Assembly (NCBI GenBank): GCA_021463505.1
Contig: JAJTYR010000015.1
Span: 2,968 to 66,967, forward strand
Source of the DNA: Burkholderiaceae bacterium
Lineage (GTDB): Bacteria > Pseudomonadota > Gammaproteobacteria > Burkholderiales > Burkholderiaceae_E
Direction: 5' to 3'
DNA: 64,000 nt
The notes below the pieces were generated by a model. That model did no database searches. It saw only the letters and a list, made by a program, of their open reading frames with translations, and was not told the origin of the DNA. Below are positions 1-64,000 of the stretch, in pieces. A program made the translations under genes and the position numbers. The number at the start of each line of letters is the position of its first letter. Positions within the stretch are counted from its first letter, which is position 1.

Positions 1-390
1 GAGCGCGAGCATTGCCGGCAGCGCTGTACGGTCGGCGTCGTCATACAGCCCGGCTTTCGCGCACGCATCGAATAGCGCCGCCAGGTCGGCAGGCACCGGC
101 ACGGCCGGCGGTTCCGGTATCGGCTCGGCCGCGATGGCGGCCGGGTAGCTGGCGAGCGCCCCGGCATGATCGACAGCCGGCGCGAACACTACGGCCACCG
201 GGTCCAAGTTCGGGAAGTGCAGTAGCCAGAGTGCAGCGCGTGCCGTAACGTCCGCAGGTGCCGTAACAGGCGTAACAAGCGTGCAAACCAATGCGGGCGC
301 GGGTTTCGCTGTTACGTCTGCGGTTTCGGCTGCCGTAACAGGCGTAACAGCGTGGCCTTCCAGCCGCGACAACAGTGCATCAAGCCCCAT
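1..390 (-). CDS. Hypothetical protein, N-terminal part only (runs off the left edge), with a V-T-rich repeat segment
   Basis: Own translation of the minus strand. The ATG at 390-388 overlaps the primase stop (ATGGGGCTTGA). Product: MGLDALLSRLEGHAVTPVTAAETADVTAKPAPALVCTLVTPVTAPADVTARAALWLLHFPNLDPVAVVFAPAVDHAGALASYPAAIAAEPIPEPP... The frame stays open to position 1. It is absent from the ORF track because no stop lies in the window. Confidence 0.5.
   Translation of the reverse strand, partial: MGLDALLSRLEGHAVTPVTAAETADVTAKPAPALVCTLVTPVTAPADVTARAALWLLHFPNLDPVAVVFAPAVDHAGALASYPAAIAAEPIPEPPAVPVPADLAALFDACAKAGLYDDADRTALPAMLAL
242..351. repeat. Repeat patch A: six GTAAC/GTTAC-centred motifs, including two identical 19-mers TGCCGTAACAGGCGTAACA (259-277 and 331-349)
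   Basis: Read directly from the sequence: GCCGTAACG 242-250; TGCCGTAACAGGCGTAACAAG 259-279; GCTGTTACGTC 308-318 (inverted); TGCCGTAACAGGCGTAACAGC 331-351. The patch lies immediately 3' of the primase-helicase gene. Confidence 0.85.
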
Positions 391-3286
391 CGTCGCCTCG
401 CAGCCTGTCGGCGTGGATCGCGTACAGGCGAACCAGACGCCCGCCGATGCGCTCGGGCTTCGAGCGTTCGCCGCTGCTCGCTGGCAGCGCGCCAACTTCC
501 TGCAAAGCGCCGAGCGCCCGCTTGAAGTCGAAACCCGACAGGGCTTCGCGCATCGCTGCGCCGTTGAACAGGTAGACGCGCCCGCCGGGCGTGTTGCGCC
601 ACCAGCCGGCCCGATTGATCCGCACGGCATCGCCGCCGCCTGCATCGGCATCCGAGAATCGGCTATCGCCGTGCCGCTCGATGAATTCGGCGACTCGCTC
701 GGGAATCTGCCGCCGCTCGTCGTTGCCACGGCCGCGCATCCCCTGCCACGCCCGGAACGCTTCGGCGGTCGCCTTGATCGCTTCGCCCTCGGGCCAGCCG
801 GTCAAGCCGTATTCGGTCGCCAGTTCACCGGCCAACGCCACCAGGGCGAAGCGCGCCGCCGCTCGCTTGTCCTGACCCTCGGCGCCGTCGGCCGCGAAGT
901 CGGGTAGTGGCTTGATGCGTTCCAGCAGTTCGGCCAGGTTGCGCGCGTCATGCGTCAGCCGATGCAGGAACGCCCGGCCCGCGTGTCCGTAGTGCGTCGC
1001 CGCCGCCCGCTTGATCGCGTCCGATAGCGCCGGCCCGTCGGCGAAGCCGTGCAACGTGTCCCATGCGCCGTATCGGCGCGCTGCCGGCACGTCCAACAGT
1101 CGCACGGCTTGGCCCGCCTTCGCCGCTCGCCCGCCCTCGGCCATTGCCGTTGCCAGCGCCCGCTCGCCGCTCGACAGCACCACGCAGCGCCAGCGGGTCA
1201 CGCTTCGCGCCGCGCCCGTTCGGCTCGCCCGTTGCTTGCCGCGCCCGTTGCCGAGCGCATAGACGATGGCCCCGACTTCGCGCGGGTCGCATTCGCTGAT
1301 TTCGTCCAGCGCCAGCAGGCAATCATTGAACAGCGCCGCCGCGCCCTCGATGCCGTTTGCCGTCGCCCGCCAGCTTCGCCGGTAGTTCGGCCCGCCCCAG
1401 GTCGCGCACGCGGCTTCAATCGCCGTTGTCTTGCCCGTCGACGAATCGCCGACCAGGTGAACGCCGCCGCCCTCGGCGTTGCAGCGCGCCAGCAGCGGCC
1501 CGGCGAACGATGCCGCAACTGCGAGCGTCAGCAGCGGATTACCCACGGCCCGCGCCGCAATGTCGGCTCGCCACCCTTCGAGCGTTCCGCCGCGCGTGTA
1601 CTCGTCATGCCCGCGTTCGCCGGATTGGAAGATCACGCCCGCGCCGGCCGGCCCGATCACTTCGTCGGGCAGCACGAACGACGCACCGCACCAGCCGACT
1701 TGCAGCGCGCAATGGACGCGCCGCTTCGGGGTCAGGGCTTGAAGGTATTGACCGAGCAGGCGATGCGCGTTCGGGTCGATCACCACGCCCATTGCCAGCA
1801 GCTCGCCGCGCAATTCCTCGCCCGATGCGCGCAGCAATTCCATCGGCATTGCCCACTCGCGCCTGCGCCCGTTCGTGTTCACGAACCGCAGCAGCCGGCC
1901 GAAGTTGCCTTCCCGTCCGTCATGCGTCACGGCTTCGACGTGCAGGGGTGAGCACACCCACTGCTCGATGAGCATCGGCGGATCGTCGGGCCTGCGACCG
2001 TGTTTCACTCCGAAGTACCAGACGCCCGGCCGGTACTTCCTGCCGTCGCTTTCCGCCCAATCGTCCAGGGCGACAAAGCGCGGCCGTTCGTCCACGCCCG
2101 GAATCGCGCCGGCTGTTACGCCTGTTACGGCAGCGGAATCGCCAGCCGTAACAGGGGAAACCGCGCCAGTGCTTGCTTGCACGGCTGTTACGGCTGTTAC
2201 GGCTGTTTCCGACGTTACGGCGGGCGATGCGGCCTCGCCGGCTTCCTCGCGGTCAGAATCGACGCTGGCGGGCCTATCGTCGCCGGATGCAACATCGGCC
2301 CTCGCCGATGCAATCGCGGCGTCTACGGCCCGTTTCACGGCTTCCCGGCCCCGGTGCGCGGCCATGTCGTTGAAGTCGGTCGCGCCCTCGGGCCGCTCGG
2401 CCCCGAAGTCGGGCACGGCCAGCGCCGCGCCAACGTCGCGCGCCGCCTCGACGGCGTGCGGGTCGGGTTCGCCGCTCGCCTTCAGCACGTCGGCAAGGAT
2501 CGCCAGCAGCGCGCCCGGATAGCGTTCCCGCATCGCTCGGGCCGCCGCCGCTAGCTGGCCCGCAGATAGCGCGGCAATGGCCGGATGGCCTGTCGCCTCA
2601 CGCGCCGATAGCGCGGTCGCCACACCCTCGGCGATCAGGATGCACAACCCCGCGCCGTCGTCGTCCGGAAGCGCCTGAGCGGCCCAATATCCGCCCGCCT
2701 TCGCCCCGCCTGCCAGTGCCGACTTGCGGCCGTCGCCGTCGATCATCTCGACAGTGGACAGCTTGCCGCCGATCTTCACGGGCGCGAGCAGGATTCGCCC
2801 GGCGAGTCGCTCGCCCTTCGCTTGCGGCTCGTACCCGATGATGCGCGCCACATCGGCGGCCTGCATCTCGCGTAGCGTCGCCACCGGCGCGACGCCTTTG
2901 CGGACAAGATAGGGATGATCCGCGCCGGCCGGCGTGCCCGCCGCCCACAGCGCCCGCGCCTTGCGTGCGGCCTCGGCTCGGCGCTTGGATTCGTCGGCCT
3001 CGCGCTGCGCCTTCATCGCCGCTACCCGCTCACGGTGGGCGGCTTCCTCGGCCGGCGTCAGCGTGCGGCCAACGTCTGCCCGCCACGTCTGCGAAAGCCC
3101 GGTGCGCCAGTCGCCGAATGCGCCGGCCGGGATGCCGTCGTCGTGCGCGATGTACCAGCCGGCATCATCGATGCGCTTGCCGTTCGTGCCGAAGCGCCGC
3201 AGCTTGCCGTCGGCCTCGATCACGTCGGGCGGGTTCAGCCCCGCCGCGCGCATCGCCTCGCGGAACTGTTCGGGCGCGTTACGCAT
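380..3286 (-). CDS. Toprim / DUF927 primase-helicase (P4-alpha-like replication protein)
   Basis: 975-aa ORF 380-3307. The N-terminus (DGKLRRFGTNGKRIDDAGWY...GAFGDWRTG) and the Toprim-like region (ILIAEGVATALS) resemble this family. A DUF927-type region carries Walker A GDSSTGKTT and Walker B-like LLALDEISE. ATG 3286 (MRNAPEQ) is preferred because AAGGGG lies upstream of it; ATG 3307 is the alternative. Confidence 0.85.
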   Translation of the reverse strand: MRNAPEQFREAMRAAGLNPPDVIEADGKLRRFGTNGKRIDDAGWYIAHDDGIPAGAFGDWRTGLSQTWRADVGRTLTPAEEAAHRERVAAMKAQREADESKRRAEAARKARALWAAGTPAGADHPYLVRKGVAPVATLREMQAADVARIIGYEPQAKGERLAGRILLAPVKIGGKLSTVEMIDGDGRKSALAGGAKAGGYWAAQALPDDDGAGLCILIAEGVATALSAREATGHPAIAALSAGQLAAAARAMRERYPGALLAILADVLKASGEPDPHAVEAARDVGAALAVPDFGAERPEGATDFNDMAAHRGREAVKRAVDAAIASARADVASGDDRPASVDSDREEAGEAASPAVTSETAVTAVTAVQASTGAVSPVTAGDSAAVTGVTAGAIPGVDERPRFVALDDWAESDGRKYRPGVWYFGVKHGRRPDDPPMLIEQWVCSPLHVEAVTHDGREGNFGRLLRFVNTNGRRREWAMPMELLRASGEELRGELLAMGVVIDPNAHRLLGQYLQALTPKRRVHCALQVGWCGASFVLPDEVIGPAGAGVIFQSGERGHDEYTRGGTLEGWRADIAARAVGNPLLTLAVAASFAGPLLARCNAEGGGVHLVGDSSTGKTTAIEAACATWGGPNYRRSWRATANGIEGAAALFNDCLLALDEISECDPREVGAIVYALGNGRGKQRASRTGAARSVTRWRCVVLSSGERALATAMAEGGRAAKAGQAVRLLDVPAARRYGAWDTLHGFADGPALSDAIKRAAATHYGHAGRAFLHRLTHDARNLAELLERIKPLPDFAADGAEGQDKRAAARFALVALAGELATEYGLTGWPEGEAIKATAEAFRAWQGMRGRGNDERRQIPERVAEFIERHGDSRFSDADAGGGDAVRINRAGWWRNTPGGRVYLFNGAAMREALSGFDFKRALGALQEVGALPASSGERSKPERIGGRLVRLYAIHADRLRGDDGA
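2112..2221. repeat. Repeat patch B: six GTTAC/GTAAC-centred motifs inside the primase-helicase linker. The segment 2112-2132 is the exact reverse complement of 331-351.
   Basis: Read directly from the sequence: GCTGTTACGCCTGTTACGGCA 2112-2132; GCCGTAACAGG 2145-2155; tandem GGCTGTTAC units 2182-2210; GACGTTACGGC 2211-2221. Confidence 0.85.
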
Positions 3287-3614
3287 CGTGCGCCCCTTCG
3301 CCGGCATCGCGCCGCTTGCGAGCTTGGTAGACGCTCAGGACTTCGTGCGCGAGCAGTCGCCAGCCCTTGCGCTCGGCCCCCGTCTTGTCCGTCCAGCTCG
3401 TCACCTCCAACGTGCCGGCGGCTGCGATGCTTGACCCTTTGTGCAGCCGCATCAAGCGCTCGCCGGCCGTCGGATCGAACACTGCAATCCCGACAAATAG
3501 CGACTCGGTGCCTGCGGCCACGCGCGCCGATGCGGTCCAGTAGCGATTGCCGTTTGATGCAGTGCGCTCGGTCGGCTCGCCGGTCAGCGGCCCGCTGATG
3601 ATCGCGTCGATCAT
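3279..3614 (-). CDS. Short single-stranded-DNA-binding (OB-fold) like protein
   Basis: The internal ATG at 3614 (MIDAIISGPLTGEPTERTASNGNRYWTASARV...GTLEVTSWTDKTGAERKGWRLLAHEVL) forms an ATGA overlap with the upstream ORF stop. The sequence pattern resembles short island or phage SSBs. The 203-aa ORF in the track is an over-extension. Confidence 0.55.
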   Translation of the reverse strand: MIDAIISGPLTGEPTERTASNGNRYWTASARVAAGTESLFVGIAVFDPTAGERLMRLHKGSSIAAAGTLEVTSWTDKTGAERKGWRLLAHEVLSVYQARKRRDAGEGAHDA

Positions 3615-4093
3615 TGGACGCTTCCCGATCCGCGGGCAATAGTTGCTGGATCGGAAACGATCAACGCATCCGGCAGCGTTTCGCCCGCTAGGCGCTTGAC
3701 GGCCACCACCGCCGCGAGAACGAACGTGCCGACAACCTGCGCCGCCTGGGATGATCGGGCTGAAGTGCCGTCCAGCTTGCGCCCGCATCGGTAGTCCATC
3801 AGGTAGCCGAAAGGACGAACCAGCGCAGGATGATCGAACATCATCAGTGCGATCTTCTTCGAGCGCGGCTTGCGCCCGCAGCATGGGCACCGACGGAAGG
3901 CAATGCAGAGTTCGCCATCTACCTCCGCAAGCGCGAAGTCAACATTCAGCGTGAGCCTGGGAAGCACGTCGCCGATGGGCGCGAACCGCGCCGCGCCAGC
4001 GTCAGGCGCGATAGAATCGGGGCTGCTTGAGGTAACTTCCGGGGTCGCGCGGTCGGTAGCTGCGCGGCCCTCGTCTTTTGTGGGGATCGTCAT
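3611..4093 (-). CDS. Hypothetical protein with a Cys cluster (RRCPCCGRK...DYRCGRK)
   Basis: 160-aa ORF with a strong RBS (GAGGGGG) 6-7 nt upstream of ATG 4093. It sits 10 nt downstream of alpA and is translationally coupled to the SSB-like gene. I recognise no family. Confidence 0.5.
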   Translation of the reverse strand: MTIPTKDEGRAATDRATPEVTSSSPDSIAPDAGAARFAPIGDVLPRLTLNVDFALAEVDGELCIAFRRCPCCGRKPRSKKIALMMFDHPALVRPFGYLMDYRCGRKLDGTSARSSQAAQVVGTFVLAAVVAVKRLAGETLPDALIVSDPATIARGSGSVQ

Positions 4094-4103
4094 TGCGGCC
4101 CCC

Positions 4104-4322
4104 TCAATTGCCGGCCTGCGCGATCAACGCGCGGATATCCTCGATGCGCCATGCCGTTGTGCGCGGCCCGATCTTCACCGGCTTGGGGTAGCGGCCCGAC
4201 TTGATGCCGCCCCACCAGGCGGACTTGCTGATCGGGACGATTGCGGGAACGGGCGGCTTCGCGCGCGGATTGCCGATGATTTGCGGCAGGCGCAGGAAGC
4301 CAGTTTCGGGAAGTGTGTGCAT
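4104..4322 (-). CDS. alpA: AlpA-family phage/island transcriptional regulator (excisionase-like HTH)
   Basis: The 72-aa product MHTLPETGFLRLPQIIG...PISKSAWWGGIKSGRYPKPVKIGPRTTAWRIEDIRALI matches the typical AlpA/Prophage CP4-57 regulatory signature. Confidence 0.85.
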   Translation of the reverse strand: MHTLPETGFLRLPQIIGNPRAKPPVPAIVPISKSAWWGGIKSGRYPKPVKIGPRTTAWRIEDIRALIAQAGN

Positions 4323-4382
4323 TGTGGATTGCTCGCGTCCGAGTTGAGACGCTGCAATCCTCGGCCGATCATCTCACCGCGT

Positions 4383-4417
4383 GGCCGAATTCGGGAATGA
4401 CGAAACCGAATTCGGCC
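4383..4417. promoter_or_regulatory. Perfect 12-bp inverted repeat GGCCGAATTCGG-N11-CCGAATTCGGCC. This amounts to two copies of the 10-bp palindrome CCGAATTCGG, located upstream of alpA.
   Basis: Read directly. It lies in the 130-bp gap between the 237-aa ORF stop (4453) and the alpA start (4322). Confidence 0.6.
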
Positions 4418-4452
4418 GGTCGGCCAAGCCCGGCGCGGCTTTGCGACCAATT

Positions 4453-5166
4453 CTAGCGGGCCGTCGGCGCGCTCTTTTCGATCATGTCGAACGCCTCGCG
4501 CAGCTTGGCGCGCAAAGTGTCATCGGAAACACTCAAGCCGAGTTCCTCGGCGTCGCGCCGCACTTCGCCAAGCTTTTCGATCCTGCTCGCCTTCGGGTCG
4601 ATGCCATACCCGCGAACCGCCAGTACCGCGATTATTCGCAGAAGCGTATTCCGCTCAGTTGTGCCAGTTGTGCCTGCACGTTCGGTTGTTCGGGGCGCTC
4701 GCCCGAAAGTCTCCCGGTCGAGCCTTTCGACCTCTTCGCGCAGCATGAACAAATGCCCGATGTCGATTTGGATGGGCGGATCGAATTCACATTGCCACCA
4801 GGCACCCCGATCAAATCGCATCGCGCTATGCATTTCGAGCGGGAAGGCGTCCGGCATCTCACAGAACCGCAGGTCGTCGATTTCGATTTCGTAGAAACCG
4901 GCCGGCATGTCTGTAGTAGTCCGGGCCTTCCATTTGTCGAATTCGGCACGCAGCGCCTCGGCTCCCTCTTTGTCCAAGTCGTCCAAGTCTGACTCGTCGA
5001 TCTCTGGCTCATCGACTATCCGCACCATATGCTTCGCCTTCACCATTCCGTAGGCGTTCGCGCATATTTGCGCCCGATCCCGCGAGCCCATGTGAAGCAG
5101 GTCGTGCACCGTGCATTCCCACCGTTCAGCCAGCTCGGTCAGCCGGTAGTAGTCCCGTTCAACCAT
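4453..5166 (-). CDS. Hypothetical protein (237 aa) in the lowest-GC part of the island. It has an N-terminal HTH-like segment, an acidic middle region and a C-terminal HTH-like segment.
   Basis: The ORF has an RBS AGAGGGG upstream of ATG 5166. The N-terminus is YYRLTELAERWECTVHDLLHMG. An acidic tract reads DEPEIDESDLDDLDKEGAE. The C-terminus reads ERNTLLRIIAVLAVRGYGIDPKASRIEKLGEVRRDAEELGLSVSDDTLRAKLREA. I recognise no family. Confidence 0.6.
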   Translation of the reverse strand: MVERDYYRLTELAERWECTVHDLLHMGSRDRAQICANAYGMVKAKHMVRIVDEPEIDESDLDDLDKEGAEALRAEFDKWKARTTTDMPAGFYEIEIDDLRFCEMPDAFPLEMHSAMRFDRGAWWQCEFDPPIQIDIGHLFMLREEVERLDRETFGRAPRTTERAGTTGTTERNTLLRIIAVLAVRGYGIDPKASRIEKLGEVRRDAEELGLSVSDDTLRAKLREAFDMIEKSAPTAR

Positions 5167-5259
5167 CGCGCGCCCCTCTGCGCTCCTTGATCGGGAAGCC
5201 GCGCCAGCCGGGCAAGGGAACCCGGTTTTCGCCCCGTCGGGCTAGGCGCGGCTAAGTCG

Positions 5260-6474
5260 TCAAGCCACGTCGCCGTGTAGCTGGATCACGTCGGCCCCGG
5301 CCTTTTGCTTGTCCAGCCAGTCGGCCCATTGCTGCATCATCTTGCGCCGCTCGGGCAGGTGCGCCGTGCGGTTGTACGCACGTCCGTTCGGGTCGCGTAC
5401 CGCATGGGCTAGCTGATGCTCGATCAGGTCGGGGCGAACGCCGAGCACTTCATCGAGGATCGTTCGCGCCACGGCCCGGAAGCCATGCCCGCTCATTTCT
5501 TCCTTCGGGATGCCGAGCCGGCGCATCGCAGCAAGGATCGCGTTGTCGCTCATCGGCCGGCCGTTCGTGCGCGCGCCGGGAAAGACGAATTCGCCATGCC
5601 CGGTCAGCTTGTGAAGCTCGCGCAGGATCGCAACGGCTTGCGTTGCCAGCGGGACGATATGCGCCGTGTCCGTCTTGGTCACGGTATAGCGCCACTCGGC
5701 CGCGTCCAGGTCGATATCGGCCCATCGGGCCTTGCGTAACTCGCCGGGTCGCACGAACACCAGCGGGGCGAGCCGCAGCGCGCATTGAACCGTGAAGGTG
5801 CCTTGATAGCCATCGAGCGCCCGCAGGATTTCGGCGAGTCGCTTCGGTTCGGTCACGGCCGCGAAGTGTTCGCCCTTGACGGGCGGCAGCGCGCCGCGAA
5901 GGTCGCCCGACGGGTCACGCGCGGCCCGGCCGGTCGCAATCGCATAGCGCAAAATCTGCCCGCAGTTTCCGAGCGCCCGATGCGCGGTTTCCAGTGCCCC
6001 GCGCGCCTCGATCCGGCGCAGGACGGCCAGCAGCTCCGGCGCGGTCACTTCCGCTACCGGCCGGCCCCCGACCCAGGGGAACACGTCCCGCTCAAGCCGC
6101 CGGATGATCCGGTCGCCGTGCGCCGCGTTCCAGGTCGGGGCCAACTTACCGTACCACTCGCGGGCCACTACCTCGAAACTGTTCGCCGCCCGGTCGGTGC
6201 GCGCCGTCTTGGTCGCCTTCCGATGCTCGCTTGGGTCGATCCCGTCGGCCAGCAGCTTGCGGGCTTCGTCGCGCCGTTCGCGGGCCTTCGCCAGCCCGAT
6301 ATCGGGGTAGGTGCCCATCGACAGCAGCTTGGCCTTACCCCCAAGCCGGTATCGGAACCGCCACCACTTACCCCCGCTCGGCGTCACTTCCAAGTACAGC
6401 CCGCGTTCATCGAACAGCCGGGCGGGCTTCGCGCCGGGCTTGGCGTTGCGGATCGCCGTGTCGGTCAGCGGCAT
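5260..6474 (-). CDS. int: Tyrosine-type site-specific integrase, P4-like (DUF4102 N-terminal arm-binding domain)
   Basis: 404 aa. The N-terminus MPLTDTAIRNAKPGAKPARLFDERGLYLEVTPSGGKWWRFRYRLGGKAKLLSMGTYP is typical of the family. The catalytic region contains HGFR...HQLAH...AYNR-type motifs. Confidence 0.95.
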   Translation of the reverse strand: MPLTDTAIRNAKPGAKPARLFDERGLYLEVTPSGGKWWRFRYRLGGKAKLLSMGTYPDIGLAKARERRDEARKLLADGIDPSEHRKATKTARTDRAANSFEVVAREWYGKLAPTWNAAHGDRIIRRLERDVFPWVGGRPVAEVTAPELLAVLRRIEARGALETAHRALGNCGQILRYAIATGRAARDPSGDLRGALPPVKGEHFAAVTEPKRLAEILRALDGYQGTFTVQCALRLAPLVFVRPGELRKARWADIDLDAAEWRYTVTKTDTAHIVPLATQAVAILRELHKLTGHGEFVFPGARTNGRPMSDNAILAAMRRLGIPKEEMSGHGFRAVARTILDEVLGVRPDLIEHQLAHAVRDPNGRAYNRTAHLPERRKMMQQWADWLDKQKAGADVIQLHGDVA

Positions 6475-6490
6475 AGGGGTAAGTCCAAAT

Positions 6491-6575
6491 TGGGGTAACT
6501 CTCAGGCGAGTTTCCGAGTTACCCCAGAAAGTTACCCCGCCCGAGTGCCGGATGGTACTGGACGATGTTACCCCA
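6491..6575. repeat. Four copies of the 8-9-bp motif GTTACCCC(A/G), three direct and one inverted, between the int start and the ssrA 3' end. These are candidate arm-type recombinase or Xis binding sites.
   Basis: Read directly: TGGGGTAAC 6491-6499 (inverted); GTTACCCCA 6518-6526; GTTACCCCG 6531-6539; GTTACCCCA 6567-6575. A partial CTTACCCC also lies just before the int ATG. Confidence 0.6.
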
Positions 6576-6582
6576 AGTCGGA

Positions 6583-6621
6583 CGAAAAAACCAAAAGAAA
6601 ACCCGCACTTAGGCGGGTTCT
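6583..6621 (-). terminator. Rho-independent terminator downstream of ssrA
   Basis: The minus strand reads GAACCCGCCTAAGTGCGGGTTTTCTTTTGGTTTTTTCG. This is a 7-bp GC stem followed by a U-rich tract, about 35 nt past the tmRNA CCA end. Confidence 0.75.
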
Positions 6622-6653
6622 CGGACTCCAGCGGATGTTGCTGGATGGTCTAA

Positions 6654-7016
6654 TGGTGGAGCCGGCGGGAATCGAACCCGCGTCCGCAAGTCCTCTACGA
6701 CCAGTTCTACATGCTTAGTCGATCTATTTGGATCTCGATGCAGGCTTGGCCGGTCGACAGGCCGACTTGCATCCAGTCACCTTGGTTCTAGCTCCGCGAC
6801 AAGTGACCCGGCGCGGCACGATCCGACATGAATGACGCTGCTGTTCCTTGCGGAACCCGGGCTATCGGCGACCCGGTGCAGCGGCTCAGGCCTTAAGCGG
6901 CCAGAGCGAAACGCTCGTCGTTGGCGTTTGTGGTTTTGCCAATGGATTTACGAGGAAAAGGCGCCTCGGCATGCCCTGTGCCGCTTCGCTACCCACGTCG
7001 AAACCAGGTCGGCCCC
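6654..7016 (-). ncRNA. ssrA: tmRNA (SsrA), 363 nt. The tag reading frame is 6893-6925 and encodes ANDERFALAA-stop.
   Basis: The reverse complement starts GGGGCCGACCTGGTTTCGACGTGGGTAGCGAAGCGGCAC and ends GGACGCGGGTTCGATTCCCGCCGGCTCCACCA. An internal GCCAACGACGAGCGTTTCGCTCTGGCCGCTTAA frame gives the tag. The acceptor and T-arm architecture is canonical. Confidence 0.97.
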
Positions 7017-7210
7017 GAAATCTGGTGCTTCGCAACACTGCGCGACGACTCGCGCATGCCTGCAAGTATAGGCCGGTTCGGTGGTTTCAAGGGCAAGGAC
7101 CTCTGGAGGATGGTCTCTGGAATTGCAGGCGCGCTGGAGCGTGGGGTGTCGCCCGGCGGTATCGACGAGGTGGCCGGTGCCCATCTGGCCGGCAACAATA
7201 CTTACATCAA

Positions 7211-7239
7211 TTGTCAATAACAGACGATTGGCGTAATCT
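7211..7239 (+). promoter_or_regulatory. Candidate sigma70 promoter for the PaaX-like gene (TTGTCA-17 nt-TAATCT)
   Basis: Read directly in a locally AT-richer stretch about 6 nt upstream of the first possible start codon. Supported by motif match only. Confidence 0.4.
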
Positions 7240-7244
7240 TTGCA

Positions 7245-8144
7245 GTGGTGACCGCGATGCAACCCGAGCCCCGCCACCTGATCCTGAACCTGCTGCTGGG
7301 CGCTGCCGACCGGCGGCTCGCTGCACGTGAGGCGGTCGTCGCCTGCGCGCTGTTCGGCATCCGCGAGAACAGTGTGCGCGTGACGCTCGCGCGGCTGTCG
7401 GCAGCCGGCCTGCTCGAAGCCGCCGACCGCGGCGAATATCGCCTCGGACCCGGGGCCGCGCAACTCGCCGACGAGGTGGCCATCTGGCGCAGCGCCGAGT
7501 CTCGCGTGCGCAATTGGGACGGCGCCTGGATCGTCGCTTACGTCGGCGATCTCGGCCGCAGCAATCGCGTCGCGCTGCGAGCGCGCGCTCGCGCGCTCGG
7601 AATGCTGGGCCTGCGCGAACTCGACCGTGGCCTGTTCCTGCGCCCCGACAATCTCGCCGGTGGCGTCGAAGCCGTGCGCGAACGCCTGCTGCGGCTCGGG
7701 CTTCAGTCCGAGGCCGCGGTGTTCGTCGCGCACGATTTCGATTCGATCCGCGCGCGGCGTGCGGTTGCGCTGTGGAACGGCCGCGCGCTCACGCTCGCCT
7801 ACCGTGAAACGCGTGCGCGCCTCGAAGGCTGGCTGGCCCGGGCTGGTGCGCTCGCGCTGGAGGTTGCGGCCCGCGAGTCATTCGTGCTCGGTGATGCCGC
7901 GATTCGCCAGCTGGTCTTCGACCCGCTGCTGCCTGCACCACTGATCGACGTGGACGCACGCCGCGACTTCCTTGGCGCGGTGTTGCGGTTCGATGCGGCC
8001 GGGCATGCAATCTGGCACCGGTTCCTGCGCGACGGCACCGGTCGCCGCGCGAGCACGCGGGTTCGTCCCGCATCCGATCGGGTCCGCCCGGCACGCGGCG
8101 CGCCGCGGCCGGCCCCCACTGCAACGCTGGAGATCGCGTCATGA
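7245..8144 (+). CDS. PaaX-family transcriptional regulator
   Basis: 299 aa. The N-terminal winged-helix segment (HLILNLLLGAADRRLAAREAVVACALFGIRENSVRVTLARLSAAGLLE) and the C-terminal PaaX-like region support the call. The start is GTG 7245, with ATG 7257 as the alternative. The stop overlaps the next gene (ATGA). Confidence 0.75.
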   Translation: MVTAMQPEPRHLILNLLLGAADRRLAAREAVVACALFGIRENSVRVTLARLSAAGLLEAADRGEYRLGPGAAQLADEVAIWRSAESRVRNWDGAWIVAYVGDLGRSNRVALRARARALGMLGLRELDRGLFLRPDNLAGGVEAVRERLLRLGLQSEAAVFVAHDFDSIRARRAVALWNGRALTLAYRETRARLEGWLARAGALALEVAARESFVLGDAAIRQLVFDPLLPAPLIDVDARRDFLGAVLRFDAAGHAIWHRFLRDGTGRRASTRVRPASDRVRPARGAPRPAPTATLEIAS

Positions 8145-9823
8145 ACGCTCCCGAATCGCTGCGCAAGGATTCGCTCTACCTTGCCGAGACCCACGAGGTC
8201 TTCAATGTCGCGCGCGACCTCGTCGACTACAACCTCTATCTGCAGGACGCGGCGTTGCAGGAGGCCGTGCGACGCGAGGGCGCGGGTTGGGCACACGACG
8301 ACCTGGCCGCTTTCGGCGCGATGCTCGGCGCAGCCGACTACCTCGAACTCGGGGTGCTCGCCAACCGCCATCCGCCGGAGCTCGACACGCACGACCGCTT
8401 CGGCAACCGCGCGGACCTGGTGCGCTTTCACCCTGCGTATCACACGCTGATGAAAACCTCGATCGAACACGGGCTGCACGCTTCGCCGTGGTCCGATCCG
8501 GGGAGCGGAGCGCATGTGGCGCGTGCCGCGCGCGTGTACCTGCACTCGCAGGTCGAGGCCGGCCACCAGTGTCCGGTCACGATGACGTTCGCGGCAGTGC
8601 CGTCGCTGCGCACCACGCCGCGCCTTGCGAGCCTCTGGGAGCCGAAGATCACCGCGCGCGTCTACGATCCGCGCAACGTGCCCGACGCCGACAAGCGCGG
8701 CCTGACGATCGGCATGGCGATGACCGAGAAGCAGGGCGGCTCGGACGTGCGCGCCAACACCACGCGCGCGTTCCCGGTCGGCGCCGCGCAGGGTCCGGGC
8801 GAGGCCTACGAACTCGTCGGCCACAAGTACTTCGTGTCGGCGCCGATGTGCGATGCGTTCCTCGCGCTGGCGCAGGCGCCCGGCGGGCTGTCGTGCTTCC
8901 TGATGCCGCGCTGGCGCCCCGACGGCAGCCGCAACGCGCTGCAGGTGCTGCGCCTGAAGCGCAAGATGGGCAACGTCTCGAATGCGTCGAGCGAGACCGA
9001 ATTGCGTGGCGCGCTCGCGTGGATGGTGGGTGAGGAGGGGCGCGGCGTGCGCACGATCATCGAGATGGTGGCGATGACGCGCTTCGACTGCATGGTCGGT
9101 TCGGCCTCCGGGCAGCGTGCGGCCGTCGCGCAGGCGCTACACCACTGCTCGTTGCGTTCGGTGTTCGGCAAGGTGCTGAACGAGCAGCCGCTGATGCGCA
9201 ACGTGCTGGCCGACCTGGCGCTCGAGAGCGAGGGCTCGGTGGCGCTCACGATGCGCATCGCGCGTGCACTCGACCATCGCGACGACGAGCACGAAGACCT
9301 GCTGGTGCGCCTGTGCACCGCGGTGGGCAAGTACTGGATCTGCAAGCGCACGCCCGGCCATGCGTACGAGTCGATGGAGTGCATCGGCGGCAGCGGCGTG
9401 ATGGAGGACAGCCCGTTCCCGCGGCTGTTTCGCGAGTCGCCGGTCAATGCGATCTGGGAAGGCAGCGGCAACGTGCAGTGCCTGGACGTGCTGCGCGCGA
9501 TGCAGAAGACGCCGGCGGTCGTCGGCGCATTCTTCGCCGAGCTGGCGAAGTCGCGCGGTGCCAATGCCGCGCTCGACCGCTACGTGGCGGCACTGCAGAA
9601 GGAGTTCGGCGACCTGGCTGATCTGGAATATCGCGCGCGCGACGTCGTCGACCGGATGGCGCTCGCGCTGCAGGCGGCGCTGCTGGTGCAGCACGCGCCG
9701 GCCGCGGTCGCCGACGCGTTCTGCGCATCGCGCCTGGCCGCCAGCGGGCATCACAACTACGGTGCGCTGCCGCGCGGGGTCGATTGCGCGGCGATCGTCG
9801 CGCGGGCCACGCCCAGGGCCTGA
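8141..9823 (+). CDS. aidB: AidB-like acyl-CoA dehydrogenase
   Basis: 560 aa, collinear with my recollection of E. coli AidB (VFNVARDLVDYNLYL..., GMAMTEKQGGSDVRANTT, LSCFLMPRW, GNVSNASSE, MTRFDC, MECIGGSGVMEDSPFPRLFRESPVNAIWEGSGNVQCLDVLR). Confidence 0.9.
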   Translation: MNAPESLRKDSLYLAETHEVFNVARDLVDYNLYLQDAALQEAVRREGAGWAHDDLAAFGAMLGAADYLELGVLANRHPPELDTHDRFGNRADLVRFHPAYHTLMKTSIEHGLHASPWSDPGSGAHVARAARVYLHSQVEAGHQCPVTMTFAAVPSLRTTPRLASLWEPKITARVYDPRNVPDADKRGLTIGMAMTEKQGGSDVRANTTRAFPVGAAQGPGEAYELVGHKYFVSAPMCDAFLALAQAPGGLSCFLMPRWRPDGSRNALQVLRLKRKMGNVSNASSETELRGALAWMVGEEGRGVRTIIEMVAMTRFDCMVGSASGQRAAVAQALHHCSLRSVFGKVLNEQPLMRNVLADLALESEGSVALTMRIARALDHRDDEHEDLLVRLCTAVGKYWICKRTPGHAYESMECIGGSGVMEDSPFPRLFRESPVNAIWEGSGNVQCLDVLRAMQKTPAVVGAFFAELAKSRGANAALDRYVAALQKEFGDLADLEYRARDVVDRMALALQAALLVQHAPAAVADAFCASRLAASGHHNYGALPRGVDCAAIVARATPRA

Positions 9824-9850
9824 ACGGTCGCGCGCTCGCCGACCGGAGCC

Positions 9851-12448
9851 TCAGGCGGGCTGCGGGACGGCTGCAGCGCGCGCCAGCGCGACGCGACTGG
9901 CGATATGTGCCAGCGCCTCGTCGATCTGGTCGATCAGGATCAGGCAGAGGTCGCCGGCCTCGAGCCCGCCGAGCGCCGTGTCGATCGCCAGGAATTCACC
10001 GCGGATTTCGTGCACGCGGGTGACGCGCGCTGCACCGGCCAGCCCCTGCCGCAGCAGCGCAACCACTTCGCCGTCGCGGCGGCCGCGCTGGCACTGGTCT
10101 TCGTAGAGGATGACCTCGTCGAAGGCCGTGCCGAGGATCTCGGACTGGCGGCGGATGTCCTCGTCGCGCCGGTCACCTGCGCCGCTGATCACGACGAGGC
10201 GGCGTCGGGCCGGCATCGCGTCGACCGCGCGCGTGAGCGCGGCGATCGCGTCGGGGTTGTGGCCGTAGTCGGCGATGACGGTTGCGCCGCGGTGGTCGAA
10301 CACGTTGAAGCGCCCGGGCACGGTGCTCGCGTCGCTCACGAAACTGCGCATGCCCGCGCGCACCGCGTGCCAGTCGAGCCCCAGCGCCCAGGCCGCGCCC
10401 ACCGCAGCCATTGCGTTCTCCACCTGGAAGGCGATCGTGCCGCGTCGCGTGATCGCGACGTCGACCAGCGCGATGCGTCGCTCGGAGTCGCCCTGCGCAG
10501 CGACGATCGCGTCGCCGTCGACGTAGACCACCCGATGTCCTTTCGCGCGATGCGTGGCCATCAGCGGCAATTGCACGTCGGCCGCGAAGAAGGTGACCGA
10601 GCCCGGGCACGCGGCGGCCATCTTCGCGACGATCGGATCGGCTGCGTTGAGAACGGCCATGCCGTCGGGTGCCACGTTCTGCACGATGACACGCTTGAGC
10701 ACCGCGAGATCTTCGACGGTGGTGATGAAGTTCAGGCCCAGGTGGTCGCCGACGCCGATGTTGGTGACCACCGCCACCTTGCATCGATCGAAGCCCAGGC
10801 CCTCGCGCAGCATGCCGCCGCGCGCGGTCTCGAAGACGGCGGCATCGACGTGCGGATGGATCAGCACGTTGCGCGCGCTGCGCGGTCCGCTGCAGTCGCC
10901 GGTGTCGATGCACTGGCCGTTGACATAGACGCCGTCGGTGTTGGTCATGCCGACCCGTGCCCCGGTGCCCGCCAGCAGGTGGGCGATCAGCCGTACGGTG
11001 GTGGTCTTGCCGTTGGTGCCGGTGACCGCAATCACCGGAATGCGGCCATCGTCGCCGTCGGCGAACAGCGTACCGATGATCGCTTCGCCCACCGGGCGGC
11101 CCTTGCCGTACGATGGCGCGACGTGCATGCGCAGACCGGGCGCCGCATTGACCTCGACGATCCCGCCCCCCTGTTCCTCGAGCGGCCGGCCGATGTTTTC
11201 GCAGACGACGTCGACGCCGCAGATGTCGAGACCGATGGTCTGGGCGGCCTCGATCGCGCGTGCCGCGAGCTCGGGGTGCACATCGTCGGTGACGTCGGTG
11301 GCCGTGCCGCCGGTGCTCAGGTTCGCGTTGTGGCGCAGCAGCACGCGTGCGCCGCGCGGCGGGATGGACTGCGTGCCGTAGCCTTGCGTGGCGAGCTGGG
11401 CGAGCGCGACCTCGTCCAGGCGGATGCGGGTGAGCGGGGTCGCGTGGCCCTCGCCGCGCAGCGGATCCAGGTTCACTTCGTCGACCAGTTCGTGGACCGT
11501 GTGCATGCCGTCGCCGATCACGTGCGCGGGCTCGCGCCGGGCTGCAGCCACCAGCTGGCCGCCGACCACCAGTGCGCGGAAGTCGTGCCCGGGAATGAAG
11601 CGCTCGACCAGGATGTCGGAGCTGATCTCGTTGGCTGCCGCCCAGGCCGCCTCGAGGTGTTGGCGCGTCTGCACGTTCACCGACACGCCCTTGCCCTGGT
11701 TACCGTCGCGCGGCTTGACCACGACCGGGCTGCCGAGCGCCTCGAATGCGGCGATCGCCTCGTCGAGGTCGCCGACCGCACGCCCCTCGGGCACCGGGAC
11801 ACCGACCGCCGACAGCAACTGCTTGGTGAGTTCCTTGTCCTGCGCAATCTGCTCGGCCACCGCACTGGTGGCGTCGATTTCGGCGGCCTGGATGCGCCGC
11901 TGCCGGCTGCCCCAGCCGAATTGCACCAGGCTGCCTTCGGTGAGGCGTCGATAGGGGATGCCAAGCGCGACTGCAGCCTGGACGATGGCGCCGGTACTCG
12001 GTCCCAGGCGCACCTCCTCGTCCATGTCGCGCAGCCGCGCCAGCGCATCGCTGAGGTCGAAGCTGGCGTCGTCGAGCGCCGAGCGACACAGGGCCGCGGC
12101 CAGTTCGAGCGCGAAGCGGCCCACGCACTCCTCGGTGTACTCGACGGCCAACTGGTAGACGCCGGGCTCGGTGGTCGGGGTCGTGCGGGAAAAGCTCACC
12201 GGGCAGCCGGCCTGCGCCTGCAGTGCAAGCGCCGCCGCCGTGAGCACGTGGGCAATCGATCCGCCCTGGCACTGGCCGAGCGGCTGCAGCGGCCCGATCG
12301 CGGGGAAACGCGCGCGCAGGCGCGCTTCGAAGCCCGGCAGCAGGTCGATGCAGCGTTCGGGCTCGTCACAGGTGACGATGGCTTCGATCGCCGTGCGCCG
12401 TGACCAGAGATTCGGGCCGCGCAGCGCGCGGATGCGTGAGATGTCCAT
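9851..12448 (-). CDS. cphA: Cyanophycin synthetase (full-length, 865 aa)
   Basis: The N-terminus MDISRIRALRGPNLWS is typical. The ATP-grasp core contains VVKPRDGNQGKGV. The Mur-ligase module has an intact P-loop VTGTNGKTTT (about 11007-11036) plus ETARGG, DYGHNPDA and GAGDRRDED motifs. Confidence 0.95.
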   Translation of the reverse strand: MDISRIRALRGPNLWSRRTAIEAIVTCDEPERCIDLLPGFEARLRARFPAIGPLQPLGQCQGGSIAHVLTAAALALQAQAGCPVSFSRTTPTTEPGVYQLAVEYTEECVGRFALELAAALCRSALDDASFDLSDALARLRDMDEEVRLGPSTGAIVQAAVALGIPYRRLTEGSLVQFGWGSRQRRIQAAEIDATSAVAEQIAQDKELTKQLLSAVGVPVPEGRAVGDLDEAIAAFEALGSPVVVKPRDGNQGKGVSVNVQTRQHLEAAWAAANEISSDILVERFIPGHDFRALVVGGQLVAAARREPAHVIGDGMHTVHELVDEVNLDPLRGEGHATPLTRIRLDEVALAQLATQGYGTQSIPPRGARVLLRHNANLSTGGTATDVTDDVHPELAARAIEAAQTIGLDICGVDVVCENIGRPLEEQGGGIVEVNAAPGLRMHVAPSYGKGRPVGEAIIGTLFADGDDGRIPVIAVTGTNGKTTTVRLIAHLLAGTGARVGMTNTDGVYVNGQCIDTGDCSGPRSARNVLIHPHVDAAVFETARGGMLREGLGFDRCKVAVVTNIGVGDHLGLNFITTVEDLAVLKRVIVQNVAPDGMAVLNAADPIVAKMAAACPGSVTFFAADVQLPLMATHRAKGHRVVYVDGDAIVAAQGDSERRIALVDVAITRRGTIAFQVENAMAAVGAAWALGLDWHAVRAGMRSFVSDASTVPGRFNVFDHRGATVIADYGHNPDAIAALTRAVDAMPARRRLVVISGAGDRRDEDIRRQSEILGTAFDEVILYEDQCQRGRRDGEVVALLRQGLAGAARVTRVHEIRGEFLAIDTALGGLEAGDLCLILIDQIDEALAHIASRVALARAAAVPQPA

Positions 12449-12484
12449 GACGGGCTGGCCGGTTGGGCGTGTCGCGAGGAGCGG

Positions 12485-14800
12485 TCAGGCAGCGACGGTT
12501 TCGTTCGCCTCGACTTGCACCGTGTACAGCGTCTCGATACCGGTGCGGATCAGGTCGGCACTGATGTCCAGTGCCCAGGCTGCGGCAATCGCGGCAAGCA
12601 GGTCGTCCAGACGGCGCCCGCCTGCGTCGCCGACTGCGAGGCGCGACAGTTCCGCCACCGGAAGGATGCGCTCGCCGGTGGCCAGCACGATCCGCCCGCC
12701 GCGAACGACCACTGCACGCCGTCCGTTGGCGAGGTGAGCATCGACGACCTGACTGCCGGCTCCGGTGTCGTAGAACAGCACGTCGCCATCGCACAGCGAC
12801 GCCATCTTCGCGACCAGGGGATCGGCGGCGTCGAGCACGGCGGCGCCCCCCGGCAGCACGACGTCGACCTGGGTGCGCAGCAACGCGTACATCTGCTCGG
12901 CGCTCGCGATGTCGAACTGCGGAATCGCCGCCTCCGGATCGATGCCGGTGACCACGCCAACCTGGCAGCGGTCGTAGGCGAGACCCTCGGAGGCGATCGC
13001 CAGGCCGTCGTTCTCGATCACGGCTGCCTCGACGCGCCGGTTCATCAGCAGCCGGCGAGCGGGTTCCCACCGGGCGCGATCGCCGTCGGCGAGGCGACGT
13101 CCGCCGACGTACAGGCCTTCGCCACAGGCCAGGCCGGCACATCGTCCGGTCAGGCGGATGAATTCGGCCAACAGTCGCGCGATCGCGGTGCCACTGCGTG
13201 TTCCGGCGATGCCGACGATTGGAATGCGACCCGAGTCGCCGGCGGGGAACAGGTTGTTCACGATCGCCGCGCCCACCGGCTGGGCGGTGCCGGCAGCCGG
13301 CTTCAGGTGCATCAGCAGCCCGGGGCCGGCGTTCACTTCGACGATCGCGCCGCGCTGCTCGTACAGCGATCGGGAGATGTCCTCGACCACCAGATCGACG
13401 CCGGCGATGTCCAGGCCGACCACGTCGGTGGCGACCGCCACCGCGTGGGCGACGCTCGGATGCACCTGACTGGTGACGTCGATCGCGACGTTGCCGTTGC
13501 GCTGGATCAGCAGGCGCTCGCCGGGGGGCGGAATCGACTCGGCGTCGTAGCCCTGACGCGCGAGTTCCATGCGTGCCGAGGAGTCGATGCGCACGAAGTT
13601 CAGCGGACGGTCTTCGGTGCTGCCGCGACTCGGATCGCTGTTCAACTGCAGGTCGATCAGTTCGGTGACGCTGGAACGGCCGTCGCCGAGGACGTACGCG
13701 GGTTCACCACGCGCGGCGGCGACCATTCGGCCGCCGACCACCAGCAACCGGTGCTCCTTGCCCTGCACGAAGCGCTCGACGATGACGCCGCTGCCTTCCT
13801 CGATCGCGACCGCCCAGGCCGCCTCGACTTCCTGGCGGGACATGACGTTGGTGAATACGCCGCGGCCATGATTGCCGTCGTAGGGTTTCACGACCACCGG
13901 TACGCCGATCTCGCAGGCCGCCTCCCAGGCATCCTCGGCGCTGCGGGCGAGCCGACCCTCGGGGACCGGCACGCCGCAGGCCTGCAGCAACTGCTTGGTG
14001 AGGTCCTTGTCGCGCGAGATACCTTCGGCGATCGCGCTGGTGCGATCGGATTCCGCGGTCCAGATGCGATGCTGGCGGGCGCCGTAACCGAGTTGTACCA
14101 GGTTGCCGTCATTCAGGCGGATTGCCGGGATGGAGCGCTCGTCGGCGGCATCGACGATCGACAGCGTGCTCGGGCCGAGATAGTGTTCGTCTGACAGCGC
14201 GTGCAACTCCTCGATCGTGCCTGCGACGTCGCAGGGCCGGTCTTCGATCGCGGCCATGACCAGGTCACGCGCCGCGTACAGCGCCGCCAGCGCCACTTCT
14301 TCCTGGAACGCGCGGATGACCACGCGGTAGACCCCGCGCCGGGACGCTTCGCGGGCGCGACCGAAACCGACCGGCATGCCGGCGAGATTCTGGAGTTCGA
14401 GCGCGACGTGCTCCAGGATGTGTGCCGGCCAGGTGCCCTCGTGCAACCGGCGCACGAACCCGCCGCGCTCGCCGTAGCTGCAGTGATGTTCGACCAGCGT
14501 CGGCAACCAGGACACCAGCCGCTCGGGAAACCCGGGAATCAGGTTGGAAGGAAAGTCTTCCAGGGCGCCGATGTCGACGACCGCCTCGAGCACCGGCCGG
14601 TAGGTCCAGCGACCCGGCCCGCGGATGAACCGGTACTCGAGGATCTCGATGTCCTTCCGGGGGAGGGCGGTTACGGTGGATCCCTGCGGACGGGGTGCGG
14701 GCATGTAAGGTTCCGGAAGTTGCTTCGCTGTTGAACGCAGCAGGCCGGCTTCGGTTGACGGCAGGCCGGCGCCGGCATCGCCGGCGTGCCGCGGGACCAC
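12485..14800 (-). CDS. Cyanophycin synthetase paralog (CphA'-type) with a degenerate, C-terminally truncated Mur-ligase module
   Basis: The CphA N-domain (EYRFIRGPGRWTYRPVLEAVVD) and the ATP-grasp core (VVKPYDGNHGRGV) are present. The P-loop position reads GIAGTRSGTA (13184-13216), and the protein ends soon after AAWALDI. The start is uncertain: either 14800, or ATG 14704 (MPAPRPQG). Confidence 0.85.
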   Translation of the reverse strand: MVPRHAGDAGAGLPSTEAGLLRSTAKQLPEPYMPAPRPQGSTVTALPRKDIEILEYRFIRGPGRWTYRPVLEAVVDIGALEDFPSNLIPGFPERLVSWLPTLVEHHCSYGERGGFVRRLHEGTWPAHILEHVALELQNLAGMPVGFGRAREASRRGVYRVVIRAFQEEVALAALYAARDLVMAAIEDRPCDVAGTIEELHALSDEHYLGPSTLSIVDAADERSIPAIRLNDGNLVQLGYGARQHRIWTAESDRTSAIAEGISRDKDLTKQLLQACGVPVPEGRLARSAEDAWEAACEIGVPVVVKPYDGNHGRGVFTNVMSRQEVEAAWAVAIEEGSGVIVERFVQGKEHRLLVVGGRMVAAARGEPAYVLGDGRSSVTELIDLQLNSDPSRGSTEDRPLNFVRIDSSARMELARQGYDAESIPPPGERLLIQRNGNVAIDVTSQVHPSVAHAVAVATDVVGLDIAGVDLVVEDISRSLYEQRGAIVEVNAGPGLLMHLKPAAGTAQPVGAAIVNNLFPAGDSGRIPIVGIAGTRSGTAIARLLAEFIRLTGRCAGLACGEGLYVGGRRLADGDRARWEPARRLLMNRRVEAAVIENDGLAIASEGLAYDRCQVGVVTGIDPEAAIPQFDIASAEQMYALLRTQVDVVLPGGAAVLDAADPLVAKMASLCDGDVLFYDTGAGSQVVDAHLANGRRAVVVRGGRIVLATGERILPVAELSRLAVGDAGGRRLDDLLAAIAAAWALDISADLIRTGIETLYTVQVEANETVAA

Positions 14801-14848
14801 CGCGGGATGCGGTAAGCTTGCCGGCCCGCGGCCCCGCGTCGCGGCAGG

Positions 14849-17218
14849 ATGTCCATGACCGCAGCCGCAGCAACGCCCCGGACCGCCGACCCATCACTTC
14901 CCGCTGCATGGCGCAGCGAGGTCGACGCCCGACTCGAATCCGGCGAGGCGCCGCTGGCCTGGGTCGAACTCGACCTCGACGAGCGCCTGCGCTTCGCGCC
15001 CGGGTTGCTGCTGCTCACCCCGCGACGGCTGCTGGCTGCCGCTGCCGACCAGACATCATGGCACGACTGGGCACTGGAGCCCGGACTGGCGCTCGAGCTG
15101 AGCGACCAGGGCGGCGTGGCCGCGCTCGAATTGCGCAGCGCTGCGGCACGCATCACCGGTTGGCGTTTGACCCTCGGCCAGCACGCGGCCGCACAGCGAC
15201 TGGTCGAGCGATTCGAATACCTGGGCGAGGGTGGCGCAACGGTCGGAGTCCTGCGTACGGCGAGCTGTCCGCAATGTCAGGAACTACTTCCCGTGTCCGG
15301 TGCGCCGTGCCCGCGCTGTGCCCGGCCGGGACCCGTCGAAGCGGAAGGCGCTGGCGAGAGCGAGGAGCCGCCATCGACCTGGACGCTGCTGCGGCTGTGG
15401 CGCTTCGCGCGTCCGTACCGGCGGCAGCTGCTGGCGGGATTTCTCCTGACTCTGGCGTCCACGGCTGCGACGCTGGTTCCGCCGTACATGACGATGCCGC
15501 TGATGGACGACGTGCTGATCCCGTTCCAGAACGGCAAACCGATCGATGCCGGGCTGGTGGGCGCCTACCTGGGCGGGCTGTTGGGCGCTGCGCTGCTCGC
15601 CTGGGTACTCGGCTGGGCGCGAACCTACATCCTGGCCCTGGTCAGCGAACGGCTGGGCGCCGATCTGCGTACCGCCACCTACGAGCACCTGCTCGGGCTG
15701 TCGCTCGAGTACTTCGGCGGCAAGCGCACCGGTGACCTGATGGCGCGCATCGGCAGCGAGACCGACCGCCTGAACCTGTTCCTGTCGCTGCACCTGCTCG
15801 ATTTCGCCACCGACGTGCTGATGATCGCGATGACCGCGGCGATCCTGATCTCGATCGATCCGTGGCTCGCGGCTGTGACGCTGCTGCCGCTGCCGTTCAT
15901 CGCGTGGCTGATCCACCTGGTGCGCGATCGCCTGCGACACGGCTTCGAGAAGGTCGATCGTATCTGGTCGGAAGTGACCAACGTGCTGGCCGACACGATT
16001 CCGGGCATTCGCGTCGTCAAGGCGTTCGCGCAGGAGAGCCGCGAGGCGGCGCGCTTTCGGGCGGCCAACGAACACAACCTCGCGGTCAACGACCGGGTGA
16101 ACCGCGTCTGGTCGCTGTTCTCGCCGTCGGTGACGCTGGCCACCGAGGTCGGCCTGCTGGTTGTCTGGGCGTTCGGCATCTGGCAGGTTTCCCGCAGCAG
16201 CATCACCGTTGGCGTGCTCACCGCCTTTCTCGCCTACATCGGCCGCTTCTACACACGTCTCGATTCGATGAGCCGGATCGTCTCGCACACGCAGAAGGCG
16301 GCCGCGGGTGCCAAGCGCATTTTCGACATCCTCGACCACGTTTCCAGTGTTCCCGAGCCGGCGCAGCCGGTGCACCTGTCGCGGGTGGACGGGCGCATCG
16401 AGTTGCGCAACATCGGCTTTCGCTACGGCAACCGGGCGGTGATCCGCGGCATCGACCTCGGGATTGCGCCGGGCGAGATGATCGGTCTGGTGGGCCACAG
16501 CGGCTCGGGCAAGAGTACGCTGGTCAACCTGATCTGCCGCTTCTATGACGTCTCCGAGGGTTCGATCCTGGTCGACGGCGTGGACATCCGCTCGCTGCCG
16601 AACGCCGAGTACCGGCGCCACATCGGACTGGTGCTGCAGGAGCCGTTCCTGTTCTTCGGCACCATCGCCGAGAACATCGCCTACGGCAAGCCGGGAGCGA
16701 GCCGCGACGAGATCGTCGCCGCTGCGCGCGCCGCTCACGCCCACGAGTTCATCCTGCGGCTGCCGCACGGTTACGACTCGCTGGTGGGCGAGCGCGGCCA
16801 GGCGCTGTCGGGCGGCGAACGCCAGCGGATCTCGATCGCGCGCGCGCTGCTGATCGACCCGCGCATCCTGATCCTGGACGAGGCCACGTCGGCGGTCGAC
16901 ACGGCCACCGAAAAGGAAATCCAGAAGGCACTCGACAACCTGGTGCAGGGCCGCACCACGATCGCGATCGCGCATCGCCTGAGCACGTTGCGCAAGGCCC
17001 ACCGGCTGGTGGTGCTCGATCGCGGGCAGGTGGCCGAGGTCGGTCCGCACGACGAGCTGATGGCCTGCGAAGGCGCCTACTATCGTCTCTACCAGGCGCA
17101 ACAGCGTCGTGCCGAGGCCGATCGGCTCGACGAAGGTGCCGCGCGGCCCGGGCGTGACGCCGAAGCCGGGTCACCGCCCATTGCGCCGGCGATCGCCGGC
17201 GGAGCGAAGCAGGCGTGA
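14849..17218 (+). CDS. Fused ABC exporter (TMD+NBD, MsbA-like) with a ~180-aa N-terminal extension. The extension has a bPH-like segment and a CPQC...CPRC zinc ribbon.
   Basis: 789 aa. Walker A is GHSGSGKST, the signature is LSGGERQR and Walker B is ILILDEATS. Six-TM ABC_membrane-like region starts near TWTLLRLWRFARPYRRQLL. The N-terminal extension contains GLLLLTPRRLL and CPQCQELLPVSGAPCPRC. Confidence 0.85.
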   Translation: MSMTAAAATPRTADPSLPAAWRSEVDARLESGEAPLAWVELDLDERLRFAPGLLLLTPRRLLAAAADQTSWHDWALEPGLALELSDQGGVAALELRSAAARITGWRLTLGQHAAAQRLVERFEYLGEGGATVGVLRTASCPQCQELLPVSGAPCPRCARPGPVEAEGAGESEEPPSTWTLLRLWRFARPYRRQLLAGFLLTLASTAATLVPPYMTMPLMDDVLIPFQNGKPIDAGLVGAYLGGLLGAALLAWVLGWARTYILALVSERLGADLRTATYEHLLGLSLEYFGGKRTGDLMARIGSETDRLNLFLSLHLLDFATDVLMIAMTAAILISIDPWLAAVTLLPLPFIAWLIHLVRDRLRHGFEKVDRIWSEVTNVLADTIPGIRVVKAFAQESREAARFRAANEHNLAVNDRVNRVWSLFSPSVTLATEVGLLVVWAFGIWQVSRSSITVGVLTAFLAYIGRFYTRLDSMSRIVSHTQKAAAGAKRIFDILDHVSSVPEPAQPVHLSRVDGRIELRNIGFRYGNRAVIRGIDLGIAPGEMIGLVGHSGSGKSTLVNLICRFYDVSEGSILVDGVDIRSLPNAEYRRHIGLVLQEPFLFFGTIAENIAYGKPGASRDEIVAAARAAHAHEFILRLPHGYDSLVGERGQALSGGERQRISIARALLIDPRILILDEATSAVDTATEKEIQKALDNLVQGRTTIAIAHRLSTLRKAHRLVVLDRGQVAEVGPHDELMACEGAYYRLYQAQQRRAEADRLDEGAARPGRDAEAGSPPIAPAIAGGAKQA

Positions 17219-17742
17219 GCGAGCCTTCGAACGCGCGCGAGCCATCGCAGGCTGCCGCCGCGCCGGCAGTGCTCGCAGCGCCCGGATTCGCGCTCGGCCG
17301 GGATCCATTCGGCCGGCTGGTGGCGAGACTGGCCGACGGCACGGTCCACGTCGGCGCCGTCGCGGTGCGCGCGTTTCCGATTTCGGCGCCCGTCGAAGGT
17401 GTGTCGCTGGTCGACGTCGACGGACACGAACTGGTCTGGATCCCGCGGCTCGCCGACCTGCCCGAGGCCACGCGTGCGTTGCTCGACGAGGAACTCGCCC
17501 GGCGCGAGTTCATGCCCGAGATCCGCGGCATCCGCGCGGTGTCGGGGTTCGTGACCCCCTGCACCTGGGAGGTGATCACCGACCGGGGTCCGACGCGCTT
17601 CGTGCTCCCCGGCGAGGAGGCGATCCGGCGGCTGTCGCGCTCGACGCTGCTGATTGCCGATACCCACGGCATCCACTACCTCGTGCGCGACATCGCCGCA
17701 CTCGACCGCCCCAGCCGAAAGCTGCTCGATCGATTTCTCTGA
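17215..17742 (+). CDS. DUF1854-family protein, translationally coupled to the ABC exporter
   Basis: The 175-aa sequence (FALGRDPFGRLVARLADGTVHVGAVAVRAFPIS...ELVWIPRLADLP...REFMPEIRGIRAVS...TPCTWEVITDRGPTRFVL...LLIADTHGIHYLVRDIAALDRPSRKLLDRFL) matches my recollection of DUF1854. The start is a GTGA overlap with the ABC stop. Confidence 0.7.
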   Translation: MSEPSNAREPSQAAAAPAVLAAPGFALGRDPFGRLVARLADGTVHVGAVAVRAFPISAPVEGVSLVDVDGHELVWIPRLADLPEATRALLDEELARREFMPEIRGIRAVSGFVTPCTWEVITDRGPTRFVLPGEEAIRRLSRSTLLIADTHGIHYLVRDIAALDRPSRKLLDRFL

Positions 17743-17797
17743 GCAGGCGACGGGGGCGGTGCGCGCGCTGGCTCGACGGCGGGCAGGCCGCGGTGTA

Positions 17798-18466
17798 TCA
17801 GCGCAACCCGAGCAGATCGAGGAGATCCAGCGGCTCGCCGATCAGATGGTCGGCGCCCCACTGATGCGGCGGTGCATCGCCGCCGCAGAATCCGTACGCG
17901 GCGGCGATCGCAGCCATTCGCGCAGCGTGACCCGCTTCGATGTCGCGCTGGTCGTCGCCGACATAGATGCAGCGGTGCGCATCCACTGCGGCGAGGCGGG
18001 CGCCGTGCAACAGCGGTTCGGGGTGCGGTTTCGAATAACCGGTGGTGTCGCCGCCAACCACGCAGGCCGAGCGCCCGAGCAGGCCGAGCCCCGCGAGGAT
18101 CGGGCGCACGTATCGCTCGAACTTGTTGCTCACCACGCCCCAGCGGATGCCGGCGTCGTCCAGCGCGTCCAGCACCTCGGGCATTCCGTCGAACAACCGG
18201 GTGCGCACCAGCATTGCCGCCTCGTAGCGCTGCAGGAAATCGCGGCGCAGCGGCTCGAAACCGGCGTCCTCGCGCGTCACGCCCAGACCCTTCATGATCA
18301 GGCCGCGCGCGCCCATCGACGCATAAGGGCGCAACGCCTCGTCGGAGAGTGGGGCAAGGCCGCGCTCCGCGCGCATCGCGTGGATCGGCGCGGCAAGGTC
18401 TTCGGCGGTGTCGGCCAGGGTGCCGTCGAGATCGAAGAACAGGGCAAGCGGGCGCTCGACCGTCAT
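17798..18466 (-). CDS. HAD-IA family phosphatase (phosphoglycolate phosphatase / MupP-like)
   Basis: The internal start MTVERPLALFFDLDGTLADT carries the DxDGT motif. VVSNK and YVGDDQRDIEAG motifs are also present. It lies downstream of ubiG as in many proteobacteria. The 490-aa track ORF is an out-of-frame over-extension through ubiG. Confidence 0.8.
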   Translation of the reverse strand: MTVERPLALFFDLDGTLADTAEDLAAPIHAMRAERGLAPLSDEALRPYASMGARGLIMKGLGVTREDAGFEPLRRDFLQRYEAAMLVRTRLFDGMPEVLDALDDAGIRWGVVSNKFERYVRPILAGLGLLGRSACVVGGDTTGYSKPHPEPLLHGARLAAVDAHRCIYVGDDQRDIEAGHAARMAAIAAAYGFCGGDAPPHQWGADHLIGEPLDLLDLLGLR

Positions 18467-18471
18467 CGGGT

Positions 18472-19188
18472 TCAGGCGGGGCGCCGGAATGCGGCCAGGT
18501 AGTTGACGTCGACGTCGCGCGCGTCGAGTCGATATTGCCGCGTGATCGGGTTGTAGGTCATGCCGCTCATCGCGATCACGTCGAGGCCACTGCGGCGCGC
18601 CGCCGCAGCCAGCTCGGAGGGCCGGATGAATTTCCCGTATTCGTGGGTGCCGCGCGGCAGCAGGCGAAGAAGGTACTCCGCGCCGACGATCGCCAGCATG
18701 AACGCCTTGGGATTGCGGTTGATCGTGGAGAAGAAAACCCAGCCGCCGGGGCGTGCAAGGTTTGCGCAGGCGCGCACGATCGACTCGGGGTCGGGCACGT
18801 GCTCGAGCAGCTCCATGCAGGTGACCACGTCCCAGGCGGCGGGCTCCCGCGCCGCCAGGTCTTCGGCAGCGATGCGCTCGTATTCGACTGCTGCGCCGCT
18901 CTCGATCGCGTGCAACTCGGCCACCTGCAACGACCGTTCGGCGAGATCGATGCCGCGGACCTGTGCGCCGCGCTGCGCCATGGCTTCGGCAAGGATGCCG
19001 CCGCCACAGCCGACGTCGACGGCGCGCTTGCCTGCCAGCGACGCGATTCGATCGATCCAGTCGAGCCGCAGCGGGTTGATTTCGTGCAGCGGCCGGAACT
19101 CGGAATGCGGATCCCACCAGCGCGCCGCGAGCGCCTGGAATTTCTCCAGTTCGGCGGGATCGACGTTGGCGGCGGGAGCGGCAGTCAC
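18472..19188 (-). CDS. ubiG: Bifunctional 2-polyprenyl-6-hydroxyphenol / 3-demethylubiquinol O-methyltransferase
   Basis: 238 aa. [22 protein letters not shown], the SAM motif [12 protein letters not shown], and [10 protein letters not shown] support the call. The start codon is GTG. Confidence 0.92.
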
Positions 19189-19235
19189 GATGGCGGGTGG
19201 CGTGCGGGCGTGCGAGAACCTGTGATTCTACGGGA

Positions 19236-19262
19236 CGAAAAAAACCCCGCCGAAGCGGGGTG
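19236..19262 (-). terminator. Rho-independent terminator after the ompA-family gene
   Basis: The minus strand reads CCCCGCTTCGGCGGGGTTTTTTTCG: a GC stem, a TTCG loop and a T7 run, about 40 nt past the stop. Confidence 0.8.
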
Positions 19263-19300
19263 ACAGCCATCCGGCCGGACGAGCCGGCCGGTCGGCACGA

Positions 19301-19984
19301 TCAGCGGCGCGTGCGCGTGCCGACGACCTCGACTTCCACGCGACGGTTCTTCGCGCGGCCCTCGCGGGTGCGATTGTCGGCGACCGGCTGCTTCTCGCCC
19401 TTGCCTTCGGTGTAGACGCGATTGGCTTCGATGCCCTTGCTCACCAGGTAGGCCTTGACCGATTCGGCGCGGCGCACCGACAACTTCTGGTTGTAGGCGT
19501 CGGTGCCGACGCTGTCGGTGTGGCCGACCGCGATGATCACCTCGAGCGTGACACCCGCGAGCTTGCCGACGAGATCGTCCAGGCGCGCCTTGCCTTCGGG
19601 CTTGAGCACGGCCTTGTCGAAGTCGAAGAACGTATCGGCTGCGAAGGTGACCTTCTCGCTCGTGGGTGCCGGCGCGGGCGCAGGCTTGGGTGCCGGGGCG
19701 GGCGCCGGGGCCGGGGCAGGTGCCGGGGCAGGCGCCGGGGCCGGCTTGGGCGCCGGCGCGGGCGCCGGTTTCGGCAGCAGATCGTCGTCGCAACCCACGA
19801 AGGCGTCGGCTGGCGTCCAGTAGCCGGTGTGTACGCACAGGCCGGCACCGCTCTTCACGACCGTGCGGTCGGGGCTGACGACATAACCCGCCTTGTCGGC
19901 AGGTGCGGTCTGCGAATACGACACCAACGGGGCCGCCAGCATCGCCGCAGCGACGACGCAGGCCAGTTTGACCGGTTTGTTCAT
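19301..19984 (-). CDS. OmpA-family (peptidoglycan-associated) protein with an Ala-Pro repeat linker
   Basis: The start MNKPVKLACVVAAAMLA is preceded by the RBS AAAGGAGAAAC. It has a signal peptide, an (AP)n/KP linker, and a C-terminal OmpA_C motif FDFDKAVLKPEGKARLD...GHTDSVGTDAYNQKLSVRRAESV. Confidence 0.9.
   Translation of the reverse strand: MNKPVKLACVVAAAMLAAPLVSYSQTAPADKAGYVVSPDRTVVKSGAGLCVHTGYWTPADAFVGCDDDLLPKPAPAPAPKPAPAPAPAPAPAPAPAPAPKPAPAPAPTSEKVTFAADTFFDFDKAVLKPEGKARLDDLVGKLAGVTLEVIIAVGHTDSVGTDAYNQKLSVRRAESVKAYLVSKGIEANRVYTEGKGEKQPVADNRTREGRAKNRRVEVEVVGTRTRR
19664..19775. repeat. Tandem GC-rich hexanucleotide repeats encoding PKPAPAPAPKPAPAPAPAPAPAPAPAPAPKPAPAPAP in the OmpA-family linker
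   Basis: Read directly from the DNA and the translated ORF. Confidence 0.9.
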
Positions 19985-20047
19985 GTTTCTCCTTTCGGTA
20001 GAACGCAATTCTGGGTTCGACGCTGACAGGTTCGACGTGGCCCGGAA

Positions 20048-21487
20048 TCAGACCTGACCTGACAAAATTTCGCCGACACGATTGTGCCACACAGCGGTTC
20101 GGCCAACCACCTCATGGATCACGACTCTGGCTGAATCGTCAGCGATTTGTCGCTTGTTGACAACATGTCTGCCAGCGACCCAGACATGCCGAACGTGCTC
20201 GCGCCCGCAACAGTAGACGAGGTGCGAGACCGGGTCGAACACCGGGGCGAGTTCGGCGCCCGAGAGGTCGAGCGCCACCAGGTCGGCCTGCTTGCCGACT
20301 TCGATCGAGCCGATCCGGTCGTCCATGCCGAGCGCGCGCGCCGCGTCGAGCGTCATCGCGCGCAGCGTGCGCGCGGCGGGCCACGCTTCGGCGCTGCCCG
20401 AGTCTCCCTTGGCGAGCAGCGCTGCGGTGCGCGCTTCGCCGAGCAGGTCCAGGCGGTTGTTGCTCGCCGAGCCGTCGGTGCCGAGGCCCACCGTGATGCC
20501 CAGTTCGTGCATGCGCGCCGTGGGCGCGATGCCGCTGGCCAGTTTGAGGTTGGAGTGCGGGCAGTGTGCGACCGAGGCTCCGGCGTCGGCGAGCAGGCGC
20601 AGGTCGCTTTCGCTCAGGTGCACCGCGTGCACCGCGATCAGCTCCGGGCCGACCACGCCGAGCTCGGCCAGCCGTTCGAGCGGGCGCATGCCGTGCTGCG
20701 CGATGCCGGCCTCGACCTCCTCGCGCGTCTCGTGCACATGCGTGTGGATCGGCAGCCCCAGTTCGCGCGACAGGGTCGCGATCCGGCGCAGCGCCCCGTC
20801 ATTCACCGTGTACGGTGCGTGTGGTGCGAGGCAAAAGCTCACCAGCGGTTCGTCGCGCATGCGGTCGCGCAACTGCAGGCCCTTGCGCAGGTAGTCGGCC
20901 GCGTCGCTCGCCCAGGCCGACGGGAAATCGATCACGATGATGCCGTGGACGCTGCGTATCCCCAACGCGGCGGCTGCCGTGATTGCCGCCTCGGGGAAGA
21001 AGTACATGTCGTTCACACAGGTGATGCCGCCCAGCAGCATCTCGTGAAAGGCGAGCAGCGCACCGTCGTGAACGAACTGGGCGCCGACCAGTCGCGATTC
21101 GAGCGGCCAGATCCGCTGCTGCAGCCAGCGCTCGAGCGGCAGGTCGTCGCCGACGCCGCGCAGCAGCGCCATCGCTGCGTGTGCGTGCAGGTTCACGAAG
21201 CCGGGTGCAAGCAGGTGCCCGGGCAGCGCCAGGGTTTCGGCGTGCGGATAGCGTTGCCGCGCCTCGCCGAGCGCCAGCAGCGCAGCGATGCGGTCTGCCT
21301 CGATCAACAGCGCGTGGTCGGTGAGCACACGAGGCGCGCGGTCGTGGTCACGGGGGTCCGTCGCAGCGGGGTCGACCGGGACGATCCACTGCGGCGCGAT
21401 CAGGAGCGGGTTCGGCAAGGGCGGTTCCGGGAGTCGGGCGAAGACGGGCCAGTGACGCGAGCGGCTTCCTGCGCGATTTAAGCACAC
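20048..21487 (-). CDS. mtaD: TRZ/ATZ-family amidohydrolase (5-methylthioadenosine/S-adenosylhomocysteine deaminase-like)
   Basis: Metal-binding [30 protein letters not shown] and GLGTDG motifs are present. The start is uncertain: the longest ORF starts at GTG 21487, and TTG 21418 would give about 456 aa, closer to the family length. Confidence 0.8.
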
Positions 21488-21530
21488 GCGAGCGATCGGT
21501 GGCGCGGTGCCCGGACGCGGTCGGTGTGCG

Positions 21531-21539
21531 TGTTAAAAT
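21531..21539 (+). promoter_or_regulatory. Candidate extended -10 element (TGTTAAAAT) of the gyrA promoter
   Basis: This is the only AT-rich element in the 98-bp gap upstream of gyrA, about 47 nt before the ATG. The -35 element is poor. Supported by motif match only. Confidence 0.35.
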
Positions 21540-21585
21540 TCAAAGGTTTAGCGGCAGCCGCGCGCCCTCGCCGAGATCCCTCCGC

Positions 21586-24192
21586 ATGGATTCCTTCGCC
21601 AAAGAAACCCTCCCGATCAGCCTCGAAGAGGAGATGCGCCGCTCGTACCTCGACTATGCGATGAGCGTGATCGTCGGGCGGGCGCTGCCCGACGTGCGCG
21701 ACGGCCTGAAGCCGGTGCACCGGCGCGTGCTGTTTTCGATGCACGAAGTCAACAACGTCTGGAACCGGCCGTTCGTGAAGTGCGCGCGCATCGTCGGCGA
21801 CGTGATGGGCAAGTACCACCCGCACGGGGACGCGTCGATCTACGACACGCTGGTACGCATGGCGCAGGATTTCTCGCTGCGCTACCTGCTGGTCGACGGC
21901 CAGGGCAACTTCGGCTCGGTCGACGGTGACAACGCGGCGGCGATGCGCTACACCGAGTGCCGGCTGCAGCGACTGGCCGGCGAGATGCTCGCCGACATCG
22001 ACAGGGAGACGGTCGACTTCCAGCCGAATTACGACGGCAAGGAGAGCGAGCCGACGGTGCTGCCGGCGCGCATCCCGAACCTGTTGATCAACGGCTCGGC
22101 CGGCATCGCGGTCGGCATGGCCACGAACATCCCGCCGCACAACCTCGGCGAGGTCGTCGAGGCCTGCATGGCCCTGCTGCGCCGGCCCGAGACGACGATC
22201 GACGAGCTGATCGAACTGGTTCCTGCACCCGACTTTCCCACCGCCGGCATCATCTACGGCGTGCAGGGCGTGCGCGAGGGCTACCGCACCGGGCGCGGTC
22301 GCGTGGTCATGCGGGCTACGACGCACATCGAGGAGATCGATCGCGGCAACCGCAGCGCGATCATCGTCGACGAACTGCCGTACCAGGTGAACAAGCGGCT
22401 GCTGCTCGAGCGCATCGCCGACCTGGTCAACGACAAGAAGATCGACGGCATCTCCGACATCCGCGACGAGTCCGACAAGTCGGGCATGCGCGTGGTGATC
22501 GAGTTGAAGCGCGGCGAATTGCCCGAGATCGTGCTGAACAACCTGTACAAGCAGACACAGCTGCAGGACACGTTCGGCATCAACATGGTGGCGCTGGTCG
22601 ACGGCCAGCCGCGGCTGCTCAACCTGCGGCAGATGCTCGAGGCGTTCCTCGCGCACCGGCGCGAGGTGGTCACGCGGCGCACGATGTTCGAACTGCGCAA
22701 GGCGCGCGAGCGCGGCCACATTCTCGAAGGTCTGGCGGTGGCGATCGCCAACGTCGACGAGATGATCGAGCTGATCAAGGCCTCGCCGACGCCGCCGATC
22801 GCCAGGGAGCGCCTGATGGCGCGCGGCTGGAGTGCCGGCGTGGCGCGCGAGATGCTCGAGCGCGCGGGCAGCGACATCGCCGAGTTCCGGCCCGAGGGGC
22901 TCGACCCGTCGGTCGGCCTGTCGGGTGGTGTCTACCGCCTCTCCGATGCGCAGGCGCAGGAGATCCTGCAGATGCGGCTGCAGCGGCTCACCGGGCTCGA
23001 GCAGGACAAGATCGTGCAGGAATACCGCGAGGTGATCGGGCAGATCGTCGACCTGCTCGATATCCTGGCGCGGCCGGAGCGCATCACGCAGATCATCGGC
23101 GACGAGCTGAAGGCGATCAAGGCCGAGTATGGCGATGCGCGCCGCTCGGTGATCGAGCTGAACGCCACCGACCTGGACACCGAAGACCTGATCGCGCCGC
23201 AGGACATGGTCGTCACGCTGTCGCACTCGGGCTACGTCAAGAGCCAGCCGCTTTCGGAATACCGCGCACAGCGCCGCGGCGGGCGCGGCAAGCAGGCCGC
23301 GGCCACCAAGGAAGAAGACTGGATCGACCAGCTGTTCATCGCGAACACGCACCAGTTCATCCTGTGCTTCTCCGACCGCGGCCGCGTCTACTGGATCAAG
23401 GTCTGGGAGGTGCCGCAGGGCACCCGCACCTCGCGCGGCAAGCCGATCGTCAACCTGTTCCCGCTGGCCGACGGCGAGAAGATCACCGTCGTGCTGCCGG
23501 TCAAGTCGTTCGACGAGGCGCACTACGTGTTCATGGCCACCAGCCTGGGCACCGTGAAGAAGACGCCGCTGTCCGAGTTCTCGAACCCGCGCAGGGCCGG
23601 CATCATCGCGGTGGACCTCGATGACGGCGATTTCCTGATCGGGGCCGCGGTCACCGACGGCAGTCACGACGTGATGCTGTTCTCGGATGCGGGCAAGGCG
23701 GTGCGCTTCGACGAGAACGACGTGCGGCCGATGGGCCGCGCGGCGCGCGGCGTGCGCGGCATGATGCTCGAGGACGGCCAGCAGCTGATCTCGATGCTGG
23801 TGGCGGGTGACGAGCAGCAATCGGTGCTCACGGCCACGGAGAACGGCTTCGGCAAGCGCACCCCGATCGTCGAATACACGCGGCACGGCCGTGGCACCAA
23901 GGGGATGATCGCGATCCAGACTTCGGAGCGCAACGGCAGGGTGGTCGCGGCGGTGCTGGTGGATGAACGCGACGAGATCATGCTGATCACCACTGGCGGG
24001 GTACTGGTGCGCACCCGCGTCGCCGAGATCCGCGAGATGGGCCGTGCCACGCAGGGCGTCACGCTGATCACGATCGACGAGGGGGCCACCCTCACCGGCG
24101 TGCAGAGAGTGGTCGAGCGCGACGCCGCCGAGAATGGCCATGAGGGCGACAGCGCAGAGGCGCCCGCAGCCGGTGAGGCGGGCGACGCCTGA
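21586..24192 (+). CDS. gyrA: DNA gyrase subunit A
   Basis: The internal ATG gives [49 protein letters not shown]. The active-site AAMRYTE is present, and the C-terminal beta-pinwheel repeats end in an acidic tail. Confidence 0.97.
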
Positions 24193-24230
24193 TACGATCC
24201 CCGCCACCGATCCGTCCGACGAGCGCCGCC

Positions 24231-25334
24231 ATGGCCGAGCAAAACCATCCACAGCCCGCGGCCGCTGACGGCGAGCTCGATGCGCTGCGCGCGGCGATCG
24301 ACGCGATCGACCGTGAGGTCATCGAGCGGCTGAACCGGCGCGCCGCACTGGCCCGGCAGGTCGGCGAACTCAAGCAGCGCACCGACGCGCCGGTCTATCG
24401 GCCCGAGCGCGAAGCGCAGATCATGTCGCGATTGCGCCAACTCAATCCGGGCCCGCTGTCGGGCGACGCGATCGAGGCGATCTGGCGTGAAGTCGTCTCG
24501 GCGTGCCGCGAGCTCGAACGGCGTCTGCGCGTGGCGTATCTCGGCCCGACGGGCACTTTCTCCGAGCAGGCGCTGTTGCGTCACTTCGGGTCTTCGGTCG
24601 ACGCGGTCGCCTGCCCGACGATCGACGAGGTGTTTCGCGCCACCGAGGCGGGAACCACCGATTTCGGGATCGTGCCGGTCGAAAACTCGTCCGAGGGCGC
24701 GGTCAACCGCACGCTGGATCTGTTCCTGCTCACGCCGCTCGTGATCAGCGGCGAGGTGTCGGTGCCGGTGCGCCAGAACCTGATGACGCTCGGCGCCGGC
24801 CTGGACGGCGTGCGCCGGATCGTCTCGCATCCGCAGTCGCTCGCACAGTGCGCCGGCTGGCTCGATCGCAATGCGCCGGGCATCGAGCGGGTGCCGGTGG
24901 CGAGCAACGCGGAGGCTGCGCGCCTCGCGGCTGCGGACCCGGGCACCGCCGCGATCGCCGGCGACCATGCGGCACAGCGCTATGGCCTGCAGATCGTCGT
25001 GCGCAGCATCCAGGACGACGCCAACAACCGGACCCGCTTCGCGGTGCTCGGCCGCCATGCCTGCGCGCCTTCGGGGGCCGACCAGACCTCGCTGATCCTG
25101 TCGGTGCCGGATCGGGCGGGGGCAGTGCATGCGCTGATCGAGCCGTTCGCGCGCCACGGCGTGTCGATGAAGCGCTTCGAATCGCGCCCGGCACGCCAGG
25201 GTCTGTGGGAATATTACTTCTACATCGACCTGATCGGCCATCGCGACGACCCGCCGGTGGCCGCGGCGCTGGCCGAACTGCAGTCGCAGGCCGCACTCTG
25301 CAAGGTGATCGGCTCGTATCCGCGCGCGACCTGA
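24231..25334 (+). CDS. pheA: Bifunctional chorismate mutase / prephenate dehydratase
   Basis: 367 aa. The CM domain (LDALRAAIDAIDREVIERLNRRAALARQV), the PDT domain (VAYLGPTGTFSEQA) and an ACT domain (TSLILSVPDRAGAV) are all present. Confidence 0.93.
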   Translation: MAEQNHPQPAAADGELDALRAAIDAIDREVIERLNRRAALARQVGELKQRTDAPVYRPEREAQIMSRLRQLNPGPLSGDAIEAIWREVVSACRELERRLRVAYLGPTGTFSEQALLRHFGSSVDAVACPTIDEVFRATEAGTTDFGIVPVENSSEGAVNRTLDLFLLTPLVISGEVSVPVRQNLMTLGAGLDGVRRIVSHPQSLAQCAGWLDRNAPGIERVPVASNAEAARLAAADPGTAAIAGDHAAQRYGLQIVVRSIQDDANNRTRFAVLGRHACAPSGADQTSLILSVPDRAGAVHALIEPFARHGVSMKRFESRPARQGLWEYYFYIDLIGHRDDPPVAAALAELQSQAALCKVIGSYPRAT

Positions 25335-25417
25335 CGGCGCTCGCGCCTGCGGGTCGGTTATCCTTGCACGCCAGTCGCCGGGCCCACCGGCGGCGGCATT
25401 CGCAGGCATCGAATTCC

Positions 25418-26512
25418 ATGAGCATCCAGGCACCCGAGTACGTCAGGGGAATTGCTCCGTACCAGGCCGGCAAGCCGATCTCCGAGCTGGCGCGCGAGTA
25501 CGGACTGCAACCCGAGCGCATCGTCAAGCTGGCGTCGAACGAGAATCCGCTGGGCATTCCCGGCTCGGCGCGCGACGCGATGGTTGCTGCGGCGGCCGAC
25601 CTCGGGCGCTATCCGGACGCCAACGGATTCGAGCTCAAGGAGGCGCTCTCGAAGCGCTTTGCGGTGCCCCAGGAATGGATCACGCTGGGCAACGGCTCGA
25701 ACGACATCCTCGAACTGGCCGCACACGCGCTGTTGCAACCGGGCGCCTCGGCGGTCTATTCGCAGTACTCGTTCGCCGTCTACGCGCTGGCCACCCAGGC
25801 GACCGGTGCGCGGGCGATCGTGGTGCCGGCGCGCGACCTCGGCCACGATCTCGACGCGATGCGCGCGGCCATCGCCGGGGACACGCGGCTGGTGTTCATC
25901 GCGAACCCGAACAACCCGACCGGCACCTTCCTGCCGTCCCATGCGATCGCCGCATTCCTGGAAAACGTGCCGCGCGACGTGGTCGTGGTGCTCGACGAGG
26001 CCTACAACGAGTACCTCGATCCTGCGCTGCGCTTCGACTCCACGCGCTGGCTGCGTGCCCATCCGAACCTGGTGATCTCGCGCACCTTCTCCAAGGCCTA
26101 CGGGCTGGCCGGCCTGCGGGTGGGTTTCGGTCTGGCGCAGGCCGAACTGACCGATCTGATGAATCGCGTGCGCCAGCCGTTCAACGTGAGCACGGTGGCG
26201 CAGGCCGCGGCGATCGCGGCGCTCGGCGACGTGGAGTTCCTTCGGCGCAGCTACGAGCTGAACCGGCAGGAACTGGCGCGGCTGCAGTCGGCGTTCGCGC
26301 GGATGGGCTTCGAGTATGTCCCCTCGCACGGCAACTTCGTGCTGGTGCGCGTCGGTGACGCCGGTGCCGTCTATGAGGGGCTGCTGCGCGCCGGCATCAT
26401 CGTGCGCCCGGTGGACAACTACGGCCTGCCGCAATGGCTGCGCGTGACGGTGGGGTTGCCCGCGGAGAACGAGGCTTTCCTCGAGGCATTCGCCCGCGTG
26501 ACGGGACGCTGA
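25418..26512 (+). CDS. hisC: Histidinol-phosphate/aromatic aminotransferase (HisC2-type)
   Basis: The start is MSIQAPEYVRGIAPYQAGKPI. KLASNENPLG, NPNNPTG and the PLP-lysine context SRTFSKAYGLAGLRVG are present. The position between pheA and tyrA fits. Confidence 0.9.
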   Translation: MSIQAPEYVRGIAPYQAGKPISELAREYGLQPERIVKLASNENPLGIPGSARDAMVAAAADLGRYPDANGFELKEALSKRFAVPQEWITLGNGSNDILELAAHALLQPGASAVYSQYSFAVYALATQATGARAIVVPARDLGHDLDAMRAAIAGDTRLVFIANPNNPTGTFLPSHAIAAFLENVPRDVVVVLDEAYNEYLDPALRFDSTRWLRAHPNLVISRTFSKAYGLAGLRVGFGLAQAELTDLMNRVRQPFNVSTVAQAAAIAALGDVEFLRRSYELNRQELARLQSAFARMGFEYVPSHGNFVLVRVGDAGAVYEGLLRAGIIVRPVDNYGLPQWLRVTVGLPAENEAFLEAFARVTGR

Positions 26513-26513
26513 A

Positions 26514-27383
26514 GTGCAGGCGGTGTCGCCGCTGGCCCAGCGGATCGCGATCCTCGGCGTCGGACTGATCGGCGGCTCGCTGGCTGCGGCGCTCAGGCGT
26601 GCCGGCGCGGTGGCGCAGGTGGTCGGCTATTCACCCAACGATGACGCGCGCGTCGCGCGCGCACTCGGCCACCTCGACGTGGCCTGCGACAGCGTCGCCG
26701 AGGCGGTCGCCGGCGCCGCGTTCGTGGTGGTCGCCGCGCCGGTCACGGCAATGCCGGAGCTGTTCGCACAGGTCCGCGACGTGCTCGGGGCGCAGGCGAT
26801 CCTCACCGATTGCGGCAGCACCAAGCGCAGCGTGATCGACGCGGCGCGGCGTGTGCTCGGCGACGCCTTCCTGCGCTTCGTGCCCGGGCACCCGATCGCA
26901 GGCTCCGAGCGCAGCGGACCGCAGGCGGCCGACCCGGGTCTGTTTCGCGGCCGGCGCTGGCTGCTGTGTCCGGTCGACAGCACCCCGCAGCAGCATTGCG
27001 AAGCGGTGAAGCGTCTGCTCGGGACGGTCGGCGCCCAGGTCTCGACGCTCGATCCGGCACTGCACGACAAGGTGTTCGCCGAGGCGTCGCACTGGCCGCA
27101 TGCGGTCGCGTTCGGCTTGTCGGCGGCGATCGCGGGTGGCGAACTGGCCGGGCAGGCGCTCGAATTCTCGGGGGCGGGCCTGCGCGACACGACGCGGGTT
27201 GGTGCGTCCGCGCCTGCGATGTGGGCCGACATCCTGCTCGACAATCGCGACGCCTGCCTGGCCTCGGCGGCGCGCTTTCGCGCGAGTAACGAGGCGATCG
27301 TCGCTGCGCTCGAAGCGCGCGACCGCGACGCGCTGCTGGCGATTCTCTCGACGGCCAGTCGCTGGCGCAACCAGCTTGGCTGA
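26514..27383 (+). CDS. tyrA: Prephenate dehydrogenase
   Basis: 289 aa with a GTG start. The Rossmann motif is IAILGVGLIGGSLA, and VPGHPIAGSE is present. Confidence 0.88.
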   Translation: MQAVSPLAQRIAILGVGLIGGSLAAALRRAGAVAQVVGYSPNDDARVARALGHLDVACDSVAEAVAGAAFVVVAAPVTAMPELFAQVRDVLGAQAILTDCGSTKRSVIDAARRVLGDAFLRFVPGHPIAGSERSGPQAADPGLFRGRRWLLCPVDSTPQQHCEAVKRLLGTVGAQVSTLDPALHDKVFAEASHWPHAVAFGLSAAIAGGELAGQALEFSGAGLRDTTRVGASAPAMWADILLDNRDACLASAARFRASNEAIVAALEARDRDALLAILSTASRWRNQLG

Positions 27384-27484
27384 GCGGCTGGTGCAACCAG
27401 CCCGGCCAGGTTCGCCCGTGCAAGCCTCACGGCCGGGGCAGCGGCCGCGTCTGCGGCACGCACCGGCCGGGCGTTGCGCGCCCG

Positions 27485-27790
27485 TCAGCGCCAGTCGGAT
27501 GCGGGGATGGACCGGGAGCGGCTCGCCTGGCCCCGCTGCACCTGTTTCACGTAGTACTCGCGCAGGTTGGCCATTTCAAGGGTGCATTCGAACGGAAAGC
27601 CCGCGCGCCCGCCGCGCTGGTCGATCAGCAACTCGTCCATCAGCTGCAGAAAGCGCCTCGGCACCTCCCATTCGGCAGCGATGCGCGCGAGCACGTGCGG
27701 AAATTGCGCTCGCGTGGCGGGCATCCGCAATGCGCGGGGCAGCGACGTGAACAGGCGTTCGGCGCGCCTGTCGGTGCTCTGTAGAATCAT
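27485..27790 (-). CDS. Small conserved hypothetical protein (~101 aa) encoded antisense between tyrA and aroA
   Basis: The ATG at 27790 has GAGG 7 nt upstream; the track ORF begins at GTG 27808. The core FPHVLARIAAEWEVPRRFLQLMDELLIDQRGGRAGFPFECTLEMANL resembles a recurrent proteobacterial motif (FP..I...W......L..D.R..R.GFP) of unknown function. Confidence 0.55.
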   Translation of the reverse strand: MILQSTDRRAERLFTSLPRALRMPATRAQFPHVLARIAAEWEVPRRFLQLMDELLIDQRGGRAGFPFECTLEMANLREYYVKQVQRGQASRSRSIPASDWR

Positions 27791-27854
27791 GGTTGCCTCG
27801 TCGTTCACGAGCGCAATCTAGCTCCGGCGCGCGGCGCGCCACAGGAAAAACTTC

Positions 27855-29180
27855 ATGTCCCGCAGTTTCCATGTCGCCCCGGGCGGCAGCCTGTCCGGAA
27901 TTCTCCGTGTGCCCGGGGACAAGTCGATCTCGCATCGTGCGGTCATGCTCGGTGCGATCGCCGACGGCGTGACCGAAATCACGGGCTTCCTGGAGGGCGC
28001 CGACGCGATCTCGACGATGCAGATCGTGCGTGCGCTGGGCGTGTGCGTCGACGGCCCGCGCGCCGGCCGCGTCACGGTGCACGGCGTGGGCCTTCACGGA
28101 CTGCGTGCGCCGGGGACGTCCCTCGATTGCGGCAATGCCGGCACCGCGATGCGCCTGCTGATGGGGTTGCTCGCGGGCCAGCGCTTCGAATCGACGCTGG
28201 TGGGTGACGAGAGCCTGTCGAAGCGGCCGATGCGCCGCGTCGCCGAGCCGCTGGCCGCAATGGGCGCGCGCATCGAGACGCGTGACGGCTGTCCGCCGGT
28301 GCGCATCCTGCCGGTCGCGGCGCTCCACGGGCTGCGCTACCCGATGCCGATGGCCAGCGCGCAGGTGAAGTCGGCACTGCTGCTGGCAGGGCTCTACGCC
28401 CGCGGTGTGACGACCGTGATCGAACCGGCTCCCACGCGCGACCACACCGAGCGCATGCTCGGCGGCTTCGGTGTCGTGGTGCAGCGCGACGGTGCGGCGG
28501 TCAGCGTCCGCGGCGGCCAGCCATTGCGCGCCACCGCGATCGACGTGCCGGCGGACATTTCGTCGGCGGCGTTTTTCCTGGTGGGCGCATCGATCGCTCC
28601 CGGTTCCGACCTGATCGTCGAGCACGTCGGCATGAATCCGACGCGCACCGGCGTGATCGACATCCTGCGGCTGATGGGCGCCGACATCGAGGTGTGCAAC
28701 GAGCGCGAGGTCGGCGGCGAACCGGTCGCCGACCTGCGGGTGCGTGCCGCGCCGCTGCACGGGGCTGTGGTGCCGCCGCAACTGGTTGCGCCGGCAATCG
28801 ACGAGTTTCCGGCGCTGTTCGTGGCAGCGGCCTGTGCGCGCGGGCGCACCGTGATCACCGGCGCTGCCGAGTTGCGCGTCAAGGAGTCCGATCGAATCGC
28901 GGTGATGGCCGAGGGCCTGCGCGTGCTCGGCGTCGAGGCGACGCCGACGCCCGACGGCATGGTGATCGAAGGCCGCGGCGAGCGCGCATCGGCGTTCGTG
29001 CGGGGCGCGGTGCAGGCGCACGGCGATCACCGCATCGCCATGTCGTTCGCGATCGCGGCGCTGCGCGCCGAGGGCGAACTTGTCGTACACGACGCCGCCA
29101 ACGTGGCCACGTCGTTCCCGGGGTTCGAGGCGCTGGCGCGTTCGGCGGGCCTGCGCATCGAAGGGCGCCCGCAGGCGTGA
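27855..29180 (+). CDS. aroA: 3-phosphoshikimate 1-carboxyvinyltransferase (EPSP synthase)
   Basis: 441 aa. [41 protein letters not shown] and DHRIAMSFA are present. Confidence 0.96.
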
Positions 29181-29854
29181 GCGGGTTGCAGGCTCTGGCG
29201 CCGCTGATCGCGATCGACGGCCCCACCGCCTCGGGCAAGGGCACGGTCGCGCAACGGGTCGCGCACGCGCTCGGTTGGGCCCACCTGGATTCCGGGGCGC
29301 TCTACCGGATGTGCGCGCTGGCGGCGCTGCGCGGCGGCATTGCGCTGGACGACGAAGCGGGACTCGCGGCGCTCGCCGGTGCGCTGCCGGTGCGCTTCGG
29401 CGATGGCGGGCTCGAACTCGGCGGCGAGGACGTGACCGAGGCGATTCGCGACGAGGCGGTGGGCAGTGCAGCGTCGCGGATTGCCGCGCTGCCGGCGCTG
29501 CGTGCCGCACTGCTCGGTCTGCAGCGCGATTGCCGGCGCCCGCCCGGGCTGGTGGCCGACGGACGCGACATGGGCACCGTGGTGTTTCCCGATGCGACCG
29601 TGAAGATCTTTCTCACCGCGAGCGCCGGGTCGCGCGCCGAGCGGCGGCATAAGCAGTTGATCGAAAAGGGGTTTTCTGCTAATCTCGCCGACCTTTTACG
29701 GGATCTGCAACAACGCGACGAACGCGACTCGAAGCGCGCCGTCGCACCGCTCAGGCCCGCGCAAGGCGCGGTGGTGATCGACTCCACGCACCTGGACATC
29801 GACGAGACGGTCGCGCAGGTGCTCAGGGTCTATCGCCATCGTGTGCGACGCTGA
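29177..29854 (+). CDS. cmk: Cytidylate kinase
   Basis: The GTG start overlaps the aroA stop (GTGA). The P-loop [13 protein letters not shown] is followed by LDSGALYR and [15 protein letters not shown]. Confidence 0.9.
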
Positions 29855-30055
29855 TCGGCCCGCACGGGCTGGCGGCGACGTGATCCGGACCGCCACGGAT
29901 CGAGGGAACCGGGTTCCCGGGCGGAAGGGGCCCGCCGCTCGCGGCGGGATCAGCGTCAACTCCGCTGGGTTGCCGCCCGGCGCGCGCTGCGAACTCATCG
30001 TCGGTGCGTGCGCCGGAATCGGCCATCCGGCGTGTCTTGAAGAACGGGAACCATT

Positions 30056-31765
30056 TTGACTACCGCAACCGCAATATCGGCTCCGGCCGAAAGTTTTGCC
30101 CAGCTGTTCGAAGAATCCCTGTCGCGCCAGGAAATGCGCCAGGGCGAAGTCATCACCGCCGAGGTGATGCGCATCGACCACAACTTCGTCGTGGTCAACG
30201 CCGGGTTGAAGTCCGAGAGCTTCATTCCGATCGAGGAATTCCACAACGACCGCGGCGAACTCGATGTCCGGGCCGGCGACTTCGTGTCGGTGGCGATCGA
30301 GGCGCTCGAAGACGGCTATGGCGAGACGCGTCTGTCGCGCGACCGCGCCAAGCGCCTGTCGGCCTGGATCAGCCTGGAGAAGGCGCTCGAGTCCGGCGAG
30401 CACGTCGACGGCACCATCACCGGCAAGGTCAAGGGCGGCCTCACCGTCATGACCAACGGCATCCGCGCGTTCCTGCCGGGGTCGCTGATCGACACGCGCC
30501 CGGTCAAGGACACCACCCCTTACGAGGGCAAGACCCTCGAGTTCAAGGTCATCAAGCTCGACCGCAAGCGCAACAACGTGGTGCTGTCGCGCCGCGCGGT
30601 GGTCGAGCTCACGCAGGGCGAGGAGCGCGCCAGGCTGCTCGAGACGCTGCACGAGGGCGCCATCGTCCACGGCGTGGTCAAGAACATCACCGACTACGGC
30701 GCGTTCATCGACCTCGGCGGCATCGACGGGCTGCTGCACATCACCGACATGGCCTGGCGCCGCGTGCGTCATCCGTCCGAGGTGCTGCAGGTGGGCCAGG
30801 AAGTCACCGCCAAGGTGCTGAAGTTCGACCAGGAAAAGAACCGTGTCTCGCTCGGCGTCAAGCAACTCGGTGACGATCCGTGGGTCGGCATCGGCCGGCG
30901 CTATCCGCAGGGCACGCGCATGTTCGGCAAGATCACCAACATCACCGACTACGGAGCGTTCGTCGAGATCGAGCCGGGCATCGAAGGGCTGGTGCACGTC
31001 TCCGAGATGGACTGGACCAACAAGAACGTCAATCCGGGCAAGATCGTCGCGCTCGGCGACGAGGTCGAAGTGATGGTGCTCGAGATCGACGAAGATCGTC
31101 GTCGAATCTCGCTGGGGATGAAGCAGTGCCGGCCGAACCCGTGGGAAGAGTTCGCCGACAACCATCGCAAGGGCGACAGGGTGCGCGGCACGATCAAGTC
31201 GATCACCGACTTCGGCGTGTTCATCGGTCTGCCCGGCGGCATCGACGGCCTGGTGCACCTGTCCGACCTGTCGTGGCACAGCCCGGGCGAAGAGGCGGTG
31301 CGCAACTTCAAGAAGGGCGACGATGTCGAGGCCATGGTGCTGGCGATCGACACCGAGCGCGAGCGCATCTCGCTGGGCGTCAAGCAGCTCGAAGGCGACC
31401 CGTTCAGCAACTATGCCGCCACCCACGAGAAGGGCGTGGTGGTCAAGGGCATCGTCAGGAGCGTCGATCCGAAAGGTGCGGTCATCGACCTGGGCGGCGA
31501 CGTCGAGGGGTACCTGCGCGCCTCCGAGATCTCGCGCGACCGGGTGGAAGACGCGCGCAACCACCTGAAGGAAGGCGAGGAAGTCGAGGCGATGATCGTC
31601 AACGTCGACCGGAAGAATCGCTCGATCAACCTGTCGCTGAAGGCGCGCGACACGGCCGAGACCGCCGAGGCGCTGCAGCGGATCCAGGCCGAAAGCGGTG
31701 CGGCCAGCGGCACGACGAACCTCGGGGCGCTGCTGCGCGCCAAGCTCGACACGCCGAAGGAGTGA
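30056..31765 (+). CDS. rpsA: 30S ribosomal protein S1
   Basis: 569 aa with six S1 repeats (e.g. [55 protein letters not shown]). The apparent start codon is TTG. Confidence 0.96.
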
Positions 31766-31770
31766 GAACC

Positions 31771-31832
31771 GCCGCGGGTACCGGGGTGCGTCCCGCCGGC
31801 GTCCGGCGGTGAGGCGCGCCCGGTACCGCGGC
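31771..31832 (+). other. Nested GC-rich stem-loop just 3' of rpsA, a possible attenuator, terminator or processing site with no U-tract
   Basis: The outer arms are GCCGCGGGTACCGGG (31771-31785) and CCCGGTACCGCGGC (31819-31832), with one bulge. The inner hairpin is CCGCCGG-CGT-CCGGCGG (31792-31808). Confidence 0.45.
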
Positions 31833-31923
31833 CTGACGCGGTCACGGGTGCTGGAGGCGGATGGGGCCCATGGAGATCCGGTCTGACGACGGCAGCCTTG
31901 CGGGTGAGGCCGCGCAACCGACG

Positions 31924-32223
31924 ATGACCAAGTCGGAGCTGATCGCGCGGCTCGCCGAGCGCTATCCGCAACTGGTTGCCAAGGACGCCGAGTTCGCCGT
32001 CAAGACCATCCTCGACGCAATGGCGCGCACGCTCGCCGACGGTCGGCGCATCGAGATCCGCGGCTTCGGCAGTTTCGCGTTGTCGCATCGTCCGCCGCGC
32101 GTCGGGCGCAATCCGAAGTCGGGCGAGAGGGTGCTGGTGCCCGAGAAGCGCGTGCCGCACTTCAAACCGGGGAAGGAACTGCGCGAGCGGGTCGACGGCA
32201 ATTCCCCGAAAGACGCAGCCTGA
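31924..32223 (+). CDS. ihfB: Integration host factor subunit beta
   Basis: The internal ATG gives [70 protein letters not shown]. Confidence 0.95.
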
Positions 32224-32349
32224 TTGGCGACGGCGCCTGCGCACGAGCCATGGCCTTGCGGCCGAGGCGCCGGGCCGATCCTCCTGCTTGCCACTCCGAC
32301 GCTCCCGTCGGTCAGAATAGCGTTCTGCCTGGACCGATCGGAGCCGTCG

Positions 32350-32679
32350 ATGCGAGTCGTCACCTGGCTTTTCAACCTGATGCTGTTCCTGCTCGCCCTG
32401 GGGTTCGCGCTGTCGAACACCGCGACCGTCGAATTGCGGTTTCTCCCGGGCGAGCTGGTGTGGCGCGCCCCGCTGGTCGTCTTCCTGCTGATCTTCCTGG
32501 CGGCCGGGGTCGTGCTCGGTCTGCTCGGCGCGGTGCCGTCGCTGTTTCGCCAGCGTCGCGAGATCGCGCGGTTGACGAAGGAGTTGCGCCACGCCGGCCG
32601 GCCCGCCGCACCCGCCCAGGCGCCTGCGCCGCCGGTGGCCGACCCCGCCAGCGGCGCCTCGGTCGGCCTGGGCGTCTAG
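32350..32679 (+). CDS. lapA: LapA-family (DUF1049) lipopolysaccharide assembly protein A
   Basis: The internal ATG gives MRVVTWLFNLMLFLLALGFALSNTATVELRFLPGE. Two TM segments are predicted, and the gene sits upstream of lapB. Confidence 0.8.
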   Translation: MRVVTWLFNLMLFLLALGFALSNTATVELRFLPGELVWRAPLVVFLLIFLAAGVVLGLLGAVPSLFRQRREIARLTKELRHAGRPAAPAQAPAPPVADPASGASVGLGV

Positions 32680-32699
32680 CTGAGCCCGCGGGTGCGTTC

Positions 32700-33896
32700 A
32701 TGCTCGAGTTCGAGGCCTGGTGGTTGCTGGCGATTCCGCTGTTCTTCGGGCTCGGCTGGTTCGCTGCGCGCTACGAGGCTGCACTCGGGCGCAGCGGGCG
32801 GCGCCGCGATGGCGCGGGGCTGCCCGACGCCTACTTCCGCGGCCTGAACTTCCTGCTCAACGAGCAATCGGACAAGGCGATCGACGCGTTCATCGACGTG
32901 GTCCGCCTGGACCCCGAGACCGTCGATCTGCACTTTGCGCTCGGCAACCTGTTTCGTCGCCGCGGCGAGACCGACCGCGCGATCCGTGTGCACCTGAACC
33001 TCGTCGAGCGCGGCGGTCTCGATGCGTTGCAGCGCGAGCACGCGCTGTTCGAGCTGGGCCAGGACTACCTGAAGGCCGGCCTGCTCGACCGCGCGGAAGA
33101 CGCGTTCGTGCGCCTCGAGGGTACCCGCTACGGCGCGCCGGCACTGCACCATCGCCTCGAAATCGCGCAGATGGTGCGCGACTGGCCGCTCGCGATCAGG
33201 CTGGCCGAGCGCCTGCAGCGCGACCGCGGCGAGAATCGCGCGCGCGACATCGCGCATTTTCGCTGCGAGCTCGCAGCGCGTGCGCTGGCGGGCGAGTCGG
33301 GATCGCGCTTCGATCATGCACGGCGCGAACTCGACCAGGCGCAGCAGGTCGACGCGAGCCACCCGCGGCCCCGGTTGCTGCGCGGCGAGGTGGCGGCCGC
33401 CGAAGGCGATCACGCGGCGGCGATCGAGGCATGGCGCGGCGTGGAGCGCGACAGCCCGGAATGGCTGGCGCTGGTCGCGCCCGGCTGGCTGGCGGCGTTC
33501 ACCGCGCTCGGTCGCCGCGACGAGGGCATCGACGCCCTGGAAGCGGTACACCGCGAGCATCCGTCGATCGACGCGTTCACCGCACTGGCGACAGCCCGCG
33601 CCGAGCGCGATGGTGGCGCCGCATCGGTGGCATGGGCCGAGCAGGCCCTGCAGGCGGCGCCGTCGCTGCTCGGGCTGGAGAGGCTGCTGGCGATGAAGGC
33701 CGCGTTGCGGCGCAGCGACGAACAAGCCGAGGTCGAACTGGCGCAGCGGCTGATCCAGGCGCAGGCGCGCCGGCTGTCGCGCTACGTCTGCAGCCATTGC
33801 GGCTTCAAGGCGCGCCAGTTCTACTGGCAGTGCCCGGGGTGCAACCGCTGGGACACCTATGCACCGAGGCGCAGCGAGGAGCTCGAACGTGGCTGA
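32700..33896 (+). CDS. lapB: Lipopolysaccharide assembly protein B (TPR protein with a C-terminal rubredoxin-like zinc finger)
   Basis: It starts MLEFEAWWLLAIPLFFGLGWF (N-terminal TM). TPR repeats follow, and the C-terminus is YVCSHCGFKARQFYWQCPGCNRWDTY. Confidence 0.9.
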   Translation: MLEFEAWWLLAIPLFFGLGWFAARYEAALGRSGRRRDGAGLPDAYFRGLNFLLNEQSDKAIDAFIDVVRLDPETVDLHFALGNLFRRRGETDRAIRVHLNLVERGGLDALQREHALFELGQDYLKAGLLDRAEDAFVRLEGTRYGAPALHHRLEIAQMVRDWPLAIRLAERLQRDRGENRARDIAHFRCELAARALAGESGSRFDHARRELDQAQQVDASHPRPRLLRGEVAAAEGDHAAAIEAWRGVERDSPEWLALVAPGWLAAFTALGRRDEGIDALEAVHREHPSIDAFTALATARAERDGGAASVAWAEQALQAAPSLLGLERLLAMKAALRRSDEQAEVELAQRLIQAQARRLSRYVCSHCGFKARQFYWQCPGCNRWDTYAPRRSEELERG

Positions 33897-34824
33897 GACA
33901 GAACCGCGCATCGATTTCACGCGCGCGCGCCTGCTGGTGGTGGGTGACCTGATGCTCGATCGCTACTGGTTCGGTGACGTACAGCGGATCTCCCCCGAGG
34001 CGCCGGTGCCGGTGGTGCGCGTCACGCGCAGCGACGAGCGGCTCGGCGGTGCGGCCAACGTTGCATTCAACGCGGCCTGCCTGGGCGTGCGCGCAGTGCT
34101 GGTCGGCGCGATCGGCGAGGACGAACCGGGCCGGCGCATCGAAGCGCTGGCGCGCGAGCACGGCATCGCCCTGCGAGCGACGCACGACCCGCAACTGGCC
34201 ACCACGATCAAGTTGCGCGTGATCGGTCGCCAGCAGCAACTGCTGCGCGTCGACTTCGAGCAGGCGCCCGGGCCCGAGGCGCTGGCGCAGACGTTCGAGG
34301 CAGCGCGTGCCGCCATCGACCAGGCGGACGTGGTGGTGCTGTCCGACTATGGAAAGGGGGTGCTGGTGCAGATCGAGCGCATCGTTGCGCTGGCACGCGT
34401 GGCCGGGCGGATCGTCATCGCCGACCCCAAGGGGGACGATTACGCGCGCTACGCCGGCGTCACCGTGCTCACGCCGAACCGCGGCGAATTGCGCGAAGTC
34501 GTCGGCACCTGGCGCGACGAAGCCGATCTCGCCGCGCGCGCGCAGGCATTGCGCCGCTCGCTCGGGGTGCGCCACCTGCTGCTGACCCGCTCCGAGGAAG
34601 GCATGACGCTGTTCTCCGACGATGGCGTGCTCGACGTGCCCGCGCAGGCGCGCGAGGTCTACGACGTCTCGGGTGCGGGCGACACCGTGGTGGCGGTACT
34701 GGCGTCGATGCTCGCGGCCGGTCGACCGATTGCGCAGGCAGTCGCGCTGGCCAATCGCGCCGCCGGAATCGTCGTCGGCAAGCTGGGTACCGCGGCGGTC
34801 ACACCGCAGGAGTTGTTTGCGTGA
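33889..34824 (+). CDS. hldA: D-glycero-beta-D-manno-heptose-7-phosphate kinase (RfaE domain I)
   Basis: [28 protein letters not shown] and the PfkB-family motif DVSGAGDTV are present. The GTG start overlaps the lapB stop. Confidence 0.88.
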
Positions 34825-35147
34825 AGACCGCCGCCGTGCGGCGTGCGATCGCTGCCGCCTTGCTCGGCCTGTCCTGTGCCGGCGCGCCGCTGGCGCTCGA
34901 CGTCAACACCGCCACCCGGGACGAGTTGCAGACCATTCGCGGCGTCGGCCCGGTCCTGTCGGCGCGGATCGTCGAGGCGCGTCGGGCAGGGCGGTTCACC
35001 GATCTGGAAGACCTGAAGACGAGGGTGCGCGGCATCGGCGACGCGAACCTGCGCCGCATGCGCGAAGCCGGTCTCCGGGTGGGGCCGTCCGGACGCGCCG
35101 ACGCGGTGCCCACCTATACCGGCCAGCCGGCCGCGGCACGCCGTTAG
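34821..35147 (+). CDS. ComEA-family helix-hairpin-helix DNA-binding protein (secreted)
   Basis: 108 aa. A signal peptide is followed by [29 protein letters not shown]...[22 protein letters not shown]. Confidence 0.8.
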
Positions 35148-35176
35148 CGTACCGGGCGCGACACGCGACGCCGCGC

Positions 35177-36100
35177 ATGCCTTTTCACTTCGACCGCCGT
35201 GCCGGCATGCCGGCGTCAGGGGATCCGCAGCGCCCGCCCGGACTCAGGCAGCGCGCAGGCCTGTACTGGCGCCTCACGCGGATGCACCGGCCGATCGGCA
35301 CGCTGCTGTTGCTGTGGCCCACGCTTGCGGCGCTGTTCATTGCCTCGCGCGGCTGGCCCGATCCGTACCTGCTGTTCGCTTTCTCGCTGGGCACGCTTTT
35401 GATGCGCTCGGCCGGTTGCGCGATCAACGACTGGGCCGACCGCGACTTCGACCGGCACGTCGCGCGCACGCGCGACCGCCCGCTCACCGCCGGTGCAATC
35501 GAACCCTGGGAGGCAGTGGCGGTGTTCGTCGCGCTTTCGCTGGTGGCACTGATGCTGGTCGTGCCGATGAACCCGCTGACCTGGGCGCTCGCAGCGGTGG
35601 CGGCATTCCTGGCCGTCAGCTATCCGTTCACCAAGCGCTTCCTCGCGCTGCCGCAGGCCTATCTCGGCATTGCGTTCGGGTTCGGCATACCGATGGCCTT
35701 CGCGGCGGTCCGCAACGAACTGCCGGTGGCGGCCTGGACGATGCTGGTGTCGAACGTCTTCTGGGCACTGGCCTACGACACCGAGTATGCGATGGTCGAT
35801 CGCGACGACGACCTGAAGATCGGCATTCGCACCGCGGCGATCACGTTCGGCCGCTTCGACGTCGTCGCGGTGATGATCTGCTACGCGGCCACCGTCGCGC
35901 TGCTCGCCGCGGTCGGCCGCATCGAGGGGCTCGGAGCGGCGTACTTCGCGGGGTTGGCGGTGGCGGCAGGCATCGCGACCTATCACTACACACTGATTCG
36001 CGAGCGCGGCCGCGACGGATGCTTCCGGGCGTTCAACCACAACAACTGGTTCGGCGCCGCCGTATTCGGCGGTGTGTTCGCGAGCTACCTCGCCGGCTGA
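35177..36100 (+). CDS. ubiA: 4-hydroxybenzoate polyprenyltransferase
   Basis: [21 protein letters not shown], the Asp-rich NDWADRDFD, and [17 protein letters not shown] are present. The start is ATG 35177, with 35207 as the alternative. Confidence 0.9.
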
Positions 36101-36153
36101 GCGCCGCGCCCGCAGGTGAATGCCGGCGCGATGGCACTGCCGCCGGGCCCGGT

Positions 36154-36969
36154 TCAGGCTTCGCCGAACTCGTCGCCCATCTCCATGCCGCGCCGATACG
36201 CCGCTTCGATGGCCCGGCCAACCAGTCCGCGCAGATCGCCTCCCTCCATCACGGCGAGCGCAGCGGCGGTGGTGCCCCCGCGCGAGGTCACGCGCTCGCG
36301 CAGCGTGGCAGGGCCTTCATCGGAGCGCAGCGCCAGCTGTGCGGCTCCAGCGAAGGTGTGCAGGACCAGGTTGCGCGCCTGGCGCGCATCCAGGCCCATT
36401 GCCAGTGCCGCGTCCTGCATTGCTTCCATGAACAGGAAAGCATACGCCGGTCCGCTGCCGCTGATCGCGGTGACCGCGTCGAGCAGTGGCTCGGCGTCGA
36501 CCCACACCGTCGGGCCGACCGCGCCGAGCATCCGGTCGGCTGTCTCGCGGTCGGCCGGGCGGGTGCCGGGCAGCGCGGCCAGGCCGGTCACACCCATGCC
36601 GATCAGTGCCGGCGTGTTCGGCATCGCCCGCACGATGCGCTGGTGACCGCCCAGCCAGCGCGACAGATCACTCATACGGATGCCGGCAGCCACGCTGACC
36701 ACCAGCGCGTCACGCAGCAGCGGTTGCAGCGCTGCGACGGCTTCGCGCATCTGCTGAGGCTTGACCGCGAGTACCACCAGGTCGACATCGGCCAGGGCCT
36801 GGGCGCTGGCGCGCTCGAAGGCGGCAACGCCGAAACGCGCATGCAGCGCCTCGCGCTGCGCCGCGACGGGTTCGACCACGCGGATCGAAGCGGGTGCCGC
36901 GCCGCGTGCGAGCAGCCCTCCGATGAGTGCGGCAGCCATGTTGCCGCCGCCGATGAATGTGATCTGCAT
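36154..36969 (-). CDS. proC: Pyrroline-5-carboxylate reductase
   Basis: 271 aa. ITFIGGGNMAAALIGGL and SGSGPAYAFLFMEAM...VTSRGGTT are present. Confidence 0.93.
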   Translation of the reverse strand: MQITFIGGGNMAAALIGGLLARGAAPASIRVVEPVAAQREALHARFGVAAFERASAQALADVDLVVLAVKPQQMREAVAALQPLLRDALVVSVAAGIRMSDLSRWLGGHQRIVRAMPNTPALIGMGVTGLAALPGTRPADRETADRMLGAVGPTVWVDAEPLLDAVTAISGSGPAYAFLFMEAMQDAALAMGLDARQARNLVLHTFAGAAQLALRSDEGPATLRERVTSRGGTTAAALAVMEGGDLRGLVGRAIEAAYRRGMEMGDEFGEA

Positions 36970-37039
36970 GCCGCACTCCGTCGGAAGACTGCAAGGATCG
37001 GGATCGATGGTGGCCGCGCGCAGGCTGCCGGTCAGCCGT

Positions 37040-38638
37040 TCACGAACCCTGTCCGCTTCGGCGCCCGCGCATCACGAACTGCATCGGCCGCACGCCCAGG
37101 GCGAGCAACGCGGCCAGATAGACGAGCACTCCGCCGCCGACCAGTCCCAGCGCCAGTCCGATGCGTTCGAGCGGCGCTGCGCGCAGCGCGATCCAGTCGA
37201 ATTGCGGCACCGCGATGGCCAGGGTGGCGGCCAGCAGCGCAGTTGCGACGAGCGTCTGGGCGAGGAATTTCGCCCAGCCCGGGCTCGGTCGCCAGACGCG
37301 TCGACGGCACAGACCCCTGAGCAGCAAGCCGGCGTTCGCGAGTGCGCCCAACGAGATCGACACCGCCAGTCCGGCGTGCGCCAGCCAGGGCACGGTGAGC
37401 AGGTTCAGCAACTGCGTCACCACCAGCACGACGAGTGCGATCTTCACCGGCGTGCGCACGTCCTGCTGGGCATAGAAGCCGGGCGCGAGCACCTTGACCG
37501 CAATCAGTCCGACCAGCCCGAAGGCGTAGCCGCTGACCGCGCGCCGGGTCATCTCGACGTCGTGCGCGTCGAAGCGTCCATAGTGAAACAGCAGCGCGGT
37601 CAGCGGCTCGGCCATCAGCGCCAGGCCCACCATGCATGGCAGGGCCAGCAGGACGCACAGGCGCAGGCCCCAGTCGAGCAGTTCGCTGTATGCGTGGTCG
37701 TCGCCGCGACCGCGTGCGTTCGCCAGCGTCGGCAACAGGACGGTGCCCAGCGCCACGCCGAGCAGCGCGGTCGGGAATTCCATCAGCCGATCGCCGTAGG
37801 AGATCCACGAGACGCTGCCCGGGGCGAGGCGCGACGCGATGTGGGTGTTGATCAGCAGGCTGACCTGTGCCACCGATACCGCCAGCGCCGCAGGCGCCAT
37901 CAGTTGCAGGATGCGGCGCGTGTGCGGGTCGGTCAGCGCCTGGCGCAGGTTCGACCCGATGCGCGGCAGCATGCCGATGCGCCGCAGCGCCGGAATCTGG
38001 ATCGCGAGCTGGGCAATGCCGCCGAGCACGACGCCTGCGGCCAGCGCATAGACCGGCGGATCGAAGCGCCCCGCCAGGCCCAGTGCCGCACCGATAAAGC
38101 ACAGGTTCAGCATGACTGGCGTAAATGCGGGCACCGCGAAGCGCTGCCAGGTGTTGAGGATCCCGGCCGACAGCGCAATCAGCGAAGCAAACAGGATGTA
38201 GGGGAACATCCAGCGGGTCATGACCACCGCCGCATCGAACACGCCCGGTTGCCCGCGAAGCCCGGACGCGATCGCCCAGACCAGTGCGGGCGCGGCCGCT
38301 GCGCCCAGCAGCGACACGGCCACCAGCGCCCAGAAGAGCGCGGTCGCCACTCGGTCGACCAGCGCTTTCGTTTCGCCCAGCGCGGTCTGCGGGTCGGCGC
38401 CGTCGCGCGCTTCGGCCTGTGTGCGCGATGCAGCCAGGATCGGCACGAAGGCCTGGGAGAAGGCCCCTTCGGCGAACAGGCGTCGCAGCAGATTGGGCAG
38501 ACGGAACGCCACGAAGAAGGCATCGGTGAAAGCCGATGCGCCGAAGATCGCGGCGGTGAGATTCTCGCGCGCGAGGCCGGTGATCCGCGACAGCAGGGTG
38601 AGGCTGCTGACGGTGGCCGCGGCCCGCAGCAGGCTCAT
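37040..38638 (-). CDS. murJ: Lipid II flippase MurJ (MviN)
   Basis: 532 aa, polytopic. The N-terminus is SLLRAAATVSSLTLLSRITGLARENLTAAIFGASAFTDAFFVAFRLPNLLRRLFAEGAFSQAFVP. Confidence 0.93.
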   Translation of the reverse strand: MSLLRAAATVSSLTLLSRITGLARENLTAAIFGASAFTDAFFVAFRLPNLLRRLFAEGAFSQAFVPILAASRTQAEARDGADPQTALGETKALVDRVATALFWALVAVSLLGAAAAPALVWAIASGLRGQPGVFDAAVVMTRWMFPYILFASLIALSAGILNTWQRFAVPAFTPVMLNLCFIGAALGLAGRFDPPVYALAAGVVLGGIAQLAIQIPALRRIGMLPRIGSNLRQALTDPHTRRILQLMAPAALAVSVAQVSLLINTHIASRLAPGSVSWISYGDRLMEFPTALLGVALGTVLLPTLANARGRGDDHAYSELLDWGLRLCVLLALPCMVGLALMAEPLTALLFHYGRFDAHDVEMTRRAVSGYAFGLVGLIAVKVLAPGFYAQQDVRTPVKIALVVLVVTQLLNLLTVPWLAHAGLAVSISLGALANAGLLLRGLCRRRVWRPSPGWAKFLAQTLVATALLAATLAIAVPQFDWIALRAAPLERIGLALGLVGGGVLVYLAALLALGVRPMQFVMRGRRSGQGS

Positions 38639-38675
38639 GCGCGGCTGCGGCGCTGGCGGCAGCCGTCGTGCAGGT

Positions 38676-38705
38676 TTGCGGGCTTGATGCGAAATCGGTT
38701 ATTAT
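38676..38705 (+). promoter_or_regulatory. Candidate rpsT promoter (TTGCGG-17/18 nt-TTATTA/TATTAT)
   Basis: This is the only AT-rich patch in the murJ/rpsT divergent region. Supported by motif match only. Confidence 0.3.
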
Positions 38706-38801
38706 TCAAGGCTTTCCGGGACGCTTTCCGAGGCCGCGGCGGTGCCCGACCCACAGGCGGGAAACCACGGTACCGGAGTTCGAACTGAGCGAGATTCTCT
38801 C

Positions 38802-39065
38802 ATGGCCAACATTGCCTCTGCCCGCAAGCGTGCCCGCCAGGCGGTCACGCGCAACCTGCACAATTCGAGCCTGCGCTCGCGTCTGCGCACCGCGATCAAG
38901 TCGGTCCGCAAGGCCGTCCTGGCTGGCGACAAGGAAGCGGCGGCGAACACGCTGCGGTCCGCGCAAAGCGTGATCGACCGTATCGCCGACAAGAAGATCG
39001 TTCACAAGAATGCGGCGTCGCGCTACAAGAGTCGTCTCGCCGCTGCCGTCAAGTCGATGACCTGA
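38802..39065 (+). CDS. rpsT: 30S ribosomal protein S20
   Basis: The internal ATG gives [38 protein letters not shown]. Confidence 0.95.
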
Positions 39066-39897
39066 GCGCTGAGCTGAGCGACGCATCGGGCGGCGGGCCG
39101 GGTTCCGGTTCCGGCGCCGGACGGGCGCCGAACAGCGCGCTGCCCACCCGAACGATCGTCGCACCCTCCATCACCGCGGATTCCAGGTCCGCCGACATCC
39201 CCATCGAGAGCGTATCGAAATCGCGCGCCGCGCCAGCGCCGGCGAGTGCGGCGCGCACGCGTGCGTGAAGTTCGCGCAGCGTGGCGTAGCGGGCGCGTTG
39301 CAGGGCCGTGTCTTCGGTCGGTTCGGGAATCGCCATCAGTCCGCGCAATCTCAGCCGCGGCAGCGACGCCACCGCCAGTGCCAGCGCAACGACCTCGCCG
39401 GGCGTCACGCCGCTCTTGCTCGCCTCGCCCGACACGTTGACCTGAACGCACAGGTTCAGCGCAGCCCGTTGCGCGGGGCGCTGTTCGGACAGGCGCCGCG
39501 CGATCTTTTCCCGGTCCACCGAGTGGACCCAGTCGAAGTGCACGGCGATCGGACGGGTCTTGTTTGACTGGATCGGGCCGATGAAATGCCACTCGAGCGG
39601 CCCCTCGAACGATGGCCCGGGCGCCGCCCGCACGCTGGCGGGCGGCGCCCCCGTGTCGGCGACGCGCGACCGCTCGTCGCTGCACGCGGCAATCTTGTCC
39701 AGCGCCTCTTGCAGGTAGTTTTCCCCGAACGCACGCTGGCCCAGGGTCGCCAGCGCCCGCACGCTGCCGGCGGGGAACGCCTTGCTGACGGCGAGCAGGC
39801 GCACCGAGCCGACGGGCCGGCCGGCCGCTTCGCAGGCGCTGCGGATCCGCTCGAGGACCTGCTCGTAGCTTTGGCGCAACGCGTGGTTGCCGTTCAT
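39049..39897 (-). CDS. yggS: YggS-family pyridoxal-phosphate homeostasis protein, with an internal insertion and a Pro-rich C-terminal tail
   Basis: It starts [32 protein letters not shown] (PLP lysine), [22 protein letters not shown] and [13 protein letters not shown] are present. Its 3' end overlaps the rpsT 3' end by 17 nt, in convergent orientation. Confidence 0.85.
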
Positions 39898-40014
39898 CGC
39901 GGAAATCGCCGTTTCGCCCCGGCGGGGCTGCCGGGGAACCCGTCGGTTCAGAAGATAGCAGGAATGAATGACGGCGCCGCCTTTGCGGCGTCGCAGCCGA
40001 TGGAGGAATGCGCG

Positions 40015-41058
40015 ATGGACATTGCCGGACTGCTGGCGTTCGCGGTCAAGAACAAGGCTTCGGACCTGCACCTGTCAGCGGGGTTGCCGCCGATGATCCG
40101 CGTGCACGGCGACGTGCGCCGGATCAACCTGCCGCCGATGGAACACAAGGACGTTCACGGCATGATCTACGACATCATGAACGACTCGCAGCGGAAGGAG
40201 TACGAGGAGAGCCTCGAGTGCGACTTCTCCTTCGCGATTCCCGGCCTGGCGCGCTTCCGCGTCAACGCGTTCGTGCAGCAACGCGGGGCCGGGGCGGTGA
40301 TGCGCACGATCCCGTCGAAGATCCTGACGCTCGAAGAATTGAACACGCCGAAGATCTTCTCCGAGATCGCGATGACGCCGCGCGGCCTCGTGCTGGTCAC
40401 CGGCCCGACGGGTTCGGGGAAGTCGACCACGCTCGCGGCGATGATCAACCACGTCAACGAGAACCTCTACGGGCACATCCTCACGGTCGAGGATCCGATC
40501 GAGTTCGTCCACGAGTCGAAGCGCTGCCTGATCAACCAGCGCGAAGTCGGGCCGATGACGCTGTCGTTCAACAACGCGCTGCGCTCGGCGCTGCGCGAAG
40601 ACCCCGACATCATCCTGGTGGGGGAGTTGCGCGACCTCGAGACGATCCGCCTGGCACTCACCGCTGCCGAGACCGGCCACCTGGTGTTCGGCACGCTGCA
40701 CACTTCGTCGGCCGCCAAGACGATCGACCGCGTCATCGACGTGTTTCCGGCCGCCGAGAAGGACATGGTGCGCGCGATGCTCTCGGAGTCGCTGCGCGCG
40801 GTGATCTCGCAGACGCTGCTCAAGACGAAGGACGGCAACGGCCGCATCGCGGCCCACGAGATCATGATCGGCACCCCCGCCATCCGCAACCTGATCCGTG
40901 AGGCGAAAGTGGCCCAGATGAACTCGGCGATCCAGACTGGCGGGTCGATGGGCATGCAGACGCTGGACCAGTGCCTGACGGACCTGGTACGCAAGAACCA
41001 CGTGTCGATGTCCGAAGCCCGCGCAGTCGCCGCGGTGAAGGAGAACTTCCCGGGCTGA
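40015..41058 (+). CDS. pilT: Type IV pilus retraction ATPase PilT
   Basis: It starts MDIAGLLAFAVKNKASDLHLSAGLPPMIRVHGD. Walker A is GPTGSGKSTT. AIRNLIREAK and the GMQTLDQ motif are present. Confidence 0.93.
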   Translation: MDIAGLLAFAVKNKASDLHLSAGLPPMIRVHGDVRRINLPPMEHKDVHGMIYDIMNDSQRKEYEESLECDFSFAIPGLARFRVNAFVQQRGAGAVMRTIPSKILTLEELNTPKIFSEIAMTPRGLVLVTGPTGSGKSTTLAAMINHVNENLYGHILTVEDPIEFVHESKRCLINQREVGPMTLSFNNALRSALREDPDIILVGELRDLETIRLALTAAETGHLVFGTLHTSSAAKTIDRVIDVFPAAEKDMVRAMLSESLRAVISQTLLKTKDGNGRIAAHEIMIGTPAIRNLIREAKVAQMNSAIQTGGSMGMQTLDQCLTDLVRKNHVSMSEARAVAAVKENFPG

Positions 41059-41114
41059 CATGTCAGCCGGGGACACCCCGACAACCTGGCCGATCACACC
41101 CACCGGACTGCGCC

Positions 41115-42248
41115 ATGGAACGCGAACAGGCTTCCAAGTTCCTGCACGACCTGCTGCGCCTGATGATCGCGCGCAACGGATCGGACCTCTTCCTGACGGC
41201 AGAGTTCCCGCCGGCGTTCAAGATCGACGGCAAGCTCCAGCCGGTGTCGACCGCGCCGCTGACGCCACAGCACACGGTGGAACTTGCGCGTGCGCTGATG
41301 AACGACAGGCAGGCCGCCGAGTTCGAAGCGCACAAGGAAGTGAATTTCGCGATCAGCCCGGCCGGCGTCGGCAGGTTCCGCGTGAACGCGTTCATGCAGC
41401 AGAACCGGGTCGGCATCGTGCTGCGGACGATCAACACCGAGATCCCCACCTTCGAGCAGTTGCAGCTGCCGCCGGTGCTGCGTGAACTGGCACTGACCAA
41501 GCGCGGCATGATCATCGTCGTCGGTGCCACCGGATCGGGCAAATCGAACACGCTGGCGGCCGTGGTCGGTCACCGCAACGAGATGTCGCACGGTCACATC
41601 GTGACCATCGAGGATCCGGTGGAGTTCGTGCATCCGCATCGCAACTGCATCGTCACGCACCGCGAAGTCGGCGTGGACACCGAAGGCTGGGAAGTGGCGC
41701 TGAAGAACACGCTGCGCCAGGCGCCCGACGTTATCATGATCGGCGAGATCCGTGACCGCGAGACGATGGAGCACGCGGTTGCGTTCGCCGAGACGGGTCA
41801 CCTGTGCCTGGCCACGCTGCACTCGAACAGCGCCAACCAGGCGCTCGACCGGATCATCAACTTCTTCCCCGAGGAGCGACGCGCGCAGCTGCTGATGGAC
41901 CTGTCGCTGAACCTGAAGGCGATCGTCTCGCAGCGACTGATTCCGATGGCCGCCGGCAAGGGGAGGGTCCCTGCGGTGGAGATCCTGCTGAACTCGCCGC
42001 TGATCGCCGACCTGATCTTCAAGGGCGAGGTTGGCGCGATCAAGGAGGTGATGAAGAAGAGCCGCGAGCTCGGCATGCAGACGTTCGACCAGGCGCTGTT
42101 CGACCTCTTCGAGGACGGGCGGATCAGCTACGAGGACGCGCTGCGCAATGCGGACTCGGTCAACGATCTGCGGCTGAACATCAAGCTGAACAGCAAGCGC
42201 TCGGAGCGCGACCTCACCCGCGGTCTCGAGCACCTGGACATCGTCTGA
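41115..42248 (+). CDS. pilU: PilT-paralog ATPase PilU
   Basis: It starts MEREQASKFLHDLLRLMIARNGSDLFLTAEFPPAFKIDGK. Walker A is GATGSGKSNT. It lies immediately downstream of pilT. Confidence 0.88.
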   Translation: MEREQASKFLHDLLRLMIARNGSDLFLTAEFPPAFKIDGKLQPVSTAPLTPQHTVELARALMNDRQAAEFEAHKEVNFAISPAGVGRFRVNAFMQQNRVGIVLRTINTEIPTFEQLQLPPVLRELALTKRGMIIVVGATGSGKSNTLAAVVGHRNEMSHGHIVTIEDPVEFVHPHRNCIVTHREVGVDTEGWEVALKNTLRQAPDVIMIGEIRDRETMEHAVAFAETGHLCLATLHSNSANQALDRIINFFPEERRAQLLMDLSLNLKAIVSQRLIPMAAGKGRVPAVEILLNSPLIADLIFKGEVGAIKEVMKKSRELGMQTFDQALFDLFEDGRISYEDALRNADSVNDLRLNIKLNSKRSERDLTRGLEHLDIV

Positions 42249-42288
42249 GTCACCGCGGGTACGGCGGTGCCCGGCCCGGCTCGCCGGG

Positions 42289-42510
42289 TCAGTCCTTGTG
42301 CCGGAAGCTGATCCGGCCCTTGGTGAGGTCGTACGGCGAGAGCTCCATTGTGACCCGGTCCCCGGGCAGCACGCGGATGCGGTGCTTCTTCATCTTGCCG
42401 GACGCGTAGGCGGAGACTTCCACGCCGTTGCTGAGCGTGACGCGAAATCGCGTATCGGGCAGCACCTCGGCGACGACGCCTTCCATCTGGATGAGTTCTT
42501 CCTTTGCCAT
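42289..42510 (-). CDS. infA: Translation initiation factor IF-1
   Basis: The 73-aa product is [73 protein letters not shown]. An AGGAGG RBS lies upstream. Confidence 0.96.
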
Positions 42511-42736
42511 GCTGGCCTCCTGGTTCGCGCGGACACACGGTACCCGCGCCGTGCCGCTCGAGCGGCAGCGAACCGACGTTTTCGCAGGGGTTGCGCTGCC
42601 GCCGCGTTGGCGATCAGCGATGCGGAGGGAATGTTGCCGAAGCCCTGCGATTATACTCGCTATCCGACGTGCCGGGCCCGCGGCGGGCGGACCCGCCACG
42701 TCGGTCTTCTCCGACTCATCGTTGCAGAACCGCGGC

Positions 42737-43876
42737 ATGCCTGCTTTCCGCTTCGTCGGCCGCCCAGTTCCCTGCCTGGCGGCGCTGGCCGTTACCTGCG
42801 CGCTGGCGGCACCACCGACAGCGCGGGCCGACTCCATCACGCTGCACAACGGGGATCGTCTCACCGGGCGCGTGCTGCACATGTCGCCATCGACGCTCGT
42901 CTTCGAGACCACCTGGGCCGGCGAACTGCGCATTCCACGCTACGAGATCCGGGCGATCGAAACCGACAAACCGGTGCGCGTGTTGCGCGAGCGCTCGAAG
43001 CACACCGAGTCGATGACGCTCGGGCCTGCGGCACCCGGGCAGGTCGCGCTCACACCCGAGGCGTCTTCCCCGAGCGGCGGCGTCGATGGTGCCGGGTGGG
43101 TGCAGCCGGACGTGCCCGTGCCGACCGGTCCGGAATTGCTTGCCGCGCAGCCGCAGCCCGCCATCACGATCCCGCTGGCGCGGGTGCGTTACCTCGAACC
43201 CCGGCCCGAGGAGAGCGGCGAGGGCGCGTCCTACGAGGGACGGGTCACGCTTGCGGGCACGCTCGTACGCGGCAACAGCACTGGCGACAGGGCGTATGCC
43301 GAGGGTGATTTCGAGGCGCGCGCGCGCGACTGGCGCTACGCATCGACGGCGAAACTGAACCGTGAGCGCGGCGACGCGGCCACGACCGCGTCGAACTGGC
43401 TGGTGGGCGGGAATCTCGACCGGTTTCTCGACGACCGACGCTTCGGCTACCTGCGCGGCTCGGTCGAGCGCGACCGTTTCCGTGACATCTCCGTTCGCGC
43501 CACCGCCGGTGCCGGGCTCGGCGTGCAACTCGTCCAGACCGGACGCACGAAGCTGTCGCTGCGCGGCGGACTCGACGCGATCGAGATCCATCGCATTGCC
43601 GGTTCCGACGAATCCTGGCCGGCATTGGGCTGGGGCGCGAACCTCGGCTATCGGCTCGACGCGTGGCCTGGCGAGCTGTTCCACGATCAGCAGGGTTTTC
43701 TGAACCTCGGCGACCCGTCGCAGGTCACGCTGCGCAGTCGCACCGGCCTGCGCGTGCCGTTCGCTTCGGGGTTGACCGCTTCGCTGCAGTTCAATTTCGA
43801 CTGGGACAGCCAGCCCTCGCCCGGACGGCGCAGTGGCGACGCGACCTGGCTGGTCGGGCTCGGCTATGCCTGGTGA
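42737..43876 (+). CDS. DUF481-domain outer-membrane beta-barrel protein (YdiY-like)
   Basis: A signal peptide [31 protein letters not shown] is followed by the N-terminal [13 protein letters not shown] motif. The C-terminal alternating beta-strand pattern ends in GLGYAW. Confidence 0.7.
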
Positions 43877-44756
43877 GGATCGATCGGTGCGAACGCGCGC
43901 GGTGCCTGCGGCATGCGTTGTCGCGTCGCTGCTGGTGGCGGCGTGCGCGCAGGCGCCGTCGCTGTCGCGTGCAGGTGGCGAAGCTGCGGCCGTGCCGGTG
44001 CGCGACGAGGCGCGCGCAGTCCGCGATGCCGCCGCGGCCGAGACAGCGGCCGCACCGAGCATCGACGAGGCGGCGGCGCGCGTCGTCTACGCCGGAGCGA
44101 GAACCTATTCGGGGGCGCTGCAGTGCGCCGGCTGCCCGGCGCGGCGGCTCACGCTGACCATCTTCTCCGATGGCACGTTTCGCATGCGCGAGGCGGACGC
44201 GGAAGGTGCCGGGATGCGCGTCGCCTACGACATCGGGCGCTGGAACACGGAAGCCGATGCGCCCGACACGCTCGTGCTGCGCGGCAACACCGAGGGTGCG
44301 CGACGGCTGCGCCGCGTGACTCCGGATGGACTGGAGATCGTCGACAACGAAGGACGCGGGATTCGCGGTCTGCGCAATGCGACGCTGGTGCGTGCGCCGC
44401 AGGTCGATCCGCTGGCGGGGCCGCTGCGGCTGGCCGGCAGCTATCTGCGCGAGGACGGCCTTGCGGTGTTCGGCGATTGCCTGACCGGGCGGCGCCTGCC
44501 GGTGGTTGAGGCAGCGCCCGCCAGCGGCGCGCCGCAGGCCGTGCGCCGGCTTGCGGCTGCACGCGCGGCGCTCGACGACGCACAACGGGCGATCAGCGAG
44601 AATCCCGGTAACCCGGTACTCGCCGTGGTGCGTGGCTACCTGGTGCCGCAAGCCGGACCACCGGGTGGTTCCGGCGGCGAAGCGCTGGTGATCGTGGCGT
44701 TCGAGCGCGCCATGCGTGCCGGGCGCTGCACGGATGTCGTGCGTCGCTTGCCGTGA
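43866..44756 (+). CDS. Lipoprotein with an NlpE/CutF N-terminal-like domain
   Basis: The lipobox is LLVAAC. The motif YSGALQCAGCPARRLTLTIFSDGTF resembles the NlpE_N signature (Y.G.LPCADC.GI...L.L). The start overlaps the DUF481 gene stop. Confidence 0.6.
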   Translation: MPGEDRSVRTRAVPAACVVASLLVAACAQAPSLSRAGGEAAAVPVRDEARAVRDAAAAETAAAPSIDEAAARVVYAGARTYSGALQCAGCPARRLTLTIFSDGTFRMREADAEGAGMRVAYDIGRWNTEADAPDTLVLRGNTEGARRLRRVTPDGLEIVDNEGRGIRGLRNATLVRAPQVDPLAGPLRLAGSYLREDGLAVFGDCLTGRRLPVVEAAPASGAPQAVRRLAAARAALDDAQRAISENPGNPVLAVVRGYLVPQAGPPGGSGGEALVIVAFERAMRAGRCTDVVRRLP

Positions 44757-44947
44757 GTGCCGATTGCCTGCACCGATTCCCGGGTGCCCTGTCGGTGACG
44801 ACTGGAGCGGTCGTCGGCGCGCTCGGCACGCATGGGCTGCAATCGGTGCTGGCCGCCACGGTGGTTGCGGCGGGCCGTGTGGCGTTCATCGCCGGCTGGC
44901 GGTGCCTCGGGCGGGTGCTGGCCTGCACGGCGCGTCATCTTCACTGA
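44753..44947 (+). pseudogene. Possible truncated DUF423 (YgdD-like) membrane protein remnant, start-coupled (GTGA) to the NlpE-like gene
   Basis: Residues ALSVTTGAVVGALGTHGLQSVL of this 64-aa ORF resemble the DUF423 N-terminal GAFGAHGL motif. The family is about 125 aa, and this ORF stops early and overlaps the convergent methyltransferase 3' end. Confidence 0.25.
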
Positions 44948-46163
44948 AGCCGTCGGCGCGGGCGAAGATCTCGAATCCGAACAATCGGCATTCGATCGCA
45001 CCGTTGTACAAAGGCGTGCGGCGGCGCTCCTTCATGCCGAGCTGTGCGGGCAGTTCGCGGCGGCTGCTGAGCAGCCATGCCTGCCAGCCGGTGAATCGGG
45101 CGCGCAGGTTCGCGCCGAACGCGCGCATCGCCTGATCGTGGCCGCTCGCGTCACGCGGCGCGCCAGGCGCGGAGGCCGCCGCGCGGCCCGCCTCGATGCG
45201 CTCGCCGTAGGGCGGGTTGGTCACGATGAAGCCGGGCGTGTCGAACGGTGGCCGTGCCTGCGCCGCGGCAAGCACGCGCGTCGTGATCGCCTGCGCCGGC
45301 AGGCCCGCGCGCTCGAAGTTGCGCCGCGCACGTTCGACCGCGCGCGGATCGATGTCGGACGCCGCGAGGCGCGGCATCGGTGCGTCGCGGCGCAGTGCGG
45401 CCTGCGCGCGGCGGGCCGCCTCGGCGCGCAGCGCCGCCCAGAGCGATGCATCGTGGTCCAGCAGTTTCTCGAGCGCAAAGGGGCGTTGCAGGCCGGGTGC
45501 AACGTCGAGCGCGCGTTGCGCGGCCTCGATCGCGATGGTTCCGGAGCCGCAGAAGGGGTCGTACAGCGGCACCTCGGGCGTCCAGCCCGACAACGCGAGC
45601 AGGCCGGCTGCGAGGTTCTCCTTCAGGGGCGCCGCGCCCTTGTCATCGCGGCCCGGGCGCCAGCCGCGCTTGAACAGCGCCTCGCCGCTCAGATCCAGGT
45701 AAAGCGTTGCCTGCCGGTCTTCGAGGTGCGCGAACACGCGTGCATCGGGCGCGCGGGTGTCGATCGACGGGCGCGCGCCGGTGCGGTTGCGCAAACGGTC
45801 GACGACGCCGTCCTTCACGCGCAGCGTCGCGTAGTTCAGGCTGCGCAGTGGCGCGCGCACCGCGCTCAGGTCGACGCGCAGCGAATGGCGCGCGTCGAAG
45901 AAGCGCTCCCATTCGACCCCGAGCGCGAGGCGGTAGAGATCGTCGTCGTCGCGATAACGCCGCTGCCCGACGCGGCGCAGCACGCGGCTGGCGAGCCGCG
46001 ACCACAGGTTCGCACGGTAGGCGAGTGCACGATCGCCGTCGAACAGCACGCCGCCGGCGAGTGCCCGGCACTCGCGCGCGCCGAAGCCGGTCAGTTCGGC
46101 GGCCAGCGCGTCTTCGAGCCCGCGCGGGCAGGCGGCGAACAACGCCCCGGCCTGTGGCACCAT
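44886..46163 (-). CDS. THUMP-domain class I SAM-dependent RNA methyltransferase (RlmL N-terminal-like)
   Basis: It starts MVPQAGALFAACPRGLEDALAAEL. LYDPFCGSGTIAIEAA and the catalytic TNPPYGERI motif are present. The ATG shares its A with the hemJ stop (TGATG). Confidence 0.82.
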   Translation of the reverse strand: MVPQAGALFAACPRGLEDALAAELTGFGARECRALAGGVLFDGDRALAYRANLWSRLASRVLRRVGQRRYRDDDDLYRLALGVEWERFFDARHSLRVDLSAVRAPLRSLNYATLRVKDGVVDRLRNRTGARPSIDTRAPDARVFAHLEDRQATLYLDLSGEALFKRGWRPGRDDKGAAPLKENLAAGLLALSGWTPEVPLYDPFCGSGTIAIEAAQRALDVAPGLQRPFALEKLLDHDASLWAALRAEAARRAQAALRRDAPMPRLAASDIDPRAVERARRNFERAGLPAQAITTRVLAAAQARPPFDTPGFIVTNPPYGERIEAGRAAASAPGAPRDASGHDQAMRAFGANLRARFTGWQAWLLSSRRELPAQLGMKERRRTPLYNGAIECRLFGFEIFARADGFSEDDAPCRPAPARGTASRR

Positions 46164-46591
46164 CAGAAGGGCTTGACCACGACCAGCACGACGATCACCA
46201 GCAGCGCGAGCACCGGCAGTTCGTTGAACCAGCGCATCCAGACGTGCGAGCGCCGCTGGGTGCCGCGCTCGAAGCCGCGCAGCAGACGCCCGCAGCCGTA
46301 GTGGTAGGCGAGCAGCAGCACCACTACCGCCAGCTTGGCGTGCATCCACCCGCCGCCGACGCCGTAGCCGAGCCACAGCCACAGTCCCGGCGCGATGGCG
46401 AGCCACATCAGCGGCTGCATGAAGCGCCACAGCTTGCGCGCCATCAGCAGCAGCCGCTCGCGCTCCGCGCCCGCCCCCTCCACCATCGCCAGGTTCACGA
46501 AGATCCGCGGCAGGTAGAACAGCCCCGCGAACCAACTGGTCACGAAGACGATGTGAAACGCCTTCACCCACAGATAACCCGTCGACATCAC
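46163..46591 (-). CDS. hemJ: Protoporphyrinogen oxidase HemJ (UPF0093/CopD-like membrane protein)
   Basis: 142 aa. The N-terminus is YLWVKAFHIVFVTSWFAGLFYLPRIFV, with four predicted TM segments. Confidence 0.8.
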   Translation of the reverse strand: MMSTGYLWVKAFHIVFVTSWFAGLFYLPRIFVNLAMVEGAGAERERLLLMARKLWRFMQPLMWLAIAPGLWLWLGYGVGGGWMHAKLAVVVLLLAYHYGCGRLLRGFERGTQRRSHVWMRWFNELPVLALLVIVVLVVVKPF

Positions 46592-46677
46592 ACGCTCCGG
46601 AGCCGGGCGATGAGTGGGCGGCGGCGTGCGAACCGGGGTGTGCCAGCCCCGGGGCGGCGGATCGGTCCGGGCATCGG

Positions 46678-47961
46678 TCAGCCGCGGATCTCGCCGTGGC
46701 CGAACACGACGTACTTGAGGGAAGTGAGGCCTTCGAGACCGACCGGTCCGCGCGCGTGCAGCTTGTCGGTGGAGATGCCGATCTCGGCGCCCAGACCGTA
46801 TTCGAAGCCGTCGGCGAAGCGCGTGGAGGTGTTGATCATCACCGAGGCGGAGTCGACTTCGCGGACGAAGCGCATCGCGCGGGTGTGGTTCTCGGTGACG
46901 ATCGCGTCGGTGTGCTGCGAGCCGTAGGCGGCGATGTGGTCCATCGCTTCGTCGAGGCCGGCGACCACGCGGATCGACAGGATCGGCGCGAGGTATTCGG
47001 TGCGCCAGTCAGCCTCGGTGGCTTCGTTGCAGGCGATGCCTGCAACGGACAGGATCTTCCGCGCCCGGCCGTCGCCGCGCAGTTCGACCTGCTTGTCCAC
47101 GTAGATGCGCCCGAGCCTGGGCAGCACTTCGGCGGCGACACTTTCGGCGACCAGCAGCGTCTCCATCGTGTTGCACGGCGAATAGCGCTGCGTCTTGGCG
47201 TTGTCGGCGATGCGTACCGCCATGTCGGGGTCGGCGTCGTCGTCGATGTAGACGTGGCAGACGCCGTCGAGGTGCTTGAGCACCGGCACTTTCGAGTCGC
47301 GCGCGATGCGCTCGATCAGCGACTTGCCGCCGCGTGGCACGATCACGTCGACCCATTCCGGATGCGAGATCAGCGCGCCGACGGCAGCGCGATCGGTGGT
47401 CTCGATCACCTGCACCGCGTCCTCGGGAAGTCCGGCGCAGCGCAACCCCTCGCGGATCAGCGCGGCAAGTGCCTGGTTGCTGTGGATCGCCTCGGAGCCG
47501 CCGCGCAGGATGGTGGCGTTGCCCGACTTCACGCACAGGCCGGCCGCGTCGATCGTGACGTTGGGGCGCGATTCGTAGACGATGCCGATCACGCCCAGCG
47601 GCACGCGCATCCGGCCCACCTGGATGCCGGTGGGGCGGTAGCGCAGCTCGAGGATCTCGCCCACCGGATCGGGCAGCGCGGCGATCTGCGCCAGTCCGCT
47701 GGTCATCGACTCGATCACGGCGTCGGTGAGCGCGAGCCGGTCGACGAACGCGGCATCGTGGCCGGCCGCGCGCGCGGCGGCGAGATCCTTCGCGTTGGTG
47801 GCTTTCAGCGCCGCCGCGTCGCGGCGGATCGCCTCGGCCGTGGCGACGAGCGCGCGATCCTTCGCGGCAGTGGAGGCGCGCGCAGTCAGGCGGCTGGCTG
47901 CCCGGGCGCGCCGGCCCACGTCGGCCACATAGGCCTCGATGTCGATCGGATGGCTGTCCAC
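46678..47961 (-). CDS. proA: Glutamate-5-semialdehyde dehydrogenase
   Basis: [31 protein letters not shown] and the catalytic Cys context [12 protein letters not shown] are present. The preferred start is GTG 47961, 2 nt after the holA stop. The track ORF starts at TTG 47976. Confidence 0.92.
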
Positions 47962-47962
47962 G

Positions 47963-48985
47963 TCAGTTCCCTGCAAGGATCGGGGCGCCCGCGACCGTCA
48001 TGGCCAGTTCCTGCAACCCGCGCCAGGCGTCGGCCCCGTCGAGACCCTTGATCATTCTATCGGTGCGGGCGGCGCACTGCAGCGCCTCGCGGATCTGGTC
48101 CTCGCCGAGACGCCGCAGCGCCTGCTCGAACAGGTGTTCGCGCGCACCGAACACGCGCGCCTCGCGCATCGCCTGTGCAAGCGGCCGACCCCTGATGCGC
48201 GACTCGACGAGCCTGAGCAGCGTGCGCAGCGCATCGGCGAGCATCCACAGCACCAGCGGTTCGGGAACACCTTCGGCACGCAGACCGTCGAGGGTGCGCA
48301 GTGCGCGCGGCACGTCGCCGGCGAGCATGGCGGCAACCAGGTCCGAGGCGTCGTAGCGCGCGACGTCGAGCACCGCGGCACGGGTCTGCCCGGGTGGCAG
48401 CGCACCCTCCGGAAACAGCAACCCCAGCTTGCCGATCTCCTGGTGCGCCGCGAGCAGGTTGCCCTCGACCCGCTCGGCAATCAGGGCCAGCGTGTCGCGA
48501 TCGGCGCGCTGGTTCTGGCGTGCCAGCCGGGCAGCGATCCACCGCGGCAGTTGTGCGCGCTCGACGGGCCAGACCGGGACAATCAGACCGAGCCGATCGA
48601 GCGCGGCGAACCACGCCGTCTCGGTGATCGCGCGATCGAGCCGCGGCCCGGTGACCAGCAACCGGGTGTCCGCGCCTGCCTGCGCGGCCGCATCGGCGAG
48701 CGCCTGGCCGATCTCCCGGTTTGCCTTGCCCGGAAGGCGCAACTCGAGCAGGCGGCGGCTCGCGAACAGCGACAGCGCGCCGGCTTCGGCGACGAATGCG
48801 TCGGCACGAAAGCCGCGCCCGCCGTCGAACACCCGGCGCTCGTCGAAGCCGGCGTCGCGCAGCGCCCGGCGCACCGCGTCGGCGGCTTCCTGGAGGAGCA
48901 GCGGCTCGTCGCCGTGGACCCACACCAACGGCGGCACGCCGCGCGCCAGCGCCGTGACGAGGCCCTCGGCACGCACCTGCGTCAT
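47963..48985 (-). CDS. holA: DNA polymerase III subunit delta
   Basis: The internal ATG gives [39 protein letters not shown]. The lptE-holA arrangement with an ATGA overlap is as expected. Confidence 0.85.
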
Positions 48986-49545
48986 CGTGGGATCGCGGCG
49001 AGCCGTCGCAGCAGTTGCTGCACCAGATCGGACTGCATCTCGCGATACAGCAGCTCCTCCTCCTGCTGCTTCGAGACGAGCTCGATGTCGCTCGAGGTGA
49101 TGTCGCGGCGCAGGATGATCTCGGTGGGTGCGAGCAATGGCTGGCCGTCGCGATCGACCACGCGAAACGTGAAGCGCAGACGCAACTGGTATTCGCGCGG
49201 CCGCCCCGTGCCCGAGAAACCGACGACCTCCTTCTCGCGAGATTCGCGGATCACCTCGAGCCGTGCCTCGGCCGCTGCCGGATCGTCGACGAGCCGCGTG
49301 TCCTCGGCCACGCGCACCAGACGACGGAATTCGGCGCCAATCGCGGAAGTCGGCGCGAAGCCGGTGTGGAGCGTGCGAAACGGCAGCGCGGCCGAACGGC
49401 GCAGCTGGAAGCCGCACCCGGTGGTGGTGATCGTCATCGATGCCAATGCGATCGTGAGTGCGCGCCGCCGCAGCGTGCGCGGTGCCGATGCGGCGGCGCC
49501 GGCCCCGGGATGGTGCGGCGTATCGCCGGGTCGCGCAGCAGGCAT
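48982..49545 (-). CDS. lptE: LPS-assembly lipoprotein LptE
   Basis: The lipobox is TTTGCGF, followed by LRRSAALPFRTLH. It occupies the conserved position between leuS and holA. Confidence 0.82.
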   Translation of the reverse strand: MPAARPGDTPHHPGAGAAASAPRTLRRRALTIALASMTITTTGCGFQLRRSAALPFRTLHTGFAPTSAIGAEFRRLVRVAEDTRLVDDPAAAEARLEVIRESREKEVVGFSGTGRPREYQLRLRFTFRVVDRDGQPLLAPTEIILRRDITSSDIELVSKQQEEELLYREMQSDLVQQLLRRLAAIPR

Positions 49546-49557
49546 CGCCGTTCGGGT

Positions 49558-52230
49558 TCAGACGACGACGTTGACCAGACGGCCAGGCACCACGACGACC
49601 TTGCGCGCGGCACGGCCCTCGGCGTGACGCGCGAAGGCTTCGGTGGCCACGGCGGCGGCCTCGATCGCGGTGCGATCGGCCTGCATCGGCACACGCACCG
49701 CGCCGCGCACCTTGCCGTTGATCTGCAGCACCAGCTCGATTTCGTCCTGCGCGAGTGCAGCCTCGTCCACCTGCGGCCACGGCGCATCGAGCAGATCGCC
49801 GTGGCCGCGCGCCAGGCCGAGTTCGCTCCAGAGCACGTGGGTGACGTGCGGCACCACCGGGTAGAGCACCCGGATCAGGATCGACAGCGCCTCGCGCATC
49901 ACCCCGGTGGCTTCACGCGAGGGTGCCAGCTTCGCGTTCTCGATCGCGTTGAGCATCTTCATCGCTGCCGAGACGACCGTGTTGTACTGCCGGCGCTGGT
50001 AATCGTAGTTGGCCTGGCGCAGGATCGTGTGGATTTCGCGGCGCAGCGCCCTGTGGGCGTCGGACAGTTGCGCCGGTTCGAGCGGCTCGGGCGCCGCTGC
50101 CGAAAGGTCCGCGTGCTGCCCGAACGCGCAGGCCCAGAGCCGGCGCAGGAAGCGCTGCGCGCCTTCTACCCCGGCACCCGACCACTCGAGCGTCTGCTCC
50201 GGGGGCGAGGCGAACATCACGAACAGCCGCGCGGTGTCGGCGCCGTAGCGGTTGATCAGCGACTGGGGGTCCACGCCGTTGTTCCTGCTCTTGGACATCG
50301 TCCCGATGCCGTTGTAGTCGACCGGCAACCCGTCGGTTTTCGAGCGACAGCCCATCGGTTTGCCCGATTCGTCGTGAATCCACTCGATGTCGTCGGGCCA
50401 GAAGTATTCGATGCCACCCCTGTCGGTCTTGCGCGAGAAGATGTGGTTGAGCACCATGCCCTGGCACAGCAGGTTGCTGAACGGCTCGTCGAAGCACACG
50501 AGTCCGCGCTGCGGGTCGCCGGGAAAGTCGCCCTTCAGGTCGCGCATCACCTTGGTCCAGAAGCGCGCGTACAGCAGGTGCAGCACCGCGTGTTCGATGC
50601 CACCGATGTACTGGTCCATCGGCATCCAGTAGTCGTTGCGCTCGTCGACCATCGCCCGATCGTTGTCGGGCGCGCAGTAGCGCATGTAGTACCACGACGA
50701 GTCGACGAAGGTGTCCATCGTGTCGGTTTCGCGCCGCGCCGGCCTGCCGCACTTCGGGCACGCGCACTTCAGGAAGCGTTCGTCCTTCGCCAGCGGATTG
50801 CCGCTGCCGTCGGGCACCAGGTCTTCGGGCAATACCACCGGCAGGTCTTCGTAGCCGACCGGCACCGCGCCACAGGCGTCGCAGTGGATGATCGGGATCG
50901 GCGTGCCCCAGTAGCGCTGGCGCGAGATGCCCCAGTCGCGCAGCCGGTACTGGATGCGCTTTTCGCCCAACCCCTTCGCTGCGAGATCGGCGGCGATCGC
51001 ATCGACCGCGGCCGCGTGCGCCAGGCCGTCGTAGCGGCCCGAGTTCACGCAGTGGCCGTTGGCCTTGTCTTCGTACCAGGCCTGCCAGGTCTGGTCGGAG
51101 AACGCCTGGCCCTGCACGTCGATGACCTGCCGGATCGGCAGGCCGAACCGGCGCGCGAACGTGAAGTCGCGTTCGTCGTGCGCGGGCACGCCCATCACCG
51201 CGCCGTCGCCGTAACTCATCAGCACGTAGTTGCCGACCCAGACTTCGACGGGCTCGCCGGTGAGCGGATGGCGGACGAACAGGCCGGTGCGCCGGCCGTC
51301 CTTCTCGCGCGTGGCCAGTTCGGCTTCGGTGACGCCCCCGCGCTTGCACGCCTCGACGAACGCGGCGAGCGCGGTGTCGCTCGCGGCTGCTGCGGCGGCG
51401 ATCGGATGCTCCGGGGCCACCGCCACGAAGGTCACGCCCATGATCGTGTCGGCGCGTGTGGTGAACACATACATGCGCCCGTCGCCGATCAGCGTCCCTT
51501 GCGCGTCGCGGATCTCGTGCGGGAACGCGAAGCGCACCCCGGTCGAGCGGCCGATCCAGTTCTCCTGCATCAGCTTGACCCGCTCGGGCCAGCCGATTCC
51601 GGCCAGGTCGGCGAGCAGTTCCTCGGCGTAGCGCGTGATGCCGAGGTAGTACATCGGGATCTCGCGTTTCTCGACGAGTGCGCCGGAGCGCCAGCCGCGA
51701 CCGTCGATCACCTGCTCGTTGGCGAGCACCGTCTGGTCGGCCGGGTCCCAGTTCACGGTGCCGGTCTTCAGGTAGGCGATGCCGTGCTCGAGCATCTTCA
51801 GGAACAGCCACTGGTTCCACTTGTAGTAGTCGGCCGAGCAGGTGGCGACTTCGCGGGTCCAGTCGATCGCCAGCCCCATCGCCTGCATCTGAGACTTCAT
51901 GTGCGCGATGTTGTCCCAAGTCCACTTCGCGGGCGCCACGCCATTCTTCATCGCCGCGTTCTCGGCGGGCAGCCCGAACGCGTCCCAGCCCATCGGCATC
52001 AGCACATTGAACCCGTTCATCCGCAGATGCCGGTACATCACGTCGTTGATCGTGTAGTTGCGCACGTGGCCCATGTGCAGCTTGCCCGACGGGTAGGGCA
52101 GCATCGAGCAGGCGTAGAACTTGCCCTTCGGGAAGCGCGGGTCGTGCTCGATTGCGCGGTAGGCGTCGATCGCCGCCCAATGCGCCTGGGCGGCCGCTTC
52201 GACCGCGGCGGCATCGTACTTTTCGTGCAT
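49558..52230 (-). CDS. leuS: Leucine--tRNA ligase
   Basis: 890 aa. The HIGH motif ([15 protein letters not shown]) and the KMSKS motif (TMSKSRNN) are present, along with a CP1 editing domain. Confidence 0.97.
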
Positions 52231-52334
52231 GGTGCTGGGAGATCCGGGGGGGTCGCCGGCGCGGGGCCGGATAAACCCTTGATTTTACACGCGGCAATGC
52301 TGCGACCGGCAGCCGCGCAGAGACGTCCAGGACC

Positions 52335-52466
52335 TTATGGGCGCGAATCGCGATCGGGCCCGTCCGCCTTGTCGGACGATCGTTTCCAGTTCCTGATGCC
52401 CCACCACGCGAGTGCGATGAATGCAGCCAGGTTGATCCCTATGCCCGCGATCCAGAAGCCGGTCAA
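52335..52466 (-). CDS. Possible 43-aa single-TM small protein (TTG start); speculative
   Basis: Own translation: (M)TGFWIAGIGINLAAFIALAWWGIRNWKRSSDKADGPDRDSRP-stop, with GGAGAG 7 nt upstream. It is below the ORF-track length cutoff, and I know of no homology. Confidence 0.25.
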   Translation of the reverse strand: MTGFWIAGIGINLAAFIALAWWGIRNWKRSSDKADGPDRDSRP

Positions 52467-52502
52467 GTCGATCTCTCCAGAGCCGATGCCTTCGACTCGC
52501 TC

Positions 52503-53414
52503 TCATGCCGCGAGTGGGCCCGTATTATCGACCAGGTTCGCGCGCTCGACGACGTCGTATGCATCCAGCCAGGGCAGCGAGCAGCGCCGCGTGTGGGCCG
52601 AGCAGGGCGGCGGGCTTCGTGTAGTCCTTGCAGTTCTTGCCCCATCCGAACTCCGGATCGGCGAAGTCGCCCTGGTGGCAATACGGGAAACCGAAGTGCT
52701 GCTTGCCCGGCTGGCTGACACGGTTCGGTTCGTCATTGGGCATGTCTTCGGACAGCCAGTCGCGCTGGTTGTCGCCGAACCAGAGCTCGCCGGTCTTCGG
52801 ATGGAAGTCGAGGCCGACGGTGTTGCGCACGCCGCGCGCCACGGTCTCCTCGCCGCTGCCGTCGAGGTTGATCCGGAAGATTCGCGCGTACTGCTCCGAC
52901 TCACCGGCGCCGGAAGCCTGTCGAGGTTCGACTCGACGTCGTCGTAGCGAACGATTTCCTTCGGCGTGGCGACATACAGCGCACCCTTGTGGAACTCGAT
53001 GCCGTTCGGAAGCATCTGCTTCTCGAGGAGGGTCTTCACCTCGCGCTTGCCGCCCTTGTCGGTGATCGCATGGACCTTGCCGGCCACGAACAGCGAGCTC
53101 ACGAAGACCGTGCCCTTGTCGCCCTGGCGCATCCCGCGGGCGTCGAGCACGTCGCTGGCCCAGACTTCGGCCTTGAAGCCGGGCGGCAGCTTCATCTTCG
53201 ACACAGGAAGCCTGTCGGCCGGTGTCGGGATCGGGAACGCCGGTACCGGCGCCATCTTCATCGCGGTGTCGGTGGCCGGTCGGCCCTTGGCCCAGAACGG
53301 CTCCTCCTCCTTCTTCGCCTCGGTCTGCGCGTGCGCAGCCAGCGGCAACCCGACGAGCATCGTGAACAGGGCAGCGAGCACCGGCCGGCTGCCTCGCAAG
53401 GAAAGCATGTTCAT
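52503..53414 (-). pseudogene. Decayed PQQ-dependent sugar (sorbosone) dehydrogenase-family gene, with an internal deletion/frameshift and a missing 3' part
   Basis: The N-terminal part with signal peptide (MNMLSLRG...LPNGIEFHKGALYVATPKEIVRYDDVESNLDRLPAP) is in one frame. The continuation (GESEQYARIFRINLDGSGEETVARGVRNTVGLDFHPKTGELWFGDNQRDWLSEDMPNDEPN...HFGFPYCHQGDFADPEFG...LLGPHAA) is in another frame, with the junction near 52905. The conserved C-terminal third is absent. Confidence 0.7.
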
Positions 53415-53575
53415 CGGACTCCTCCCGGGTGTGTTCGTTGTCGCGCGCTTCCGGACTGCGCGACCGCGGCGCGCTTGCGCGAGCGCCGTCCGGGGCGGTC
53501 GAAAAGCGTAGCGCAGTTCGGCCAGGCCGGCATCGGCTTTCGCCATGCCACGTTCCCCAGACCGCACCGGCGGCG

Positions 53576-55693
53576 TCAGAACGTGTAGCTCGCCCGCGCG
53601 CCGACCAGCCAGTTGCGCCACGGCGCCGGCTCGTAGTAGCGCCCGTTGGCGGCGTTGACGATGACCGAGCCGACGTAGCGGGTGTCGGAGAGATTGTCGA
53701 CGCGCACGAACGGCGAGAGCCGCAGGCGGCCGAAGCGCCAGTCGAATCCGGCGCGCCAGCCGAGCACCGCATGCGAGCCGGCGTATTCCGAGTTCGCGTC
53801 GTCGGCGGCCAGTTTCGCGGCCCAGCGACCTTCGACGCCCGTGACGAAGCCGCTCGCCGCATCGCGCCAGACCAGTTCGGCGTAGAGCGACGACCTGGGC
53901 ACTCCCGGTATCGCGTTGCCGGAGAGATCGGTTCCGGAAGTGCTCAGGTAATCGCGGAACTTCGCGTCGACCAGGGTCCACGCGAGGCTGCCGCTGAATC
54001 CGGCGCCGAGCTCCGATTCCATCCCCAACTCGATGCCGCGCCGGGCGGTGCGCGCCGCATTGCGGAAGGTCGTGCGCCCGCCCGTATTGACGTCCGGCAC
54101 GATGTCGTTGCGCGTCGTCGTGCGGAATACTGCGAGGTTCAGGCGGCCGGCGCGCCCGAACATCATCCTGATACCGGCCTCGTGGTTCGTGCTTCGACTC
54201 GGCTCGAGCGCGAATTTCAGCCCCGGAACGCCGTCGGGACGGTACGCCAGCTCGGCGAAGGTCGGGGTCTCGAAGCCGCGGCCGACCGACGCATAGAGGT
54301 CGACCGTGTCGCTGAGTGCATGCAGAAGGCCGATGACAGGGTTGGTCGCGGCGTAGCGTTTGCTGCCCGAATCGTCCGGATTGAATGCAGTCACGAAATC
54401 GTCTCGCACGTCGAACGAGACGCTCGATCGACGCACGCCGCCCGACAGCTTCCAGTCGGGGGCGAACCACCACTCGGCGATCGCGTAATGGCCCAGGCTC
54501 GCCGCCGTGTCCATTTCGTTGCGGCGCAGGGCACCGGCCACGCCCGACGCGTTCACGTAGCCGCGGCGACGCTCCTGCATCCGGTCGCCATCGATGCCGA
54601 GCATGATGTCGAGATGCCCGCCGGCCAGCACAGCCGAGTGCGTCCATTGCAGGCTGGCGCCGCCGAAGCTGCGGTCGAGGTCGACCACGCCGCCCGAGGA
54701 CGATGCTGCGGCCCCGCTGAAGGCGAGAAACTGCGTGACCTGACGCGCGCCGAGATGGCCGCGCAGCGTGAGCGTGTCGCGCGCACCGAGCCGGCTCTGC
54801 CAGGACAATCCGAGTTGTCGATGCTGCACGCTCTTGCGCGTGTCGAAGGCGATGGCACCGGTACCGGCCTGCCGGGGGTTTTGCTTCACCTGCTGCCGGG
54901 TGAGCCCCAGCGGATCTGCCGTATCGGGTTGGTCAAGCACCGTGGCGTCGAGTGCGAATCGGTTGTCCGGATTGCCGACATAGGTCAACCGGGCGCTGGC
55001 GAGGTCGCGCCGCGTACGGCTGTGCTCACGATAGCCGTCGGTGTCGAAGCGCGACGCGTCCGCGCGCACACCGACCGCGCCGATCGTGTCGCCGACGCCG
55101 GCGCCGGATTTCCACGCGCCGAAGCTGCCGCCGTGTCCCGTGGCCCGCCAGGTCGGGTGCTGCGGCGGATCGCCGGTGAACACGGAGACCAGGCCGCCGG
55201 AGGCATTGCCGTAGAGCGCGGCGAACGGTCCGCGCAGGACCTCGATGCGCTCGGCGGCTTCCAGGTCGAACAGGCCGGTCTGGCCCTGGCCGTCGGGGGC
55301 GGTGAACGGAATGCCGTCCTGCAGCAGTCGCACACCGCGCACGCCGAAGGCCGCGCGCGCGCCGAACCCCCGCGACGACAGTTGCAGGTCCTGGGCGAAG
55401 TTTTCGCGCTTGCGGGCGCGGATGCCCGGAATGCGGCCGAGCGACTCCGACAGGTCGATGCCGGGCATCTGTTGGCGGATTGCGTCGCGGCCGATTGCGT
55501 CGATCGCCGCCGGCGCATCGAAGCTGCGCTGTTCGATGCGCGTGGCGCTGACGGTCACCGGATCGAGCCCGCCGGATGCGCCTCGTGCCGGCCGGGGTTG
55601 CTGTGCCTGGGCGCAGGCGGCGATCGACAGGAGGGCCGCCGCGCCTCGCCGCGCCCATGCGGGGTGCTCCCCGCCTCCGTTTCGCCGCTTCAT
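53576..55693 (-). CDS. TonB-dependent outer-membrane receptor
   Basis: It starts MKRRNGGGEHPAWARRGAAALLSIAACAQA (signal peptide). The plug region contains DPVTVSATRIEQ...IEVLRGPFAALYGNASGG. The C-terminal beta-barrel ends in ARASYTF. Confidence 0.9.
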   Translation of the reverse strand: MKRRNGGGEHPAWARRGAAALLSIAACAQAQQPRPARGASGGLDPVTVSATRIEQRSFDAPAAIDAIGRDAIRQQMPGIDLSESLGRIPGIRARKRENFAQDLQLSSRGFGARAAFGVRGVRLLQDGIPFTAPDGQGQTGLFDLEAAERIEVLRGPFAALYGNASGGLVSVFTGDPPQHPTWRATGHGGSFGAWKSGAGVGDTIGAVGVRADASRFDTDGYREHSRTRRDLASARLTYVGNPDNRFALDATVLDQPDTADPLGLTRQQVKQNPRQAGTGAIAFDTRKSVQHRQLGLSWQSRLGARDTLTLRGHLGARQVTQFLAFSGAAASSSGGVVDLDRSFGGASLQWTHSAVLAGGHLDIMLGIDGDRMQERRRGYVNASGVAGALRRNEMDTAASLGHYAIAEWWFAPDWKLSGGVRRSSVSFDVRDDFVTAFNPDDSGSKRYAATNPVIGLLHALSDTVDLYASVGRGFETPTFAELAYRPDGVPGLKFALEPSRSTNHEAGIRMMFGRAGRLNLAVFRTTTRNDIVPDVNTGGRTTFRNAARTARRGIELGMESELGAGFSGSLAWTLVDAKFRDYLSTSGTDLSGNAIPGVPRSSLYAELVWRDAASGFVTGVEGRWAAKLAADDANSEYAGSHAVLGWRAGFDWRFGRLRLSPFVRVDNLSDTRYVGSVIVNAANGRYYEPAPWRNWLVGARASYTF

Positions 55694-55851
55694 GGGCCTT
55701 GCCGCCGCAGTGTCGCGTGAGCATGCGCTGGCCGGCAGATGCGACCAGGCGTCGGGGACGGGCGTGCTGCGCGCGGCGACCCGGATGCCGACAGGGCGCA
55801 ACTTGGCTTATGCTTGCGCTGCAGCACCCACCGTTCGAGGAGGCGTCCCGC

Positions 55852-56664
55852 ATGTACGATCGAATCCTGGTGCCCGTCGACGGGTCCCCTTTTTCCGAGG
55901 AAGTGCTGCCGCACGCACTCGGCATCGTCCGCGCCACCGGCGTGGCGCTGTCGCTGTTGCAGGTGGTCGACCGTGAAGACGAACAGGCCGAGGCCGCCCG
56001 CTACGTCGGGGCGCTCGCATCGGAAATGGGGGCCGACGGGCGCGTGCTCGTAGCCCGCGGCGACCCGGCCGAAACCATCCTCGCCGAAGCGCGGCGCGTG
56101 CCGGGTACGCTGATCGCGATGACGTCGCATGGCCACAGCGGCCTGATGGAAGCGATGATGGGGAGCGTGGCGATGCGCATCGTGCGCACCGGTGGCGACC
56201 CGGTCATTCTCTACCGGCCACGTGGCGTGGCCGTGGAGGGGCGACGGCAGGCAGTGAAGGTCAACTGCGTGCTGCTGCCGCTCGACGGCACCCAGGTCTC
56301 GGAAGCGATGGCGTCGCAGGCCGCCGGGATGGCTCAGTGGCTCGGCGCCGACCTCAACCTGGTCCAGGCGATCACGCCCGAGGCCCGGCCGGCTGCCGAC
56401 ATCCCGGCCGGCGACGTGATGGAGTCGTCGTACGTGCGCACCCGCGCCGACGACTATCGGACACGATACGGCGTACGCACCAGCTGGGAAGTGCTGCATG
56501 GCGATCCGGCCGACGCGATCGCGCGTTACCTGGACGGGCGCCGCGACGTGCTGCTTGCGATGGCCACGCGTGCCCGGCGCCCGTTCGAGGCCGCGATCCT
56601 CGGCAGCGTCACCGCCGGCTGCCTGCAGAAGTGCGGCGTGCCGATCGTCACGCGCCTGCCTTGA
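55852..56664 (+). CDS. Tandem universal stress protein (two UspA domains)
   Basis: It starts MYDRILVPVDGSPFSEEVL after a GAGGAGG RBS. A second repeat begins LLPLDGTQVSEAM. G-x2-G-x9-GS-like motifs are present (GHSGLMEAMMGSVA, ILGSVT). Confidence 0.82.
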   Translation: MYDRILVPVDGSPFSEEVLPHALGIVRATGVALSLLQVVDREDEQAEAARYVGALASEMGADGRVLVARGDPAETILAEARRVPGTLIAMTSHGHSGLMEAMMGSVAMRIVRTGGDPVILYRPRGVAVEGRRQAVKVNCVLLPLDGTQVSEAMASQAAGMAQWLGADLNLVQAITPEARPAADIPAGDVMESSYVRTRADDYRTRYGVRTSWEVLHGDPADAIARYLDGRRDVLLAMATRARRPFEAAILGSVTAGCLQKCGVPIVTRLP

Positions 56665-56713
56665 GCCGTCGGCAGCGCAGGTTCAGCGCTGCGCCCGGGC
56701 AGCAGGCCGGGCG

Positions 56714-57676
56714 TTATTGCGTGAAGCCCGATTTCCGGACCACCGGTTCCCACTGCGCGCGATAGGACGCCAGCATCGACGCCGTCTGTTCGGGCGTGGC
56801 CGATACGGGTTCCATGCTCGACGCTTCGAACTTCGCGCGCGTTTCCTTCTCGCGCATCACGTCGCGAATCGCCAGGCCGATGCGCTGGACGACGTCTTTC
56901 GGCATCGAGGACGGTGCGAACATCGCGTTCCAGCCGGTGGCCACCGTCCCGAGGCCCGACTCGCGCAGCGTCGGAATCGACGGCGCCATCGACGATCGCT
57001 TTGCGCCGGCCATCGCGAGGATGCGCAATTTGCCGCCCGACAGGTGCGGCAGCAACGCATCCAGCGTATCCACCGCCACCGGGATCGTTCCGGCCATCAG
57101 GTCGGTGATCGATGGTGCAGAGCCGCGATAGCCGATGATCTGCGGCTTGACGCCGATCGAGTCGCTGATCATCAGCGCGAAGAAGTGCGGCAGGCTGCCC
57201 GTGGCGGGCACGCCGAAATTGGCTTTCTCGGGGTTGGCCCGAAGCCAGGCTGCCAGGTGATTGAATTCGCGCACCGGCACCGCCGAGCCGACCGCAACCG
57301 CAAAGTCGTAGTTGGTGACGTGCGAGACCGGGACGAAGTCACGCCGCGCATCGTAGCCGACGTCGCGAAAGACAACCGGCGCGACCACCATGAGTGCGGG
57401 ATTGGCCACCACCAGCACGTGTTGACCCGCCGGCGTCGTCTTCAGTTGCTGCATCGCCAGACGTCCGCCGGCGCCGGTGCGGTTTTCCACCACGACGGTC
57501 ACGCCCAGCCTGTCCTTCAATCGGTCGGCGACCAGCCTTGCGGCGCGATCCGATGCGCCGCCCGGCGCATACGGAACGACGATGCGCAGACTGCCGTCCA
57601 GGGGCTGCGCGGGAGCCGGTGACGGGGCGCCGAGCGACAGGATCGCGGCCAGCCAGAGCATCGATGCGGTCTTCAT
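56714..57676 (-). CDS. Bug-family (TctC-like) tripartite tricarboxylate transporter substrate-binding protein
   Basis: A signal peptide MKTASMLWLAAILSLGAPSPAPA is followed by LRIVVPYAPGGASDRAARLVADRL...VVVENRTGAGG. Confidence 0.88.
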   Translation of the reverse strand: MKTASMLWLAAILSLGAPSPAPAQPLDGSLRIVVPYAPGGASDRAARLVADRLKDRLGVTVVVENRTGAGGRLAMQQLKTTPAGQHVLVVANPALMVVAPVVFRDVGYDARRDFVPVSHVTNYDFAVAVGSAVPVREFNHLAAWLRANPEKANFGVPATGSLPHFFALMISDSIGVKPQIIGYRGSAPSITDLMAGTIPVAVDTLDALLPHLSGGKLRILAMAGAKRSSMAPSIPTLRESGLGTVATGWNAMFAPSSMPKDVVQRIGLAIRDVMREKETRAKFEASSMEPVSATPEQTASMLASYRAQWEPVVRKSGFTQ

Positions 57677-57796
57677 GGGGTGCCCTCGTCGTTCTCGGGT
57701 GGCCAGGAGGCTGCCCGCTCGATCGCGATTGTCGCCGATGGTCATCGGCGCAACTACCCCGGAATACCCGATGGCACTTTCTGCATAATGTGATCC

Positions 57797-58606
57797 ATGG
57801 ACCAGGATCCGGACATCGCGGCCGAACTGGCGGCCGACGACGCGGCGCCGGCGGGCTCGGCGATCCTGCGTGCGATGCGCGTGATGGAGGTGATCGCGTC
57901 GAGCGAGGTGCCGCCGCAACTGGCCGACATCTGCAAGGCGGTCGAGTTGCCCAAACCGACGGTGTTTCGCATTCTCGCGACGCTCGAGGCGGCCGGCCTC
58001 GTGGGCCGCGAGCCGGGCAGCAAGCGGTATCACTGCGGGCGCCGCCTGGGCGCGCTGGCCGGCGAGGTGCTGCTGAATTCGCCGGGTCGTGCGGCGCGGC
58101 ACGCAATCCTGGAAGAACTCGTCGAACACACCGGCGAGACCTGCAACCTCACGATCCCGAACGGCAACGCGGTGATCTACCTCGATCGGGTCGAGACCGC
58201 GTGGCCGCTGCGGATCGCACTGGGCGTGGGCTCGAGCGTGCCGCTGCATGCGTCGGCCAGCGGCAAACTGTTTCTGGCCTACATGACGAAGCGCTCGCGC
58301 GAGCGCTTCGTCCGGCAATGCCCACTGGTGCGGCATACGCGCAAGACGCTGACCGATCCCCGCGCGCTGGCCGCCGAACTCGATCGCGTTCGCGCGCAGG
58401 GCTATGCGACCGACGATGAGGAGTATCTCGCTGGCATCTGCTGTGTCGCAGTGCCGGTGCACGGCGCCGACGGCCGGGTCGTTGCCGCGCTGGCCATGCA
58501 CGCGCCGGTGCCGCGGCTGGCGCTGACCGAGGCGACGCAGTTCGTGCCGGCGATGCAGGCGGCCGCCGAGGCGATGGCGCAGACGATCGACTGGCAGGCC
58601 CCGTGA
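57797..58606 (+). CDS. IclR-family transcriptional regulator
   Basis: 269 aa. The HTH segment is LADICKAVELPKPTVFRILATLEAAGLV, and the effector domain contains GETCNLTIPNGNAVIYLDRVE...SASGKLFLAYM. Confidence 0.9.
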   Translation: MDQDPDIAAELAADDAAPAGSAILRAMRVMEVIASSEVPPQLADICKAVELPKPTVFRILATLEAAGLVGREPGSKRYHCGRRLGALAGEVLLNSPGRAARHAILEELVEHTGETCNLTIPNGNAVIYLDRVETAWPLRIALGVGSSVPLHASASGKLFLAYMTKRSRERFVRQCPLVRHTRKTLTDPRALAAELDRVRAQGYATDDEEYLAGICCVAVPVHGADGRVVAALAMHAPVPRLALTEATQFVPAMQAAAEAMAQTIDWQAP

Positions 58607-59799
58607 CGATCCTGGTCCTGAACAGCGGTTCGTCGAGCTTCAAGTTCGCGGTCTACGCCCGGGTCGAAGGGCCCTGCGGAGCATCGGGCGGGCTGCGCGA
58701 GCAGCTGCGTGGACAGGTGCACGGGCTGCCGGATTCGCCGGTCATGACCTGGCGTGCCGATGGCAGGCAGGGCGGCGAGATCGTGCTGCCGGCGCCGGCC
58801 GATCAGCGCCGCGCATTGCGCGAGGTGCTCGCGCACCTGCGCGAGCAGGGCCGGATCGACCGGGTCGAGGCAGTCGGGCACCGCGTGGTGCACGGGGGCG
58901 AGGCGCTGGTGGCGCCGTGCCGGGTCGACGCCACGGCGCTGCGGCTCATGGAGTCGCTCGAACCGCTCGCGCCGTTGCACCAGTCGCATTGCGTGGCCGG
59001 CATCCACGCGATGGCGACGATCGACGCCAGCCTTCCGCAGGTGGCGTGTTTCGATACCGCCTACCACGCGACGCAACCGCGCCTGCACACCACGATGCCG
59101 CTGCCGGTTTCCTGGCGCGACCGCGGCGTGCGGCGCTACGGCTTTCACGGATTGTCGTTCGAGTCGATTGCGCAGCAGCTGCCCGGATTGCTGGGCGCGC
59201 TGGCCGACGCCCGGATCGTGGTCGCGCACCTCGGCAGCGGGGCCAGCGTCTGCGCAATGCGCGAGCGGCGCTCGGTGCGTACCAGCATGAGCCTGTCGAC
59301 GCTCGACGGGCTCGTGATGAGCACGCGGCCGGGGGCGGTGGACATCGGCGTCGCGCTGTTCGCGCAGCGCCAGCTCGGCATGGACCTCGACACGCTGTCG
59401 CGCGGGCTGTACCACCAGTCGGGTCTGCTGGGCCTGTCAGGCATCTCCGGCGACATGCGGGTGCTCGCCGCCAGCGACGATCCGCGTGCGCGCTTCGCGA
59501 TCGAGGCCTTCTGCCAGCGCGCGGCGCAGGAAATCGCGACGAGTGCGGTCGTGCTGGGCGGCTGCGACGCGATCGTCTTCACCGCCGGCATCGGCGAGAA
59601 CGACGCCGGGGTGCGTGCGGCGATCTCGGGTCTGCTCGGCTGGATGGGCGCTCGCATCGATGCTGGCGCGAACGCGGCCCAGGGGCCGCGGCTGCACGCA
59701 GCCGATTCGGCGATCGGACTGTGGGTGGTGCCGACCGACGAAGAGGGTGTGATCGCGCGGCACACCGCCGCGCTGGTGTGCGGGCACGGCCAGAACTGA
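58603..59799 (+). CDS. ackA: Acetate/propionate-family kinase
   Basis: 398 aa. ILVLNSGSSSFKF, GHRVVHGG, AHLGSGASVCA and FTAGIGEN are present. The GTG start overlaps the IclR stop. Confidence 0.88.
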   Translation: MTILVLNSGSSSFKFAVYARVEGPCGASGGLREQLRGQVHGLPDSPVMTWRADGRQGGEIVLPAPADQRRALREVLAHLREQGRIDRVEAVGHRVVHGGEALVAPCRVDATALRLMESLEPLAPLHQSHCVAGIHAMATIDASLPQVACFDTAYHATQPRLHTTMPLPVSWRDRGVRRYGFHGLSFESIAQQLPGLLGALADARIVVAHLGSGASVCAMRERRSVRTSMSLSTLDGLVMSTRPGAVDIGVALFAQRQLGMDLDTLSRGLYHQSGLLGLSGISGDMRVLAASDDPRARFAIEAFCQRAAQEIATSAVVLGGCDAIVFTAGIGENDAGVRAAISGLLGWMGARIDAGANAAQGPRLHAADSAIGLWVVPTDEEGVIARHTAALVCGHGQN

Positions 59800-59810
59800 G
59801 GGCCCGGGCT

Positions 59811-60581
59811 TCAGGGTGTGAGCGTCGCCCCCAGGGCCGCTGCCGCCTCGCGCATCACCGGCAGCAGGCCGATCGCGCGTGCGAGCGACAGTCGTCCGAT
59901 CGGCGCGTGCGTGGCGAGCGCGGCGATGGCGTCGCCGTCGTGGCCCGACACCGGTACCGCGATGGCGATCAGGCCGAGCAGGAACTCCTCGCGATCGAGA
60001 CTGTACCCCTGGCGTACGATCGCGCGCATCTCCTTGTCGATCGCCTTCGATTCCAGCAGGGTGTTCGGCGTCTCCGCCCTGAGAGGCCGTGCCGCCAGCA
60101 GGCGCTCGCGCTGCGCCTTCGGCATGTGCGCCAGGAACAGCTTGCCGCTGGCCGTACAGTGCAGGGGCACCCGCGAGCCGGGTTCGAGGTGCAGGCGCAG
60201 CGGCCATGCCGACTCGACGCGATCGATGTAGAGGACCTCGGCGCCGGCGAGCACGGTCAGGTTGCAGGTCTCGCCGATGTGGTCGACGAGACCGCGCAGG
60301 ATGGCATGACGTTCGGCGTTGGCGGCGCCATGCAGCAGTGCGCGCAGTGCGAATTGCTGCGCGACCGGCCCGAGCAGGTAGCGGCGTTCGCTGCCGGTAC
60401 GCAGGATCCATCCGGCCTGCTCGAGGTGGGCGCACAGCCGGTGGATCGAGGGCTTGGGCCAGCCCAGCTGCAGCGTCATCCGGTGCAGCGACAGGCCTTG
60501 CGGATGACGCGCGAGCTCGGACAGCAGGGCCAGCGTCCGGGCCGTGACCGAACTGCTCAGCGCAGTGCCGCCGGCAGCCAC
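59811..60581 (-). CDS. IclR-family transcriptional regulator (paralog of 57797-58606)
   Basis: ARTLALLSELARHPQGLSLHRMTLQLGWPKPSIHRLCAHLEQAGWI and GETCNLTVLAGAEVLYIDRVE...TASGKLFLAHM are present. No in-frame ATG exists near the expected start, so GTG 60581 is proposed; this overlaps the dctM 3' end. Confidence 0.8.
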   Translation of the reverse strand: MAAGGTALSSSVTARTLALLSELARHPQGLSLHRMTLQLGWPKPSIHRLCAHLEQAGWILRTGSERRYLLGPVAQQFALRALLHGAANAERHAILRGLVDHIGETCNLTVLAGAEVLYIDRVESAWPLRLHLEPGSRVPLHCTASGKLFLAHMPKAQRERLLAARPLRAETPNTLLESKAIDKEMRAIVRQGYSLDREEFLLGLIAIAVPVSGHDGDAIAALATHAPIGRLSLARAIGLLPVMREAAAALGATLTP

Positions 60582-61867
60582 AGTGCGATCGCCGGGAACC
60601 ACAGCACCAGCAGCAGGCCGATCACCTGCAGCACCATGAACTGGAGCATGCCGGCATAGATGTCGCCGAGATCCCACTGCGGCACCACGCCCTTCAGGAA
60701 GTACGCCGACAAGGCGACCGGCGGCGACATCCACGCCGTCTGCAGGCACACCGCCACCAGGGTGCAGAACCAGACCAGGTCGATGCCGAGCTTCTGGATG
60801 ATCGGCAGGAAGATCGGCACCACCACCAGCACGATCGGTACCCATTCCAGCGGCCAGCCGAGCACGAAGATCAGCGCCAGCATCATCAGCAGCATGATGG
60901 TGGGGCTGAACTCGAAGCCGAGCAGCAGGTTGGCGATCCAGTCGGCGCTGCCCAGCCGCGAGAACACCGATCCGAAGTAGTTCGACGCGGCCACGAGCAG
61001 CAGGATCATGCACGAGACCTCGACGGTGGACATCATCGCGCGGCGCAGGCCCGGCCAGGTCATTTTCCGGTAGGCCAGCGTGAGCAGCAGGGTCGCGAAG
61101 GCGCCGACCGCGCCGGCGTCGGTCGGCGTTGCGATGCCGGCCAGGATCACGCCGAGCGTGGCCATGATGACCAGGACGACCGGCACCGCACCGAGCACGA
61201 GTTCGCGCAGCACCTCCGGCAACGGGCGGCGCTCCGATGCCGGCAGTGCCGGGCCGAGGCTCGGGTTCCAGTAGCTGCGTGCCAGTGTGTAGACGATGAA
61301 CAGTCCCGACAGCAGCAGCCCGGGGAACACCGCCGCGGCAAACAGGTCGGTGGCCGGCACGCCCACCACCGGCCCCATCACGATCAGCATGACCGATGGC
61401 GGAATCAGGATCCCCAGCGTGCCGCCCGCGGTGATCGCGCCGGCGCTCATGCGCACGTCGTAGCCGCTCTTCATCATCGCCGGGGCCGCCATCACGCCGA
61501 GCAGGGTGACCGAGGAGCCGACGATGCCGGTGGCCGCGGCGAAGATCGTCGCCGTGATGATCACCGCGAGATAGAGTGAACCGTTGACCCCTGCGAGCAG
61601 CAGTTGCACGCCACGGAACAGCCGCTGGATGAGCCCCGACTCCTCGAGCAGGTAGCCCATGAAGAGGAAGAAGGGCACCGACGCCAGCGTCGGGTCGCGC
61701 ATCACCGAGAACACCTGCAGCGTCATCAGGTGGATCGCCAGGTCGCCGAGCGCGAAATACCCGACCCCCAGCGAGATCGCGATCAGCGTGAACGCGATCG
61801 GAAAACCGATGAAGATCGCAACGAACAGCACTGCCAGGGCAACGAGCCCGATGATCTCCGGGCTCAC
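60557..61867 (-). CDS. TRAP transporter large permease subunit (DctM family)
   Basis: The GTG start gives (M)SPEIIGLVALAVLFVAIFIGFPIAFTL. The protein is about 436 aa and polytopic. The start overlaps the dctQ-type gene stop. Confidence 0.88.
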   Translation of the reverse strand: MSPEIIGLVALAVLFVAIFIGFPIAFTLIAISLGVGYFALGDLAIHLMTLQVFSVMRDPTLASVPFFLFMGYLLEESGLIQRLFRGVQLLLAGVNGSLYLAVIITATIFAAATGIVGSSVTLLGVMAAPAMMKSGYDVRMSAGAITAGGTLGILIPPSVMLIVMGPVVGVPATDLFAAAVFPGLLLSGLFIVYTLARSYWNPSLGPALPASERRPLPEVLRELVLGAVPVVLVIMATLGVILAGIATPTDAGAVGAFATLLLTLAYRKMTWPGLRRAMMSTVEVSCMILLLVAASNYFGSVFSRLGSADWIANLLLGFEFSPTIMLLMMLALIFVLGWPLEWVPIVLVVVPIFLPIIQKLGIDLVWFCTLVAVCLQTAWMSPPVALSAYFLKGVVPQWDLGDIYAGMLQFMVLQVIGLLLVLWFPAIALWLPAALR

Positions 61868-62400
61868 AGCCAGACGCCCCGGCGCGCTGCGACCACGCTC
61901 TTCACGAATTCGGAGACGCCCTGCAGCAGCATCAGCGCGGTGGCCAGCGGGATCGACAGCTTGAACGGCCAGACGATCGGCATCCAGGGGCTGGTGACCA
62001 TGCGTTCCTCGCGCACCCAGGAAGCCCAGAAGAAGTCCCAACCGACCACCAGGAAGGCGATCATGGCGGGGAAGAAGAACAGCAGGTAACAGGTGGCGTC
62101 GACCGTGCCCTGGGTGCGCACCGACCAGTCGGCATAGAACATGTCGGTGCGGATGTGCCCTTTGCGCATCAGCGTGAACGCCGAGCCGAGCATGAAGAAG
62201 CTGCCGTACAGCATGTAGGTCATGTCGTACGCCCAGGTGGTCGGCGCGTTGAACAGATAGCGCGCCCCGACCTCGTAGACGAGGCTCGCAACCATCGGGA
62301 TCAGCATCCACGACACCGCGCGCCCCGACCAGAGCGCGACGGCGTCGAGGGCGGCGACGAAGCGGGCGAGCCGCTCCGTGCCGGCGGGCGCGCCGCTCAT
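61864..62400 (-). CDS. TRAP transporter small permease subunit (DctQ family)
   Basis: It starts MSGAPAGTERLARFVAALDAVALWSGRAVSWMLIPMV. It is 178 aa with four predicted TM segments. The start forms an ATGA overlap with the dctP-type gene. Confidence 0.85.
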   Translation of the reverse strand: MSGAPAGTERLARFVAALDAVALWSGRAVSWMLIPMVASLVYEVGARYLFNAPTTWAYDMTYMLYGSFFMLGSAFTLMRKGHIRTDMFYADWSVRTQGTVDATCYLLFFFPAMIAFLVVGWDFFWASWVREERMVTSPWMPIVWPFKLSIPLATALMLLQGVSEFVKSVVAARRGVWL

Positions 62401-63503
62401 TTCTTCTCTTGCAGCGCGGAGTTGCCCATGTTGGTGTACAGCGCGTTGATCTTGGTCCAGTACGGCACCACCGTCTTCGCGAACATGCGCTGCGACTCGA
62501 GCACTTCCTTGAAGAACGCGTCTTTCGCCGCGTGCCGGTCGAGCACGACGTTGGTGGCCTTGATGAACGCCGGGAAGAAGTCGGCCGGCGTGTCGTGCAC
62601 GACGACCTGCGAGTCTTTCTTCAGCTTCTCCAGGGCAAAGGCGTTGCGCGCGACGTTGAACACGTAGGTCTCGGCGATCGTGGCCATGGCGGAAGTGCGC
62701 AGGATCTCCCGGATCTCCGGCGATTGCCGGTCGAACCAGGCCTTGTTGAAGATCACCTCGCCCACGTCGGTCGCCTGGTGCAGCCCCTGCAGGTAGTAGT
62801 GCTTCCAGACCCGGTGCAGCCCCAGGTTCACGTCGTCGGCCGGGCCGATCCACTCGGCGGCGTCGATCACGCCACGCTGTGCGCCCGGGACGATCTCGCC
62901 GCCGGGCATCGCCACGGCCGAGACGCCCATCTCCTTGAAGATCTCGCCGGTGATCCCGGGAGGCGAGCGGTACTTCATCTTCTTGAAGTCCTCGACACTG
63001 TTGATCGGCTGCTTGAACCATCCGAGGGGGTCGGGACCCATCGGCTGCAGCATCATGCCGACGACCTTGACCTTGAGCACCTCGTTGAACAGACGGTCAT
63101 ACAGCGCCTGGCCGCCGCCTTCGGCCAGCCAGGCCATGTGCGAGAGCTGATCCATCCCCGAACCGGCGCCGGCCATCGGGTTCGAAAACAGGCCCGCGGC
63201 GGGGTGCTTGCCCGACCAGTAGTGAGTCCAGGCGAAACCGCCTTCGACAATGCCCTTGTCCACCGCGTCGAGGATCTCGAACGCCGGCACCACCGCGCCA
63301 TCGGGGAGGACGTCGATCTTGAGCTTGCCGGCGGTCATGCGGTCGACGCGCTCGGCGTAGCGTTTCATCAGTTCGAAGTAGATGCTCGCAGTCGGAACCG
63401 CGGTCTGGATGCGGACTTTCTGTTGCGCCGATACGCCGCCTGCGATCGTGAGGCCGCCGACGGCGAGTACCGTCGCGGCGAGCTTGCGAAGCCAGGGTTT
63501 CAT
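62397..63503 (-). CDS. TRAP transporter substrate-binding protein (DctP family)
   Basis: It starts MKPWLRKLAATVLAVGGLTIAGGVSAQ after a GGAGGAGAG RBS, and is 368 aa. Its type resembles the mannitol/chloroaromatic (COG4663-like) TRAP SBPs. Confidence 0.85.
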   Translation of the reverse strand: MKPWLRKLAATVLAVGGLTIAGGVSAQQKVRIQTAVPTASIYFELMKRYAERVDRMTAGKLKIDVLPDGAVVPAFEILDAVDKGIVEGGFAWTHYWSGKHPAAGLFSNPMAGAGSGMDQLSHMAWLAEGGGQALYDRLFNEVLKVKVVGMMLQPMGPDPLGWFKQPINSVEDFKKMKYRSPPGITGEIFKEMGVSAVAMPGGEIVPGAQRGVIDAAEWIGPADDVNLGLHRVWKHYYLQGLHQATDVGEVIFNKAWFDRQSPEIREILRTSAMATIAETYVFNVARNAFALEKLKKDSQVVVHDTPADFFPAFIKATNVVLDRHAAKDAFFKEVLESQRMFAKTVVPYWTKINALYTNMGNSALQEKK

Positions 63504-63753
63504 CTCTCCTCCACGCTGTTTCGATTCGGTGATTCCGGGGCGCCGGTGCCGGGGCTGCCGCACCCGGTCATCCGGAGCACGGCAGACGCTATCACCGGGC
63601 GCGTCGCGCCGACAACGTCCGGGATCGACCGGGCGTTCCGAAAAATGTGAAATGGAATTCCGCCCGATTGAATCCGCTCGGCGCTTCCGATTCAATTCCC
63701 GTCACGTCGCGTCCCGGGGTTCGGGTGCGCGGTCAACCGGCACGGACGCGGCT

Positions 63754-64000
63754 ATGGACGAGTACGACTACATCGTGGTGGGAGCGGGATCGGCGGGCTG
63801 CGTGATGGCGGCGAGACTGAGCGCGGACGGACGCCACCGCGTGCTGCTGCTCGAGGCCGGGCCGAGCGACCGCGATCCGTGGATTCACGTTCCGATCGGC
63901 TACGCGAAGACGATGTTCAACCCGGTGCTGAACTGGATGTTCCGCACCGACGCCGACCCGGGGATGAACCGGCGCCAGGTCTACTGGCCGCGGGGCAAGA
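63754..64000 (+). CDS. GMC-family FAD oxidoreductase (choline-dehydrogenase-like), N-terminal part only (runs off the right edge)
   Basis: Own translation: MDEYDYIVVGAGSAGCVMAARLSADGRHRVLLLEAGPSDRDPWIHVPIGYAKTMFNPVLNWMFRTDADPGMNRRQVYWPRGK. This is the classic GMC N-terminal FAD motif. Confidence 0.85.
   Translation, partial: MDEYDYIVVGAGSAGCVMAARLSADGRHRVLLLEAGPSDRDPWIHVPIGYAKTMFNPVLNWMFRTDADPGMNRRQVYWPRGK

Follow-up and report, generated by a model that had tools for sequence, protein, structure and literature searches.

Two inverted iteron modules, one of them within the coding sequence of a DUF927 primase-helicase, as the predicted halves of a split island replication origin

Replication origins of the SaPI/PICI type contain two iteron sets within ~100-200 bp. 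Descriptions of these origins give an invariant layout, in which the two sets surround an A/T-rich centre 3' of rep. The C-terminal winged helix of SaPI Rep binds penta- or hexanucleotide iterons located directly 3' of rep, in two opposed halves (PMC9371898, PMC7581432), and the PICIs of Gram-negative bacteria have the same layout, their pri-rep-ori being a functional replicon (PMC6092414). The annotation of P4 places crr, which it names "cis required region", at 4291-4590, 46 bp 3' of the alpha gene (4636-6969), and the ori repeats at 9310-9413, across the gene from crr and with opposite strand signs, the type-1 repeats being inverted. Both ori and crr are required in cis for P4 replication, and the alpha helicase is of the SF3/D5 type. 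The iterons of lambda are located in the stretch of O that separates its two domains. Ori-lambda, in gene O, is a precedent for origin iterons within the coding sequence of an initiator (PMC6022878).

The locus described here belongs to a tmRNA-integrated island, part of which is contained in the window, that is, the whole 64-kb stretch of DNA that was analysed; the remainder of the island lies beyond its left end. The island encodes a P4-type integrase (int), an AlpA/Vis-like protein and a Toprim+DUF927 primase-helicase (Pri-Rep), in an int-alpA context with a single direction of transcription (Table 1). Pri-Rep comprises a Toprim primase (aa 223-322) and a DUF927 helicase (aa 425-704), with a disordered linker between them and a winged-helix domain at the C-terminus. 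Comparison with Pfam matched DUF927 with an E value of 3e-100, and a phmmer search of the PDB retrieved SaPIbov1 Rep (8tch, 9e-17) and Cch (5dgk, 4e-11). The same two structures were matched by the AF2 model of the helicase in Foldseek (2.8e-18 and 1e-17, respectively; target-normalised TM 0.64-0.70), as found for self-loading hexameric helicases of the SaPIbov1-Rep/Cch (DUF927) type. The Toprim primase aligns with P4 alpha over aa 104-332 (29% identity, E 5e-14), and sequence comparison detected no significant similarity to P4 alpha in the helicase or the C-terminal domain. Pri-Rep is a fusion of a P4-alpha-like Toprim primase with a self-loading helicase of the SaPIbov1-Rep/Cch type. The secondary structure of the winged helix in the AF2 model consists of strands 901-906 and 909-914, helices 916-922 and 928-937, and strands 950-954 and 957-965, and its best Foldseek matches were the C-terminal part of SaPIbov1 Rep (TMq 0.62-0.65, E 2e-3), the oriT-bound TcpK (5vfx) and Cch. 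As modelled, Pri-Rep is predicted to fold like known origin-binding Rep helicases.

The downstream ORF starts with an ATG at 390, overlaps the upstream stop codon by 11 nt and continues past the edge of the window, which contains only part of it. The N-terminal sequence MGLDALLSRLE is conserved, no Pfam family was matched by its product, and its full-length homologues have Cys-rich C-termini.

Table 1. Position of the genes, protein domains and predicted origin halves in the window.
Feature	Coordinates	Strand	Evidence
Primase-helicase (Pri-Rep) gene, 975 aa, Toprim_3+DUF927	380..3307	-	Pfam, PDB sequence matches, AF2 model, Foldseek
Downstream ORF, partial	1..390	-	ORF translation, homologue comparison
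Module A, downstream origin half (predicted)	233..351		Inverted-repeat arm, homologue offsets, ungapped module alignment
Module B, intragenic origin half (predicted)	2112..2230		Inverted-repeat arm, homologue offsets, Val codon bias
Disordered interdomain linker (predicted), aa 337-399, pLDDT 23-37	2111..2299	-	AF2 model
C-terminal winged-helix domain, aa ~885-975, predicted iteron recognition	383..655	-	AF2 secondary structure, Foldseek
Wing beta-hairpin, aa 950-965, KPERIGGRLVRLYAIH	413..460	-	Residue-class mutual information, class-grouped alignment

An earlier note on this DNA had described two patches of GTAAC/GTTAC pentamers (242-351 and 2112-2221), with a 21-bp inverted identity between them, a 19-bp direct copy within the first and tandem units in the second, and translated as part of the Pri-Rep linker and of the N-terminus of the downstream ORF. 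All of these sequence facts were correct, and translation of both patches was confirmed on the minus strand. Twelve of the 30 pentamers present in the window fall within the two patches, and a scan of the whole window found no other 110-bp segment with six or more. The 21-mer at 331-351 recurs without mismatch on the opposite strand at 2112-2132, the first 19 nt of the 21-mer have a second, direct copy at 259, and copies of GGCTGTTAC are found at 2111, 2183 and 2192. The 8-mer CGTAACAG occurs 9 times in 64 kb, compared to a mean of 0.55 and a maximum of 3 in dinucleotide-preserving shuffles; all 9 copies are within the patches, and the check for enrichment that the earlier note had proposed, run within the window, found the motif absent from the rest of it. 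The pattern is stronger than first stated, as the patches together form a single imperfect inverted repeat, of which they are the full-length arms (modules A and B, 119 nt each, 79% complementary), separated by 1760 nt in the repeat search. Compared without gaps, the two patches are identical at 88 of 110 bases, and the spacings of their six cores mirror each other exactly (18, 9, 39, 24, 9 vs 9, 24, 39, 9, 18).

Module A begins 28 nt past the Pri-Rep stop codon and encodes aa ~13-52 of the downstream ORF, within its N-terminal part. Its GTAAC cores start at 245, 263, 272, 335 and 344; a GTTAC in inverted orientation is at 311, and the constant elements are GTGCAA (281-286) and GCGGGTTTCGC (299-309). 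The patch at 2112-2221 codes for aa ~362-400 of Pri-Rep. Module B codes for linker aa ~360-399 (PAVTSETAVTAVTAVQASTGAVSPVTAGDSAAVTGVTAG), with GTTAC cores starting at 2115, 2124, 2187, 2196 and 2214, an inverted GTAAC at 2148 and the constant TTGCAC at 2177-2182. The disordered linker is the segment of the Pri-Rep model that appears to tolerate this embedded module. The common layout, ~95-110 bp in size, starts with a doublet of 9-bp spacing, which is followed by a constant GTGCAAGCC...GCGGGTTTCGC element, a single iteron in inverted orientation and another doublet, the iteron consensus being (G)N-GTAACA-(G); the modules of the window carry an additional outer single copy, and each holds iterons of both orientations. 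No A/T-rich unwinding element was found between or beside the split modules, where the dip in GC is only 4-8%, at the outer doublets.

At least 47 homologous islands of Beta- and Gammaproteobacteria contain the same two modules, with unchanged distances to the stop codon. GTWAC cores lie at identical stop offsets in ~20 loci (protein identity 56-77%, GC 50-67%), at +31, +40, +64, +103, +112 and +130 for module A, and the offsets of module B (-1839 to -1740) are kept in homologues as well. Approximately 50 of 78 loci have a doubled hexamer with 9-bp spacing in the linker and its doubled reverse complement downstream, sharing in direct orientation being essentially absent from the 78. Alignment of the homologous islands gave a mean pairwise identity of 0.55-0.77 for the ~90-nt module, vs 0.28-0.35, equal to background, for the flanking linker DNA. 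In relatives such as L023, L024, L029 and L030 both modules are adjacent after the stop codon, always as exactly one A-type and one B-type in unchanged relative order and orientation. In two others, L054 and L083, the iteron sets are non-coding and flank an A/T-rich spacer, which is the classical PICI layout, and distant relatives with other iterons also place them directly 3' of the stop codon. The iteron cores fall into the classes GTAACA, GTATCA, GTTCCA, GTTTCA and GTTGCA. The class is identical in both modules of any one island, the base at position -1 also agrees, and no locus had two well-populated modules of differing class, class agreement being itself one of the criteria by which loci were classified as split. 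All five or six copies in an arm switch to the same core, and the constant central element and the fixed internal grammar of each iteron set are common to all classes.

Core class is coupled to two residues of the winged-helix wing, which in the window are P951 (codon 455-457) and L958 (codon 434-436). Among 600 primase-helicase columns these two are the most informative of iteron class, with a mutual information of 1.45 of the possible 1.48 bits for residue 958 and 1.10 for residue 951. Residue 958 is L, T, V, S or P in all 22 GTWAC loci, K in all 9 GTTCC loci and G in 22 of the 23 GTATC loci; at residue 951, P predominates in GTWAC loci and F in GTATC loci. The association is also seen within pairs of close relatives (L057/L068, L029/L030, L012/L014), and on the helicase-core tree Fitch parsimony counts no fewer than 19 switches of class and 16 of the residue-958 group; the association survives many independent switches and does not simply follow phylogeny. 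The distance from the wing to module A is only ~80-200 bp, and that part of the association could in some measure reflect co-transfer by recombination; module B, 1.7 kb from the wing, matches the class too. In dozens of related islands the repeats change in step with a few residues of the DNA-binding tail, and for this reason they are most likely Pri-Rep's own binding sites.

The two patches are probably the two halves of the replication origin of the island, recognised by the adjacent Pri-Rep, and are best read as iterons of a PICI/SaPI-type origin split in the manner of P4 ori and crr, with one half in the disordered linker of the initiator itself. The C-terminal winged helix would recognise the iterons of both inverted modules, one 28 nt past the stop codon, at the canonical PICI/SaPI position, and the other 1.76 kb upstream, in linker codons. 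We infer that after island excision Pri-Rep binds both modules, probably looping out the DNA between them, and then loads as oppositely oriented hexamers, that its own primase primes synthesis, and that firing requires the two modules together. Counting against this reading, the split modules have no A/T-rich unwinding element beside or between them, the two sets of SaPI/PICI origins lie much closer together, and the loading of two hexamers 1.76 kb apart is, to our knowledge, not the mechanism documented for such origins.

Several other explanations of the repeats were considered. Duplication could have generated V-T-rich low-complexity linkers with no function at the DNA level, as might be expected from the conservation among homologues of the linker motif DVTxVTxVQ, with V373 and V376 invariant, but the comparative data refute this explanation and leave it hardly any credence. 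The peptides encoded by the two modules of GTATCA islands are unrelated (EVSEVS in the linker vs DTPDTP downstream), and therefore the constraint is on DNA and not on peptide. Synonymous positions are fixed as well: the Val codons of the linker V-T pairs are GTA or GTT in 88/89 cases across homologues (GTA 71, GTT 17, GTC 1, GTG 0; elsewhere mostly GTG/GTC), and GTA/GTT make up 7/8 Val codons in the window patch vs 9/50 elsewhere in the gene (Fisher p = 2.6e-4), a usage that favours DNA-level constraint. Furthermore, the mirrored nucleotide spacing is kept, and the linker is predicted to be disordered. Taken at the level of sequence comparison, these data show conservation of the modules as DNA. 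Equally negligible is the idea that the arms are recombination sites inverting a 1.76-kb segment, or remnants of transposon terminal repeats. The 119-nt inverted repeat does bound a discrete segment, but in all homologues what lies there is the conserved core of the helicase, inversion of the segment would break the helicase reading frame, no adjacent invertase or transposase was detected with Pfam, and some relatives have the arms adjacent with nothing between. Pairing of the arms as RNA or single-stranded DNA, in a long-range stem around the helicase-coding segment, would fit their inverted orientation and would turn the strict core covariation between arms into compensatory pairing. However, covariation is limited to the iterons (outside them, complementarity is 0.57 within loci vs 0.53 across loci), the five or six copies per arm switch together, which a stem does not need, the cores covary with protein residues, and RNAalifold (-2.2 kcal/mol) detected no structure conserved inside a module. 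The stem is a highly improbable account.

Binding of the iterons by some other protein of the island, such as that encoded by the downstream ORF or by a small upstream ORF, is very unlikely. The downstream ORF, with no assigned function, always overlaps module A, but the C-terminal parts of its products show no conservation among islands that share a class, the two top class-informative columns map to the Pri-Rep wing, and homologous Rep proteins bind their own iterons (PMC9371898). A more serious contender, though still an unlikely one, is that module A alone constitutes the origin and module B is a regulatory Pri-Rep site (an autorepression roadblock, or handcuffing and copy control) dispensable for initiation. 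Module A is located where PICI/SaPI origins canonically lie (PMC9371898, PMC6092414). In addition, a single module already has iterons in both orientations, the DNA between the modules contains no A/T-rich region, and relatives with both modules downstream need none in the linker. On the other hand, canonical cores are retained equally in modules A and B (152/165 in each), the relatives with adjacent modules keep one of each type, as if the pair were the functional unit, and P4 depends on both of its regions in cis. The comparative tests suggested in the earlier note, with enrichment counted within the window, all came out in favour of its central proposal. The split origin probably recognised by Pri-Rep agrees with two proposals of that note: selection at the DNA level is borne out by the conservation of module vs flank, the GTATCA peptides and the Val codons, and the prediction of DNA-level iterons for the adjacent primase-helicase gains support from the switching of cores with two wing residues. 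The link it drew between the GTTAC core and the int-proximal GTTACCCC repeats is unsupported, as these repeats vary independently of iteron class in related islands.

A broader proposal, that the linker doubles as an origin half, that a 951/958 wing code sets specificity and that the family has changed this code on a dozen or more occasions, is tentative, and we doubt that all of it holds jointly. If the dual-coded split origin is true, Pri-Rep would bind within its own gene and loop to the site past the stop codon, tying initiation to the shut-off of its own transcription as a built-in copy-number brake, and the conserved DVTxVTxVQ peptide would be a by-product of DNA sites and not a protein motif. 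If the wing code is true, residues 958 (G, K or hydrophobic) and 951 (F, P or T) would track bases 3-4 of GTnnCA; its rewriting would imply that all ~12 sites in two genes change in step. The data give, in five or more classes, a replicated map of two residues vs two bases between a winged-helix wing and its predicted DNA site, as a natural recognition code. Overlapping DNA sites can leave what looks like a conserved "protein motif" in a disordered linker, which matters for the annotation of DUF927 primase-helicases and for the interpretation of linker conservation. Origin and specificity class are predictable for many small tmRNA/tRNA-integrated islands of Beta- and Gammaproteobacteria, which is useful regarding incompatibility, helper relationships and orthogonal replicons. 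A split, fully coding variant resembling P4 ori/crr would also widen the view of PICI/SaPI origins.

The locus shares with SaPI/PICI systems (SaPIbov1 Rep, 8tch; EcCICFT073) a DUF927 self-loading helicase with a C-terminal winged helix structurally matching that of SaPIbov1 Rep, iterons of 5-7 bp in two opposed sets, one of them directly past the stop codon, and an int-alpA island context with a single transcription direction (PMC6092414). SaPI/PICI elements are induced and packaged by a helper phage. Their origins have 6-12 iterons 3' of rep, and module A has 6 cores from 28-31 nt past the stop. The SaPI/PICI sets flank a short A/T-rich region, whereas the opposed sets of the window are 1760 nt of coding DNA apart and have no A/T-rich centre, which is present in the relatives L054 and L083. 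Unlike SaPI/PICI sets, both sets are translated, one of them inside the interdomain linker of the initiator, and they have a fixed grammar and a constant central element across specificity classes. Module B resembles ori-lambda in lying inside the initiator gene, in this case in the linker between primase and helicase domains. In contrast, lambda O belongs to an unrelated initiator family and is not a helicase, and the lambda iterons and A/T-rich region are all contiguous in O, whereas only one of the two inverted modules of the window is in the gene. The likeness to P4 ori/crr proposed in the earlier note holds against the P4 annotation, as both systems have a bipartite iteron origin with one cluster just 3' of the gene and a second, inverted cluster kilobases away, their clusters mix direct and inverted copies (the P4 crr doublet is also spaced 9 bp), and both have homologous N-terminal Toprim primases, P4-type integrases and AlpA/Vis-like genes. 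They differ in the helicase, which is DUF927/Cch-like in Pri-Rep, only the Toprim part aligning with alpha. P4 iterons (TGTTCACC) are in non-coding or ORF-poor DNA, whereas those of the window are translated, and ori lies outside alpha in P4, whereas the second cluster of the window is inside the primase-helicase gene.

The two patches of GTAAC/GTTAC repeats that the earlier note had described in the window, with a repeated 21-mer and repeated short units, were confirmed by pentamer and repeat counts. Against a base composition of 68.9% G+C, the window contains 30 such pentamers, 12 of which lie within 242-351 and 2112-2221 (six per patch), and a scan of the whole window found no other 110-bp stretch with six or more. 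Positions 2112-2132 repeat the 21-mer of 331-351 exactly in reverse complement, and the first 19 nt of this 21-mer have a direct second copy at 259. Copies of GGCTGTTAC start at 2111, 2183 and 2192, and all nine copies of CGTAACAG in the 64 kb fall in the two patches, with 0.55 expected from shuffles. The patches form the arms of one imperfect inverted repeat (119 nt, 79% complementary, 1760 nt apart), hereafter modules A and B, in which 88 of 110 bases are identical in an ungapped arm-to-arm comparison and the core spacings are exactly mirrored (18, 9, 39, 24, 9 versus 9, 24, 39, 9, 18).

Coordinates of the features in the integrase-proximal region
Feature	Position	Strand	Remarks
tmRNA	6654-7016	-	
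Int-proximal GTTACCCC repeats	6493-6574		four copies, one inverted, between integrase start and tmRNA 3' end
P4-type integrase	5260-6474	-	
int-alpA RNA	5185-5252	-	Rfam RF02996, 74.5 bits, full length; just downstream of integrase gene, upstream of ORF 4453-5166
AlpA	4104-4322	-	
Primase-helicase (Pri-Rep)	380-3307	-	975 aa; Toprim_3 aa 223-322, DUF927 aa 425-704
Module B	2112-2230		constant element at 2154-2182
Module A	233-351		constant element at 281-309
Downstream ORF	1-390	-	ATG at 390; leaves window

An island is inserted at the tmRNA gene, and this region is the end nearest the integrase; all genes of the island region are on the minus strand. Module B codes for residues ~360-399 of the primase-helicase, between its Toprim_3 and DUF927 domains, and module A starts 28 nt past the stop codon of the same gene, within the N-terminal part of an ORF that runs in the same direction and whose start overlaps the gene end. 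In this downstream ORF and its homologues the N-terminus is conserved (MGLDALLxRLE), and the segment encoded by the module comes after it; the homologues then have several alternative, non-homologous C-terminal parts, some of them Cys-rich (CxxC), so that the gene resembles a mosaic assembled around the origin. No Pfam families were found in the downstream ORF, the small upstream ORFs or an antisense ORF at 281-907, no database record matched the exact protein sequence of the primase-helicase, and megablast of window positions 1-6700 yielded no hits among phage genomes. Beyond pri-rep and the downstream ORF, the closest genome locus (L017, 77% identity; 9600-14764) has only about 2.5 kb of unknown ORFs before chromosomal MlaE/ABC-transporter genes begin. 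The island is therefore small, roughly 10 kb; no recognisable capsid, terminase or conjugation genes were present in the L017 island.

A protein search returned 889 homologues, and the comparison drew on 80 genomic loci of Beta- and Gammaproteobacteria. Approximately 20 of them (56-77% identity, 50-67% G+C) carry GTWAC cores at the window's own offsets from the stop codon, both on the linker side (-1839, -1821, -1812, -1773, -1749, -1740) and downstream (+31, +40, +64, +103, +112, +130). Other loci lack GTWAC and have GTATCA, GTTCCA, GTTTCA or GTTGCA at equivalent places, each island having a single core that its two modules always share, in inverted orientation. In about 50 of 78 loci the linker carries two copies of a hexamer at 9-bp spacing and the downstream side two copies of its reverse complement, and direct-orientation sharing was essentially nil. 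The modules of 33 loci align without gaps and follow the layout [N-GTnnCA] x2, GT(G/A)CAAGCC, ~15 nt, GCGGGTTTCGC, one inverted iteron, ~15 nt, [N-GTnnCA] x2, in which the base preceding GT covaries too, in all copies and both modules. The constant element GT(G/A)CAAGCC-N15-GCGGGTTTCGC, which separates the first doublet from the inverted iteron, occurs in every specificity class, and its linker copy encodes VQASN; the element could be a binding site for a host factor or for an invariant part of Pri-Rep.

Selection on the encoded peptides fails to explain these patterns on four counts. The two peptides diverge in GTATCA islands, where the linker module yields EVSEVS...EVSGVS and the downstream ORF DTPDTP...DTPDTP. 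Linker valine codons in GTWAC islands are GTA (71), GTT (17), GTC (1) and GTG (0), whereas GTG and GTC dominate elsewhere in the same genes, and in the window itself GTA or GTT makes up seven of eight valine codons in the patch versus 9 of 50 elsewhere (p = 2.6e-4). Finally, mean pairwise identity across loci is 0.55-0.77 for the ~90-nt module and 0.28-0.35, equal to background, for the adjacent linker DNA. These alignments show that the modules are conserved at the DNA level, and the comparison of homologous islands bears out the earlier proposal of selection on DNA rather than on peptide.

Long-range pairing of the arms is unlikely, with complementarity outside the iterons of 0.57 within loci versus 0.53 across loci; this excess is small and significant (Wilcoxon p = 0.005), and the window itself gives 0.69 versus 0.56. 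The same small excess led us to reject strong gene conversion between the arms, occasional homogenisation being possible. A conserved hairpin or cruciform at the module centre (GCAAGCC / GGCTT.GC) was likewise discarded, as RNAalifold on 66 modules returned -2.2 kcal/mol and paired only the trivially complementary iteron flanks. The comparative data support what the earlier note had suggested, namely that the repeats are putative iterons, arranged like ori/crr, that would serve the primase-helicase next to them. Its further link between these iterons and the int-proximal GTTACCCC repeats through a GTTAC core did not hold, the likeness being one of letters only: the int-proximal repeats of other islands (GGGAACA, CGGGCTAGC, GTTGGTA, GGGGGCAAC and others) are independent of iteron class, and the GTTACCCC repeats are probably integrase arm-type sites.

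Two architectures, split and contiguous, were distinguished in the family, together with the classical form. At least 47 loci, including the window, are split, with a linker module and a second module past the stop codon. In 14 contiguous loci both modules are adjacent after the stop codon, about 35 bp apart and in the same relative order and orientation, within the N-terminus of the downstream ORF, and the linker is free of modules. Other iterons (GTGACA, GGGGTTACA, TGTCCCAAC, GGGAACA) stand directly after the stop codon in L054 and in more distant relatives on viral contigs (L083, L088 and L089; 40-46% identity), with the doublet/inverted-single layout in L054, L083 and L088. The iteron sets of L054 and L083 surround an A/T-rich spacer, in L054 within plainly non-coding DNA, which is the classical PICI form. 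The window's arrangement is therefore one end of a continuum, equivalent to a contiguous origin with 1.76 kb of helicase-coding sequence between its halves. No A/T-rich unwinding element was found near the modules in split loci, and this leaves the origin model with its main gap. Locus L062 has a third cluster, made up of three 7-mers similar to GACGTAACA and placed ~1340 nt ahead of the selected primase-helicase ORF start, which may represent an additional iteron set or an artefact of assembly or of a frameshift.

To find protein residues tracking iteron class, all 600 columns of the alignment covering the helicase and C-terminal region were scored individually by MI (maximum 1.48 bits); an earlier profile over 15-residue windows was uninformative, and per-column scoring was needed. 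The two top-scoring columns, residues 958 and 951, are both near the C-terminus. Residue 958 (MI 1.45) is L, T, V, S or P in 22 of 22 GTWAC proteins, G in 22 of 23 GTATC proteins and K in all nine GTTCC proteins, and residue 951 (MI 1.10) is P (18/22), F (21/23) and T or P in the same classes; residue 953 is R in GTWAC and GTATC and S, N or T in GTTCC. The rule is valid in both architectures of the modules and in close-relative pairs of differing class (L057/L068, L029/L030, L012/L014). Fitch parsimony on a neighbour-joining tree built from the helicase core (aa 425-940) required at least 19 changes of class and 16 of residue-958 group, and because of these repeated changes the association is not one inherited event. 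The linker modules of L004, L005 and L014 are hybrid, with GTAACA iterons and relic GTATCA/GATACC copies; the protein wing in these loci is already of the GTWAC/GTAACA type (P..L), and their sister L012 is of the GTATCA class with an F..G wing; the three look like a class switch in progress. At the level of sequence comparison, the modules are shown to covary with each other and with the winged-helix wing.

An AlphaFold2 model of the primase-helicase (mean pLDDT 76) predicts disorder at aa 337-399 (pLDDT 23-37) and a beta-hairpin at aa 950-965 that follows two helices and an earlier hairpin, hence a predicted winged-helix topology. The isolated C-terminal model (pLDDT 80.6, pTM 0.73) came closest in structure to SaPIbov1 Rep in its C-terminal part (8tch, TMq 0.62-0.65), to TcpK (5vfx), a winged-helix protein bound to oriT, and to Cch; the P4 alpha origin-binding domain was absent among the fold matches. 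The whole model matched SaPIbov1 Rep and Cch over ~580 columns (E 1e-17 to 1e-18), a PDB sequence search returned the same two relatives, and the Toprim part matched DnaG primases. These predicted structures show homology to origin-binding Rep helicases. We infer that Pri-Rep would bind the modules, with looping and helicase loading, module B serving as an origin half or as a regulatory site.

In phage P4, crr lies 46 bp 3' of alpha with type-1 repeats in the order + + - - + (first pair 9 bp apart), and ori sits beyond the opposite end of alpha, at a distance of 4.7 kb, its repeats running - - - + - -; given these opposite signs, P4 has two inverted clusters with similar internal grammar. Similarity of P4 alpha to the window protein is limited to the Toprim primase (29% identity, E 5e-14). 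A type-1 doublet of P4 (L081 4314-4330), TGTTCACacTGTTCACC, has 9-bp spacing and resembles the reverse complement of the window-family iterons (CTGTTACGcCTGTTACGG), maybe by coincidence because the origin-binding domains have no detectable similarity. A precedent for an origin inside its initiator's own gene is ori-lambda, within gene O (PMC6022878). The C-terminal winged helix of SaPI Rep recognises penta- or hexanucleotide iterons, 6-12 of which lie immediately downstream of rep with oppositely directed halves around an A/T-rich centre (PMC9371898, PMC7581432), and Gram-negative PICIs have a SaPI-like origin layout in which the pri-rep-ori segment is a functional replicon, that of EcCICFT073 having been assayed on a conditional vector (PMC6092414). 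The window would hold a Rep-iteron origin of the known PICI/SaPI type in a variant that is split and fully dual-coded, with one half in the initiator's linker.
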